Origin: an uncultured Candidatus Bathyarchaeia archaeon
GTDB lineage: Archaea; Thermoproteota; Bathyarchaeia; 40CM-2-53-6; RBG-13-38-9
Length of the DNA: 45,909 nucleotides
Assembly: GCA_964627775.1 (NCBI GenBank)
Contig: CAZVKZ010000001.1
Coordinates: forward strand, 1-45,909
Direction: 5' to 3'
A program made the translations under genes and the position numbers. Numbering within the stretch: position 1 is the first letter of the stretch; each line of letters begins with the position of its first letter. Positions 1 to 45,909 of the stretch are shown piece by piece. The notes under the pieces are model-generated. The model searched no databases and was not told where the DNA came from. It saw nothing but the letters and a program-made list of their open reading frames with translations.

Positions 1-2
1 CT

Positions 3-224
3 GGACGTTACCGGATCTTGTCAACAGGAGTGGATTCAGATGGAAAAAGACTGATCCCACTGAGACCAAACTACAAGACCAAGATCAACAGTATGAGAAG
101 ATACGTCTCTGTTCTTCACCCAAGAAGAGGCGAATTCATGAGGCTATACTCTAGCGAACCAGAACGACTACAACAGGCAATCCGCAAAGTCATCGAAGGA
201 AAAAAGAGGAGGAAAACAAAATAG
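3..224 (+). CDS. 3' end of an unidentified CDS entering from upstream of the window (K/R-rich C-terminus)
   Basis: The frame is open from the window edge to TAG at 222-224. The ORF track shows only the part from an internal start at 18. No family recognised from the visible residues. Confidence 0.3.
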   Translation, partial: GRYRILSTGVDSDGKRLIPLRPNYKTKINSMRRYVSVLHPRRGEFMRLYSSEPERLQQAIRKVIEGKKRRKTK

Positions 225-288
225 TATTCCGAGAAGTGTCCATGTAGAAGGCCCATTCCTTGAAGTGACGATTGCACCTCACTCTAAA

Positions 289-1116
289 CTAGGATCTTGC
301 CTTGGGATACGAACCTAAGACCTTTAGTAAGATCGTCTTATCCTTGAGATCGTTCAGGGAATCTTGGATCAGTTTTTCTTTCTCGTGCCCTTCAAAATCA
401 CAGTAGAAAACGTATTCCCACAGCTTCTTACGTGTTGGCCTAGACTCAATTTTAGTGAGATTGATCTTTCTTTTGGCGAAGACGCCAAGGGCTTCATGGA
501 GCATGCCGGGAGCGTGTCTTGTAGAGAATATGATTGAGGTCTTGTCATTTCCGGTCCTTTCCGCTCGCCGATGACTTAGAACGAGAAAACGGGTGAAGTT
601 GTTCGGGTTATCCTCAATGCCTTTCGCCAGAATTTTCAAACCATAGACTTTGGCGGCGAACTCACTACCGATAGCAGCCAGATCTCCAGCCCCCTTGGCT
701 ATTTTGACTGCTGCAGCCGTGCTTCCCGCCTCAATTATCTCAGCCCGCGGGAGGTTGGTCTTCAGGAAGTTCCTACATTGAGCTAGTGCCTGTGGATGCG
801 AGATGACACCCCTTATCCTTGAGAGCTCAACATCTTCCTTGGCAATGAGGTTGTGCACTATACGTTGCTCGATCTCACCTGAGACTCTCAAGTCAGATTC
901 TAAGAGGAGATCTAAAGCGATGTTCACCGATCCTTCGATAGAGTTCTCGACAGGGATAACCCCGAATTCAGCAACGTAAGAGGCTACCGCATTGAAAACC
1001 TCCGGAATATCTCGGCATTCAACGAATTCCTTCGCTTCCGAAAAATATGATCTTGCTGCCTGCTCTGTGAAGGTGCCCTTGGGGCCTAGGTAAGCCACCG
1101 TAACATTAGAAGACAT
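289..1116 (-). CDS. pheA: Prephenate dehydratase
   Basis: 275 aa. N-terminal PDT domain (VAYLGPKGTFTEQAA) and C-terminal ACT domain with the typical ...INLTKIESRP motif. Confidence 0.85.
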   Translation of the reverse strand: MSSNVTVAYLGPKGTFTEQAARSYFSEAKEFVECRDIPEVFNAVASYVAEFGVIPVENSIEGSVNIALDLLLESDLRVSGEIEQRIVHNLIAKEDVELSRIRGVISHPQALAQCRNFLKTNLPRAEIIEAGSTAAAVKIAKGAGDLAAIGSEFAAKVYGLKILAKGIEDNPNNFTRFLVLSHRRAERTGNDKTSIIFSTRHAPGMLHEALGVFAKRKINLTKIESRPTRKKLWEYVFYCDFEGHEKEKLIQDSLNDLKDKTILLKVLGSYPKARS

Positions 1117-1247
1117 CTTTGGCCAGCCTCACACAAACCGATACTCTTGACTGTCTGGCCGGATTCAGACCAGGCAGACTGCCAATGAGATTTAAGATAG
1201 ATGGCACTGTCATATTAGGATAGGCCCCATAATTCCCCTATGCTTGA

Positions 1248-2549
1248 GTGTGGAAGTCATTGATGCAACTAGTCAGGTCTGAGGATCTCAAAGGCGAGAA
1301 CCTCAATCAGATCGTGAACAGAGGTCTGCTTGGACTAGAAAGCGTTGAGAAAGACGTAATGGCAGTGATCGAGTCTGTGAGAGTCCGCGGAGAAGAAGCT
1401 CTTTTTGAATTTACTCAGAAGTTCGACGGAGTGAGATTAGATCCCAGCACAATGAGAGCGACACAAGAAGACACTGAGAGGGCCTACAGCCTAGTCAGGA
1501 CGTCCGAGGTCAAAGCGCTCAAAAAAGCAGCTTCTAATATTGAGCGATTTCACCGGACGCAACTCAAGAGGCTAAGTTTTGAAGAGTCCAGCAACGGATT
1601 GAAAGTCGGGGTGATCACAAGACCCATTTCAGCAGTAGGCGTGTATGCGCCTGGAGGAAGAACGTCCTACCCTTCTTCCGTTCTGATGTGCGCAATCCCG
1701 GCCAAAGTAGCTGGAGTAGAACGCCTGATTCTATGCAGCCCCCCATCCCCAAAGGCGCGGTTCAACCCGTACGTGCTGGTGGCGGCGGACATCGCAGGGG
1801 TGGATGAAGTTTTCTGCGTCGGCGGAGCACAGGCCATCGCGGCGATGACCTACGGCACAAAGACGATGAAGGCTGTCGAGAAGATTGTTGGTCCAGGGAA
1901 CATCTACGTCACCGCCGCCAAACAACTGCTTAGCACCTATGTTTCAACCGATCTGCCAGCTGGACCCAGTGAAATACTCATTATAGCAGATGCTAATGCA
2001 AAGCCCCAATTCATCACGGAAGATCTCTTGGCCCAAGCCGAGCATGACGAAAACGCAACATGCATTCTACTAACCAATTCCGAGAGAATCGCTATCGAAG
2101 TCAAAGAAAATCTTGAAAAAGCACTCGAAAATGTGCCCGCAACTGGGACCAATAAGATCGCTCTCGAGAGAAGAGGGCTGATAGTGGTAGTCAGGGATAT
2201 GCAGGAGGCTGTAATGTTCGCAAATCTTATCGCGCCAGAACATCTAGTCATAATGACGGGAAAGCCTCAATCACTCCTGAAAAGCTTGAGAAACGCCGGC
2301 CTCATCTTCCTGGGCGAGTACTCTCCTGTAGCACTCGGCGATTACTGTGCCGGAACGAATCATGTTCTGCCGACAGGGGGGTATGCCCGAACTTACTCAG
2401 GGCTTTCAGTAAGGGAGTTCCTTAAGACAATCAGCTACGTCAACTGCTCAAGGAGGGGCTTGATGAAATTAGCCAAGGCAACTGTGACACTAGCTGAAAT
2501 CGAAAACTTGCAGGCCCACTCCAGATCAATAACTGTCAGAGGCGCCTAG
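1248..2549 (+). CDS. hisD: Histidinol dehydrogenase
   Basis: 433 aa with LLAQAEHDENA and LGDYCAGTNHVLPTGG motifs. GTG start at 1248; an alternative ATG lies at 1263. Confidence 0.9.
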   Translation: MWKSLMQLVRSEDLKGENLNQIVNRGLLGLESVEKDVMAVIESVRVRGEEALFEFTQKFDGVRLDPSTMRATQEDTERAYSLVRTSEVKALKKAASNIERFHRTQLKRLSFEESSNGLKVGVITRPISAVGVYAPGGRTSYPSSVLMCAIPAKVAGVERLILCSPPSPKARFNPYVLVAADIAGVDEVFCVGGAQAIAAMTYGTKTMKAVEKIVGPGNIYVTAAKQLLSTYVSTDLPAGPSEILIIADANAKPQFITEDLLAQAEHDENATCILLTNSERIAIEVKENLEKALENVPATGTNKIALERRGLIVVVRDMQEAVMFANLIAPEHLVIMTGKPQSLLKSLRNAGLIFLGEYSPVALGDYCAGTNHVLPTGGYARTYSGLSVREFLKTISYVNCSRRGLMKLAKATVTLAEIENLQAHSRSITVRGA

Positions 2550-2778
2550 AAAAACATACGGTGATCGATTCAACCCGCCGCATTTTGAGCATGCCCAACC
2601 AACTGCAGCATAAACACCTGCAACTGCCGGTATCATTCATGAAGTGTAACCTGAAACCACACTGGATTATGGGGAAGGAACGCTTATCAAATGTTGCAGA
2701 GAACAATCCTAAGAACTAGGACTATTATGGCTATAAAACATCGAAAGAGGCCCAAGAATAACATAGGCGCATCACAAG

Positions 2779-3981
2779 TTGACAGGCAACTATTCATACC
2801 GTAGTGTCAACGGGGAAACTACACTGTGCAGGGAAGATGCAAAACCACTCCTTCTGAGGACCAAAAAGCTAGTCTTCGATTGCGACGGAGTAATAGTCTC
2901 AGACATTAACTCATACAGGGAGGCAATAGTGCGATCAGTCGATTACTATTTCCTAAGACTCCTCGGACTCAAAGGAGAAGAAAGGCACCTTGTGAATAAA
3001 GAAGACATTCAGAGATTGAAAGACACAGGCGCCTTCAACAACGACTGGAAACTCACATACGCGCTAATAATCTACTACTTGGGGTTGATTCTGAGTCGAC
3101 TGCAGAAAGGGGTCAAGTTGCAGGCTGATGCAGGCCTTGGAGAGGGCCCTCGGTCCGCCCTAAAAGATCTCCTTAGACGGCTGGAGTCACTTGGGGAGAA
3201 GTCTAACTCGTCTGGGTTAGATATCACCTATCTGGAGAGGATGAAGTCTGACCCGTCGCTAGGCTTCAGTCAACTCGTAGAAACATTCACCGAGGATGCG
3301 GACCTTGAAATTCTGAAGGGTGTCAGCGAGATCCTAGGATTGAATACTGCAATGCTCGAAGCAATGAAGAGCTTATGTCCATTCGATATTCATGAAGAGG
3401 ATCTGCTACGAAGACTCTTTGACGAGATCTATCTTGGCAACGTCTTATATTCCAAGTTCACCATCAAGAAACCATTCTTCAATTTCAGAGAGGGCCTCAT
3501 AGACAAGGAGGAGAGAATCCCTTCGACAGAAACGCTCAAGAGACTAAAGTCCAGATTTGGACTGTTCGCGATGTATTCTGAGAGGCCGAGAAACGAAGGC
3601 CTTTACATCCTACAGAAACACAACCTTCTCGATTACTTTGACAGTCGAGCGATTTTCTTCAGCGAAGACCTGATAGAAGTCTGCAAAAGCGTCGATCAAG
3701 ATTTGGTATGGGGGAAACCTCACGCAAGAGCCTTCGTGGCACTCATAGATATATTCTGCCAAGAATCCGACACAGTAGCATATGTAGGAGACACAGTCTC
3801 GGACGCTTTGATGATAAATAACGCTAGAGACCTTACGCCGAGAGAGTTGCTGTTCATCGGCACATTGTCTTCCTCTCCAAAAGACAGAAAGCTAGCGGAT
3901 AGATTCATGGAACTGGGAGCCGAAGTAATAGTAAAAGATGCAAACTTAATACCTACAGTCTTCGATAAGATTGGAAAGTAG
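2779..3981 (+). CDS. HAD-superfamily hydrolase with a large cap insertion; candidate histidinol-phosphate phosphatase by operon context
   Basis: 400 aa, TTG start (first start candidate after the in-frame TAG at 2764-2766). HAD motif I FDCDGVIV, motif III WGKPHARAF, motif IV VGDTVSD. The stop lies 5 nt before hisB. Confidence 0.7.
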   Translation: MTGNYSYRSVNGETTLCREDAKPLLLRTKKLVFDCDGVIVSDINSYREAIVRSVDYYFLRLLGLKGEERHLVNKEDIQRLKDTGAFNNDWKLTYALIIYYLGLILSRLQKGVKLQADAGLGEGPRSALKDLLRRLESLGEKSNSSGLDITYLERMKSDPSLGFSQLVETFTEDADLEILKGVSEILGLNTAMLEAMKSLCPFDIHEEDLLRRLFDEIYLGNVLYSKFTIKKPFFNFREGLIDKEERIPSTETLKRLKSRFGLFAMYSERPRNEGLYILQKHNLLDYFDSRAIFFSEDLIEVCKSVDQDLVWGKPHARAFVALIDIFCQESDTVAYVGDTVSDALMINNARDLTPRELLFIGTLSSSPKDRKLADRFMELGAEVIVKDANLIPTVFDKIGK

Positions 3982-3986
3982 GAAAA

Positions 3987-4565
3987 TTGAGAAAAGCCAC
4001 AGCTGAGAGAGAGACTGCCGAAGTCAGGATCTCAGTAAGACTTGATCTGGATGGAAGGGGAAAAACAGACGTAGATACTGGCAACAGGTTCCTCAACCAT
4101 CTACTCACTACCCTCGCCAAGCACTCCCTCATCGATCTCAGAATAAGAGCCAAGGGCGATCTCAAGCATCATTTGGCGGAGGATGTTGCACTTGCACTTG
4201 GGGATGCTATCAACAAGGCCTTGGGGGACAGAAGAGGAATAAGAAGATTCGGCTCAACTCATGTGCCAATGGATGATTCCCTGGCAAGAGCCGCAGTAGA
4301 CCTAGGAGGCAGGCCATACACAGTCATCGAATTGAAGATCCAGTCAACTGAGATTGAGGATATGAGGACAGAAGACATAGAGCATTTCTTCAGCTCTCTC
4401 TCGCAATCATCAAAGTCTAACATTCATCTGGCAACTTTATACGGTACCAACGATCATCACAAGATGGAAGCGGTCACAAAGGCTCTAGCGTTGGCTCTTA
4501 GGCAAGCATTATCTCCGGAGCCAAGAATCTCCAAAATTATTCCCAGCACCAAAGGCGAACTGTAG
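3987..4565 (+). CDS. hisB: Imidazoleglycerol-phosphate dehydratase
   Basis: 192 aa, TTG start. RETAEVRISVRLDLDG, HHLAEDVALALG and NDHHKMEA metal-binding motifs. Confidence 0.9.
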   Translation: MRKATAERETAEVRISVRLDLDGRGKTDVDTGNRFLNHLLTTLAKHSLIDLRIRAKGDLKHHLAEDVALALGDAINKALGDRRGIRRFGSTHVPMDDSLARAAVDLGGRPYTVIELKIQSTEIEDMRTEDIEHFFSSLSQSSKSNIHLATLYGTNDHHKMEAVTKALALALRQALSPEPRISKIIPSTKGEL

Positions 4566-4566
4566 A

Positions 4567-5175
4567 GTGACTTTGATAGCCATCGTGAATTACGGCGTCG
4601 GCAACCTTCACAGCGCAAGGAAAGGGTTGGAGAAGGCTGGAGCCACTGTCGAGATACTCGATGAACCAAGAAGACTGAGGGATGCTGACGCAATAGTCTT
4701 ACCTGGGGTTGGGGCATTCGCCGAAGCCAAGAAGAACCTTGCCAATATCGAAGAGACGATAGTCCAGGAAGCCAAGAATGGAAAGCCACTATTGGGGATA
4801 TGCCTAGGACTTCAGCTACTATTCACCAGGAGCTATGAGGGTGGGCCAACTAAGGGCTTGGATCTCCTAAGAGGGGAAGTTGTGAGGCTACCATCGTCCG
4901 TGAAGCTTCCACAAATGGGATGGAACAATATCAAGATCGAAAAAGCCACCTTAATTCTCGAGGGCATTCCAGACAGCTCCTATGTCTATTTCGTACATTC
5001 CTATTATGCAAAGCCAGAGAACCAAGATGATGTCGCCGCCAGCACAGAATATGGTTTAAAGTTCCCGTCGATCCTTGAAAGAAGGAATATATTCGCGACT
5101 CAATTCCACCCCGAGAAGAGTGGAGAAGAAGGCTTGACCATTCTAAGCAACTTTGTCAGAGCGATAAGGAGGTAG
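4567..5175 (+). CDS. hisH: Imidazole glycerol phosphate synthase, glutaminase subunit
   Basis: 202 aa, GTG start. Class I GATase nucleophile context GICLGLQLL and FHPEKSG. Confidence 0.9.
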   Translation: MTLIAIVNYGVGNLHSARKGLEKAGATVEILDEPRRLRDADAIVLPGVGAFAEAKKNLANIEETIVQEAKNGKPLLGICLGLQLLFTRSYEGGPTKGLDLLRGEVVRLPSSVKLPQMGWNNIKIEKATLILEGIPDSSYVYFVHSYYAKPENQDDVAASTEYGLKFPSILERRNIFATQFHPEKSGEEGLTILSNFVRAIRR

Positions 5176-5183
5176 AATCACGG

Positions 5184-5906
5184 ATGATCATAATACCAGC
5201 GATAGATTTGATGCGGGGAAGATGTGTTCGCCTCTTCCAGGGAGACCCGTCAAGACCCAAACAGTACTATGAAGATCCCGAGGAGGCCTCACGATTCTTC
5301 CAGTCCGAAGGCGCTGAGATGCTCCACATAGTAGATTTGGATGCCGCGCTGGGACTCGGAGACAACCTCAAGACCATAAACAGAATCATCAGGTCAGTAC
5401 GAATCAAGACTCAAGTCGGAGGCGGAATAAGGACCTTCGAAAAAGCCAGGGAGATCCTAGACCTCGGCGTCTCCAGGGTAATCTTTGGAACTGCCTGCAT
5501 TCGAAAGCCAGAACTAGTATCTGAGGCATCCAGAGTCTTTGGTAGAGAGAGGGTCGCAGCAGCGATCGACGTCAAGAATGGCAGCCCAGCGATAGAGGGA
5601 TGGAGAAGCAAAGTATCCTCAGAATACATCGAAGTGGCGCAAAGGCTCGAGAAGCTGGGTGTTGGAACCGTAATCTTCACATCAGTAAATGCCGACGGCA
5701 CGTTAAGTGGACCAGCACTTAACGACACAAAGAGGCTAGTCCGCTCCCTAAACATTCCAGTGGTGGCCTCGGGCGGAATAAGTAGCGTTGAAGACATCCG
5801 TGCATTAGCCAATATAGGTGTTCAAGGAGTCATTGTGGGAACCGCGCTCTATGAGAACAAGTTCACGCTAAGAGAAGCCATGGAGGCCGCCAGAGATGCT
5901 GACTAA
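5184..5906 (+). CDS. hisA: ProFAR isomerase
   Basis: 240 aa. [24 protein letters not shown] and ASGGIS TIM-barrel phosphate-binding motifs. Confidence 0.9.
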
Positions 5907-6702
5907 GAGAATAATCCCTTGCCTAGATGTCAAGGAAGGTAAGGTAGTCAAGGGGGTTCAATTCGTGAATCTGAAGGAGGAAGGGGACCCGGCTATGATG
6001 GCGGAGGCCTATGGCAAAGAGGGCGCCGACGAAGTTGTCTTCCTCGACATTACAGCATCCTTCGAGAAGAGAAGGATACTGCTCGATGCTGTCAAGAAGA
6101 CAGCCGAGACGCTATTCATACCGTTTACCGTGGGAGGCGGGATCAGAACACTTGAGAGTGTCAGGGAGATCTTGAACTCAGGCGCTGACAAAGTCTCAAT
6201 AAATACAGGAGCTGTTAAAAACCCTAACCTCATCAAGGAATCCGCAGATGCCTTCGGATCACAATGTATCGTAGTCGCAATAGACGCAATGAGAATCTAC
6301 GATGGAAAAAAAGACAAAACGATTGTTAACACACCTCAAGGAGCGTGCTGGTGGGAGGTTCACGTAGAGGGAGGAAGGACAAGAACAGGAATCGACGCCG
6401 TAGAGTGGGCGAGGCGCACGGAAGAGCTGGGGGCCGGCGAGATCCTCCTGACAAGCATGGACTATGATGGAACACAGGCCGGCTATGACATACCACTGAC
6501 AAGGCAAGTTTCTGAAACCACAAACCTACCGATAATCGCAAGTGGAGGAGCTGGCGAGCCCGAACACATAAGGCAAGCCCTAGTTGAGGGTGCTGCTGAT
6601 GCGGCCCTGGCAGCATCCATATTCCACAGAGGCATTCACCCAATCTTGAAAGTCAAAGAGTATCTCCGACAACGCGGGGTTCCAGTTCGACCAGCGACCT
6701 GA
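5896..6702 (+). CDS. hisF: Imidazole glycerol phosphate synthase, cyclase subunit
   Basis: 268 aa. [27 protein letters not shown]. Overlaps hisA by 11 nt. Confidence 0.9.
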
Positions 6703-6714
6703 GGAGATGCGAGC

Positions 6715-7383
6715 ATGGTTCTCCGAATGAGCAGAGAAGAGGCGGAGGAGTTTGCTGGACAAGTTGACTTTGAAAAACTGAAAGGGTTGATTCCGGCAAT
6801 TGTTCAAGATGCCTCTGATGGCAAGGTGCTGATGCAGGCGTTTATGAATAGGGAAGCATTCATCTTAACCCTTGTCACTGGTAAGACACACTTCTGGAGC
6901 CGTACCAGGAAGAAGCTCTGGATGAAAGGTGAGGAGTCAGGCCACTTCTCTTTAGTTCAGAACGTTAGCTTGGACTGTGACGACGACGCAGTACTAGTCA
7001 AAGTCAGCCAGATAGGCCCCTGCTGTCACAAAAATGAAGATAGTTGTTTTCACAAAGCAGTCGTCTCAGAACAAGAACGACGACCGAACTCATCGACGTT
7101 AGAGAGGATATACGAAATTATACTCGAACGCACCAGAACGGGAGACGATAGATCATACGTTGGAACCTTGGTAAGGAAAGGAGAGAGCGAGATTCTAAGA
7201 AAGATTGGTGAGGAATCTACGGAAGTCATTCTTGCGTCGAAAGGGAAACCAGATACTCTAGTATCTGAAGTCACCGATCTCGTTTTCCACCTATTGATAC
7301 TGCTTGCATCGAAGGGAAAGGCCCTATCAGAGATTTTCGAAGAGCTAGATCGCAGACACAGAGAGAAGGTCTCTGGGAAATAA
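6715..7383 (+). CDS. hisI: Bifunctional phosphoribosyl-AMP cyclohydrolase / phosphoribosyl-ATP pyrophosphatase
   Basis: 222 aa. N-terminal HisI part (IPAIVQD...FWSRTRKKLWMKGEESG) and C-terminal HisE part (LERIYEIILERT...ILRKIGEESTEV). Confidence 0.85.
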   Translation: MVLRMSREEAEEFAGQVDFEKLKGLIPAIVQDASDGKVLMQAFMNREAFILTLVTGKTHFWSRTRKKLWMKGEESGHFSLVQNVSLDCDDDAVLVKVSQIGPCCHKNEDSCFHKAVVSEQERRPNSSTLERIYEIILERTRTGDDRSYVGTLVRKGESEILRKIGEESTEVILASKGKPDTLVSEVTDLVFHLLILLASKGKALSEIFEELDRRHREKVSGK

Positions 7384-7481
7384 ATACGCCTGAAAAGATC
7401 ACCTTAACGTCGTTCCACATTCCACGATGCTTCATTCAGAGAAGGCGATGGGTTCAGACGCTGATCAAGTGCCGGATTAGT

Positions 7482-8009
7482 TCACTGATTCATTAGCTTA
7501 CGCTGGATTGCCTGCAGTTCGATTCTTGCGAACTTGACCTCCTTTGAGACGGCATCGTACGAGTTTGCAATCTCATTAACAGTTATGACTGCTCCGACCA
7601 GGAGAAAGAACATGCCAAAAAAGAATGACACCGCAACAAGAGAGATCAATACGAATAGTTCGAACATGTAGCTCAGGAGTATTAGGAATGAAGTACAGAT
7701 GAAAGAGACGATGGCTGAGAAGGTCAAGAATAATGCCCACCTGAGTTTAGAGCCTCTCTTTAGTAGAAGGCGAATCTGGACATCGGTATTCTTGAGTCGT
7801 TCCAACTTCAGATTCACGTCACCAGATTCTGAATCCCCACGACTCTCAAACTGCTGGAAGCGACGTTGATCTTGTACAAGCTGCCGTATGCTGTTAACAA
7901 CCCTCCCATATCTCGTCTGAATCACCATGCAGATCAGGCCCGATCCAGAGATCATTACCACTGGAACTATAGTCGCTTGTACTACGCTTACGACTCCCAA
8001 AAGATCCAT
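7482..8009 (-). CDS. Small membrane protein, DUF2721-like (family assignment from memory only)
   Basis: 175 aa. N-terminal hydrophobic helix followed by YGRVVNSIRQL, a central charged region, and two C-terminal TM helices. Confidence 0.45.
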   Translation of the reverse strand: MDLLGVVSVVQATIVPVVMISGSGLICMVIQTRYGRVVNSIRQLVQDQRRFQQFESRGDSESGDVNLKLERLKNTDVQIRLLLKRGSKLRWALFLTFSAIVSFICTSFLILLSYMFELFVLISLVAVSFFFGMFFLLVGAVITVNEIANSYDAVSKEVKFARIELQAIQRKLMNQ

Positions 8010-8083
8010 ATTCTTGCCATCTCCAGTCGTCGATGAAACTTAGGAATCTCTTCAGTTGACGTGAGCTATCTAGCTTTCGAAAA

Positions 8084-8530
8084 GTGTTACTAAAGATGCA
8101 TCCTTTCTACATCTCAAAATCTAAATACTATGGAATGGTATTCTTGTGCGTGGAATACATGACTGAGGCATTCAGCAGAAAAACACTTCTTGACCTCGCA
8201 GCGGCTTTATTCCTGTTAGGCTCGGTGATAGTACTTATCATTTCTATTCTGAATGTGCCAATAGCTACTGTCTATCCAGTATTCAGACTCTATGAGCCGC
8301 TTTCATACACCTACCTGGTGGCCATAGTGATCGAGGTCATAGGGGCAGTTCTCGGTTTCGACTGCTTCAACATGACTTCCAAGAGAAAACTAGCCAGCGC
8401 AGGTATTAGAGGGGTTGTTATAGGCGCGGTCATTCTTAGTGCAGCTTGGGCAACAGGCTCACAAATCATTGGAGCCGGAGCCATTCTCATCCTGATTGCG
8501 GGCATAGTATGCTACGTGTACAGAGAATAG
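8084..8530 (+). CDS. Hypothetical integral membrane protein
   Basis: 148 aa ORF with about 4 hydrophobic helices. Start uncertain (GTG at 8084, ATG at 8096). No recognised family. Confidence 0.4.
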   Translation: MLLKMHPFYISKSKYYGMVFLCVEYMTEAFSRKTLLDLAAALFLLGSVIVLIISILNVPIATVYPVFRLYEPLSYTYLVAIVIEVIGAVLGFDCFNMTSKRKLASAGIRGVVIGAVILSAAWATGSQIIGAGAILILIAGIVCYVYRE

Positions 8531-8587
8531 TTTCTTTTCCAAATTTTGACTTGGGCTTCGGTTTTCGAGGTTCATCTCGGAAGCGAC

Positions 8588-9751
8588 TTATTCGTCTTCG
8601 CCTGCTCTGACGGCCACTGCACGTGCCATGTCCAGGGTGCTGCTCTCACCACCCATGTCATAGGTTTTGACCTTCCCTTCAATGATTACATCAGCCACCG
8701 CACGTTCAACCTTTTCGGCTAGCGTACGTTCACCAAGGTATTCGACCATCATCTCGACAGAGAGAAGCATCGCCAGCGGGTTAACCTTGTACTGTCCAGC
8801 ATACTTTGGGGCTGAGCCATGCGTCGGCTCAAAGACCGCGTAATCTTCGCCGATATTTCCGCTGGGCGCGAAGCCGAGACCTCCTACCAGCTGTGCGCAC
8901 AAGTCAGAGATGATGTCCCCGAAAAGATTCTCGGCGACGATGATTGAGTAGTCAAGAGGGTTCTTCAGTAGCCACATACACAGCGCATCGATATTTGTCT
9001 CGATCAGCTTGATGGCGGGGTATTTCCTGGCAACCTCTCGGGCTTGCGTCAGCATCAGTCCGCCTGTCTCTCTCAGTATGTTTGGTTTCTCAGCCACGGT
9101 CACGGTCTTGTAGTTTCTGTCTTTGGCATATTCGAAAGCTTGGGTTAGGATATTGTTGCAGGCTTTCTTTGTCATTATTCTCATTGAGATGGCTATCTCG
9201 TCTGGAGGCGTCGGTTCGAATCTCTTCATCTTAGGATGATTCTGAACTAGCCATTGCATTAGAGGTGTTGGGAGGGGATGAAACTCGACCCCGCTGTACA
9301 GGCCTTCTGTATTCTCTCTGAAAACGACTATATCGATTCCTTCTCTGTAGTTGAGCTGGTTGCCTCTATAGCTCTTGCACGGCCTCATGTTTGCGTATAG
9401 GCTAAACTCTTGGCGTAGCCTAACGACTGGACTGTAATACTGGTAGCCTTTACCCCTGAGTTCGGGGTTGAGTTCGAGCTGGGCTTCTTCTTTTGGTTTG
9501 GATGTGATAGCTCCGAGTAGGCATACATCAGTGCTTTTTAGGAGATCTAGGGTTCGCTGTGGTAGCGGGTCCCCTTCTTTCTTCCAAAACTCCCATCCAA
9601 TATCCCCAACGTAATACTGAGCGTCGAGCCTAATCGCTTCAAGCAGTATCTTGGCGGCGTCCATGACATCCTTGCCGATACCGTCTCCGGGGAGCAGGGC
9701 TATTCGATACTTGGCCATGGCAGGTCGTACCGCGCAGCTGAATTGTTCCAT
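8588..9751 (-). CDS. Isocitrate/homoisocitrate/isopropylmalate dehydrogenase family enzyme, specificity unresolved
   Basis: 387 aa. LPGDGIGKDV, LYANMRP, NLFGDIISDLCAQLVGGLG. The likely true start is the MAKYRIALL methionine at 9718. Lies 11 nt downstream of leuA on the same strand. Confidence 0.8.
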   Translation of the reverse strand: MEQFSCAVRPAMAKYRIALLPGDGIGKDVMDAAKILLEAIRLDAQYYVGDIGWEFWKKEGDPLPQRTLDLLKSTDVCLLGAITSKPKEEAQLELNPELRGKGYQYYSPVVRLRQEFSLYANMRPCKSYRGNQLNYREGIDIVVFRENTEGLYSGVEFHPLPTPLMQWLVQNHPKMKRFEPTPPDEIAISMRIMTKKACNNILTQAFEYAKDRNYKTVTVAEKPNILRETGGLMLTQAREVARKYPAIKLIETNIDALCMWLLKNPLDYSIIVAENLFGDIISDLCAQLVGGLGFAPSGNIGEDYAVFEPTHGSAPKYAGQYKVNPLAMLLSVEMMVEYLGERTLAEKVERAVADVIIEGKVKTYDMGGESSTLDMARAVAVRAGEDE

Positions 9752-9762
9752 ACAAGAACGTG

Positions 9763-11289
9763 TTAGGGTTGTCCTCTGGAGCGCTTTAATCGTCTTTTTA
9801 TCAGAGTCTTGTTGATTCCTTCTATCATAGCTTCTACGCTTGCGATTACCACGTCTTCCCTAGCGGCTCTAGCAGATATTATGTTGCCTTCGCTATCCTC
9901 AACTTTTATGAGAACCTCCGCTAGCGCATCCGATCCTCCGGTCGTCGCTTCCAACCTGTACTCTCTCAAACGGACGTTAACGAGTGATCCTACAATCTTC
10001 TGAATCGCTCTGATGGCGGCATCAACCGGCCCCACACCTGTCTCGGACGCAACATATTCTTTGCCGTCAACAAGTATCTTGACTGATGACGTTGGAACGA
10101 CCGCTGTTCCTGTGACGACTGTCAGATTCTGCAGGTCAACGATCCTCTTCTCCCCCGACACGCCGCCTATGACCGCGGCGGCTATCGCGAAGAGCTCAGC
10201 GTCGGTGACACTCTTTCCTTTGTCTCCAATCTCTTTAACTCGGCTTACTATCTCTTTCATCTGCTCTTCTGTTGGATGGAGCCCGTCTTCCTCGAGCTTA
10301 GCCGCAATGCCGTGTCCACCTGCATGCTTTCCAGCTTGGAACCATCTGCTTCTTCCGACTAGGTCAGGGCTGATCGGCTCGTAGGTCAGGGGGCTTTTCA
10401 GGACTCCGTGTGTGTGTATTCCTGATTCATGGCCGAAAGCGTTTTCTCCAACTATGGCTTTGTTAGGCTGCACAGGCACGCCTGTAAGCCTTGAGACCAA
10501 TCTTGAGGTTTCATAGATCAGTTTTGTGTTGATTCTTGTTCTTTTGTTATGGAGCATGTGGAGCGCCATCACGAATTCTTCAAGTGAGGCATTTCCAGCT
10601 CTCTCACCCAGCCCGTTTATTGTAACGTGAGCTTGGGAGGCGCCTGCTCTTACTCCTGCGAGAGAGTTTGCTACAGCCAAGCCGAAGTCGTTGTGGCAGT
10701 GCACGCTGATGGGTATAGAGACCGTGGATACAGCTTGAGCTATTACATCGAACATTCTTTCCGGCGTCGCTGTTCCGACTGTGTCGGGGACATTTATTAT
10801 GTCGGCTCCAGACTCCTCTGCTACATTCAGTACCTGCTTAAGAAAGTCGGGTTCTGTCCTTGTGGCATCCTCGGGGGAGAATTCTACGACTACGCCATGA
10901 TCTTTTGTGTAGCCGATCCACTTTCTCGCAGCCTCCAGGACCTGTTCCTTGTTCATCTGGAGCTTGTGTTTCATGTGGATCTCTGATGTTGCTATGAACA
11001 CGTGTACATATGGAACCTCACATTCGAGGGCCGCGTCTATATCCTTTTGGTTTGTTCTTGCGAGTCCACAGACTTTTGCTTTCAAGCCTTGTTTCGTGAT
11101 TAGTTTGACGGCTTCCAGTTCTCCTTTTGATACTATCGGGAAGCCTGCCTCTATGGCGTCGACTCCAAGCTCGTCGAGTTTGATGGCTATCTCAAGTTTT
11201 TCATCCGGTGTTAGCGAGACCCCTGGTGTCTGTTCTCCGTCCCTCAGGGTTGTATCGAATATTCTAACCAAGTCTTTTTGAAGCTGCAT
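9763..11289 (-). CDS. leuA: 2-isopropylmalate synthase or (R)-citramalate synthase (LeuA/CimA family)
   Basis: 508 aa. [31 protein letters not shown], and a C-terminal LeuA-dimer-type regulatory domain of about 130 aa. Confidence 0.85.
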
Positions 11290-11292
11290 CTT

Positions 11293-12321
11293 CTACATCT
11301 CCAGTATTCTCTTTGCGATTGCCTTTCCAACCTCTACCGTCTTGGCCTTTCCCCCGAGATCTGGTGTTGTGATGTCTGACTTGAGGGTATCGATGAAGGT
11401 TTCCTCAATCGCGGTTGCGGCTTTCATCCACTCTTCGCCCCCGCCTCTGTCGCCGAAGTATTCGAGCATCATCTTTGAGGAGAGTATCATTGAGCATGGA
11501 TTGGCCGTTTGTCTTCCTGCTATGTCTGGTGCTGACCCATGGACGGGTTCGAAGAGGGCAAAATCCCTTCCTATGTTGGCTGATGGAGCGACACCTAGTC
11601 CTCCAACGAGCTGCGCCGCCTCATCAGATAGTATATCGCCGAACATATTTGTCGTTACTATGACATCAAACTCTTGAGGGTTCCTTATGAGGTTCATCGC
11701 AGCGGCGTCGACGTACATCTCATTCATTGTGATGTCGGGGTAGTTTCTTGATGTCTCTTGGCACATTCTTCTGAAGAGGCCATCTGTTATCTTCATAACG
11801 TTTGCTTTGTGGATTGCTGTTACCCTTCTCTTGTTGTTTCTCAGCCTTGCCAGCCTGAATGCGTAGTCAGCTATGTTCCTTGATCCTGCTGCGGTTATGA
11901 CACGCATTGCAAGGGCTGTCTCATCAAGTTCGAATTCTATTCCCTTGTAGACGTCTTCTGTATTCTCTCGTACGATTACAAGATCTATGCCAGGTCTTAG
12001 ACATTCTATTCCTGGATAGGCCTTGGCTGGCCGTATGTTGGCGTAGAGTTTGAAGATTAGTCTGAGAGGCAATATGACTTCTCTGGCCATCTCTCCCACA
12101 GGGCCCTTGAGAACTGCATCAGAATTCTTGACGACTTCCATAGTATCTTGTGGTAGTGCCTGTCCGCTTTTTCTGAAGCACTCGTCCCCAGCATCGACTT
12201 TGGTAAAAGCTAGGCCTAAACCAAACCTGTCTTTGGCAGCCTCCAAGACTCTTAGGGTGGCTTCTGTCTGTTCTGGACCAATTCCATCTCCAGGTATGAC
12301 GGTTACTCTTCGCTCTCTCAT
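11293..12321 (-). CDS. leuB: 3-isopropylmalate dehydrogenase (possibly broad-specificity)
   Basis: 342 aa. IPGDGIGPE, LYANIRP, NMFGDILSDEAAQLVGGLG. Embedded between leuD and leuA. Confidence 0.8.
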   Translation of the reverse strand: MRERRVTVIPGDGIGPEQTEATLRVLEAAKDRFGLGLAFTKVDAGDECFRKSGQALPQDTMEVVKNSDAVLKGPVGEMAREVILPLRLIFKLYANIRPAKAYPGIECLRPGIDLVIVRENTEDVYKGIEFELDETALAMRVITAAGSRNIADYAFRLARLRNNKRRVTAIHKANVMKITDGLFRRMCQETSRNYPDITMNEMYVDAAAMNLIRNPQEFDVIVTTNMFGDILSDEAAQLVGGLGVAPSANIGRDFALFEPVHGSAPDIAGRQTANPCSMILSSKMMLEYFGDRGGGEEWMKAATAIEETFIDTLKSDITTPDLGGKAKTVEVGKAIAKRILEM

Positions 12322-12821
12322 CGCTTCCCTATCAAGCCTCTCACGTGAGGAATTAAGCCTCCCTCCTCGAGCAGATTCAGAATGAAATCTGGTAGGGGGG
12401 AGGATTTCAGCGTGATCCTTCTCGTCTGATTGTCGACTACTCCAGCTTTTAGATCTACTGAGAGGAGGTCACCCTCTTGTGTCTTCTCTGATACTCCTTG
12501 GCACTCTAGGGCTGGGAGCCCGATATTTATCGAGTTTCTGTAGAATATTCGTGCGAAGGATTCTGCCAGTACGCACCTTACGCCGGCGCTCTTCAGAGCT
12601 ATCGCTGCTTGTTCTCTGCTTGAGCCGCAGCCGAAGTTCCTGCCTCCTACGAGTATTACTCCTTCTCTTGCTCTCTGTGAGAATGTTGGATCTAATCCTT
12701 CGAGTGCGTGTATTCCGAGCTCTTCTGGGTCTATCAACTCAAGGTAGTTTCCTGGGAGGATCACGTCTGTGTTTATGTTGTCTCCGAACTTCGTCGCTTT
12801 CCCTGTTATTGTCACGTTCAT
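12318..12821 (-). CDS. leuD: 3-isopropylmalate/homoaconitate dehydratase small subunit
   Basis: 167 aa. GRNFGCGSSREQAA swivel-domain motif. 4-nt overlaps with both leuC and leuB. Confidence 0.85.
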   Translation of the reverse strand: MNVTITGKATKFGDNINTDVILPGNYLELIDPEELGIHALEGLDPTFSQRAREGVILVGGRNFGCGSSREQAAIALKSAGVRCVLAESFARIFYRNSINIGLPALECQGVSEKTQEGDLLSVDLKAGVVDNQTRRITLKSSPLPDFILNLLEEGGLIPHVRGLIGKR

Positions 12822-14080
12822 CGCCTCCTGAGTTCATTTGGGTCTGTTATGTGTCCTGTTATACCGGATGCTGCTGCGGTAGCTGGGTTCGCTAGGTAGA
12901 CCTCGGATTCTGGGCTTCCCATTCGTCCTATGAAGTTGCGGTTTGAGGTGCTGATGCAGGCCTCTTTTGGTGCGAGTAGGCCCATGTGTCCTCCGAGGCA
13001 TGGGCCGCAGGTGGCGTTGGTGACTATCGCCCCTGCCTCCATGAATGTCTTGAATAGGCCTTCCTTGAGGCATTTCCGGTATACTTCCTGTGACGCTGGG
13101 CTCACGATCATTCTGACGTCGTGATGGATCTCTCTGTTTTTCAGAATCGCCGCGGCCAGACGGAGGTCTTCAATTCGACCGTTTGTGCATGAGCCTATGA
13201 ATACCTGGTCTATCTTCACGCTTGAGAGTTCAGATGCTGGTTGTACATTGTCGACTGATGGTGGGCAGGCCACTACCGGGTTCAGTTTTGAGACATCGTA
13301 TTCCAGAGTGTCCTCATAGACGGCGTCCTTGTCGCTCTTCACTGGTTTGAAAGGTTTCTTTGTCCTGGCCTTCACGTAGGCTATGGTTTTGTTGTCTGGG
13401 GGGACTATGCCTGCCTTTGCCCCAGCCTCCACAACCATGTTACATACGGTCAGTCTGCCATCGATGCTCATGTTTGTGAATGTCGAACCAGTGAATTCCA
13501 TTCCTTTGTATATTGCGCCGCCTTCGCCAATGTCGCCGATAATCCTTAGTATCAGGTCTTTTGATGTGGTGTTTCTTTTGAAAGGCCCTATCGCATGGAT
13601 TTTCAAGGCCTTCGGCACCTTGAACCACATTTTGCCTGTAGTAAATACCGCCGCCATCTCTGTGGATCCTATCCCGGTCGCGAATGCGCCGAGCGCGCCG
13701 TAGGTGCACGTGTGGGAGTCGGCACCCACAATGAGCTCCCCCGGCCGCGCGTGCCCTTTCTCATGGAAGACTTGATGGCAGATGCCTCCTTGACCAATGT
13801 CGTATAGGCTTTGAATATGCTGTTCTTTTACGAATTCTCGTAGGCCTTTCTGGAGTTTTGCAGCTCTAATGGTGCTTGCTGGAACTAGGTGGTCGAAGAT
13901 CACAACTATCTTCTTTGGATCCCACACCTTTTCTGAGCCAATCTTTCGGAAAGAGTCGACGGTCAATGGACCAGTTAGGTCGTGGATCATCGTCATGTCT
14001 ATGTTTGCTTCGACGATCTCTCCAGGGGTCACCTCTTTTCTCTCTGAGGCCCTCGCAAGTATCTTCTCGAAGATGTTCAA
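12818..14080 (-). CDS. leuC: 3-isopropylmalate/homoaconitate dehydratase large subunit
   Basis: 420 aa aconitase-family protein with GSCTNGR and CGPCLG Fe-S ligand motifs. TTG start. Confidence 0.85.
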   Translation of the reverse strand: MNIFEKILARASERKEVTPGEIVEANIDMTMIHDLTGPLTVDSFRKIGSEKVWDPKKIVVIFDHLVPASTIRAAKLQKGLREFVKEQHIQSLYDIGQGGICHQVFHEKGHARPGELIVGADSHTCTYGALGAFATGIGSTEMAAVFTTGKMWFKVPKALKIHAIGPFKRNTTSKDLILRIIGDIGEGGAIYKGMEFTGSTFTNMSIDGRLTVCNMVVEAGAKAGIVPPDNKTIAYVKARTKKPFKPVKSDKDAVYEDTLEYDVSKLNPVVACPPSVDNVQPASELSSVKIDQVFIGSCTNGRIEDLRLAAAILKNREIHHDVRMIVSPASQEVYRKCLKEGLFKTFMEAGAIVTNATCGPCLGGHMGLLAPKEACISTSNRNFIGRMGSPESEVYLANPATAAASGITGHITDPNELRRR

Positions 14081-14127
14081 TCTTCATACCTTTGGATTTG
14101 TTTCATGAACTTTCTATTTCGTACCCA

Positions 14128-14140
14128 TATTAAAGATTTC
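14128..14140 (-). promoter_or_regulatory. Candidate BRE/TATA promoter element of the leuCDBA operon
   Basis: The minus strand reads GAAATCTTTAATA, 48-60 nt upstream of the leuC TTG. An identical 13-mer lies upstream of lysW. Confidence 0.45.
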
Positions 14141-14144
14141 CGCC

Positions 14145-14151
14145 AAAAAAA
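14145..14151 (-). terminator. Oligo-T (T7) tract downstream of ilvC, candidate archaeal terminator
   Basis: The minus strand reads CCTTTTTTTGG about 50 nt after the ilvC stop and immediately before the leuC promoter element. Confidence 0.45.
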
Positions 14152-14199
14152 GGTCGATGAATCACTTAATTCACAAAGAAATTACGAAATTCAGCAGTA

Positions 14200-15204
14200 T
14201 CAGTAGGTCGTCGCGCCTTTCTCTATCCCCGCCATCTGCCTGATCTTCTTGCCGACTTTCTCGATCGGGTGTTCCTCAAGTTCCTTCATGAGCTTGTTGA
14301 GTCTCTCCATGCTCTTCTTTGGATCGCCGCTCCAGTCTCTTGCGAACTCGCCGCTCTGGACGAACTTGACAACCTTACGCATGTTCTCCTTCACGTGATC
14401 GTCGATCACTCTTGGTCCGACAGTTAGACTTCCGTACTGGGCTGTGTGAGAGATCATCTTCATCATCCTCGTCAGCCCACCTTCGTAGAGGAGGTCGACC
14501 ATGAGTTTCAGCTCGTTGGCCACTTCGAAGTATGCGAGCTCGGGCTGGTAGCCAGCCTCGACAAGAACCTCGAATCCTTTCTTGACCAGCTCCATCGAGC
14601 CTCCGCCCAGAACTGTCTGTTCACCTATTATGTCAGTCTCCGCTTCTTCTTTGAACGTTGTCTCGATCACTCCTGCTTTGGTTGCGCCCAAGGCCTTTGC
14701 CATCGCAAGGATTATCTCTTTGGCTTTGCCAGAGGCGTCTTGGTAGACCGCTATCAGTGCGGGTACACCGAAACCTTCCTTATAGATCTCTCTCAGCCTT
14801 GATCCTGGGCTCTTGGGGGCGACCATCATGACATCCACGTTCTTGGGCGGTACTATCTGCTTGAAGTGTATGTTGTAGCCGTGTGAGCAACTGATTGCCT
14901 TGCCTGGTTTCAGGTTTGGTTCAATGTATTTGCGGTACACAGCCGGCTGTTCCAGGTCAGGGAAGAGCATGTGTATGATGTCACCTTTCTTCACTGCCTC
15001 ATCCACGGTTAGGGGTGTGAAACCTTCCTGCTCAGCCAGTTTCCAAGATTTTCCTCCTGGCTTCAGACCTACAACTACATTAATCCCTGAATCTCGGAAG
15101 GTTAGGGCTTGAGCGTGCCCTTGGTTTCCGTATCCAATAACGGCTATGGTCTTTCCTTCAAGGTACTTCAAGTCTGCATCTTCGTCGTGGTATACTTTTG
15201 CCAT
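14200..15204 (-). CDS. ilvC: Ketol-acid reductoisomerase (class I)
   Basis: 334 aa. [11 protein letters not shown] dinucleotide-binding motif and typical KARI C-terminal knotted domain sequence. Confidence 0.9.
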
Positions 15205-15216
15205 CTCAATTCACCA

Positions 15217-15735
15217 TTATTCGTTTATTCTTACAGATTCTGGTCCCCTTATAAGTGCAGTCTCCCCTGTTCTGGCTACCTCGACGAGACCAAAGGTTCT
15301 AGTTAGGTTGATGAAGGCGTCTATCTTGTCCTTGCTACCGACTATCTCTACGGTCACTGTTGAGGGCGAAACGTCAACGATTCTACCTCGGAAGACATCC
15401 ACGTAGTTGAAGATGTCTGAACGAATCTTCGGATCTGCTGAGCTGAGTTTGATCAAGGCGAGTTCCCTCACTACGGCTCTTTGAGGATCGAGTCTTGTGG
15501 CTTTTAGAACGTCTATGAGCTTCTCAAGCTGGCCGACCAGCTGGACAGCGTCTTCCTCTTCCCCCTTGATTGTTATGGTCATGCGAGCCAGGTCTTCCTG
15601 CTCCGCGGTTCCGATTGAGATGCTTTCTATGTTGAAACCGCGGCGCCAGAACATGTTTGAGACTTTATAGAGTACACCGGGCTTGTGCTCAACTAGAGCC
15701 GATATGATGAAGGTTCTCGGCATTTCTTCTTTCAC
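15217..15735 (-). CDS. ilvN: Acetolactate synthase small (regulatory) subunit
   Basis: 172 aa. N-terminal ACT domain (ALVEHKPGVLYKVSNMFWRRGFNIESISIG). 4-nt overlap with ilvB. Confidence 0.85.
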   Translation of the reverse strand: MKEEMPRTFIISALVEHKPGVLYKVSNMFWRRGFNIESISIGTAEQEDLARMTITIKGEEEDAVQLVGQLEKLIDVLKATRLDPQRAVVRELALIKLSSADPKIRSDIFNYVDVFRGRIVDVSPSTVTVEIVGSKDKIDAFINLTRTFGLVEVARTGETALIRGPESVRINE

Positions 15736-17411
15736 CCTATTACATCCTTCAGACTATATCCCGCAGGCACCATCGGTAAGACGTTCTCCTCTGGATCTAT
15801 TGGGACATCTATCACAGTCGTGACGTCGCTTGTTAGGGATTTTTTGAATGCGTCTGACAGCTCCCTTATTGAACCGACGCGCAGTCCTTGAGCCCCGTAG
15901 GCTTCCGCCAGTTTCACAAAGTCTGGAACATTGCCAAGTTCAACCGCGGAGTATCGTCGGTTATAGAAGAGCCTCTGCCACTGTGCGACCATTCCAAGCA
16001 TCCGATTATTCAGTATCAGGACTGTAACCGGGATTTTTTCTAGGACCGATGTTGCGAGTGAGTTCTCTGTCATCATGAAACTCCCGTCGCCGGCTATGTC
16101 GACGACGTGGACGTCAGGCTTTGCGGCTTTTGCGCCTATTGAGGCCGGGAACCCGTATCCCATGCAGCCGAAGCCTCCGGATGTGATGAAGGTTCTCGGC
16201 AGTAATGCCTTGAAATACAGTGAGGACCACATCTGGTTCTGACCCACCTCTGTCGTCACTATCGAATTCAAGGGTAACAGCCGTCTGAGCTCCTTCAAGA
16301 CCTTTGGAGGGGTTAGCTCTTTTCCGGAATTCTCTATCTTGTCTGCATAAGCCTCTTTGACTTCCCTAACCTTTCTCGACCATTCGGTATCCTTCTTTGT
16401 AGTGATGCGGGCGACGACGGCTTGGTGCAATGCGCTTAGGGCGTAGCTTGCGTCACTGACGATCGCTACGTCAACGCACTTGTTCTTTCCAATCTCGGCC
16501 GCGTCTATATCTACATGTATGACGTGCGTAGTAGGACAGAACTCGTCGACTTTCCCGGTAGTTCGATCGCTGAATCGACAGCCGACTGCCAGTAGTACAT
16601 CAGCCCCGTAGATCAATTGATTGGCTTCTTTTGAGCCGTGCATTCCAATGGTTCCCATAGAGAGGGGATGGTCTTCGGGGAAGCTACCTTTGCCCATAAG
16701 CGATGTCGCAACCGGTGCGAAGATTAGTTCCGCGAGTTGGCGTAGTCCATGCGAGGCATTCGATAGAGTCACACCGCCTCCTGCTAGGATAAATGGTCTT
16801 TCAGCGTTAGCCAGCATCTCTGCGGCCTTGTTGATCTGGACTGGATCCGGACGGTAGACTGTCTTATACCCCCTTATCTCAACTTTTTCCGGAAACTCTA
16901 CCTCTGCTGAGTCAACTAGGACGTCTTTTGGTATATCTACCAGGACTGGCCCTGGTCTTCCTGTACTGGCTATGTGAAATGCAGCCTTGATGGTTTTCGG
17001 TATCTCCCCAACTTTGCGCGGCTGAAAGCTATATTTGGTCGCGGGGCTTGCTATGCCGATTATGTCTGCTTCCTGGAATGCGTCTAGGCCTATCTGGGGG
17101 ATAGAGACTTGGCCTGTTATGGCGACTACTGGTGAGGAGTCGAGTTGTGCATTCGCCAAACCAGTGACTAGATTGGTGGCTCCTGGTCCAGAGGTTGCCA
17201 TGCATACCCCTGTTCTCCCGCCTGCTCTTGCGTAGCCATCTGCCATGTGGGCGGCAGATTGCTCGTGTCTTGCAAGGATGTGTCTGATGTTTGAGTCTAA
17301 GAGTGCATCGTAGGCGGGCATTATCGCTCCGCCGGGAAAGCCAAAGATGACGCTGACCTTCTCTCTTTCCAATGACCCTATCAGGGCTTTTGCGCCAGAC
17401 AGCTTAACCAT
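15732..17411 (-). CDS. ilvB: Acetolactate synthase large subunit (ThDP-dependent)
   Basis: 559 aa. ThDP motif IAGDGSFMM...LILNN. Full-length collinearity with AHAS catalytic subunits. Confidence 0.9.
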   Translation of the reverse strand: MVKLSGAKALIGSLEREKVSVIFGFPGGAIMPAYDALLDSNIRHILARHEQSAAHMADGYARAGGRTGVCMATSGPGATNLVTGLANAQLDSSPVVAITGQVSIPQIGLDAFQEADIIGIASPATKYSFQPRKVGEIPKTIKAAFHIASTGRPGPVLVDIPKDVLVDSAEVEFPEKVEIRGYKTVYRPDPVQINKAAEMLANAERPFILAGGGVTLSNASHGLRQLAELIFAPVATSLMGKGSFPEDHPLSMGTIGMHGSKEANQLIYGADVLLAVGCRFSDRTTGKVDEFCPTTHVIHVDIDAAEIGKNKCVDVAIVSDASYALSALHQAVVARITTKKDTEWSRKVREVKEAYADKIENSGKELTPPKVLKELRRLLPLNSIVTTEVGQNQMWSSLYFKALLPRTFITSGGFGCMGYGFPASIGAKAAKPDVHVVDIAGDGSFMMTENSLATSVLEKIPVTVLILNNRMLGMVAQWQRLFYNRRYSAVELGNVPDFVKLAEAYGAQGLRVGSIRELSDAFKKSLTSDVTTVIDVPIDPEENVLPMVPAGYSLKDVIG

Positions 17412-17478
17412 TATAGTATCATCTCTGTTGTTTTTTGCGCAGCCGTTACAGCAACTTATTGAGAGTTCGCTGCTTCGG

Positions 17479-17577
17479 CTACACTAAAATTACTACAATG
17501 ACGATGAGTACCACTGGGAGTCTGAGGTTACGAAGTAGCTTAGGAAGGTAGTCAGTACGCAATTGTACCCCACTCAT
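17479..17577 (-). CDS. Candidate ilv leader peptide (32 codons, BCAA-run C-terminus)
   Basis: Hand translation of the minus strand gives ATG (17577-17575) ... TAG (17481-17479) = MSGVQLRTDYLPKLLRNLRLPVVLIVIVVILV. The last 11 codons are all Val/Ile/Leu. The stop is 67 nt upstream of the ilvB ATG on the same strand. Below the ORF-track size cutoff. Confidence 0.45.
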   Translation of the reverse strand: MSGVQLRTDYLPKLLRNLRLPVVLIVIVVILV

Positions 17578-17581
17578 CGTC
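17500..17581 (-). repeat. Perfect 10-bp inverted repeat (GACGATGAGT / ACTCATCGTC) bracketing most of the leader ORF
   Basis: Arms at 17572-17581 (contains the leader ATG) and 17500-17509 (covers the leader codons CTC ATC GTC). 62-nt spacer. Confidence 0.6.
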
Positions 17582-17643
17582 TTGTTCGCCGTAAATGCTA
17601 TTCTTGCGCCTATAAGGCTATTGGTGAAATTCAGATGGCGGGT

Positions 17644-19047
17644 TCAGGTTTCAAATTTTTTCAGCACGAGCTGCGTCTCGGTTGCCGTTACGCCTTCAAT
17701 CTCCCTTATCCTTTCTAGGCTCTCGTTCAGGTCCGCGGTCGAATCTGCTGTGATGGTGACCTCGATATCATAGTTGCCGGTGACCTCGTAGACCTTTGTG
17801 ATTTTCTTGAGTGCTTTGAGTCTTCTGGCTATCGCTGTTGTGTAGACATTTGATTCGCACTTGACTCTTAGAATTGCTTCGACTTTGCTTGGGACCTCGG
17901 CTTTGAGGTTCCTACCGGTCGACTGTTCAGCCAGCTCGATGAGGTCGGCATCCCTAAATCTTGTGATATTAGGTCTCTCTTTTATCGCTTGGACGATGCG
18001 GCTGATCTGGTCGTTGCTGAGGGTGACGCCAAGCCTTTCGAGCCGGGATTTGACAGCGTGGATGCCGGTGTATTTGTCGATGATTATGTCTCTTTGTCTG
18101 CCTATCAGGTCCGGCGGGAAACCTTCGTAGGTTGATGGGTTCGCTAGGACCCCGGCCACGTGGATGCCCGCTTTGTGAGTGAAAGCATTCTCCCCAATAA
18201 TGGGGGTATTCGGTGCTGGGACTATTCCGCTGAGTCTCTCAGACAATAGAGATAGTGAAGGAAGTTGATCAAGCTTCACCGTCTCTATTCCATATATCAC
18301 TTTCAAAGCAACAGCTACCTCGCTGAGCGGCGCGATTCCACTTCTTTCCCCAAGTCCATTGATCGTTACGTGGGCTGCAGTAGCCCCGCCCTCAAGGCCT
18401 GCGAGCGTATTGGCTGTTGCCATGCCAAGATCGTTGTGGCAGTGCGTGTCAAGCTCTGCCTTCAGCCGGCTACTGAGGCTTTGGAACAGCTCGCGCACGC
18501 CTGGGGGAGTCATTATCCCGACAGTGTCCGGGATACTGATTCTGTCCGCTCCAGCCTCTTGTGCGATTTTGCAGATCCTGAGTAGGAAATCTCTATCGGT
18601 TCTCGAAGCATCCTCGGCTGTGAATCTTATCTTCAGCCCATGGCTCTTTGCGTGGTCTATTGCTTTGGTTACAAGCTCTATGGCTTTGTCTTCATCCTTC
18701 CATAGTTTGTGTTGGAGGTGGGATTTTGAGGTCCCAAGGAATATTGCGACCCTGTCAACCTCGCATGAGGCGGCGTTCTCAACATCCGGAACCAGGGCTC
18801 TGCAATGGGCAAGTATTTCTGATTTAAGCCCTTCCCTTGCGATCCTAGTGACAGCTTCTTTGACGTCTTGTGAGACATTTGGATCCCCCGCCTCGATCAT
18901 GTGGACTCCAATCTCATCGAGTTTTCGTGCTAGCTCAAGCTTCTCTTCTATTGTGAAGGTGACGCCTGGGGTCTGCTCTCCTTCTCTCAAAGTCGTATCA
19001 AGGATGAGTACATTTTTGGGTATCTTTCTTTCACTCAATTGAATCAC
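17644..19047 (-). CDS. Homocitrate synthase-type enzyme with C-terminal RAM (Lrp/AsnC ligand-binding) domain
   Basis: 467 aa, GTG start overlapping the lysK stop (GTGA). ILDTTLREGEQTPGV, HCHNDLGMATANTLA. The last ~80 aa (VYEVTGNYDIEVTITADSTADL...GVTATETQLVLKKF) look like an AsnC-type RAM domain. Confidence 0.75.
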   Translation of the reverse strand: MIQLSERKIPKNVLILDTTLREGEQTPGVTFTIEEKLELARKLDEIGVHMIEAGDPNVSQDVKEAVTRIAREGLKSEILAHCRALVPDVENAASCEVDRVAIFLGTSKSHLQHKLWKDEDKAIELVTKAIDHAKSHGLKIRFTAEDASRTDRDFLLRICKIAQEAGADRISIPDTVGIMTPPGVRELFQSLSSRLKAELDTHCHNDLGMATANTLAGLEGGATAAHVTINGLGERSGIAPLSEVAVALKVIYGIETVKLDQLPSLSLLSERLSGIVPAPNTPIIGENAFTHKAGIHVAGVLANPSTYEGFPPDLIGRQRDIIIDKYTGIHAVKSRLERLGVTLSNDQISRIVQAIKERPNITRFRDADLIELAEQSTGRNLKAEVPSKVEAILRVKCESNVYTTAIARRLKALKKITKVYEVTGNYDIEVTITADSTADLNESLERIREIEGVTATETQLVLKKFET

Positions 19048-20147
19048 GTTATTTGTGAATTGCGAAGGTCAAAGAGTCGCGGGATGGCCTCCTGGTAAAC
19101 CCTGATGCTCGTGAGGTACTCCTCCACTGAGATGTGCTCGTTTGGGGTGTGGTCAAGATGGGAGTCGCCGGGTCCATACGAGATCATCGGCATCTTCATG
19201 CTCGCCCCCAGTTCATTCATATCACCGGTGCCCGTCTTTCGAAGCAGGGTCGGGCTTTTTCCGCAGACCTTCCTGATAGAGTAAGATAGAGCCCTGACAA
19301 GCGGGGATCTTGGATCTGACTCGTAGGCTGGAACCGATCCTAGGGAGCTTAGCCTCAGTCGTGTCTCCTCACCGGGCTTGTTGAGCCCCTCGACTATTCC
19401 CTTTAGTCTTGCGAATGTCTCCTCAGTGGAGAGTTGTGGAGGTGTTCGTACATCTATCTCCGCTTTGCATCGTGAAGGAATCATTCCTGATGAGCCCCCA
19501 CCCTCGATCCTCGTCAAGCATGAAGTTACTGAGTAGAATCGGCTTTCAGCCTTCTCCTCCTCGAAGTGGTTCCGTTTTATCGCCTCCCAACACTCATAGC
19601 ACTTCTCGATCGCGTTGTCAGAGAGCCATGGCGCTGATGAATGGCCTGTTGATGTTGTGCATTCGAGCAGCAGATGGAGGCCACCTTTGTATCCTATTGT
19701 TATGTTCCAGGCTCTGCTTGGTTCTCCGAATACAGCGTAATCAGCCTCAACATTTTCCTTGATGAGCTGTTTTACTCCTTTTCCATTTCCTTCCTCGTCC
19801 ACCAAGCAGGCCATGATTATTCGTCCTCCGGAATCCTCTACCTTTGATGCTCCAACAATCATGCTTGCAAGTGAAGCCTTTGCGTCGACCGCCCCTCTGC
19901 CGTAAAGTAGATCATTCTCGAGTCTGACATCTAACTCTCCTGGAACCGTATCCATGTGTCCACAGAGTAGCAGTGTTGGGGGCCCTTCGCCGTGGGTACC
20001 GATTACGTTCCCCACCTCATCGAGGCGGACTTTGAAGTCTCTTCTCGCGAGCTCTTCTCGGAGATACTCTGCGAGGGATGCCTCTTCTCCGCTGGGGCTG
20101 TAAAGCCGGAGCATCTCGGTCAGAAGTTCAAGCTCGTGGGCGGTCAT
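19044..20147 (-). CDS. lysK: [LysW]-lysine/[LysW]-ornithine hydrolase (M20 peptidase, ArgE/LysK)
   Basis: 367 aa. LLLCGHMDTV and DEEGNGKG metal-binding motifs. Position in the lysW cluster. Confidence 0.8.
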   Translation of the reverse strand: MTAHELELLTEMLRLYSPSGEEASLAEYLREELARRDFKVRLDEVGNVIGTHGEGPPTLLLCGHMDTVPGELDVRLENDLLYGRGAVDAKASLASMIVGASKVEDSGGRIIMACLVDEEGNGKGVKQLIKENVEADYAVFGEPSRAWNITIGYKGGLHLLLECTTSTGHSSAPWLSDNAIEKCYECWEAIKRNHFEEEKAESRFYSVTSCLTRIEGGGSSGMIPSRCKAEIDVRTPPQLSTEETFARLKGIVEGLNKPGEETRLRLSSLGSVPAYESDPRSPLVRALSYSIRKVCGKSPTLLRKTGTGDMNELGASMKMPMISYGPGDSHLDHTPNEHISVEEYLTSIRVYQEAIPRLFDLRNSQIT

Positions 20148-21348
20148 TTTCCTCCTCCGATAGGACTATGTCCATTGTGTCAGCTACCTTGTCGAGATCT
20201 TCCTTTGTTATTACCAATGGTGGTAGGAAGCGGACTATGTTCCTTCCAGCGTCGAGCGCGAGTACTCCTCTTCCCATTAGTCTCTGGATTGTGTTGTAGA
20301 CATCGAATCTGGACTCGACGCCTATCATCAAGCCCTTTCCTCTGACCTCACGGATGGTGCTGTGTTTGGCTTGTAGGTTCCTCAGTCTCTGCATGAAGTG
20401 GACTCCGAGCTCAGCAGCTCTTTCGGGCAATCGTTCAGAGATGAGTATGTCGATTGCGGCTGAGGCGGACGCGCAGACAAGAGGGTTGCCGCCAAAGGTT
20501 GTTGAGTGCTCCCCAAGTTTTAGTGAGGACATTATCTCCTGTTTGGCGATAGTTATCCCAAGGGGCAGTCCACCGCCTACAGCCTTTGCCATACACATGA
20601 CATCGGGGGTAGTAGCTGCGTGTTCGCATGCGAATATCTTGCCGGTTCGGCCGAAACCGGTTTGAACCTCATCCGCAATCATGATTACGCCTCTCTCATC
20701 GCAGATCTCTTTGACCTCTTTGAGATATCCCTCTGGTGGAACCTTAACTCCACCTTCGCCCTGAATGGGTTCCACTATGACTGCTGCAGTGTCGCCTGTT
20801 AGGGCGTCCCTGAGTCTGGCGGGGTTTCCGTATGGTACATGCTTGAAACCTGGAACCAAAGGCAGGAAGGGCTCGCGGTACTTCTTTTCCCATGTGGCTG
20901 AGAGGGCGCCCATAGTCTTTCCGTGGTAGGAGCCCATCATCGCTATCACCTCTTTCTTTCCGGTGTATTTTCTGGCAAGTTTGAATGCGCATTCAACCGC
21001 TTCGGCACCGCTGTTTGAGAGGAATGCTTTGTCTAGGCCTTTAGGGGTGATCCGGACCAGCTTCTCCAGTAGTTCTGATCTTGCCTCATTGTATAGTGAG
21101 CCGTGGCAGGAGATTAGGACTTCAGACTGTTCTTTTATGGCTTTGACTACTTTGGGGTGGCAGTGTCCGACTATAGCGACACCGTAGCTTCCCATGCAGT
21201 CGATGTATTCTTTATTGTTGATGTCCCAGATCTTTGCGCCTTGACCTTTGACTGCGACGAGGCTCTTCTTGGCGTAGACGTTTGCCATGTGAGTCTGTTC
21301 GATCTGAATGATCTCTTTCTCGTTCATCTTTCTATCACGGTTCCGCAT
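20128..21348 (-). CDS. lysJ: [LysW]-aminoadipate semialdehyde / acetylornithine-type aminotransferase
   Basis: 406 aa class III PLP aminotransferase (DEVQTGFGRTGK). The likely real start is the ATG at 21327, forming an ATGA overlap with the lysZ stop. Confidence 0.85.
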   Translation of the reverse strand: MRNRDRKMNEKEIIQIEQTHMANVYAKKSLVAVKGQGAKIWDINNKEYIDCMGSYGVAIVGHCHPKVVKAIKEQSEVLISCHGSLYNEARSELLEKLVRITPKGLDKAFLSNSGAEAVECAFKLARKYTGKKEVIAMMGSYHGKTMGALSATWEKKYREPFLPLVPGFKHVPYGNPARLRDALTGDTAAVIVEPIQGEGGVKVPPEGYLKEVKEICDERGVIMIADEVQTGFGRTGKIFACEHAATTPDVMCMAKAVGGGLPLGITIAKQEIMSSLKLGEHSTTFGGNPLVCASASAAIDILISERLPERAAELGVHFMQRLRNLQAKHSTIREVRGKGLMIGVESRFDVYNTIQRLMGRGVLALDAGRNIVRFLPPLVITKEDLDKVADTMDIVLSEEENDRPRA

Positions 21349-22130
21349 TTGTTCTCGATCGATCGGGAGATGGGGGAGGGTTCCAGTCCTGGCGCTATGA
21401 CCACCTTCTTTACGCCGAGGTCGATCGCCTCAATGGCAGCGTAGATCTTAGTTATCATCCCGTGCCCTATTCTTGGGAGAGCGTCCTTGGCTTCCACGGC
21501 GTTCATCTTTGTCATGAATTGTCCATCTAGACTGATGCCTTTGACATCCGTCAGGAGTATGAGCATGTCAGCTTTCACCGAGCCAGCTATGTTGGCGGCC
21601 ATGCGATCTCCATCCGTATTTAGCGGCTCACATTCTGCTCCAAGCGCTACTGGTGCGATGACGGGTATGTACCCATTATTGACTAAGAGTTCTAGGAGGG
21701 AGGCGTTAACCTTGGTTATCTTGCCTGTGTATCCACCCTCTATGATTTGTTTCCTTCCTCTCTCGTCTATGATTACAAGTTGCTTCTTCCGTTCAGCCGA
21801 TGCTAGAGAGCCATCTAGGCCTGAGAGTCCGATTGCGTTTACGCCTTGGCGCTGCAGTGCGATGACCATATCCTTGTTGATCTTTCCAGACATGACCATC
21901 GTGTAAATCTCAACAGTTTCGCGGTCAGTGTATCTGCTCCTGAAGCCCTCGGGTGAGACTATGAATTTCTGCTCTTTTCCAAGCTTTGTGGCTATCTCTG
22001 TTACTTTGGCGCCTCCACCGTGTACGATAACGATCTTGTTATTTGCAGTAGCGCTCTTGACGTCGTTTACGAACTCTTCTGAGACACCTTCCTCAAGTGT
22101 GCTCCCGCCAAGTTTTACGACCAGAAGCAT
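21324..22130 (-). CDS. lysZ: [LysW]-aminoadipate/[LysW]-glutamate kinase
   Basis: 268 aa amino-acid kinase fold (VVKLGGS..., VIVHGGG). Confidence 0.85.
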   Translation of the reverse strand: MLLVVKLGGSTLEEGVSEEFVNDVKSATANNKIVIVHGGGAKVTEIATKLGKEQKFIVSPEGFRSRYTDRETVEIYTMVMSGKINKDMVIALQRQGVNAIGLSGLDGSLASAERKKQLVIIDERGRKQIIEGGYTGKITKVNASLLELLVNNGYIPVIAPVALGAECEPLNTDGDRMAANIAGSVKADMLILLTDVKGISLDGQFMTKMNAVEAKDALPRIGHGMITKIYAAIEAIDLGVKKVVIAPGLEPSPISRSIENKCGTVIER

Positions 22131-22136
22131 CTTTGG

Positions 22137-23189
22137 TCACGCAGGATAGATTGAGGGAGCTGAGATCCCAGTCTTTTCGTCAATCCCAAGCATTATGTTG
22201 AGGCATTGTATAGCCTGACCCGAGGCTCCCTTGACGAGGTTGTCGATTGCGCTCAGAATGACGAGCCTGTCTATGTGAGTATCGATCTCGAATCCTATGT
22301 CGCAGAAATTTGTGCCCATAGTCACTTTCGGGTCCGGTAGCTGGTGGAGGCCTTTTCGATCCTTTACAAGCCTGACGAAGGGTTCACTGCCATACATTGA
22401 TCTGTATATCTTCCAGATCTCCGGAAGGGTTGGACTCTTGATTGGGAATGTGTGTATCGTTGCCAGTATTCCGCGGATTATTGGAATGGCATGCGGGGTG
22501 AAAGATATCTTTGGCCTAGTACTTGTTAGGAGGGAGAGTTCCTGATCCATCTCTGGGATATGTCTATGACCGACTACCTTGTAGGGTCTGACGCCGTTGG
22601 CGCGCTCAGGGTGATGGGAGGCTTTTGTTGGCGTATTGCCGGCTCCTGAGGAACCTATCTTTGCGTCCACGACTATATGCCCCGGCTCAATGAGCCGCTC
22701 TTTTATTGGGGGTGCGAGTGCAAGGATCGTTGCCGTGGCCATGCATCCTGCGCATGCGACGAGTCTTGCATTCCTTATCTCTTCTCTGTGTAGTTCTGGG
22801 AGACCATAGATAGCCTCTTTGAGAAGTTCGGGGTGTGGATGTGTCCACCCATACCATTTTGGATAGTCTGCTGGATCCTTAAGCCTGTAGTCTGCTCCTA
22901 GATCTATCACTTTGATGCCGGTCTCCAGCAGCTTTGGCACCAGTTCTGCCGAGGTCCCGTGCGGGATTGCTGTGAATACTAGATCTGAATTCGAGGTTAT
23001 CGCTGATAGATTCAGCGGTGAAAACTTCAGCTCTGTATATCCGCGCAGGTTCGGATGGATACGGAACACATATTCGTCTACGTTACTTCTCGAAACGACA
23101 TTTGTTATCTCAACTTTCGGATGGAACAGCAGATTTCGTATTAGTTCTCCGCCCGTGTATCCGGAGCCACCTATTATTGAGATCTTCAT
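22137..23189 (-). CDS. lysY: [LysW]-aminoadipyl/glutamyl-phosphate reductase
   Basis: 350 aa ArgC family (IIGGSGYTGGEL and the catalytic Cys region ACAGCMATA). Confidence 0.85.
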   Translation of the reverse strand: MKISIIGGSGYTGGELIRNLLFHPKVEITNVVSRSNVDEYVFRIHPNLRGYTELKFSPLNLSAITSNSDLVFTAIPHGTSAELVPKLLETGIKVIDLGADYRLKDPADYPKWYGWTHPHPELLKEAIYGLPELHREEIRNARLVACAGCMATATILALAPPIKERLIEPGHIVVDAKIGSSGAGNTPTKASHHPERANGVRPYKVVGHRHIPEMDQELSLLTSTRPKISFTPHAIPIIRGILATIHTFPIKSPTLPEIWKIYRSMYGSEPFVRLVKDRKGLHQLPDPKVTMGTNFCDIGFEIDTHIDRLVILSAIDNLVKGASGQAIQCLNIMLGIDEKTGISAPSIYPA

Positions 23190-23190
23190 A

Positions 23191-24048
23191 CTACTTCCTC
23201 ACCTTGCTGACTGCGTAATCCAGAATCAAGCCTGGGATGTCCACACCGGTAGCTGGAACACTGTTTCTGAATTCTGTCGTATAATTCACCTCATGAATCG
23301 TTAGACCTTTGTCTCCTTCCATCATGTCGACACCGTAGATTCCCTCACCGAAGACACTCGCTGCCCTTAAGGCGAGCTCCTCCATCTCAGGAGTAACCTT
23401 GCATGATTCCGCACGACCTCCTCGTGAGGTGTTTGTTCGCCACTCATCGGGAGGCGCGTACCTGTATATGGCCGCCACAACTGAGTTGCCTATCACGAAA
23501 CACCTTATGTCTCTTGATGGTCGCTGGACCATCTCTTGAATGTAGTATACCTGGTATAGTGGGAACATGTTCTCGCGATCCTCCAGTATCGCCCTCGCCG
23601 ATTCCGGATCCTTCAGGGGGGCAACGAGTCGCCCCCAGCTTCCTATGACGGGTTTGATGACCGCTGGATATCCAATCTCAAGAAGAGCCTTGAGGGCGGA
23701 TTCAACGCTGAAAGCAACAGCTGTTTTCGGAGTTGGGATCTTCATCTTTGCCATCTCGAGTGTTGCCAGGAGTTTGTTGCCACAGGTCAGGGCTATTCTT
23801 GAGGAGTTGATGACATTTATTCCTCTGTTTTCCAGCAGGGCTGTAAGGTGTACACTGCGGAAGTAACTTACACACCTTTGCAGGATCACTTCTTCGAAGG
23901 GTTCTCTACGAGAGACTTCAAGAGCATGCAGGCAGGTTTGTTCAGAATCGTGAAGTTGAAGTCTTATGGACTTCTTCCTAGCGGCATCTACCAGTAGGCG
24001 CTCCTCGGGCCTCAGCTGATCGTAGAGCATCCCGATGGCGCTACTCAA
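23191..24048 (-). CDS. lysX: LysX-type ATP-grasp ligase (alpha-aminoadipate--LysW ligase)
   Basis: 285 aa RimK/LysX ATP-grasp protein. The ORF-track start is a TTG at 24048. The ATG at 24030 (MLYDQLRPEE) matches typical LysX N-termini better. Confidence 0.8.
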   Translation of the reverse strand: MSSAIGMLYDQLRPEERLLVDAARKKSIRLQLHDSEQTCLHALEVSRREPFEEVILQRCVSYFRSVHLTALLENRGINVINSSRIALTCGNKLLATLEMAKMKIPTPKTAVAFSVESALKALLEIGYPAVIKPVIGSWGRLVAPLKDPESARAILEDRENMFPLYQVYYIQEMVQRPSRDIRCFVIGNSVVAAIYRYAPPDEWRTNTSRGGRAESCKVTPEMEELALRAASVFGEGIYGVDMMEGDKGLTIHEVNYTTEFRNSVPATGVDIPGLILDYAVSKVRK

Positions 24049-24222
24049 CTATTCACCCCAGTCTTCTCTTTCTATCGTAACTTGCACGAGCCCTACCTTT
24101 GACTGGTCCTTCTTCACCTGCAATTCGAGTCCGCAATCCGGGCAGACTACTATCTCACCGTCGATTGCATCGTCTGGAATCTTAACGTCAGCTGAGCAGT
24201 CCGGGCACTTCTGGCTTTCCAC
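24049..24222 (-). CDS. lysW: Amino-group carrier protein LysW (copy 1)
   Basis: Hand translation gives (GTG)ESQKCPDCSADVKIPDDAIDGEIVVCPDCGLELQVKKDQSKVGLVQVTIEREDWGE*. 57 aa with a CxxC...CxxC zinc ribbon and the diagnostic C-terminal EDWGE. A GAAGAGGTG SD-like element lies upstream. Not in the ORF track. Confidence 0.85.
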   Translation of the reverse strand: MESQKCPDCSADVKIPDDAIDGEIVVCPDCGLELQVKKDQSKVGLVQVTIEREDWGE

Positions 24223-24260
24223 ACTGAAGCACCTCTTCCACTAGAAGAATATCGTACTCT

Positions 24261-24273
24261 TATTAAAGATTTC
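24261..24273 (-). promoter_or_regulatory. Candidate BRE/TATA promoter element of the lysW operon
   Basis: The minus strand reads GAAATCTTTAATA, 39-51 nt upstream of the lysW GTG. Identical to the 13-mer upstream of leuC. Confidence 0.45.
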
Positions 24274-24445
24274 GGTATTTTCAGCCTTCCAGATTACATA
24301 TTCTATAAAAAAAGTACGATATCTGTATTTCTCTAATGTATCTGAAAGAGGCTCAACTAGTGCCAGCTCACAAAGATTTGACTTCTATGCGCGATAGAAT
24401 CATTAAAATTAGGTCAATGTGCTAGCATGGTATCGGCGATAGACT

Positions 24446-24856
24446 CTGGACGAAAAAGACCAAAAGATAATTAACATCTTGAAAGAGGATGGAAGAGCGG
24501 CATACGTAGACATCGGCAAGAAAACAGGCTTGTCAGAGGGCGCCGTTAGAAAAAGAATCTACACGCTTATGCAGTCAGGCGACATCAAGAGATTCACCAT
24601 TGAGACAGGATTCAAGACCGGCGCCAAGGCAATCACCCTTCTATCAGTAAGCCCCGCGTACCCCACATCAAGCATCTCACAGGAACTGATCAAGGTTCAA
24701 AACATAGAAACAGTGCATGAAGTCACAGGCCAGTACGACATAGTCGTAATGATCTCGGGCTCAAACATAACCGAAGTCAATCGCTGCATCGAGGAAATAA
24801 GAGGCGTGAAGGGAGTCTCAAACACCAACACAATGATAATATTGCGCCAATGGTGA
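24446..24856 (+). CDS. Lrp/AsnC-family transcription regulator (LysM-like by context); N-terminus unresolved
   Basis: Frame open from 24443. Encodes (T)LDEKDQKIINILKEDGRAAYVDIGKKTGLSEGAVRKRIYTLMQSGDI (wHTH) plus a RAM domain (VHEVTGQYDIVVMI). The ORF track starts at TTG 24479, which would delete HTH helix 1. No ATG/GTG/TTG lies between the in-frame TAG (24440-24442) and 24479. Confidence 0.75.
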   Translation: MDEKDQKIINILKEDGRAAYVDIGKKTGLSEGAVRKRIYTLMQSGDIKRFTIETGFKTGAKAITLLSVSPAYPTSSISQELIKVQNIETVHEVTGQYDIVVMISGSNITEVNRCIEEIRGVKGVSNTNTMIILRQW

Positions 24857-24955
24857 CATCTCGAGAAGAAATGCAAAAGAAAATCTTTTAAGCTGAGCGT
24901 CAGTTACGCATTCAGAATCTAAGAGAGTTTTGCCAGCACGAGTGCCAGAAACGGA

Positions 24956-25129
24956 ATGAAATGCAAATGCTCCGAATGTGACGGCGAAATCAATATGCCC
25001 AAAGATGCCGTCAACGGTGAAATAGTCACATGCCCCGACTGCGGTCTCGAATTTGAACTATCAGTCGATGAGCATGGAAAGTGCACTCTAAAAGTCGCTG
25101 AGGTCGTCGGCGAAGATTGGGGAGAGTGA
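24956..25129 (+). CDS. lysW: Amino-group carrier protein LysW/ArgW-like (copy 2)
   Basis: Hand translation gives MKCKCSECDGEINMPKDAVNGEIVTCPDCGLEFELSVDEHGKCTLKVAEVVGEDWGE*. 57 aa with a zinc ribbon and C-terminal EDWGE. Not in the ORF track. Confidence 0.85.
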   Translation: MKCKCSECDGEINMPKDAVNGEIVTCPDCGLEFELSVDEHGKCTLKVAEVVGEDWGE

Positions 25130-25139
25130 GACGCCGTCT

Positions 25140-26000
25140 TTGGCGAAGGTTTTTTCAATAGTCTTTGACCGGACACGTTGGGAAGAGAAAGCCCTCATAA
25201 AGGCAGCCAGACGCAAGCGAATACAAACCAATCTTATTGACGCGAAGAACATCTCCTTCGACTTAGTTACTCGATGCGACACAGAATCCTTCGGCGACAT
25301 CGTACTCCAGCGCTGCATCAGCTACTTTAGAGGGTTACACATAACCGCGATCCTCGAGAAGAACGCTATGAGAGTGGTAAACTCATTCGACACATCTCTG
25401 ATCTGCGGAAACAAACTGCTCACATCTCTGGCACTTGCCAAGGCAAAAGTCCCGACCCCGAAGACTTATGTCGCATTCACTCCCGAGGCAGCCCTAGACA
25501 CCATAGACAAGATCGGATACCCAGCAGTAATAAAACCAGTCGTAGGAAGCTGGGGAAGATTGGTCTCGCCTGTCAACGACAGAGCCACGGCAGAGGCTAT
25601 CCTCGAACATAGGGAACAGATGGGCAGCTCGCTGCTCCAAATACACTACATTCAAGAGATGGTAAACAGACCTCCAAGAGACATAAGAGCAATAGTAGTG
25701 GGCGACGAAGTAATAACAGCCGTGTATCGTAGCTCGCCATTGAATGTTTGGAGAACTAACGTAGCCCTCGGCGCAACTACAACTCCATGCCCAATCACCA
25801 ATGAACTAGAAGATCACGCATTGAGAGCTGCAAAAGCCGTCGGCGGCGGAGTGCTAGCGGTGGACTCCATGGAAAGTCCGAGTGGCAACGTAGTCCATGA
25901 GGTCAATTCAACAATAGAATTCCGAGGCGCCGCAGGTGCCACGGGAGTCAACATCGCGACAAAAATCATAGAGCATCTTGTGAGCATCACCAAAAGATAA
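25140..26000 (+). CDS. argX: Second LysX/ArgX-type ATP-grasp ligase (probably glutamate--LysW ligase)
   Basis: 286 aa, TTG start 10 nt after the lysW copy 2 stop. Collinear with the LysX paralog at 23191-24048. Followed by argG. Confidence 0.75.
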   Translation: MAKVFSIVFDRTRWEEKALIKAARRKRIQTNLIDAKNISFDLVTRCDTESFGDIVLQRCISYFRGLHITAILEKNAMRVVNSFDTSLICGNKLLTSLALAKAKVPTPKTYVAFTPEAALDTIDKIGYPAVIKPVVGSWGRLVSPVNDRATAEAILEHREQMGSSLLQIHYIQEMVNRPPRDIRAIVVGDEVITAVYRSSPLNVWRTNVALGATTTPCPITNELEDHALRAAKAVGGGVLAVDSMESPSGNVVHEVNSTIEFRGAAGATGVNIATKIIEHLVSITKR

Positions 26001-26113
26001 AGCTCTACACTCCAAAATCACAATTCCGATTGCGTAATCAAACACGATTGAAAGAAAACTTTTCAAACCTCAGCTCATACTGAAATTGATAACTAATCCG
26101 AGAAGGATCAAGA

Positions 26114-27313
26114 ATGAGAGAGAAGGTTGTTCTCGCGTATTCTGGAGGACTTGATACATCAGTAGCCATCAAATGGATCATGGAAAAATACGATTCCGAT
26201 GTTGTAACTCTCACAGTTGATGTTGGGCAGGGCGACGACCCAGACCTTATCCGCGAACGCGCTGAGAGAATAGGATCTGTCAAACACTACTCCATAGACG
26301 CTAGAGAGGAGTTCGCCAGGGACTATGTATTCCCAGCAGTTAGAGCCAATGCGCTCTACCAGGGAAAGTATCCTATATCAACAGCATTATCCAGGCCCCT
26401 CATAGCATCAAAGCTCGTTGAGATCGCCAACAGAGAGGGAGCTACCGCGGTCGCCCATGGATGCACAGGAAAGGGAAATGATCAAGTGAGATTTGACGTC
26501 ACAGTAGCCTCACTTGCACCAAATATGAAGATCATAGCCCCAATAAGAGAATGGAAGCTCTCACGAGAGGAAGAGATCAGGTACGCCAAAGAACATAACA
26601 TACCCATTCCAGTCAAACCAGAAAGCCCCTACAGCATAGATCAGAACCTCTACGGACGCTCCATAGAATGCGGAATACTCGAAGATCCTCTAGCAGAACC
26701 ACCTGAAGAGGTCTTCGAACTCACAGCATCACCACAGAAGAGCCCGGACAAGCCTGAGTACGTTACGCTGGAGTTCGACGAAGGCGTACCTAAATCCGTC
26801 AACGGCTCGAAAGAAAGCCCTGCGACATTGATCAAGAGAATCAGCGAGATAGCTGGGAGAAATGGTGTCGGACGAATAGACCATATTGAAGACCGCCTCG
26901 TAGGGATCAAATCCCGTGAAGTCTATGAATGCCCCGCCTCAGTGGCCCTCATAGAAGCTCACAGAGACCTGGAAAAATGCGTTTTGACCAGACACGAGCT
27001 TGTTTTCAAGCAACTCGTTGACGCTCAGTGGACAATGGCAGCCTACTCAGGACTGTGGACGGACCCATTAATGGATGACCTCAACGCTTTCATCGAGAAG
27101 ACTCAAGAAAGAGTCAACGGTATGGTCAAGGTCAAACTCCACAAAGGAAACTGCCAAGTCGTAGGCAGATCTTCACCGATGTCCTTGTACAGTCGTGACC
27201 TTGCGACCTACGGTGTCGACACGACTTTCGACCAGACGATGGCAACTGGATTCATAGAACTCTGGGGACTACAGACCAAGATGGCAAACATCGTTAAGCG
27301 GGGCAAACGGTAA
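26114..27313 (+). CDS. argG: Argininosuccinate synthase
   Basis: 399 aa. VLAYSGGLDTS PP-loop and HGCTGKGNDQVRF. Confidence 0.9.
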   Translation: MREKVVLAYSGGLDTSVAIKWIMEKYDSDVVTLTVDVGQGDDPDLIRERAERIGSVKHYSIDAREEFARDYVFPAVRANALYQGKYPISTALSRPLIASKLVEIANREGATAVAHGCTGKGNDQVRFDVTVASLAPNMKIIAPIREWKLSREEEIRYAKEHNIPIPVKPESPYSIDQNLYGRSIECGILEDPLAEPPEEVFELTASPQKSPDKPEYVTLEFDEGVPKSVNGSKESPATLIKRISEIAGRNGVGRIDHIEDRLVGIKSREVYECPASVALIEAHRDLEKCVLTRHELVFKQLVDAQWTMAAYSGLWTDPLMDDLNAFIEKTQERVNGMVKVKLHKGNCQVVGRSSPMSLYSRDLATYGVDTTFDQTMATGFIELWGLQTKMANIVKRGKR

Positions 27314-27566
27314 GAACTCAACTTATGTTGCGCAGAGATGCTTAACTCTCCTGAATCAATATTATCTCTTCCAAAGGTTGTTGCAGAAGAAGTTCACGCT
27401 CGAAGCATTCTGAAAGTCGCTTGAAATATCCCTGATACCTCAAGGCAGATCACATCTTTGAGTTGTACTATTCTAGGAAAAACTATATACCTTTGAGAAC
27501 GTCCCGAGAAGTGAAGTTCTCAACGAAAGGTTGATAACATAGGCGTCTAGGCTATCTACCTAAAAT

Positions 27567-27591
27567 GGCAGATGAGGGTGATACGGATGCC
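27567..27591 (+). promoter_or_regulatory. Candidate kink-turn/K-loop in the rpl7ae leader spanning its start codon
   Basis: GGCA-GAU-GA-GGGUGAUACG-GA-UGCC. 4-bp C-stem (27567-70 with 27588-91), 3-nt bulge (27571-73), tandem sheared G.A/A.G (27574-75 with 27586-87), then G77-C84 and a 6-nt loop. The probable start ATG (27587-89) lies in the motif. Confidence 0.5.
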
Positions 27592-27976
27592 AAAACAATT
27601 CTACGTGAAGTTCGAGACCCCAAAGGAAGTCACGGATAGAGCTTTCCAAGTTCTACAAATCGCAAAGGACAGCGGCAAGATAAGAAAGGGAACCAACGAA
27701 ACCACAAAAGCCATCGAGAGAGGCGTCGCCAAATTCGTACTAATCGCCGAGGATGTTGAGCCACCCCAAGTAGTCGCACACCTGCCCATCCTGTGTGAGG
27801 AAAGAAAAATTCCCTACTTGTTTGTTCCCAGTAAACTCGAGCTTGGAAGAACAGCAGGGATCGAAGTTGGTTCAGCAGCCATCACAATAGTAGAGCCTGG
27901 CGAGGCATCCGAGGCAATTAAGGGACTTATCAGCGCCACAGAGAAACTAACGAAGGGCGGTGCATCAAGCACTTGA
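27587..27976 (+). CDS. rpl7ae: Ribosomal protein L7Ae
   Basis: [10 protein letters not shown]...[13 protein letters not shown]...[20 protein letters not shown]. The ORF track begins at an upstream in-frame ATG (27572). Comparison with typical short L7Ae N-termini favours 27587. Confidence 0.85.
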
Positions 27977-28212
27977 GCAGCGCCGCAGCAAAGACGGCAA
28001 AAGAGATAGCTGAAGAGACACTGGCTCCGGCCGAGATCACACAGATCGTTGGCCGAACAGGCGTGACAGGTGAAGTCATCCAGGTAAGAGTAAGAATCCT
28101 TGAGGGCAGAGACAAAGGCAGAATCATTACTAGAAACGTCAAGGGCCCAGTGAGGCTCGGCGACACACTAATGCTCAGAGAGACAGAGAGGGAAGCAAAG
28201 AAGATTCGTTAG
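27973..28212 (+). CDS. rps28e: Ribosomal protein S28e
   Basis: 79 aa, TTG start overlapping the rpl7ae stop. [27 protein letters not shown]...[11 protein letters not shown]. Confidence 0.85.
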
Positions 28213-28225
28213 AGAGGCAGACCAA

Positions 28226-28417
28226 GTGCCGCGCACATTTAAATGCTCCTTCTGCGGAAATGAGTATCCGCCAGCTTCAGGAATGGCCCACATAAGAAAT
28301 GATGGGTCCATACTCTACTTCTGCTCAGCAAAATGCAGAAAGAGCATTCTAGAACTCCAGAGAGACGCGCGGATACTGAAGTGGACACAGCATCACGCAC
28401 GCAAAGGCCGAGAGTAA
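28226..28417 (+). CDS. rpl24e: Ribosomal protein L24e
   Basis: 63 aa, GTG start. CSFCG...FCSAKC zinc-ribbon pattern typical of L24e. Confidence 0.8.
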   Translation: MPRTFKCSFCGNEYPPASGMAHIRNDGSILYFCSAKCRKSILELQRDARILKWTQHHARKGRE

Positions 28418-28878
28418 TGGAGAGAACTCTCGTCCTGATCAAGCCTGAAGGAGTCATGAGGGGACTCATTGGAGAGATCATCTCAAGACTTGAGAGAAAA
28501 GGCCTGAACATAGCAGGCCTGAAACTTCTCATGTTGTCAAGGAGCCAAGGTGAGGCCCTCTACTCGATGCACAAGACAAAGGACTTCTTCCCCGTACTGC
28601 TTAGTCACATGACCTCAGGACCAATCATAGCAATGGTGGCGGAAGGCCCTGACGCTATAGGCGCTGTTAGAAGAATGATTGGAGCAACTGATCCACAGGA
28701 AGCCACCCCAGGAAGCATAAGAGCTGACTTCGCGTTGAACAAAACGCAGAATATCGTGCATGCAGCGGATAGCAAAGAAAACGCTGATCGCGAAATCAGC
28801 ATCTTCTTCAGACCCAGTGAGATACTCAGCTATGACAAACCTACTGAGACGAGATACCTTCTAGGACCACAAGCCTAG
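28417..28878 (+). CDS. ndk: Nucleoside diphosphate kinase
   Basis: MERTLVLIKPEGV...NIVHAADS. The ATG overlaps the rpl24e TAA (TAATG). The longer track ORF from 28333 is an out-of-gene extension. Confidence 0.85.
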   Translation: MERTLVLIKPEGVMRGLIGEIISRLERKGLNIAGLKLLMLSRSQGEALYSMHKTKDFFPVLLSHMTSGPIIAMVAEGPDAIGAVRRMIGATDPQEATPGSIRADFALNKTQNIVHAADSKENADREISIFFRPSEILSYDKPTETRYLLGPQA

Positions 28879-28978
28879 GTGTAACACGCCAGAGAAAAAG
28901 TCGCGTTGGCCGCCGATATCCGGCCAATATAATACTTAAGGAAGTCAACACCATTGGAACTGTAGAGGAGACGCTACG

Positions 28979-30789
28979 ATGCCAATGCGTCAACCGATTG
29001 TCGTAGTCTTAGGCCACACGCCACGAATGAATGGTGCGCCGCGGCGGGCTAAGTAGACCACGGCAAAACAACACTCCTCGACAAGATTAGAGGAACTTCT
29101 GTCGCAAAGAGGGAACCAGGGCAGATAACACAATGGATTGGCGCAAGTCTCATTCCGGCAGAAACGATCAAGGAGACCTATGGAAAAACACTTGAGAGAT
29201 TCAGATTCCAGATCAACATACCAGGACTATTGTTCATCGATACACCTGGCCACGAGAGTTTCTCCAACCTGCGCCGCCGTGGAGGATCCGCCGCAGACAT
29301 CGCAATCCTCGTAATCGATATGACAAAGGGTGTTGAACCTCAGACCGAGGAATCGATAGAAATCCTGAAAATGCGAAAAACACCATTCGTCATTGCGGCG
29401 AACAAAGTCGACCTAGTGCCCGGATGGAGGGATAGCGGCAAACCCATCAGTGAAGCAATCCTCCTGCAAGCGCCAGAAGTTCAAAGGGAAATTGACAATC
29501 ACATTTATACTGTGATGGGAGAAATATCGAGATTCAATCTGAACGCCGACAGATTTGACAGGATAAGAGACTTCACAAGAACGATAGCTATCGTACCAAC
29601 AAGCGCCAAAAGCGGGGAAGGCATTCAAGAACTCCTAGCGTTAGTTGTTGGCCTGACTCAATCATTCATGAAGGAAGAACTGGCAACAACGAGCGGCCCT
29701 GCGAAAGGAACCATCCTAGAAGTGAAAGAGGAGGTCGGCCTGGGCACAACTGTAAACGCAATCGTCTATGATGGCATTCTGAGGGTTGGCGATCAAATAA
29801 CTCTAGGCGGAAAAGAAGGACCGATAGTGACAAGCGTCAGAGCGATTCTGGTTCCCAAACCCCTAGATGAGATAAGAGACCCGCGAGACAAATTTTCAAG
29901 TGTACGTAGTGTCAAAGCAGCCGCCGGCATAAAGATCGGAGCTCCAAACTTGGATACGGCCCTTGCGGGCTCATCACTATATGCGATTCCCGCAGGAGAC
30001 GCCCCGAACGTCTTCACTGAGATGGTAAAAGAAGAGTTCGAAAGACTAAGAATCGAGACGGATAAAAGTGGAGTCGTCCTCAAAACCGATACACTCGGAG
30101 CCTTGGAAGCCATAACAGCCTCGCTAAATAAATCAGGCACTCCGATAAGATTAGCTGATGTTGGCGATATCTCCAAACGTGAAATCATAGAAGCCGACAT
30201 AGTGCGGGGCAAAGATCCATTACTAGGCGTAGTCCTAGGATTCAACGTTAAGCTACTCCCTGACGCTGAGGAAGAGGCAACAAGACGAAAAGTTCACGTG
30301 CTTCAGGCAGACATAATCTATGACTTAGTTGATGGTTACTCCCGGTGGGTTGCCGCAGAAAAAGCTGCGAGCATAAAAGCAGACTTAGACCGCCATACCA
30401 GGCCGGGGAAAATGCGCATTCTATCCGGTTACGTATTCAGGCACAGTAAACCAGCGATATTCGGAGTTGAGATGTTGGCTGGGACTGTCAAACAGAAATG
30501 TGCCCTGATCAACCAAGACGGGAAAAAGATTGGAATGGTCATGAGACTTCAAGACAAAGGAAAAGACATCGACGGGGCAACAACCGGGATGCAGGTTGCT
30601 GTCTCAGTCGACAAGGCTGTCGTCAATAGAAATGTCTTCGAAGGCGACACATTATACGTGGCAGTTCCAGAGCAGTCGGCCAGAGAGTTCAATAGCAGAC
30701 TCAAAAGCTACCTGACGCCTGAAGAATTGAAAGTCCTCGATGAACTTACGGAGATTATGAGAAAGGAAAACCTGCTATGGAACGCCTAA
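28979..30789 (+). CDS. infB: Translation initiation factor aIF5B (IF2-type GTPase), interrupted: exon 1 28979-29017, exon 2 29053-30789
   Basis: Exon 1 encodes MPMRQPIVVVLGH, and that frame then hits TAG at 29054-56. Exon 2 is in a different frame, which is closed just upstream by TAA at 29050-52. It encodes VDHGKTTLLDKIRGTSVAKREPGQITQWIGAS...LLFIDTPGHESF... to the stop at 30789. Joining 29017 to 29053 gives the canonical G1 motif GHVDHGKT and a 591-aa protein. Confidence 0.85.
29018..29052 (+). other. Candidate 35-nt bulge-helix-bulge (BHB) intron within the infB mRNA
   Basis: H1: A11-U54, U10-A55, U09.G56. Central 4-bp helix: G12.U50, G13-C49, C14-G48, C15-G47. Bulges: A16 C17 A18 and A51 A52 G53. 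H3: C19-G46, G20-C45, C21-G44, C22-G43 (numbers = 290xx). Both exon junctions fall after the second nucleotide of a 3-nt bulge. Confidence 0.7.
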
Positions 30790-30869
30790 CATGAAGACCA
30801 GCAATCCAAATCTCGACACATTAATATGGTTGTCACCAAGCCTAGTAGAATACCTGCTCTGATGAGTAG

Positions 30870-31280
30870 ATGACAATGGCGAAATTCAAGATCACACTAT
30901 CTGAACCTGAAACTGGCAAAGCCTCCAGTGTGGAGCTGGACGGAGCCAAAGCAAAACCATTTGTTGGAAGAGAACTGGGGGAAATAGTAGATGGTTCCCT
31001 AGTCGGCTTGGCTGGTAAGAAGATCAAGATTACCGGAGGCAGCGATAAGGACGGGATACCCCTCAGGCTCGATGTGCATGGCGGCGGTAAGAAGCACTTG
31101 GTTCTAACAAGGAGTGTGGGATTCAAAGGTGAGAAGGGGTACAGGGAAAGGAGACTTGTTAGAGGTTGTATGATATCCGAGGAAACCTACCAGATAAACC
31201 TGGCAGTAGTCAAACTAGGGGCTGACACAAAGAACATCACAAACAGACAGAAAGATAGGGAAGCTGAAAAGACCAAATGA
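30870..31280 (+). CDS. rps6e: Ribosomal protein S6e
   Basis: 136 aa. MAKFKITLSEPETGKA...ITGGSDKDGIPL. An alternative ATG lies at 30876. Confidence 0.85.
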   Translation: MTMAKFKITLSEPETGKASSVELDGAKAKPFVGRELGEIVDGSLVGLAGKKIKITGGSDKDGIPLRLDVHGGGKKHLVLTRSVGFKGEKGYRERRLVRGCMISEETYQINLAVVKLGADTKNITNRQKDREAEKTK

Positions 31281-31696
31281 AAGCCAAAGTCATAGAGGAA
31301 AGCGGCAACCCTGTCCTCCAGCGGCGAGAGCTGCTTATAGAAGTAACACATGACAAAACTGGAACACCGGAAAGAATGACCCTCAAGAAATTCCTAGCAT
31401 CACAATTTGATGAGAAACCTGAGAACCTCTACTTGATCAAAGTAGAAAGCAAGACAGGATCTGACAGATCCCTGTGCAACGTGCAGATTTATGAAGAAAA
31501 AGACCTAGCTGAAAAAACTCTTGCAAAACACATAATCACAAGGAACCTACCACCAGAAGAACGCAAGCCAAAGAAAGAACGGGAAGCCAAACCACGAGAA
31601 GAGAAGAAGGCACCAGAAGAGAAGAAGGAAAAAACGCCCGAAAAGACTCAGCCAAAGGAAGCTGAGAAAACAAAGGAAACCGAGAAAAAGAAGTAA
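31277..31696 (+). CDS. rps24e: Ribosomal protein S24e with K/E-rich C-terminal extension
   Basis: 139 aa. ESGNPVLQRRELLIEVTHDKTGTPERMTLKKFLA is S24e-like. ATGA overlap with rps6e. Confidence 0.8.
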   Translation: MKAKVIEESGNPVLQRRELLIEVTHDKTGTPERMTLKKFLASQFDEKPENLYLIKVESKTGSDRSLCNVQIYEEKDLAEKTLAKHIITRNLPPEERKPKKEREAKPREEKKAPEEKKEKTPEKTQPKEAEKTKETEKKK

Positions 31697-31709
31697 GAAG
31701 TGAACCCGC

Positions 31710-31916
31710 TTGAGCCAAAGCATAGAGAAACAATCAACAAAGAAGAGACAGGGTCTAGGTTCTCTGTACGAATACAGTTACGAAAAGAAGAGTATTAAAC
31801 TGAAGAACAGGAAATGTCCGAGGTGCGGCGGCATAATGGCGCACCATATGAAGCCGACCCAAAGATGGACCTGCGGCTCCTGCAGGTACACAGACTACGT
31901 TAAAGCTCAATCCTAA
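31710..31916 (+). CDS. rps27ae: Ribosomal protein S27ae
   Basis: 68 aa, TTG start. CPRCGGIMAHH...CGSCRYTDY zinc ribbon. Confidence 0.8.
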   Translation: MSQSIEKQSTKKRQGLGSLYEYSYEKKSIKLKNRKCPRCGGIMAHHMKPTQRWTCGSCRYTDYVKAQS

Positions 31917-31937
31917 TTCGGTTTGCGGATCATCGCA

Positions 31938-32519
31938 TCAACCACGGCCCTTCACAAGGCTCTTCTTATCCTCATCAACTTTGACCACGACCATTCCCAT
32001 GTGTGGGGGCTGACCATAGACTACGATTGAGTTATCTGGAGCTTCAAGAATCGCAGGCAGAGTGAGGAGATCTTCCTCACCCCTCACGATCAACAGCGAG
32101 CCTTTATGCTTGATAGCTTCAGCAACAGCCTCCCAAGCGATCTGACTGATCGTACCGGGTTCATTCTCTACGATGAGGATTCGATTGCCGTGGAAATCAA
32201 AGTCCGTCTCCTTCCGCATCTCCTTTCTGTCGACAATCTTAATCCATGATGTTTCTCCAGCTCTTACCACATTTCGACACACAGTGTCGCCGACGCAAAT
32301 TACCCTTAGGGGTTTCTCCTTGGAAACTTCACTTTTCAGTCGTCTCATGTTCTCCTCCTCACTCCCAGTCAAGAGTTCGCCTAGTGGAAGCTTAAGTAGG
32401 GTTCTGAGTTCGCGTGTTAGGAGGAGCTTGACCAGGTCTAACAGCCTCTGAAGGAGGAAGACATCTAGTTCTGACTTATCGTACGCGGATAGCATACTTT
32501 CCTGGGCTCTTCGCCCCAA
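31938..32519 (-). CDS. DUF359 family protein (archaeal GTP-dependent dephospho-CoA kinase family)
   Basis: 193 aa. ICVGDTV...IVDRKEMRKE...GEEDLLTLPAILEAPDNSIVVYGQPPHMGMVVVKV matches the DUF359 signature as I recall it. Start uncertain; the ORF overlaps spt4. Confidence 0.7.
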   Translation of the reverse strand: MGRRAQESMLSAYDKSELDVFLLQRLLDLVKLLLTRELRTLLKLPLGELLTGSEEENMRRLKSEVSKEKPLRVICVGDTVCRNVVRAGETSWIKIVDRKEMRKETDFDFHGNRILIVENEPGTISQIAWEAVAEAIKHKGSLLIVRGEEDLLTLPAILEAPDNSIVVYGQPPHMGMVVVKVDEDKKSLVKGRG

Positions 32520-32670
32520 TCTTCTTGGCTATCTCAGATTTCTCTAGATTGACAACCACAATAAGGCCTGACCAGTCTTCGCTGAGGTTGGGGGACTTGC
32601 AGATCGGACATATGTTCCCCATACTGATGAAATGGCAGTTCTTGCAGGCTTTCTCCTTCGCCAGATCCAA
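32476..32670 (-). CDS. spt4: Transcription elongation factor Spt4 (RpoE'')
   Basis: 64 aa. CKNCHFI...CPICKS zinc ribbon followed by DWSGLIVVV. Confidence 0.85.
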   Translation of the reverse strand: MDLAKEKACKNCHFISMGNICPICKSPNLSEDWSGLIVVVNLEKSEIAKKIGAKSPGKYAIRVR

Positions 32671-32678
32671 CCCCTTCC

Positions 32679-33233
32679 TTAGCCTTTTTCCTTCTTAATC
32701 TCTTCCTCTATCCAGTCAAGCCGACCGAGGAAAGGTTGGCGCATGGTAAGACCGATCTTGCCGCTGACGCCTCCTTTCGGGAAGCCGACCGCGATTATCC
32801 TAGCCCTCACCTGGTCGCCCTTGCCAAGTGTTCGATGCGTCTCTTTCCCTGCCAGGACTCCGTGTTTCTCGTCATAAGTTATGAAGTCATCCATTATTTG
32901 AGAGACATGAACTAGAGCGTCCTCCGGTCCTATTCTTACAAAGGCTCCGAAGTCTGTGACCTCCACGACTTCACCTTGCACGATTTCTTGGAGTTCGGGA
33001 TAGAATGTGAGAAGTCGGAATTTGGCTTTGTGATATGTTGAGCCGTCACCAGGCAGGATTCTCCCCACAGGCTCTACATCAACATCAACGACGTAGACTA
33101 CATATCCTAACTCTTCATCGATCATGTTTTCGTATTTCAGTCTTACCTGTTCCTTGGCAACCTTCTTTATGGTGCCGCCAAACTTCTCCGGCGGGATCCT
33201 AACAATGTCCTCCATAGTCAGCAGCTTGAACAA
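32679..33233 (-). CDS. rpoE: DNA-directed RNA polymerase subunit E' (Rpo7)
   Basis: 184 aa. N-terminal Rpb7 fold (MFKLLTMEDIVRIPPEKFGG) and C-terminal S1 domain (GEVVEVTDFGAFVRIGP). Confidence 0.85.
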   Translation of the reverse strand: MFKLLTMEDIVRIPPEKFGGTIKKVAKEQVRLKYENMIDEELGYVVYVVDVDVEPVGRILPGDGSTYHKAKFRLLTFYPELQEIVQGEVVEVTDFGAFVRIGPEDALVHVSQIMDDFITYDEKHGVLAGKETHRTLGKGDQVRARIIAVGFPKGGVSGKIGLTMRQPFLGRLDWIEEEIKKEKG

Positions 33234-33263
33234 AGTCTGTAGCCTCGATTTTGGCTTTCTCTC

Positions 33264-33683
33264 TTAACTACCATCTCTGATGGGAAATCCTTCGATTTCA
33301 AGTCGAGACCGGTCCCTTACATAGATTACTGGCACATTTATATCTCTTAGTTTCTTCTTGAGGGCCATGTCTGATGTTGCAACAATAATCCTGTCTTCTT
33401 GAGCAAACCTGATGAGAGCGTCGTCAACTGTTTCAGACCGAGATAACCTCACGTCAATCTCCACACATCTTTCCGTGAGCTTCAATGCAGAGGCTGCTTT
33501 TCTGCCAAGTTCAGAGTTTCTTTGCGAGAGCCTCTCAAGCTCCTTCCTGACAGGCGTAATCACGATGAACTGGACCTTCCCCTGAAGCAGATTCTCGATC
33601 TCTGTGAATATGTCCAGTCTAAGGACGAATAGTAGGAGGAGAAAATTTGAGTCTAACATCACCCTATAGGGCAATGACATCAC
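33264..33683 (-). CDS. PIN-domain protein (Fcf1/Utp24-like)
   Basis: 139 aa. VMLDSNFLL acidic PIN motif and ...VATSDMALKKKL. Conserved archaeal position between aIF2-gamma and rpoE'. Confidence 0.65.
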   Translation of the reverse strand: MMSLPYRVMLDSNFLLLLFVLRLDIFTEIENLLQGKVQFIVITPVRKELERLSQRNSELGRKAASALKLTERCVEIDVRLSRSETVDDALIRFAQEDRIIVATSDMALKKKLRDINVPVIYVRDRSRLEIEGFPIRDGS

Positions 33684-34915
33684 TTGAGAGTGCCGTAACC
33701 GATCAGACGCCAGCTGTCGCCTATTCTCCTACTGAGTGCTGCCTTGAAACTCGACGCGGCGCAAATCGGACGCTTCAATGAGACATCTATTATGTTCTCT
33801 CGTGCTGATGCAACAACTCCAGAGGTCACAGCGGTAGCAACATTCAGAACGAGAGGCTCATTGCTTTTTATCTTCTCGACAGTCACGAGCTCCTGTGTTC
33901 CAACGGCCCTCTCGAAAAGCTCCACATCTAAGGTCAGTCTGTCAAGTACAGGAGGGAGACTGCCCTCTTTCCCAACTAGACTCCCAACCAGATTGTCAGC
34001 TTTGGTTATTGAAGGACACAGCGATGTGCCCACTCCAACCAAGCCGCCAGGACCTGCCTGCTTAACCTCACCCTCACTCACATGCAGACTCTTGATCTTG
34101 GTAAATATTGGTTGATACGAAGCTTTCCCCCCACTCTCAATCCTCAGCCCGGGCTTTATCTCAACTTGGTCATCTTGGTTGAAGATCCCTTGAACGATCG
34201 ATCCCCCAAGAACCCCTCCACGCAGCTTCTCAACCGTGGTTCCTGGCCTATTGATGTCAAAAGACCTGAGAACGTACATTCGAGGGGAGGCTGAAGGATT
34301 CCTCTTCGGGGTTGGGATTTCTCTCTCTATGGCTTCTATCAGGAGATCTATGTTTACGCCATGTTGAGCTGAGACAGGGATGATGGGCGCCTTCTCCGCA
34401 GATCTACCCTGAACAAAAATCTCTATCTCCTTCATGTTTTCAATCGCCCGCTCTCGATCAACTATGTCGATTTTGTTCTGAACAATTATCAGCTTCTTAA
34501 TCCCAGCCATCTCGGCCGCCAAAAGATGCTCACGATCTTGGGCTTGGGGAAACTTGGCATCAGCCGCTACGACAAAGAGCGCCCCATCCATCAGTGCTGC
34601 TCCCGAGAGCATCGTAACCATAAGGCTGTGGTGTCCAGGACAGTCAATAAAACTCACACTCCTCAGTAACTTCGTCTCCGAACCGCAGATAGGGCAGACC
34701 TCTTTTGTGCTGAAAGCAGCCGCACCCCTATGTGAGGAGCACTTGTAGAAGTGGGCGTCAGCGTATCCTATCCTTATGGTGATGCCTCTTCTAAGTTCCT
34801 CTGAATGCTTTGCAGTCCAAACGTTTGTCAAGGCTTGGACAAGTGTACTCTTCCCATTGTCGACGTGACCAAGAGTGCCGATGTTGACCTCGGGCTGAAC
34901 CGGCGGCGAACCCAA
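33680..34915 (-). CDS. eif2g: Translation initiation factor aIF2 gamma subunit
   Basis: 411 aa, TTG start. NIGTLGHVDNGKSTL G1 motif and a zinc knuckle (CSSHRG...CPICGS). Confidence 0.9.
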   Translation of the reverse strand: MGSPPVQPEVNIGTLGHVDNGKSTLVQALTNVWTAKHSEELRRGITIRIGYADAHFYKCSSHRGAAAFSTKEVCPICGSETKLLRSVSFIDCPGHHSLMVTMLSGAALMDGALFVVAADAKFPQAQDREHLLAAEMAGIKKLIIVQNKIDIVDRERAIENMKEIEIFVQGRSAEKAPIIPVSAQHGVNIDLLIEAIEREIPTPKRNPSASPRMYVLRSFDINRPGTTVEKLRGGVLGGSIVQGIFNQDDQVEIKPGLRIESGGKASYQPIFTKIKSLHVSEGEVKQAGPGGLVGVGTSLCPSITKADNLVGSLVGKEGSLPPVLDRLTLDVELFERAVGTQELVTVEKIKSNEPLVLNVATAVTSGVVASARENIIDVSLKRPICAASSFKAALSRRIGDSWRLIGYGTLK

Positions 34916-35034
34916 TGTGTTTCATCCCAGAATCTGAGTGGCTACCTTATTCAAGCCAGCGTTTACTTTAACCTTTCCAGAAGAGATCGCGATTGATTTA
35001 TTGGACTTGACTGAGTATGTCATGACGAAATCTA

Positions 35035-36030
35035 ATGAAGAAGCTTGTCGGTCTCGGCATTGAATCCACAGCACATACGTTTGGTGCTGCGATCGCCTCC
35101 AGCGAAGGTTCTATTCACTCTGATGTCAGAGAGGTCTACGTACCAGCCCTCGGAAGGGGAATACATCCAAGCGAAGCTGCCCAATACCACAATACCAAAG
35201 CCCATCGAGTCATTGTTGAGGCATTCAAGAAAGCTGAGACGAAACCGAAAGAGATCGATTTCGTAGCATTCTCATGCGGCCCGGGTCTCGGCCCATGTCT
35301 CCGAGTGGGCGCAACTATCGCCAGGGCTCTCGCAGCATATCTTGACAAACCACTAGTCCCAGTTAATCATGCGTTGGCCCATATCGAAATCGCCTCGCTG
35401 ACCACCGGAGTACATGACCCGTTGGTGGTACTTGTTTCTGGGGGGCATACAGCCATTGCAGCGTACGCCGTCAAGAGGTGGCGTATCTACGGTGAGACTG
35501 AGGACATAACTCTCGGCAATCTATTTGACATGTTTGCCAGAGCCACTGGTTTGGCCACGCCTGGAGGGCCAGAAGTCGAGAGAATGGCAAAGGAAGGAAA
35601 GGAGCTTATAGAACTGCCATATACAGTGAAGGGGAACGACGTAGCATACTCGGGTCTATTGTCAGCTGCACTGCGTGAATACAAGGAGGGAAGACAGCTA
35701 CATGACCTCTGTTTTTCGCTTCAAGAAGTCGCACTCTCCATGATGGCTGAGGCGACTGAGAGGTCCCTTGCACACACAGAGAAGAGAGAGCTTCTACTCA
35801 CAGGCGGGGTTGCCGCCAACAAGAGATTCCAATCCATGCTTGACTCAATCGCGCAAGAACACAATGCAAGATTCTATGCTGTGGACAGAAGATTCAGCGG
35901 CGACTCAGGGGCCCAGATCGCATGGAATGGGATCTTAGCATTCCAAAGCGGAGTCACGGTCGAGATTGAAGATAGCTTAGTGAAACCAAGATGGCGACTT
36001 GACGAAGTTGATGTTGCTTGGAGATCATAG
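35035..36030 (+). CDS. kae1: tRNA N6-adenosine threonylcarbamoyltransferase Kae1
   Basis: 331 aa. LGIESTAHTFG, VNHALAHIE, and the ASKHA fold throughout. Confidence 0.9.
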   Translation: MKKLVGLGIESTAHTFGAAIASSEGSIHSDVREVYVPALGRGIHPSEAAQYHNTKAHRVIVEAFKKAETKPKEIDFVAFSCGPGLGPCLRVGATIARALAAYLDKPLVPVNHALAHIEIASLTTGVHDPLVVLVSGGHTAIAAYAVKRWRIYGETEDITLGNLFDMFARATGLATPGGPEVERMAKEGKELIELPYTVKGNDVAYSGLLSAALREYKEGRQLHDLCFSLQEVALSMMAEATERSLAHTEKRELLLTGGVAANKRFQSMLDSIAQEHNARFYAVDRRFSGDSGAQIAWNGILAFQSGVTVEIEDSLVKPRWRLDEVDVAWRS

Positions 36031-36033
36031 ACG

Positions 36034-36669
36034 ATGACTTACTTCAGGAAGGGCGCTGAGGCAGTCCTCTCACTTGAGGAGTGGTACGGGAAAAGGGTCA
36101 TTTTCAAAAGGCGAGTCCCCAAACCCTATAGACATCCAACGCTCGACCATAAGTTGAGAGTCTCACGAACCGTACGAGAAGCTGAAAACCTTCATGAAGC
36201 CAAGAAGACATCTGTGCCAACCCCCATAGTCTATTTTGTGGATAGAGAAAATGCGACTCTGGTCATGGAATACATAGAGGGAGAGAGAGTCAAGGAGATC
36301 TTGGATCAGCTAAATGTCGAAGAGCGCAGTCATCTTTGCGAACAAATTGGAGTAGAGATTGGTAGGCTGCACAATGCTTCTCTCATACACGGAGACTTGA
36401 CAACCTCTAACATGATCCTTGTTGGTGAAAAGCTATTCCTGATAGACTTCGGCTTGAGTTTTCACTCGCAGAACGAAGAAGACAAGGGAGTTGACCTTCA
36501 CCTGATGAAGCGAGCTCTCAACAGCACTCATTACAGGCACGCACATGAGTCCATGAGAACGATAGTCTCGGGTTACGAGAAGGTTGTGGGAGCTGAGGTT
36601 ACCTCAAAGGTAATGGGTAGGGTCAAAGAGATCGAGTACCGAGGCAGATACTTCAGCGAGAGAGCCTGA
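36034..36669 (+). CDS. bud32: Bud32/PRPK atypical protein kinase (KEOPS subunit)
   Basis: 211 aa. LIHGDLTTSNMIL catalytic loop and IDFGLS. Separate gene 3 nt after kae1. Confidence 0.85.
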   Translation: MTYFRKGAEAVLSLEEWYGKRVIFKRRVPKPYRHPTLDHKLRVSRTVREAENLHEAKKTSVPTPIVYFVDRENATLVMEYIEGERVKEILDQLNVEERSHLCEQIGVEIGRLHNASLIHGDLTTSNMILVGEKLFLIDFGLSFHSQNEEDKGVDLHLMKRALNSTHYRHAHESMRTIVSGYEKVVGAEVTSKVMGRVKEIEYRGRYFSERA

Positions 36670-37252
36670 GAAAGCCGTTCCGCCCGCGCTTGTTGAACCA
36701 AGCTGCAAACCTCTCGAGTGCTGCACTTCTATGCGAGAGCCTCTGCTTAGCTTCAGTACCCATCTTGGCGTAGGTCTTGTCTGAGCCCTCGGGAATGAAG
36801 ATCGGATCGAACCCCCATCCCTCACCTTTGGCCTCCAAGCTTATGCTTCCTTCCACGACTCCACGAAAGACAGCTATATCATGGATAGACTCAGCGTAAG
36901 CAACAACAGACTCAAACCTTGAGGCTCTCTGCTGAACCGCCTCCATAAGCTTCAGGACTCCAGAGTTACCTATGGTTTTGTAGACGTAGGAAGAATATGG
37001 CCCTGGAAACCCGCTCAAGGCACCGATGAAAAGGCCAGCATCTTCGATAAAGAATGGTCGACTGACTCTTTCACAAAGATACCTAGCGCTCGCCAAAGCT
37101 ATTTCATGTAGGGAACTTGCTTGGATCTCTTGGTACTCCAGGTCCAGGTGTTCAAACTCAATGCCATATTCCTTCAGAATCTTTCTGACTTCCTTGACTT
37201 TGTTCGGATTGCTAGTGACAAAGACTAGGTCTGGAAGAGAATGCCCCGTCAT
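36653..37252 (-). CDS. Non-canonical purine NTP pyrophosphatase (ITPase, HAM1/RdgB family)
   Basis: 199 aa. VTSNPNKVKEV..., FIEDAGLFI, GWGFDPIFIPEG. 17-nt convergent overlap with bud32. Confidence 0.85.
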   Translation of the reverse strand: MTGHSLPDLVFVTSNPNKVKEVRKILKEYGIEFEHLDLEYQEIQASSLHEIALASARYLCERVSRPFFIEDAGLFIGALSGFPGPYSSYVYKTIGNSGVLKLMEAVQQRASRFESVVAYAESIHDIAVFRGVVEGSISLEAKGEGWGFDPIFIPEGSDKTYAKMGTEAKQRLSHRSAALERFAAWFNKRGRNGFLRLSR

Positions 37253-37502
37253 AGGCTTCAGCCATCGCTCCAGTACTCTCTATGAACACTACAAAACCGC
37301 TACCCAACCAATATGTCTATTGCAAAACCTCTATCGACTTCAAATCTAGGCTAGTTCCCAACCTGAAGATTCTTGAAGTTACAGACCGTAGGCCAATCAA
37401 TCACACTTTGCACTGCACCATATCTAGAGGTTGAGTGCGGCCCACTTAATCTGAGGAAAGCGGTTTTATAGCAGCTTAGACAAACGATACAAAAGATGTG
37501 CA

Positions 37503-37742
37503 ATGATATCTGCATGCGTCTTGATACGTACTGAACGAGGTAGGTTCGACGAGGTCGTGGACCGAATGAAACAATTCAAGGAGACGAGAAATGTGATGGC
37601 GGTCCTAGGCAGATATGACGTAGTCGTGGACATCGAGGTTTCTGACTATGATAGTCTTGGGGCTGTAGTGATGAAGATGGGAAAAATCGGCGGTGTCGTG
37701 TTTACTGAGACACTGCCAGAGATGAAGATTGCAGGTGTGTAA
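37503..37742 (+). CDS. Stand-alone RAM (Lrp/AsnC ligand-binding) domain protein
   Basis: 79 aa. ACVLIRT...VLGRYDVVVDIEV...GVVFTETL. No HTH. Confidence 0.7.
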   Translation: MISACVLIRTERGRFDEVVDRMKQFKETRNVMAVLGRYDVVVDIEVSDYDSLGAVVMKMGKIGGVVFTETLPEMKIAGV

Positions 37743-37744
37743 CT

Positions 37745-37969
37745 ATGCTGAATGCCTGTGTCCTAATAAAGACTATACCAACGAGAATCCAAGACACTCT
37801 CTCAGAAGTGAAGAAGTTCAAGCAGGTCAGAAAGGCATACATGGTATACGGCCGATGGGATGTCGTTGCCCTGATGGAGGTCTCGGAATACAGAGAACTC
37901 AAAGCTATCACAGCCCAGATAAATGCGATGAAGGGCGTAAGAAGTACAGAGACGCTCGCAAGCACCTGA
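37745..37969 (+). CDS. Stand-alone RAM domain protein, tandem paralog
   Basis: 74 aa. ACVLIKT...VYGRWDVVALMEV...GVRSTETL. Starts 2 nt after the preceding gene. Confidence 0.7.
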   Translation: MLNACVLIKTIPTRIQDTLSEVKKFKQVRKAYMVYGRWDVVALMEVSEYRELKAITAQINAMKGVRSTETLAST

Positions 37970-38001
37970 TCCGGCTAGCATAACTTGAACCAAGACTGCC
38001 A

Positions 38002-39066
38002 TCAGGATATAACTTTAGATCTCTTAGCGAGCCGCTCAGCCTGACTGGTCGTAAGGCCTCTCTCACCAAATACTGTGTATCTTTCTGGCCTGACTTTGTG
38101 AACCATTGTGAGGGCCTCTACGATATAGTGATCGTCAATACCTAGCTCAACAGAGTTTGTGGGGGCACCGATCTTTCTCAAGACATCCCTGAGCAGCCTC
38201 CAGTTGGCCTTGTGGAGGTAGGCGCTCATTATTGCACCTATGCCACACTGCTCCCCATGCAGCGCCGGCTTGGGCGCTATCATGGAGAGGGCATGACTGA
38301 ACATATGCTCAGATCCACTGCAAGGTCTGCTGCTGCCGGCTATGCTCATGGCGACGCCGCAACTTATCAGCGCCTCGACGACAGTTCTTACGGAGCCTTC
38401 ACTGAGGGCAGGTATAGTTGGGGCGTTTCGCATAACCAGCCTTGCGCTCATGAGTGCTAATTCAGCCGCGTAATCACCATAGTATTCTCCTTTGATCTTG
38501 TGGGCTAATCTCCAATCCCTCACGGCAGTGTATTTGCCTATGATGTCTCCGCAGCCGCTGGCTATCAATCTGTATGGTGACTGTGAGATCACTGATGTGT
38601 CGGCAAGTATAGCAATGGGCGCCTGACCCCTTAGGGAGTACGGTTTGTCGAGTCCCTTGATCGATGCGTGTGAACTTGCTATTCCATCGTGAGAGGCCGT
38701 GGTGGGGACGCTTATGAAGGGTATCTTCCGATTGGCTGAAGACAGCTTGGCAACATCGATATCCTTGCCTCCGCCAAGACCTATGACGACAGAAGGCTGA
38801 TCTCTGTCAATCCTTTCCTCTGCCGACCTAACGTAATTCATGGTCGAGTCCTTGACAACCATGTAGGTTGCAGATATGGAGACGTCTTTGAGTGCGGTAG
38901 CCACCTCTCCCTTGGCCAGCTCTATCATCTTTGGACCAGTCACTACCAGGGCTCTGTCGGCGAAGCCAAGCTTTCTGCTCACTTCGCCGACCGATCCAAT
39001 GATGCCAGCTCCAATCATCACCTCACGAGGAAGCTGCATATAGTGGAGGCGCAAGTGGCTAACCAC
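38002..39066 (-). CDS. egsA: sn-glycerol-1-phosphate dehydrogenase
   Basis: 354 aa iron/zinc alcohol-dehydrogenase-like fold. GLGGGKDIDVAK and SGSEHMFSHAL metal-ligand region. Confidence 0.85.
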   Translation of the reverse strand: MVSHLRLHYMQLPREVMIGAGIIGSVGEVSRKLGFADRALVVTGPKMIELAKGEVATALKDVSISATYMVVKDSTMNYVRSAEERIDRDQPSVVIGLGGGKDIDVAKLSSANRKIPFISVPTTASHDGIASSHASIKGLDKPYSLRGQAPIAILADTSVISQSPYRLIASGCGDIIGKYTAVRDWRLAHKIKGEYYGDYAAELALMSARLVMRNAPTIPALSEGSVRTVVEALISCGVAMSIAGSSRPCSGSEHMFSHALSMIAPKPALHGEQCGIGAIMSAYLHKANWRLLRDVLRKIGAPTNSVELGIDDHYIVEALTMVHKVRPERYTVFGERGLTTSQAERLAKRSKVIS

Positions 39067-40876
39067 TCCAGCTTAGTAGTGCAAGCCCTATGATATTAGA
39101 CGTCAGGAATAGTACCAGCATATATTTCGCTACTAGTTTCGCGACCCCGTACAGGAAAGACATTAACCTCTCGAGCGATTCTGAACCTAGACTCTTCACT
39201 TCGACGCTCCCAGAAGACGATAAGACACTGACCTCCTCGAGGCTCTCTTTGGCTCTCTCAACAGCGTCCCTTACTAGCTTGACTATGATGTCTTGATCAA
39301 CAGCTTCTCCGAGGGGGTAGTAGCCAAGTCTCGCAGGAACTAGTCCATTGACCATGTGAGTATCGGTGGTCATGATCTCGCCACCACCAACACCAATCTC
39401 CTCCAATGAGTGGAGAATCTTCTCCCTCAGACCCAGCGCCATGTTGTTCGCATCTATGGTCACATAGGCTGTGAGCTGACCGGAGGCCCTTATCACAAAG
39501 GCACTTATCCCGCCAGGGCCGCCTCCCTGTTCGGGACCGAAGTCTAGGATGCCGCGCGACGCACCTACTTCAAGGTTCATAAGTCCAGATCCGCGAGATG
39601 ATTCAATGGCTTCAGAGGCTGCCAGCTTCAGATCAGCTATCTCCTCCTCAGTGAACATCCTTGCTTCAGCTATGCAATTATGTGAATCAACTATCGCCAC
39701 ATGCTTGAACCTCTTCTTGGCAACATTCTCCAGTTCTTTTCCAAGATGGAATGGGATGTCTTCCATATCCTTCGGGGACTGAGTTAGTGTGAGTAATAGG
39801 CACTTCCCAAAAACCTGAGCGCCAACCTTCGCTGATCCCGCCTCAAAACGCTTGAAAGGCGATCCACCTTCTCTCACATCATACTCTTGCATCAATGACT
39901 TAATGGCTGATAGCACTCTTGCATTCTGAGCCTGCGATACCAAGTTGAGTTCATGTCCGGAAACGCCATGAGGAACGGCTGCAATGAGGCCGTCCTCCTC
40001 AAGGCTTGTTTGGATCAAATGTGGAAGTGGACTGCTCCCAACATTTAGGAAAGGACCCGGGTGGAAATCCGAGATGACTAGTAAGCCTTTGGGCTCGCCT
40101 GTCTTCTTTGAGTTGAACTGTATAAGAGTCAGCTCGACTTCGCTCTTGGCACCGATTTCCTCCAGAAACTTTTCGAACATTTCATTCTTCCGATTGAGCC
40201 AGTCGACTAGGAACGCCTTGAATATTCGTAGCGGTGACGCCTTGATCAGTTCTCTCCCCTTGAGCTCGACGGATCTCAACAACAGGACTAATGGTACAAG
40301 TGAGAGTGCAGTTGCGGCAGACAGAGTCGTCGCCAGGAGGGTCGCATCAAGGTTGAAAAGTAAAGTGGCTGCGAAGCAAGATGCCAAAGGCTGAAGAAAT
40401 GAGAAGATAATCTTGTTCGCCATCTTCTTTGAGGACATTGAAAAAACGGCAAGAAATCGTAAAGGGAGAACTGTGAATAAAGCCAGGTAGAATGGCTGTT
40501 GCGGAAAATCGACAATCCTCACGGCACTGCCGATGATTCCTCCCAAGCCCAGTATTAGAGTCCACATGACGCAGGAGAATAGAGACAAGGCAAGACATCT
40601 CCTAAGGTAGAATAGGGGGTCGTCTTTGAGAAGCAAGGCCGCTGAGACCGCGTCTGCCAGAATAGCAGGCATGAAGAGAACTAGGAAACCAAATACCAGG
40701 CCTCGGCCGGCGGCCTCCAAGGTAGGGCTGGCAAAAACGAATGCCAACACAGATCCGATGAGGTCGACGCTGAGGAGCAGAGCAATAACCCTTAACATCG
40801 ACGGAAAGGCTAGCGTTCGGACCAGTTTGTAATAGGGCAGCATCTTTCCTGTGAAAAGAAAGCTACGATGATGCAA
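39059..40876 (-). CDS. Large polytopic membrane protein of unknown function (size and architecture reminiscent of archaeal DUF2070; unverified)
   Basis: 605 aa. About 6 N-terminal TM helices, a ~330-aa soluble region, and one C-terminal TM helix. The 3' end overlaps the egsA start by 8 nt. Confidence 0.6.
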   Translation of the reverse strand: MHHRSFLFTGKMLPYYKLVRTLAFPSMLRVIALLLSVDLIGSVLAFVFASPTLEAAGRGLVFGFLVLFMPAILADAVSAALLLKDDPLFYLRRCLALSLFSCVMWTLILGLGGIIGSAVRIVDFPQQPFYLALFTVLPLRFLAVFSMSSKKMANKIIFSFLQPLASCFAATLLFNLDATLLATTLSAATALSLVPLVLLLRSVELKGRELIKASPLRIFKAFLVDWLNRKNEMFEKFLEEIGAKSEVELTLIQFNSKKTGEPKGLLVISDFHPGPFLNVGSSPLPHLIQTSLEEDGLIAAVPHGVSGHELNLVSQAQNARVLSAIKSLMQEYDVREGGSPFKRFEAGSAKVGAQVFGKCLLLTLTQSPKDMEDIPFHLGKELENVAKKRFKHVAIVDSHNCIAEARMFTEEEIADLKLAASEAIESSRGSGLMNLEVGASRGILDFGPEQGGGPGGISAFVIRASGQLTAYVTIDANNMALGLREKILHSLEEIGVGGGEIMTTDTHMVNGLVPARLGYYPLGEAVDQDIIVKLVRDAVERAKESLEEVSVLSSSGSVEVKSLGSESLERLMSFLYGVAKLVAKYMLVLFLTSNIIGLALLSWSG

Positions 40877-40893
40877 CGAGTGGAACCTCTAGA

Positions 40894-41679
40894 TCAGCTT
40901 GGCCTTCTGCGCATTGCTGCGATCAGTTTCTCAGTATTCTCGATGGAATCCTGCTCGATTATGGTTCCGGTGACAATGGCATCGGCACCAGCCTCAGCTA
41001 TCTGCTTGGCTTGTTCAGGCTTTCTTATTCCTCCGCCAACAATGAGTTTGACACTGATGGACTTCCTCACATGCTCAACCATCTCCAGTGGGACCGGCTT
41101 ATCTGATCCTGAGCCGGCTTCAAGGTATACAAAACGCATGCCGAGGTATTCTGCTGCGAGCGCGTACATGGATGCAAGTTCAGGTTTGTCCGCGGGTATT
41201 GGCATAGCTTGACCCACAAATCCCGCGGCGCCAGGGCTTGCGCCGACTATGAGGTACCCCATGGAAAGCGTCTCCAAACCGTAGCGTTTTATCAGCGGAG
41301 CGCCTAGCGCCTGTGCACCTGTTATGTAGTATGGGTTAGATGAGTTCATCAACGTTGAGAAGAAGATGGCGTCCGCATACTCACTTATTCCTGCTACGCC
41401 ATTTGGAAAGAGTATCGTTGGAAGTTCTGTACTTTTCTTGATCTCCTTTACAACTTCATCGAGGTCACGCTGGGACACTACGGTGCTTCCCCCGATCATG
41501 ATCGCTGTCGAACCGAGATCATCAAGCTTGCGGGCTAGCCGTCCAACGATTTCAGTCGTAACGTTTTGTGGGTCGATCAACGAAAGATGTATCGTCCCTT
41601 TCCGTGCGACAGCATCTGTAAGGTACTTTTCTACTTTGCCAACCATAACTTGCCTCATCCTACGGTTCTCTTTTCTCAA
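40894..41679 (-). CDS. Geranylgeranylglyceryl phosphate synthase (PcrB family)
   Basis: 261 aa. TIHLSLIDP, IMIGGST, YLEAGSG, LIVGGGIR. The real start may be a downstream Met (41658). Confidence 0.85.
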   Translation of the reverse strand: MRKENRRMRQVMVGKVEKYLTDAVARKGTIHLSLIDPQNVTTEIVGRLARKLDDLGSTAIMIGGSTVVSQRDLDEVVKEIKKSTELPTILFPNGVAGISEYADAIFFSTLMNSSNPYYITGAQALGAPLIKRYGLETLSMGYLIVGASPGAAGFVGQAMPIPADKPELASMYALAAEYLGMRFVYLEAGSGSDKPVPLEMVEHVRKSISVKLIVGGGIRKPEQAKQIAEAGADAIVTGTIIEQDSIENTEKLIAAMRRRPS

Positions 41680-41924
41680 CTACTAGTGCTCTAGGAATTC
41701 TATGACACATATATTACTGTACCCACTAACTCAAGATTTGAAGGCCCCTATTCGACACACCTATCAATCTATTGCTGGGGAGGGTGCTGTTTTCAGCCTC
41801 TCCTTGACGACCTTGGACGTCTTTGAATCAACTTTTTAGGGCCAGCCTACCCTTTATTGGGGCCAAAGCGCAAGTTTACGCGACCGTTTTGGCGATAGAA
41901 TCGGCCTCAGTCTAGGTTTTCATA

Positions 41925-42782
41925 ATGATTTGGCTTTCGAAAATTGTTGCGATCATGAGGATTGTCAGACCTGTCAACTGCCTCATGATAGGTTTTGCAG
42001 TAGTGATTGGTGAGTTCATTGCACTGGGCGAACTCCCCGGGCTGCGTGAGTCCTTTCTGGGATTCGCTACAGCCTCCACCATGATGGCTGGGACCATGGC
42101 AGTGAATGATTACTATGACATTGAGATAGATAGGATCAACAGACCCGAGAGGCCATTGCCTTCAGGCATTTTGACACCACAAAGCGCAATTGCTCTGGGG
42201 TTGGGTTCCTGCGCAGTCGGGCTGGCAGCTGCTGCTCAGCTCAACATTGGCAGCTTGACCATAGCGATCCTTGCTCTCTGCCTGATGCTGTACTACAACA
42301 CTCTCGGGAAGAGGACCGGCTTCTTCGGAAACATAGTGGTGAGCATATGCATTGGCCTTCCATTCATATTTGGGGGTGCTGCTGCTGCGAAGATAACTAA
42401 TGTCTTGGTCTTTTTCGCCTTAATGGCTTTCACCGCCAACCTCGGTAGAGAGGTAACAAAGGGAATAATGGATGTAGACGGTGACCGTTCAAGGATGATC
42501 AGAACGGTCGCGGTTGCTTGCGGCTCCGAAAAGGCATCAAAACTCGCTGCTGCAATCTATCTGACTAGTGTCGGATTGAGCCTCGCGCCACCGATACTTG
42601 GGCTCGTGGGGCCGGGCTATCTCGCGCCAGTCTCAGTCTCAGATGCTGGATTTGTAGCCGTGAGTATTTCTCTTATTAGGAGATGGGATCGGGAGAACGC
42701 CAGAAGGGTCAAGAATTATGTTTTAGTCTGGATGTTTGTCGGTCTCCTCGCTTTTGTGGCAGGTAGCATCAGAGGGTTCTAG
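41925..42782 (+). CDS. Digeranylgeranylglyceryl phosphate synthase (UbiA prenyltransferase)
   Basis: 285 aa, 8-9 TM helices. NDYYDIEIDRINRPERPLPSG and a second Asp-rich region, KGIMDVDGD. Confidence 0.8.
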   Translation: MIWLSKIVAIMRIVRPVNCLMIGFAVVIGEFIALGELPGLRESFLGFATASTMMAGTMAVNDYYDIEIDRINRPERPLPSGILTPQSAIALGLGSCAVGLAAAAQLNIGSLTIAILALCLMLYYNTLGKRTGFFGNIVVSICIGLPFIFGGAAAAKITNVLVFFALMAFTANLGREVTKGIMDVDGDRSRMIRTVAVACGSEKASKLAAAIYLTSVGLSLAPPILGLVGPGYLAPVSVSDAGFVAVSISLIRRWDRENARRVKNYVLVWMFVGLLAFVAGSIRGF

Positions 42783-42809
42783 AGAGCTCTAACAGGTTCA
42801 TGACCCGAG

Positions 42810-44087
42810 CTATTGTCTTTGGCTTAGTCCTTCGAGAAGCTCCTTGGCTCTGTCCATCCTGACCCGGCGTTCCTTGACCATGATATCTGCAGCCTTATCC
42901 ACCATTTCACCTGTTGCACCTGCCATGATCGCTATGTTTCTGGCATGAAGCGTCATGTGACCCCTCTGTATGCCCTCGGTTACGAGCGCTCTGAGAGCAG
43001 CCAGATTCTGAGCCAGACCAACCGACGCGATAACTTGGGCAAGCTCCGTTGCTGTCCTCACTCCGAGGATCTTGATCGCTATCTTAGCTATTGGATGGGT
43101 GGCTGTAGCACCCCCGATAAGTCCAACGGCCATCGGAACCTCGATAGTGCCTACGAGATCTCCTTCCTGATTCTTCTCCCACGTAGTCAGAGGCCTGTAA
43201 CTGCCGTGAAATGCTGCGTAGCTGTGTGCTCCTGCCTCAACAGCCCTTGTGTCATTTCCTGTAGCCAGCACAACTGCTGTTATACCGTTCATTACCCCCT
43301 TGTTGTGGGTTGCACAACGGTATGGGTCTGCCAGCGCAAACGCGTAGGCGTTCACTACTCCGTCCACGACGTCCGCTCCGCCTAGAGAGGATTTTGTGAA
43401 GGTCGCCTTGGCGCGAGCGAGCCTCTCGGTTGCTAGGTTAGAGATTATTCTCAGCCGCACTTTCCCTCCAGACACATCCTCGATTAGGGGGGCCACGGCC
43501 TCAGCCATTGTGTTGACAGCGTTGGCGCCCATCGCATCTCTGCAGTCCACCAGAAGCTCGACGATGACCATTTCTCCAGCCATTGTATGTAGCACTTTAC
43601 ATCGAAGGTCCTTGGCTCCTCCACCTTTGGAGACGAGGACCGGATCCTGTTCGTTCGCCTTTCTCAATACCTCGTCTTTTCTTGACAGCAGGGTCATTCT
43701 GGCTCCGTAAGGGTCTGGGACGCCGAGAACCTGTATTTGTCCGATCATAACTGGTGGCGTTGCACTGGCTGTAAAACCACCTTTGGGCCTAGCCATCTTT
43801 GCCGCGTTACTGGCTGCTGCTACGACGGAGGGCTCTTCGATGGCCATTGGAATGAGGTAATCCTTTCCATTTATGAGGAAATTGGTGGCAATCCCAAGGG
43901 TTACCGGTATTGCTCCAACTACGTTCTCTATCATACGGTTTGCAAGGTTAATATCAAGTGGACCTGTCATCTGAAGTGCTTGCGCCTCCTCATCGCTGAG
44001 AGAGGCAAAATCCTTGACAAGTCTGAGCCTTTCAGCTGGTGACAGGTTATAGAACCCTGAGAGCTGTGAGCTAGGCATCGGTCTCAC
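42810..44087 (-). CDS. hmgA: HMG-CoA reductase, class II-like
   Basis: 425 aa. End-to-end collinear with my recollection of Pseudomonas mevalonii class II HMGR (MIENV.G, EEPS.VAAAS, DAMGAN.VNTMAEAVAPL, ATHNKG.MNGI, GATGND.RAVEAGAH, GLAQNL.A.RAL.TEGIQRGHM.LHARN). Confidence 0.85.
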   Translation of the reverse strand: MRPMPSSQLSGFYNLSPAERLRLVKDFASLSDEEAQALQMTGPLDINLANRMIENVVGAIPVTLGIATNFLINGKDYLIPMAIEEPSVVAAASNAAKMARPKGGFTASATPPVMIGQIQVLGVPDPYGARMTLLSRKDEVLRKANEQDPVLVSKGGGAKDLRCKVLHTMAGEMVIVELLVDCRDAMGANAVNTMAEAVAPLIEDVSGGKVRLRIISNLATERLARAKATFTKSSLGGADVVDGVVNAYAFALADPYRCATHNKGVMNGITAVVLATGNDTRAVEAGAHSYAAFHGSYRPLTTWEKNQEGDLVGTIEVPMAVGLIGGATATHPIAKIAIKILGVRTATELAQVIASVGLAQNLAALRALVTEGIQRGHMTLHARNIAIMAGATGEMVDKAADIMVKERRVRMDRAKELLEGLSQRQ

Positions 44088-44154
44088 TTTTTGCGCTATC
44101 TAGTGAAGACGGGTTCACTAATAAATGAGATAGCCCCTGTCGGAGATTGTTCCA

Positions 44155-45261
44155 TTATTGCAGAAAAGCTTTCCTACGTGCATACTCGCAGGTCGAATAC
44201 CCTCGCTCGTTCAGCCAATGAGCTGTTTTGCCTATCAGAACGAGCGGCGCCTTCCCTAGGTCTTTGAGATTTCTCGCACCTACTAGAAACATAGCAGTCT
44301 TTAGCTCCTCGACCATGGTAGTCGCTGTTTCACTGAGGCGTCTCTTCCCGCGTGCTGCTGCCACCAGAAGGGGGAGCGCCACTCCTCCGGCAGTGGCGCC
44401 CAGTGCTATGGATTTTGCGATGTCTAGGCCACTTCTGAGGCCTCCAGATGCGATCACGGTCAGATTTGTTGACCTCGATGCTTCGACTATACTTGCGCAG
44501 GTTGGTATTCCCCAGTTTCGGAAGGTCTTACCGAGTGCTTGCTGGAGTTTATTGCCTGCCTGAACTGCTCTAAAGTACTCGACTGCAGCCCAGCTCGTCC
44601 CGCCTGCACCGGCAACGTCGATTCCCTTGGCGCCTGCCATCTGAATTTTGGATGCAGTCTCTCCAGAGATCCCAGTCCCGGTTTCTTTCAATATCAAAGG
44701 AACATCAAGCGAGGAAGCTATCTCGCGTATCTTTTCGAGAACTCCTTTGAAGTTCGGTTCTCCCTCGAGCTGGATTGATTCTTGGAGAGGGTTGGTATGC
44801 ACCATTAGTGCATCTGCTTTCATCATTTCGATAGCAATCTTGGCCTCTTCAACGCCATAGCCAGATGCAAGCTGTGGGCATCCGATATTTGCAAATATGA
44901 GCGCGTTCGGTGCATAGTCTCTGACTATACTATAGGTCTTCCTCAGCTGAGGTTTCTCTATTGCTGCTCGCTGGCTTCCAACCCCTATGGCGAATCCGTG
45001 CTCCTCAGCACATTCGGCAAGTACTCTGTTTATCTTGGCTCCTTCAGTAGCTCCGCCTGTCATAGATTCTATCACTAGTGGAGCCTTGAGCAGGTGCCCA
45101 AAAAGCTCCGCTGAGATGTCTATTTCGGATCGAGTGATCTCTGGCAGGGCTTGATGAACTAGGATTACGTCATCAAATCCTGCTGTTATATCTGCCTCCA
45201 CATTCTCTTTCAGCGAGATCTCTAGGTGGCTTTTCTTTCTCTCTTCGATCTTTCTTGACAT
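44155..45261 (-). CDS. fni: Isopentenyl-diphosphate delta-isomerase, type 2 (FMN-dependent)
   Basis: 368 aa. RKKSHLEISL N-terminus, MTGG, GVGSQR, ILKETGTG, IDVAGAGGTSWA, ASGGLRSG. Confidence 0.9.
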   Translation of the reverse strand: MSRKIEERKKSHLEISLKENVEADITAGFDDVILVHQALPEITRSEIDISAELFGHLLKAPLVIESMTGGATEGAKINRVLAECAEEHGFAIGVGSQRAAIEKPQLRKTYSIVRDYAPNALIFANIGCPQLASGYGVEEAKIAIEMMKADALMVHTNPLQESIQLEGEPNFKGVLEKIREIASSLDVPLILKETGTGISGETASKIQMAGAKGIDVAGAGGTSWAAVEYFRAVQAGNKLQQALGKTFRNWGIPTCASIVEASRSTNLTVIASGGLRSGLDIAKSIALGATAGGVALPLLVAAARGKRRLSETATTMVEELKTAMFLVGARNLKDLGKAPLVLIGKTAHWLNERGYSTCEYARRKAFLQ

Positions 45262-45328
45262 TTCTCTCTACCTGTCATCTAGAATCTGTTGGCCGAGGCC
45301 AAGACCATTTAAAACTTCTCATCTCCGG

Positions 45329-45909
45329 CTAGAAGCTCTCGATATTGACGCCTGATTGGTCGATCGAGACGATGTATGGTCTGCCATCGGCTTCAGTTAT
45401 TGCCTTTGCAACTCTTTCTGTGTTCTCTGGCTCAGAGAGGGCTATCATACAGCCTCCACCGCCAGCCCCTGTGAGTTTAGCCCCAAGTGCCCCAGCATTT
45501 TGCGCAGCTTCGACTAGTCTATCGAGGTGTGGTGTTGAGACGTCTATCTCCCTCAGAAGCTCGTGATTCTCATTCATCAAGAGACCTAGCTGACGGAAAT
45601 CGCCTTTCTCATAAGCTTTTGCTGCTCTGAGCGTAAGTTGCCCAGCTGAATTGCTGATTCTAGCAAGTTCTTGATCCCCGACCTCCACACGTCTCGTTAC
45701 TTTTGTGACGAGATCGCCTGTGGACCTTTTGACACCAGTATTCCCGATAACCATGCTTATTCGGTGGGAGGCCTGCAGGCGGGTTGGCGGTTCCCCAATT
45801 TTGAAGAGGATGACACCTCCGTAGGTTGCAGTCGTGGCGTCTATCCCTGAGGGCTTCTTATGTATGAAGCGCTCCTGTACAGAAGCAGGCTCAAAGATCT
45901 CTCTCTTGT
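45329..45909 (-). CDS. mvk: Mevalonate kinase (GHMP kinase), C-terminal part; 5' end lies beyond the window
   Basis: The frame stays open past the track start (45754) to the window edge. ...KKPSGIDATTATYGG... and KLTGAGGGGCMIAL GHMP motif 3. Confidence 0.75.
   Translation of the reverse strand, partial: KREIFEPASVQERFIHKKPSGIDATTATYGGVILFKIGEPPTRLQASHRISMVIGNTGVKRSTGDLVTKVTRRVEVGDQELARISNSAGQLTLRAAKAYEKGDFRQLGLLMNENHELLREIDVSTPHLDRLVEAAQNAGALGAKLTGAGGGGCMIALSEPENTERVAKAITEADGRPYIVSIDQSGVNIESF

Follow-up and report, generated by a model that had tools for sequence, protein, structure and literature searches.

Leader ORF ahead of ilvB and its genomic setting

Whether a short ORF ending in valine, isoleucine and leucine (V/I/L) codons just ahead of ilvB senses branched-chain amino acids (BCAA) in an archaeon, and by which means, is the question raised by this locus. 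Leader-peptide attenuation is a textbook bacterial mechanism, and transcription and translation are coupled in Archaea; to our knowledge, no amino-acid-responsive leader peptide is known in that domain. The earlier note, made on the window (the whole analysed stretch of 45,909 nt from an uncultured Candidatus Bathyarchaeia archaeon, a complete MAG contig), had proposed a BCAA-sensing leader acting by occlusion of translation initiation or by coupling, and less likely by classical termination. This proposal was supported by comparative analysis; the function itself remains inferred, with neither transcripts nor ribosome or reporter data behind it. In the absence of any experiment, it is considered likely that the ORF is a functional, cis-acting leader which senses BCAA. 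The features of the leader and of the genes behind it are as follows.

17577-17479, minus strand: leader ORF, 32 codons plus stop, ATG start, translated as MSGVQLRTDYLPKLLRNLRLPVVLIVIVVILV up to the stop
17482-17514, minus strand: 11 Val/Ile/Leu codons in a row closing the leader ORF, proposed ribosome-stalling sensor
17562-17560, minus strand: in-frame TTG in the leader, aligned with the second in-frame ATG of relatives
8588-17411, minus strand: downstream genes, presumed operon, co-oriented with short gaps, assigned with NCBIfam and Pfam
15732-17411, minus strand: ilvB, biosynthetic acetolactate synthase large subunit, 559 aa
After ilvB, minus strand, in order: ilvN, ilvC, a leuC/hacA-type gene, leuD, a leuB-type gene, leuA and an Iso_dh-family gene
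9763-11289, minus strand: leuA
8588-9751, minus strand: Iso_dh-family gene

V/I/L residues make up 18 of the 32 residues of the leader, and the last 11 codons consist of 6 Val, 3 Ile and 2 Leu. The stop codon lies 67 nt before the ilvB ATG (17411), in the 232-nt gap which follows a homocitrate-synthase-like gene. The coordinates, composition, spacing and gap length claimed previously all held. That the ilvBNC-leuCDBA genes form one operon was inferred from their co-orientation and short gaps. The nearest named relatives of IlvB (77-79% identity) are labelled Candidatus Bathyarchaeia. Archaeal markers are also present elsewhere in the window (an aIF5B-type factor, L7Ae and LysW), and a LysW-type lysine cluster lies upstream of the leader locus.

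The leader ORF was never called by any gene caller, either in the window or in the annotations of its relatives, and when three leader peptides were looked up by exact match in a collection of 15 billion proteins, none turned up, i.e., they have never been annotated. No other amino-acid leader ORF was found in the intergenic gaps of the window, and none for 17 other residues was found ahead of other long ORFs in about 170 loci. A 9-codon ORF (LPVVVVLVR, 151-180, minus strand) was dismissed as antisense to another ORF.

Distribution of the leader ORF among archaea

The ilvB loci used for comparison were taken from GTDB genomes and JGI metagenomes, and closer relatives were obtained by exact-protein look-up. 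A short ORF ending in a V/I/L run was present at the equivalent site in 11/11 closest loci, whose IlvB proteins are 67-100% identical to that of the window (67-90% for the relatives), with orthologous leader ORFs in L162-L168, L082, L159 and L083. Examples of the C-termini of relatives, each read up to the stop codon, are ...LRLLVILIVIVIILV, ...PQLIVQLIVLVVLLL, ...KLIALLIVVLVLLV, ...VTLLLIVIVILI, ...IQLVILLVVVVILV and ...PIVLLLVLVVILQ. In L166 the upstream neighbour is argG and not homocitrate synthase, yet the leader ORF is present.

More distant carriers were found in L088, L085 and L121, in the soil Nitrososphaerales L093 and L102, and in L169 and L170 (a Methylarchaceae MAG and a Nitrososphaerales-labelled MAG). 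The Nitrosopumilales have a conserved leader ORF of 18-21 codons, e.g., MSTMITGKLGVLLLVDLVL, with Asp or Glu inside the run. Carriers also occur in the Archaeoglobaceae (L031, L033 and L038) and in a DHVE2 MAG (L016). Even lineages without nucleotide similarity still show an ORF ending in V/I/L at the equivalent position, and across carriers the leader stop always lies 15-107 nt ahead of ilvB. The leader ORF was missing in some relatives, e.g., Ca. Bathyarchaeum tardum (L003) and Bathyarchaeota BA2 (L171), and in the latter ilvB comes immediately after leuA. Conservation is thus a shown property of this leader: ORF, run and position are kept in every close relative and in several other archaeal lineages, so that the refuting condition named in the earlier note, a lack of such conservation, clearly does not hold. 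As a separate observation, an apparent second TATA box lies between the short ORF and ilvB in the Nitrosopumilales.

Chance expectation, specificity for ilvB and coding signature

The V/I/L run was compared with chance by 300 dinucleotide-preserving shuffles of the upstream 300 nt, the score being the number of V/I/L residues in the best 10-residue segment. The score of 10 obtained at our locus was reached by 0/300 shuffles (p <= 0.003); the same p was obtained for 5/6 next closest loci, and the sixth, L083, gave p = 0.01. Values of p <= 0.01 were found in 11/60 loci with the most similar IlvB vs 3/92 distant, mostly bacterial loci, and the reverse strand of the same upstream regions gave no comparable V/I/L signal. 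Specificity for ilvB was counted over archaeal loci shared by both groups, with the ORF end placed 10-160 nt upstream and only comparison ORFs with an upstream gap considered. A V/I/L-rich short ORF preceded ilvB in 19/64 cases and none of the 162 other long ORFs (Fisher p = 4e-12).

The codons of the run carry a signature of their own. Over the last 11 codons of the 11 orthologues, T stands at the second codon base in 113/121 codons, with all four nucleotides used at the first and third bases. Among these 113 NTN codons, 112 stand for V/I/L and a single one for Phe, with Met absent, where even NTN usage would give about 21 Phe or Met codons. In the last 10 residues, V/I/L account for 104/110 in the window's clade and for 82% over 31 leaders, other hydrophobic residues making up 5%. 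Indels inside the ORF are all multiples of 3 in the alignment of nine sequences described below. The N-terminal parts show no conservation between clades, and motifs are kept there within sub-clades (MSE.EM, MED..SD..YQG and MST..TG). The coding signature and the in-frame indels thus speak for selection on decoding of Val/Ile/Leu codons and against a selected membrane helix or RNA motif by itself. Both the signature and the specificity for ilvB are shown by these counts; that selection on V/I/L coding is the sole explanation of the codon pattern is our reading of the codon-level data.

Promoter, helix A:B and the stop-codon hairpin

Nine sequences of the window's clade were aligned (alignment A2). 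The conserved blocks occur in the order promoter, element A, element B, GTAGTAATTCTAGTGTAG-CC, hairpin H, A-run, element C and ilvB ATG. In the window these elements are:

17609-17625, minus strand: BRE/TATA-type archaeal promoter (putative) ACCAATAGCCTTATAGG, about 31 nt ahead of the ATG that opens the leader
17571-17581, minus strand: element A, GACGATGAGTG, leader start codon and SD-like GAGTG, 5' arm of helix A:B
17500-17509, minus strand: element B, ACTCATCGTC, Leu-Ile-Val codons within the run, anti-SD-like, partner of A and C
17437-17484, minus strand: hairpin H, conserved core 17479-17442, stem extended in the window to 17484-17437
17431-17436, minus strand: A6 run following H, conserved in the nine sequences
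17418-17423, minus strand: element C, GATGAT, ribosome-binding element of ilvB (SD-like), 6 nt ahead of the start codon (ATG, 17411)

The TATA-like CCTTATAGG claimed at 17617-17609 was confirmed, and the block in which it lies, ACC(A/G)ATAACCTTATAGG, is the most conserved of the alignment. Its role as a promoter was inferred from sequence and spacing, the transcription start being unmapped.

Element A appears in A2 as GACGATGAGTGA, which combines the first start codon with an SD-like GAGTGA for a second in-frame start. This second start is an ATG in 7/9 aligned sequences and a TTG in the window and L162. Element B is invariant as CTC.TCGT in the nine sequences, the variable base being A, G or C. 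The claimed perfect 10-bp inverted repeat, which pairs 17581-17572 with 17509-17500, also held. RNAalifold extends it to a helix A:B of 11 bp, with 95% of cells paired in the nine sequences and a compensatory change UA->CG in two of them, L167 and L159. Across all lineages A:B was only weakly enriched (t = -2.2).

The core of hairpin H starts at the last base of the leader stop codon. In the window H has a stability of -26.3 kcal/mol (z = -6.0 vs shuffles), and in its main stem 92% of cells are paired over the nine sequences, with four pairs changed on both sides. This covariation includes the stop codon itself, UAG->UAA in L159, matched by a C->U change of its partner. The observed covariation score was reached by 0/500 column shuffles, and slid registers were only 28-58% paired. 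These shuffle statistics overstate independence because the sequences are phylogenetically related. Other lineages, with unrelated sequences, also have a stable hairpin that directly follows or spans the stop codon; its z ranges from -6 to -1.9 in the window's wider clade and averages -1.5 over 28 loci (t = -3.9). Helices A:B and H can thus be regarded as shown. The stems formed by GCAGC downstream of the leader, previously claimed to be mutually exclusive, exist as complementarities; as a switch they failed, folding and alignment giving one nested, conserved hairpin. The alternative helices that the data support instead are those of the run with the leader start and of the run with the ilvB SD.

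The statement that an A6 run (17436-17431), and not a U-tract, follows the hairpin was confirmed and applies to the whole of the window's clade, where an A-run comes after H in 9/9 sequences and a U-tract in none. Pairing is possible between the A6 and the U-rich end of the run, which would lengthen H toward the ilvB ribosome-binding site, and the U:A pairs 151:211 and 154:207 are kept in 9/9 sequences. U-rich tracts after the hairpin were found in other lineages (L008, L010, L016, L038, L169 and L170). A pattern scan of the region found 21 terminator-like sites vs 17.5 expected, i.e., no enrichment. Against Rfam, no family reached its gathering score in the window, and 17350-17700 gave only chance-level matches at E <= 10.

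Element C and its pairing with the run

Element C is invariant in the nine sequences. It stands at the position of the SD in relatives without the leader (GGAGGTG, AGGAGG, GGTGA and GGAGG) and in other genes of the window, and it differs from GGUGAU at precisely the base which gives complementarity to Ile and Val codons. Within the run, its complement is AUC-GUC/AUC-AUC. When A was omitted, RNAalifold independently recovered, in 9/9 sequences, a helix around H between UC(G/A)UC in the run and GAUGA in C. Since B pairs with A and, with A omitted, with C, it is therefore the shared partner of both. The extended B:C helix, built on the window, has 15 pairs and is 85% paired, and most of these pairs never vary; the core pairs are invariant, hence no covariation exists inside the clade. 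The B:C duplex of the window has -13.4 kcal/mol (p = 0.02-0.08).

A second clade shows the same design with a different sequence. In L169 and L170 the run is broken by two Ser codons (UCC UCC), which give rise to GUCCUCC; this stretch is complementary to both the leader start AUGGAGGAC and the ilvB SD AGGAGGAUA, so that GGAGGAC, GUCCUCC and AGGAGGA stand for A, B and C. Their B:C duplexes have -20.0 and -14.9 kcal/mol (shuffle p = 0.004-0.04). B:C complementarity is thus shown in two clades. A 6-mer of the run complementary to both regions was found in 9/28 leader-bearing loci vs 4.2 expected under codon permutation (P ~0.007, uncorrected for the relatedness of loci). With all lineages pooled, B:C was no better than codon-permuted or shuffled controls (RNAduplex, mean z ~0). 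General SD occlusion by the run across lineages was rejected on this value and was retained for the two clades only.

For the full window leader, equilibrium folding favours A:B over B:C by about 11 kcal/mol and leaves the ilvB SD half open without stalling. An equilibrium accessibility switch with the full 5' end was rejected for its small effect, which is due to the dominance of A:B. Ribosome footprints were then represented as unpaired stretches. In these models P(unpaired) of the window's ilvB ribosome-binding site was 0.20-0.22 with B free for C, compared with 0.52-0.63 when the run was occupied by a ribosome; the shift was similar in 5-6/9 close sequences and in L169, and small or absent in 3-4/9. 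In the window's clade the A-run and the spacing would permit a second promoter behind the leader and ahead of ilvB, but GATGAT stands where relatives have their SDs; such a promoter was not adopted and is not excluded.

Proposed mechanism and its reach

On balance, though by no wide margin and with no experiment to draw on, we favour a leader ORF which acts through ribosome stalling with a translational output in the window's clade. In the mechanism proposed, transcription would start at the conserved TATA promoter and the 5'-proximal short ORF would be translated. If charged tRNA-Val, -Ile or -Leu were scarce, the ribosome would linger on the 11-codon run. The anti-SD-like B (CUCAUCGUC) is predicted to pair with the ilvB region C (GAUGAU and flanks), extending H and masking ilvB initiation, or alternatively with the leader start region A (GACGAUGAG). 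If a ribosome stalled on the run, it would cover B and melt the base of H, so that the ilvB site would be open and ilvBNC-leuCDBA would be translated. Fast transit would instead free B, which, beginning at the base of H, could close up with C and attenuate translation. The role of A:B is speculative; it may block re-initiation on the leader or serve as a latch for the ON state. ORF translation, stalling, the translational output and the role of A:B are all inferred, in the absence of expression, transcription-start or ribosome data.

A bolder reading, for and against which we see roughly equal grounds, is that ribosome-mediated leader-peptide control of an amino-acid operon is widespread in archaea and operates without a bacterial-type terminator. 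Its scope would take in Bathyarchaeia, Methylarchaceae, ammonia-oxidising Nitrososphaeria including Nitrosopumilus-type, Archaeoglobaceae and DHVE2, and at its core would stand a three-way RNA switch, with the end-product codons as an anti-SD toggling between the ribosome-binding sites of the leader and of ilvB; both are held with the same even-handed reserve. From the U-tracts of some lineages and the apparent second TATA box of the Nitrosopumilales it follows that the output may differ between lineages, and lineage-specific outputs such as U-tract termination or tandem promoters are possible.

If the proposal is true, sensing of charged tRNA by ribosome stalling would regulate biosynthesis in a second domain of life, and this would be the first amino-acid attenuator known from the archaeal domain. 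The terminator-free design would suit archaeal RNA polymerase and leaderless or SD-led initiation. It would also bear on the regulation of BCAA synthesis in abundant, poorly tractable groups (Bathyarchaeia and ammonia-oxidising archaea) and would offer a compact test object of about 200 nt for which compensatory mutations are predicted. The leader ORFs expose a class of about 19-34 codons which gene callers systematically overlook.

Alternative explanations

The closest rival retains the BCAA-sensing ORF and assigns it a transcriptional output: the stop-adjacent hairpin would terminate transcription early, modulated by ribosome position, either intrinsically at U-rich tracts or through a factor (FttA/aCPSF1, polarity-like). 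In its favour, no structural feature is more widespread than the hairpin right after the stop, U-tracts follow this hairpin in L008, L010, L038, L016, L169 and L170, polarity in archaea has been attributed to FttA (PMC12548453), and A:B would stop repeated translation of the leader, which fits a one-shot, co-transcriptional decision. Against it stand the A-run, not a U-run, in 9/9 sequences of the window's clade, the 25-30 nt before ilvB, which are too short for a second antiterminator/terminator pair, and the lack of enrichment of terminator-like sites (21 vs 17.5 expected). Moreover, an early stall with a single stop-abutting hairpin is inferred to let the hairpin form and lower expression on starvation, which is the wrong logic. 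With no U-tract after H, termination of the bacterial type or at archaeal oligo-U is therefore unsupported in the window's clade, and a classical terminator was rejected on this absence and on the unenriched pattern scan. Termination-reinitiation coupling has a reported limit of about 30 nt in H. volcanii and E. coli (PMC12548453) and was rejected as the main output, the 67-nt spacing exceeding that limit. Models of simple single-hairpin termination, ribosome-RNAP coupling and reinitiation were likewise set aside for their wrong regulatory sign and for conflict with the limit of about 30 nt. A transcriptional output is accordingly regarded as unlikely.

Two further rivals dispense with the sensing of charged tRNA and are both considered very unlikely. 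According to one, the ORF is not translated, the region being a conserved structured 5' leader RNA or promoter region with the V/I/L frame as a by-product. Blocks A, B, H and C are indeed strongly conserved in nucleotides and well supported structurally, and the ORF is absent from all gene calls. However, RNA pairing does not predict codons with T at the second base (113/121), no constraint on the other two bases and almost no Phe or Met, nor does this rival sit well with the in-frame indels, with V/I/L-ended ORFs at the equivalent place in lineages without nucleotide similarity, or with an association limited to ilvB. According to the other, the product is a stable, small hydrophobic (membrane) peptide acting in trans. 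The hydrophobic C-terminus and the N-terminal sequence conserved within sub-clades are in line with it, and small membrane proteins are frequent and often missed in annotation. A membrane helix, however, calls for more than hydrophobic runs of 8-12 residues: the runs here have 5-12 residues vs about 18-20 for a transmembrane helix. Their composition is 82-95% V/I/L with almost no A/G/F/M/W, acidic residues lie within the run in Nitrosopumilales, nothing beyond composition is conserved between lineages, and the linkage to ilvB is strict even with a different upstream neighbour (L166 and L169).

Comparison with known systems

In the full-text literature searched, bacterial ilv, leu, trp and Cys systems were found and no archaeal amino-acid-responsive leader peptide. 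The enterobacterial ivbL, ilvL and leu leaders have about 30 codons with Val/Ile/Leu runs, and their regulatory codons take part in alternative helices. Comparative data on BCAA leaders of this type are available (PMC1262725). Like the leaders of ilvBN (ivbL), ilvGMEDA (ilvL) and leu, the archaeal ORF is a short leader with V/I/L codons just before BCAA genes. The enterobacterial attenuators use 1:2, 2:3 and 3:4 helices and a hairpin with a U-tract as terminator for bacterial RNA polymerase, whereas the archaeal run lies at the extreme C-terminus and abuts a single hairpin, with no terminator in the window's clade. Its alternative partners are two ribosome-binding regions and not a terminator/antiterminator pair as in classical attenuators. 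In Corynebacterium a BCAA-rich uORF (ilvBNC leader peptide, ilvB-II uORF) controls the operon (PMC11857589, PMC10272879, PMC1262725). That system shares with ours a short BCAA-rich uORF upstream of ilvBNC but follows a bacterial three-hairpin terminator model, without sequence or structural similarity.

In ermC, cat and cmlA a stalled leader ribosome melts a hairpin and exposes a downstream site (summarised in 10.1101/834739), and cat and cmlA use a single hairpin entered by the leader ORF. The melting of H by a stalled ribosome, with exposure of a ribosome-binding site, is proposed along the same lines. Stalling there depends on an antibiotic and a specific nascent peptide and not, as in the archaeal proposal, on the amino-acid supply for particular codons, and the controlled genes confer resistance and do not form a biosynthetic operon.

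The polycysteine leaderless short ORFs of mycobacteria (Ms5788A) have been demonstrated to act by translational attenuation, a tract at the 3' end pairing with the downstream SD (10.1101/834739), and this kind of control is related to that of ermC and cat. The two systems share a 5'-proximal short ORF, an end-product codon tract at its 3' end and, in the window's clade, the lack of a terminator. In Ms5788A the tract pairs with the region before the next gene including its SD; for the archaeal leader such pairing is inferred from complementarity in two clades. In Ms5788A, which belongs to an organism rich in leaderless mRNAs, the stalled ribosome keeps the SD open, and the archaeal leader is proposed to do likewise. 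Ms5788A differs in being bacterial, in sensing Cys and not Val/Ile/Leu, and in resting on experiment where the archaeal case is inferred; no counterpart of the archaeal partner A or of the stop-codon hairpin has been described for it. Attenuation by a leader ORF is thus known, and what would be new here is the archaeal domain and a terminator-free architecture of three elements, whose detailed mechanism is inferred.

Elements preceding ilvB in other archaea

In Nitrosopumilales (ilvB loci L106, L111, L115, L110, L109, L113, L011 and L010), the interval separating ilvB from the short ORF with its V/I/L tail holds a conserved element, TTTTAACAC(A/G)TTAAAATTATGG, located about -55 to -25 before ilvB. 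In locus L013 (3836-4006) the short ORF is absent, yet TTAATTAAAATTAT is present about 22 nt before the ATG. Judged from the sequence, the conserved element is likely to be a second TATA box giving a leaderless ilvB mRNA, which would mean that these loci carry tandem promoters.

Four soil Nitrososphaerales loci (L004, L089, L090 and L091) share AATATTTTAGTAGTACTTTAG, encoding N-I-L-V-V-L-stop, at about -70 to -48 before ilvB. In L089 an in-frame TAA is found immediately upstream of it, giving the appearance of what may be a decaying leader, an inference made from sequence alone.

The hairpin adjacent to the leader stop codon is followed by a U-rich tract (e.g., GCCUUUUUUAGAGGUGAU) in L038 (Archaeoglobus sp.), L008, L010, L016, L169 and L170, and this arrangement is terminator-like. 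At the same position, the window's clade has an A-run rather than a U-rich tract. Among the close IlvB relatives, the ilvN of L164 (4183-4521) was called at only 112 aa, versus 168 aa elsewhere, possibly owing to truncation or a frameshift.

Other amino acid genes in the window

Upstream of the leader, the homocitrate-synthase-like enzyme carries a C-terminally fused ligand-binding domain, and the same fusion was present in L162-L165 and L168. This fused domain suggests that amino-acid sensing could be built into the enzyme, although only sequence supports this. Two LysW-type ORFs are each adjoined by a LysX/ArgX-type ATP-grasp gene, and a small Lrp/AsnC-like regulator lies between them.

Features of the window
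17644-19047, minus strand: homocitrate-synthase-like enzyme; RAM/AsnC_trans_reg (LysM-like) domain at residues ~381-464
24049-24222, minus strand: LysW-type carrier-protein ORF, 57 aa, ending ...DWGE
24956-25129, plus strand: LysW-type carrier-protein ORF, 57 aa, ending ...DWGE
2779-3981, plus strand: 400-aa ORF in the hisD-hisB interval of the histidine cluster; weak HAD-hydrolase match, no other match
18-224, plus strand: very basic (R/K-rich) 68-aa ORF, convergent with pheA

No His-rich leader ORF was found in the 229-nt gap (2550-2778) ahead of the 400-aa ORF, and the 749-nt stretch 37253-38001 contains neither a long ORF nor an Rfam match. A T-rich tract is located 3' of pheA (~190-215, minus strand), which, from sequence alone, is what archaeal oligo-T termination would predict.

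Follow-up and report, generated by a model that had tools for sequence, protein, structure and literature searches.

In archaeal introns of the bulge-helix-bulge (BHB) type, the position of the cut within each bulge, after its second nucleotide, follows the tRNA 37/38 geometry. An intron in the pre-mRNA of cbf5 was reportedly described by Watanabe in 2002 and by Yoshinari in 2006. Papers of 2009 and 2020 named cbf5 as the sole confirmed BHB intron inside a coding sequence. The BHB itself is made of two 3-nt bulges with a 4-bp helix between them (PMC6379350), and in the hBHBh' form the helices h and h' each contain at least two Watson-Crick pairs (PMC7714728). No earlier report of a BHB intron in aIF5B, in an initiation factor or in Bathyarchaeia was encountered in the literature searched, which covered subscription journals in part. 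The locus considered here lies in a stretch of 45,909 nucleotides (the window) from an uncultured Bathyarchaeia archaeon, in which the 35 nt at positions 29018..29052 of the + strand are very probably an archaeal hBHBh' intron in the pre-mRNA of aIF5B (infB). Among the cases found in the literature, infB would be the second archaeal protein-coding sequence with a BHB intron after cbf5, and within the literature searched neither Bathyarchaeia nor a translation factor had provided a case before.

The exon 1 of infB (28979..29017; this and all features below are on the + strand) runs from ATG 28979 to CAC 29015-29017, comprising 13 codons for MPMRQPIVVVLGH, which covers the beta-1 strand and the opening two residues of the G1 motif. 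When read on through the unspliced sequence, the exon 1 frame gives TPRMNGAPRRAK and ends at TAG 29054-56, meaning that the unspliced mRNA would yield nothing beyond a 25-aa peptide. Exon 2 (29053..30789) extends from VDHGKT to the stop TAA 30787-30789 in a different frame, separated from exon 1 by a gap of 35 nt. Its frame is shut by TAA 29050-52 and no ATG, GTG or TTG occurs upstream of TTG 29230; because this TTG is the first start, the list of open reading frames and the public annotation both show a 519-aa product that lacks the G1 motif. Removal of 29018-29052 creates a 591-aa ORF with GHVDHGKT, and the frame-restoring junction is unique at the nucleotide level, since a shift of one base in either direction alters the sequence. 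This excision had been proposed in an earlier note made from the letters alone, whose coordinates for exons, stops and intron proved correct to the base. The spliced product matches the equivalog models NF003078 (803.1 bits, cut-off 468, residues 3-590) and TIGR00491 (736 bits, cut-off 554.75) end to end. It alone combines a full-length equivalog match with the intact G1 motif that identify an aIF5B/archaeal IF-2, the motif being absent from the unspliced ORFs of the window infB. The N-terminus expected of the exon-joined protein is MPMRQPIVVVLGHVDHGK, or (M)PMRQPIVVVLGHVDHGK as a peptide.

A purine-rich, Shine-Dalgarno-like GAGGAG (28965..28970), placed 8 nt 5' of the start codon, is a putative ribosome-binding site, with GGAGG, GAGGGG or GGAGAT as its counterpart in relatives. 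Further upstream, the TATA/BRE-like element TATAATACTTAAGG (28928..28941) is presumably the promoter. It recurs as (A/G)TATAATACTTAAG in six relatives belonging to the main intron-bearing clade, again about 50 nt 5' of the start codon, while in further relatives the motif has diverged at a similar position. The last eight codons of exon 1 show 100% amino-acid identity among 18 distinct intron-bearing sequences, with synonymous variation present. These eight invariant residues with synonymous change, together with the RBS-like and TATA-like elements upstream, indicate that exon 1 remains under protein-level selection.

All the pairings and bulges of the hBHBh' motif claimed in the earlier note are present in the sequence. 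The outer exon-exon helix h has its 5' strand at 28998..29011 and its 3' strand at 29054..29066. In the strict form UUA 29009-11 faces UAG 29054-56 (U10-A55, A11-U54 and U9-G56, numbered by the last digits of their coordinates), and in the minimum free energy (MFE) structure of the window an extension pairs 28998-29009 with AGAC.ACGGCAA at 29055-29066. The central 4-bp helix H is formed by GGCC (29012..29015, from the codons GGC CAC) and GGCU (29047..29050), and the intronic helix h' by CGCC (29019..29022) and GGCG (29043..29046), in four Watson-Crick pairs, so that h and h' each include at least two of these. The two 3-nt bulges, on opposite strands at the exon-intron boundaries, are ACA (29016..29018; predicted cut 29017|29018) and AAG (29051..29053; predicted cut 29052|29053).

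The strict hBHBh' conformer of the window is, however, 5.4 kcal/mol above the MFE, which corresponds to a competing three-way fold (29019-23 with 29032-36), and the probability of the strict h pairs is below 0.02 when the 81-nt RNA is folded on its own. The MFE structure retains the 4-bp helix, whose pair probability is 0.62-0.68, and the 3-nt 5' bulge, which stays unpaired in the window, as it does in the MFE of most relatives; the 3' bulge is likewise unpaired, as part of a 2x4 internal loop. The window motif is therefore a somewhat relaxed form of the hBHBh' fold, the relaxation being at the 3' site. Thermodynamic stability was rejected as an argument, as the local fold does not differ significantly from shuffled sequences (z = -1.38). 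Loose BHB motifs (3+4+3 bp) are common, with 637 on the + strand of the window against about 600 in shuffled sequences; for any one specified pair of cut sites this amounts to a frequency of about 6e-5, and here the motif falls on the sole pair that restores the protein. Given the abundance of loose motifs and the ordinary local stability, the decisive support has to be comparative.

Such support comes from 35 related infB loci, retrieved from independent NCBI, ENA, JGI and Logan assemblies, that carry an insert at the identical GH|VDHGKT codon boundary and present 20 distinct junction sequences. Wherever the source record gives the organism, these loci belong to Bathyarchaeia, the metagenome contigs among them being assigned by protein similarity alone. 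A second assembly, 99.97% identical to the window, has the same insert. The inserts measure 34, 35, 36, 37, 38, 42 or 45 nt; multiples of three are not favoured among these lengths, and stop codons occur in all of the in-frame inserts, showing that the insert is non-coding. Their loops are unalignable among relatives, while the exons around them share 59-87% amino-acid identity without further frame breaks. About 106 other related infB loci are insert-free, and in a single-protein neighbour-joining tree, too weak for counting gains and losses, the intron-bearing sequences fall into two groups.

One hBHBh' fold fits all 20 distinct sequences. In the alignment A1 90.1% of the cells are paired, against 29-39% when the partners are slid, and in A2, which includes the extended outer helix, 93.4% against 30-43%. 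None of 500 shuffles of A1 matched the observed paired fraction or covariation score, a figure that overstates independence because the intron-bearing sequences are phylogenetically related. Across the 20 sequences, paired cells amount to 96% in helix H, with G-C/G-U exchanges, and to 98% in the 11 pairs of the outer helix with its extension; in h' they reach 84% across relatives. Five of the seven h' pairs have changed on both sides, with compensatory variants such as CGCC/GGCG, CGUC/GACG, CGUCGU/ACGACG, CAACG/CGUUG and CACCAUUU.../...AAAUGGUG. The bulges read A-Y-A (5') and A-N-G (3') in 20/20 sequences. RNAalifold recovers H and h' unaided, and in five natural sequences (L002, L006, L020, L021 and L084) the unconstrained MFE is a perfect hBHBh'. 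The fold is thus kept by covariation while the loop drifts. Comparison of related infB loci had been proposed in the earlier note, and it revealed the predicted conserved insert with compensatory changes in the helices. The cuts predicted in silico, symmetric at the second nucleotide of each bulge, coincide with the unique GHVDHGKT-restoring junction in the window and with the junction required by the protein in all 20 sequences. Fold, site and cut positions are hence conserved across a deep Bathyarchaeia lineage.

The host being an mRNA, helices h and H must consist of codons, a constraint that shows in certain synonymous codons being fixed (Leu YUA, Gly GGY and Val GUA). The Leu codon is YUA in 21/21 intron-bearing contexts versus 3/80 intronless ones (Fisher 8e-19), with a gene-wide YUA share of just 12-62%, and the Val codon is GUA in 19/21 versus 20/80 (5e-8), both Fisher values overstating independence for the same phylogenetic reason as the shuffles. 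Of the 11 outer-helix pairs, intron-bearing sequences form 10.8 on average and intronless homologues 7.5 (p = 3e-11). The synonymous sites of the flanking exons are tuned to the outer helix.

Splicing itself, and the enzymes responsible for it, we infer from sequence only. In the mechanism that these data suggest, the exon 1 Val-Val-Val-Leu codons would pair with the exon 2 Val-Asp-His-Gly codons to form the outer helix h, the GGCC of the Gly-His codons would pair with the GGCU close to the intron's 3' end to give the 4-bp helix H, and the intron ends would pair together as h', leaving a 3-nt bulge on either strand, ACA and AAG. EndA, the splicing endonuclease of tRNA and rRNA, would then cut after the second nucleotide of each bulge, and the 3'-phosphate RNA ligase RtcB would join CAC to GUA, producing GHVDHGKT and the 591-aa frame and releasing the 35-nt intron, probably as a circle. 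That EndA cleaves the RNA and RtcB then ligates it is the most likely route; the earlier note had likewise put forward a BHB intron processed by EndA and a ligase, and the 35 loci, the compensatory helix changes and the exon tuning argue for that proposal. A Pfam search found neither EndA nor RtcB among the approximately 40 genes of the 45.9-kb window. One study (PMC12918454) found both enzymes in every near-complete archaeal genome it examined, Bathyarchaeia among them, and saw BHB-dependent circular rRNAs in Bathyarchaeia metatranscriptomes. According to that study, the splicing enzymes would therefore be present, and BHB processing active, in Bathyarchaeia.

A search of 5.8 billion predicted proteins, with the whole protein and then its first 140 residues as query, gave no protein of spliced (cDNA-like) type from the intron-bearing clade. 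Close matches were all truncated or started within the intron, and complete N-termini all came from intronless lineages, with the signature GHETF and not GHESF. It is a speculative and rather doubtful idea that the intron acts as a control point, tying aIF5B output to spare EndA/RtcB capacity. If it did, maturation of tRNA and rRNA would be coupled to translation initiation, and the maintenance of the intron through about 40% protein divergence, along with the codon tuning, would reflect selection, either for this coupling or for some function of the released circle of about 35 nt. With the intron placed 13 codons into an essential factor, splicing would also have to beat the first translating ribosomes.

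Several other readings of the interrupted frame have to be weighed against splicing. The frame is broken within an invariant motif and the window derives from a metagenome-assembled genome, which could mean that the 35 nt are junk in a dead or mis-assembled locus. However, the identical site is interrupted at 35 loci from different samples and assemblers, the nearly identical second assembly shares the insert, the exons are intact (59-87% amino-acid identity) and otherwise unbroken in frame, and the insert covaries, so that an artefact or a pseudogene is effectively refuted. It is extremely unlikely that splicing is dispensed with altogether, translation starting inside or after the insert to make an N-terminally truncated aIF5B that functions without exon 1. 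The perfect conservation, as protein, of RQPIVVVLGH in exon 1 (beta-1 strand of the G domain) speaks against it, as does the situation in the window, where UAA abuts the Val codon and the first possible start lies 59 codons downstream, past the G1 motif. Some relatives do have an in-frame GUG, AUG, UUG or AUU in the intron, giving rise to ORFs of the type (M/V)TGHVDHGKT or MAGQVDHGKT that gene callers have adopted, but the GH-like mimicry in such ORFs arises because helix H is near-palindromic, and the pseudo-residue preceding VDHGKT varies between H, Q, K, Y and a stop.

Translational recoding of the unspliced mRNA, with the ribosome frameshifting or bypassing the gap of 34-45 nt in the manner of phage T4 gene 60, is very unlikely. 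Although a structured element does stand directly 3' of the take-off position, and in a few relatives the last intron codon repeats the take-off His codon (CAC...CAC in L024 and L052, CAU...CAU in L084), take-off and landing codons are mostly unmatched: CAC against UAA in the window, and landing codons CAA in L001 and L003, AAA in L004 and UAG in L005. The matches in those few relatives follow from the GGCC helix being near-palindromic. The codon following take-off is ACG (as in the window) or ACA, never a stop, and with codons unmatched and this stop absent a bypass of the gene 60 type was rejected. A hop would moreover not need the exact BHB geometry that is conserved, with cuts at the codon boundary, in 20/20 sequences. 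The same geometry, being exactly the definition of an EndA substrate, also bears on whether enzymes other than EndA and RtcB perform the same cuts and ligation, or whether the structure has another role in RNA, for instance regulatory cleavage without re-ligation. This is very unlikely, even if the window motif is relaxed at its 3' site and the Haloferax EndA also cuts an mRNA 5' UTR (PMC7714728), for cleavage without ligation would destroy an essential protein, yet both exons are under strong purifying selection. An intein at 29018-29052 was ruled out because the insert is out of frame and the in-frame inserts of relatives carry stops, and a self-splicing group I or group II intron because of the 35-nt length and the lack of any Rfam match at gathering score in the window. 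An intron excised from the mRNA, probably by EndA and RtcB, remains the reading favoured by the comparative data.

Both strands of the window were also scanned for other genes split by a BHB. The hits were numerous but all at ordinary gene boundaries, the best one (25111-25147) marking the point where LysW ends (..EDWGE*) and LysX begins. Neither tRNAs nor Rfam families were detected in the window, and no tRNAs in 29 intron-bearing loci. A mevalonate-kinase fragment at 45329-45754, considered as a truncated gene, merely extends past the window end.

All public gene calls examined for this clade are wrong at the N-terminus (519, 568, 583 or 589 aa), with the P-loop missing or distorted. These miscalls affect annotation and also the use of IF-2/aIF5B as a marker or completeness check for Bathyarchaeia MAGs. 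The infB case also suggests that BHB-aware gene finding could reveal further split genes in uncultivated archaea. Codons shaped by an RNA-processing structure offer a natural system for following the evolution of EndA substrates inside mRNAs, and for studying splicing alongside coupled transcription-translation.

Among the described systems, the cbf5 intron of Crenarchaeota such as Aeropyrum and Sulfolobus (Yokobori 2009, PMC2738675) is like that of infB a short, BHB-type element that interrupts the coding part of a translation/RNA-machinery housekeeping gene. For its cleavage EndA must recognise a BHB-like structure, which is probably the case for infB too. Both introns are lineage-specific, with intronless relatives (a gain/loss pattern), and both cause gene-prediction errors. 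They differ in that cbf5 encodes a pseudouridine synthase of Desulfurococcales and Sulfolobales and infB the aIF5B GTPase of Bathyarchaeia, in the position of the infB intron, 39 nt from the start codon and within the P-loop codons, and in that cbf5 splicing has been proven experimentally, whereas that of infB is inferred. With the BHB introns of tRNA and rRNA (PMC6379350, PMC7714728) the infB element shares the two 3-nt bulges, the 4-bp helix and, as predicted, cuts after the second bulge nucleotide. The exonic helix h is the counterpart of the anticodon stem, the exon provides the 5' strand of H, as in tRNA, and the 34-45 nt of the intron fall inside the tRNA-intron range of 11-175 nt. Unlike in those hosts, splicing of the infB mRNA would compete with translating ribosomes. 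EndA also acts, in vivo and in vitro, on the mRNA of Haloferax volcanii HVO_1309, which has a BHB intron in its 5' UTR (PMC7714728). The host is a euryarchaeon and, contrary to that of infB, this intron lies in the untranslated leader, therefore interrupting no reading frame.

In eukaryotes, the splicing of HAC1/XBP1 involves cutting of a structured RNA by IRE1 and joining by tRNA ligase or RtcB, the XBP1 intron having 26 nt. This system resembles the splicing proposed for infB in the removal of a small intron from a coding sequence by a protein endonuclease and a tRNA ligase, with a change of frame. IRE1 is not the tRNA endonuclease and operates a regulated stress switch, whereas infB gives no sign of regulation. 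A parallel within the same gene is provided by the P-loop inteins of archaeal IF-2/aIF5B (NF011418 / PRK14845), which are likewise insertions, selfish or neutral, in its most conserved motif. The earlier note had mentioned inteins at this kind of site, and a true intein was indeed seen, in L112 alone: this intronless relative has a LAGLIDADG intein at GHVDHGK|T, five codons past the intron site. In the spliced protein, the alignment to the intein-type IF-2 model NF011418 starts at residue 19. Inteins, however, are translated in frame over hundreds of codons and removed as protein, whereas the infB insert has 35 nt and is out of frame, so that its removal must occur in RNA.

In the window, the infB gene, which protein searches assigned to Bathyarchaeia, is interrupted within its P-loop. 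Reading and translation of 28850-29250 delimited a first ORF extending from ATG 28979 to CAC 29015-29017 (product MPMRQPIVVVLGH), whose unspliced continuation, TPRMNGAPRRAK, is ended by TAG 29054-56. The second frame (VDHGKTTLLDKIRG...) runs from GTA 29053 and, because TAA 29050-52 lies directly upstream and no start codon precedes TTG 29230, the public call (protein-search match P0001, 519 aa) and the ORF listing lack the G1 motif. The coordinates that the earlier note had assigned to the break between GH and VDHGKT were all correct. Its claim that removal of exactly 29018-29052 (35 nt) yields a 591-aa aIF5B was also borne out, both by translation and by the end-to-end matches of the product to NCBIfam NF003078 (803 bits, cut-off 468) and TIGR00491 (736 bits, cut-off 554.75), with a Pfam architecture of GTP_EFTU, GTP_EFTU_D2, IF-2 and GTP_EFTU_D4. 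The 29017/29053 junction is unique, as a one-base shift alters the sequence. Segment 29018-29052 is very probably a spliced BHB intron, and the comparison of relatives supports this reading through insertion site, fold, cuts and codon choice.

The motif definitions used were those of PMC6379350 and PMC7714728. In the forward strand the elements follow each other in the order h, H, bulge, h', loop, h', H, bulge, h, with H pairing GGCC 29012-15 and GGCU 29047-50, the bulges being ACA 29016-18 and AAG 29051-53, h pairing UUA 29009-11 and UAG 29054-56, and h' pairing CGCC 29019-22 and GGCG 29043-46. tRNA introns at position 37/38 share this topology. In them the anticodon stem takes the place of h, residues 32-35 that of H, and residues 36 and 37 plus the first base of the intron that of the bulge, which makes cleavage behind the second nucleotide of each bulge canonical. 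By itself, the window sequence is not convincing on three counts, namely stability, minimum free energy (MFE) and motif frequency. The local fold is no more stable than shuffles (z = -1.38). All pairings of what had been described as a textbook hBHBh' exist, but the MFE structure, which retains H (pair probability ~0.65) and the 3-nt 5' bulge, places the 3' site within a 2x4 internal loop and turns the intron interior into a three-way junction, the strict conformer lying 5.4 kcal/mol higher. A loose BHB definition gave 637 matches on the forward strand of the window versus ~600 in shuffled sequence; since such motifs are common, the relevant chance is that per specified cut-site pair (~6e-5), and the motif is placed on the sole pair able to restore the protein. 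Motif and frame fusion are nevertheless insufficient evidence alone, as illustrated by a false positive between two ordinary genes, at the LysW stop (..GEDWGE-stop) and LysX start region (24955-25147), where a good-looking BHB (6-bp h', 5-bp h) encloses 37 nt whose removal would fuse both frames.

Among protein-search matches, those of at least 71% identity were all N-terminally truncated or had odd starts (MFIDTPGH..., MRGTTVAK..., V/M-TGHVDHGKT, M/L-AGQVDHGKT), and those of at most 65% had the normal start MxLRQPIVVVLGHVDHGKT. Alignment of the infB loci of relatives, proposed in the earlier note, drew on 4 loci from an exact look-up, 53 species-representative genomes, 80 metagenome contigs and 5 further look-ups, and revealed same-site inserts with a shared fold and compensatory changes. 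The insert falls exactly between GH and VDHGKT in 35 loci, window included (20 distinct junction sequences), and GHVDHGKT is uninterrupted in ~106 loci from other Bathyarchaeia and Hadarchaeia. Insert lengths (34, 35, 36, 37, 38, 42 and 45 nt) show no bias to multiples of three, and all 36-, 42- and 45-nt inserts contain in-frame stops. Gene order is identical everywhere (L7Ae, S28e, (L24e), NDK, infB, S6e, S24e, S27ae), and a 5.7-kb metagenome contig (L142; JGI 3300022551, Ga0212089_10012715) carries the identical intron, with 99.97% identity to window 27730-31194 (1 mismatch in 3465 nt); either this is an independent assembly of the same population, or the MAG stems from that sample. Taken together, these observations exclude both misassembly and pseudogene decay. 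In a neighbour-joining tree two intron-bearing groups lie close to the midpoint root, which is consistent with early gain and later loss of the intron, a history that a single protein does not settle. As a simple lineage signature, of use in separating spliced-type matches from intronless genes, GHESF follows the G3 motif DTPG in all intron-bearing lineages (DTPGHESF, window 29245-29256), versus GHETF in the intronless relatives found with complete N-termini.

Because the loops cannot be aligned, sequences were anchored at both junctions. In an alignment built from the end of exon 1, the intron's first 8 and last 13 bases and the beginning of exon 2, the structure proposed in the earlier note was paired in 90.1% of cells, versus 29-39% with partners slid by 1-3 columns; five pairs had changes on both sides, and 0/500 shuffles matched the real alignment in paired fraction or in covariation score. 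RNAalifold recovered H and h' unaided. With longer exon flanks the outer helix gains a further 8 bp (GUCGUGGU with ACCACGGC, one bulged base), and 93.4% of cells were paired versus 30-43% in controls. Helix h' occurs as CGCC/GGCG, CGUC/GACG, CGUCGU/ACGACG, CGUUGC/GCGACG, CAACGUU/AGCGUUG, CGUCCAUCA/UGAUGGGCG and CACCAUUUAUUC.../...GAAUAAAUGGUG, and the bulges are A-Y-A and A-N-G without exception. When the natural sequences were folded without constraints, five of them (loci L002, L006, L020, L021 and L084) gave the textbook hBHBh' with two 3-nt bulges, and the cuts predicted from the BHB coincide with the protein-required junction in 20/20 sequences.

Codon choice in the exons carries a clear footprint of this RNA structure. 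Between intron-bearing and intronless genes, in statistics that overstate independence because the former fall into two related groups, the Leu codon before GGY is YUA in 21/21 distinct contexts versus 3/80 (Fisher 8e-19), the post-junction Val codon is GUA in 19/21 versus 20/80 (5e-8), and 10.8 versus 7.5 of 11 outer-helix pairs are formed (p = 3e-11). Gly is GGY in all 21 intron-bearing contexts. The contrast with gene-wide usage does not suffer from kinship: in the remainder of each of these genes the share of YUA among Leu codons is only 12-62%, and at such usage 18/18 would have a chance of ~2e-9. Exon 1 is still a real coding exon, its last eight codons combining 100% amino-acid conservation with synonymous variation. 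A TATAATACTTAAG box (28928-28941, forward strand), conserved within the main intron-bearing clade at ~50 nt before the start of infB, and an SD-like, GAGGAG-like purine run preceding exon 1 (28965-28970, same strand) suggest a promoter specific to infB and a short leader, despite the setting of the gene in a ribosomal-protein gene cluster.

Translational bypass of the insert would also join the two frames, but most sequences have neither a landing codon that matches the take-off codon nor a stop behind the take-off site, and the exact BHB geometry would go unexplained. Internal initiation is impossible in the window, with UAA directly before Val; where gene callers adopt it, the pseudo GH, GQ or GY residues are not conserved and are a by-product of helix H, which is near-palindromic (GGCCAY on both strands). 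Size and frame exclude an intein, and size and Rfam a self-splicing intron.

The best explanation that we can infer is cleavage by EndA followed by RtcB ligation: EndA would cut between 29017 and 29018 and between 29052 and 29053, RtcB would join the exons as CAC-GUA, and a small, probably circular intron would be released. Another nuclease and ligase may act at the same two sites. A 2026 study reported EndA and RtcB in all near-complete archaeal genomes examined, Bathyarchaeia included, and detected BHB-dependent circular rRNAs in Bathyarchaeia metatranscriptomes (PMC12918454). Neither enzyme is among the ~40 window genes scanned with Pfam; these have ordinary housekeeping roles, coding for ribosomal proteins and for His, Leu/Ile/Val, LysW-pathway and mevalonate biosynthesis. 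No spliced-type product of the intron-bearing clade was found in the protein collection searched.

The intron has a practical consequence for the annotation of Bathyarchaeia genomes, as all public gene calls examined for the intron-bearing clade have a wrong N-terminus (window 29018-29232; homologous loci L002-L004, L055). MBS7650086.1 (568 aa) starts at MRGTTVAK, OGD53652.1 and TRO57901.1 (589 aa) inside the intron (MYAIANLAGQ/H-VDHGKT), JGI calls (583 aa) at V/M-TGHVDHGKT, and the window's own call (519 aa) at TTG 29230. The near-palindromic 4-bp helix makes the final six bases of the intron (GGCCAU, GGUCAA, GGCUAU...; window 29047-29052; L002, L003, L020 etc.) resemble the exon 1 end GGCCAY, so that intron-started ORFs read G-H, G-Q or G-Y before VDHGKT and seem nearly complete, and the intron escapes annotators' notice. 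Bathyarchaeia-type aIF5B proteins appear in RefSeq under '[Eubacterium] cellulosolvens' (P0127 / P0135 / P0072; WP_455281894.1, WP_455370042.1), and one locus (L026) as 'bacterium isolate Centralia_MAG_577', probably because bacterial assemblies were mislabelled or contain archaeal contamination.

In an intronless Bathyarchaeia-type relative of 60% identity (L112:1-982, Ga0209314_10001402), the protein contains an intein that includes a LAGLIDADG_3 domain. Its end, ...VLAHN/TTLLDK, places the insertion at GHVDHGK/T, homologous to window 29067/29068, which lies downstream of the intron site by five codons; two kinds of insertion thus target the same P-loop. The alignment to NCBIfam NF011418, a 1049-aa IF-2 model, begins at residue 19 of the spliced window protein, the same intein site.

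Among known systems, a BHB intron occurs in the 5' UTR of Haloferax HVO_1309, and in 2020 cbf5 was still the sole additional BHB intron reported (PMC7714728). No BHB intron in aIF5B or Bathyarchaeia was found in the literature searched, in which coverage of subscription journals is incomplete. Gene, lineage and position (within the P-loop, 13 codons after the start) are thus apparently unreported for BHB introns, and infB would be a well-supported second case inside a coding sequence, here that of an essential translation factor. Desulfurococcales and Sulfolobales provide the confirmed precedent, a cbf5 intron that the infB intron resembles in its lineage-specific distribution and in the annotation problems it causes (PMC2738675).
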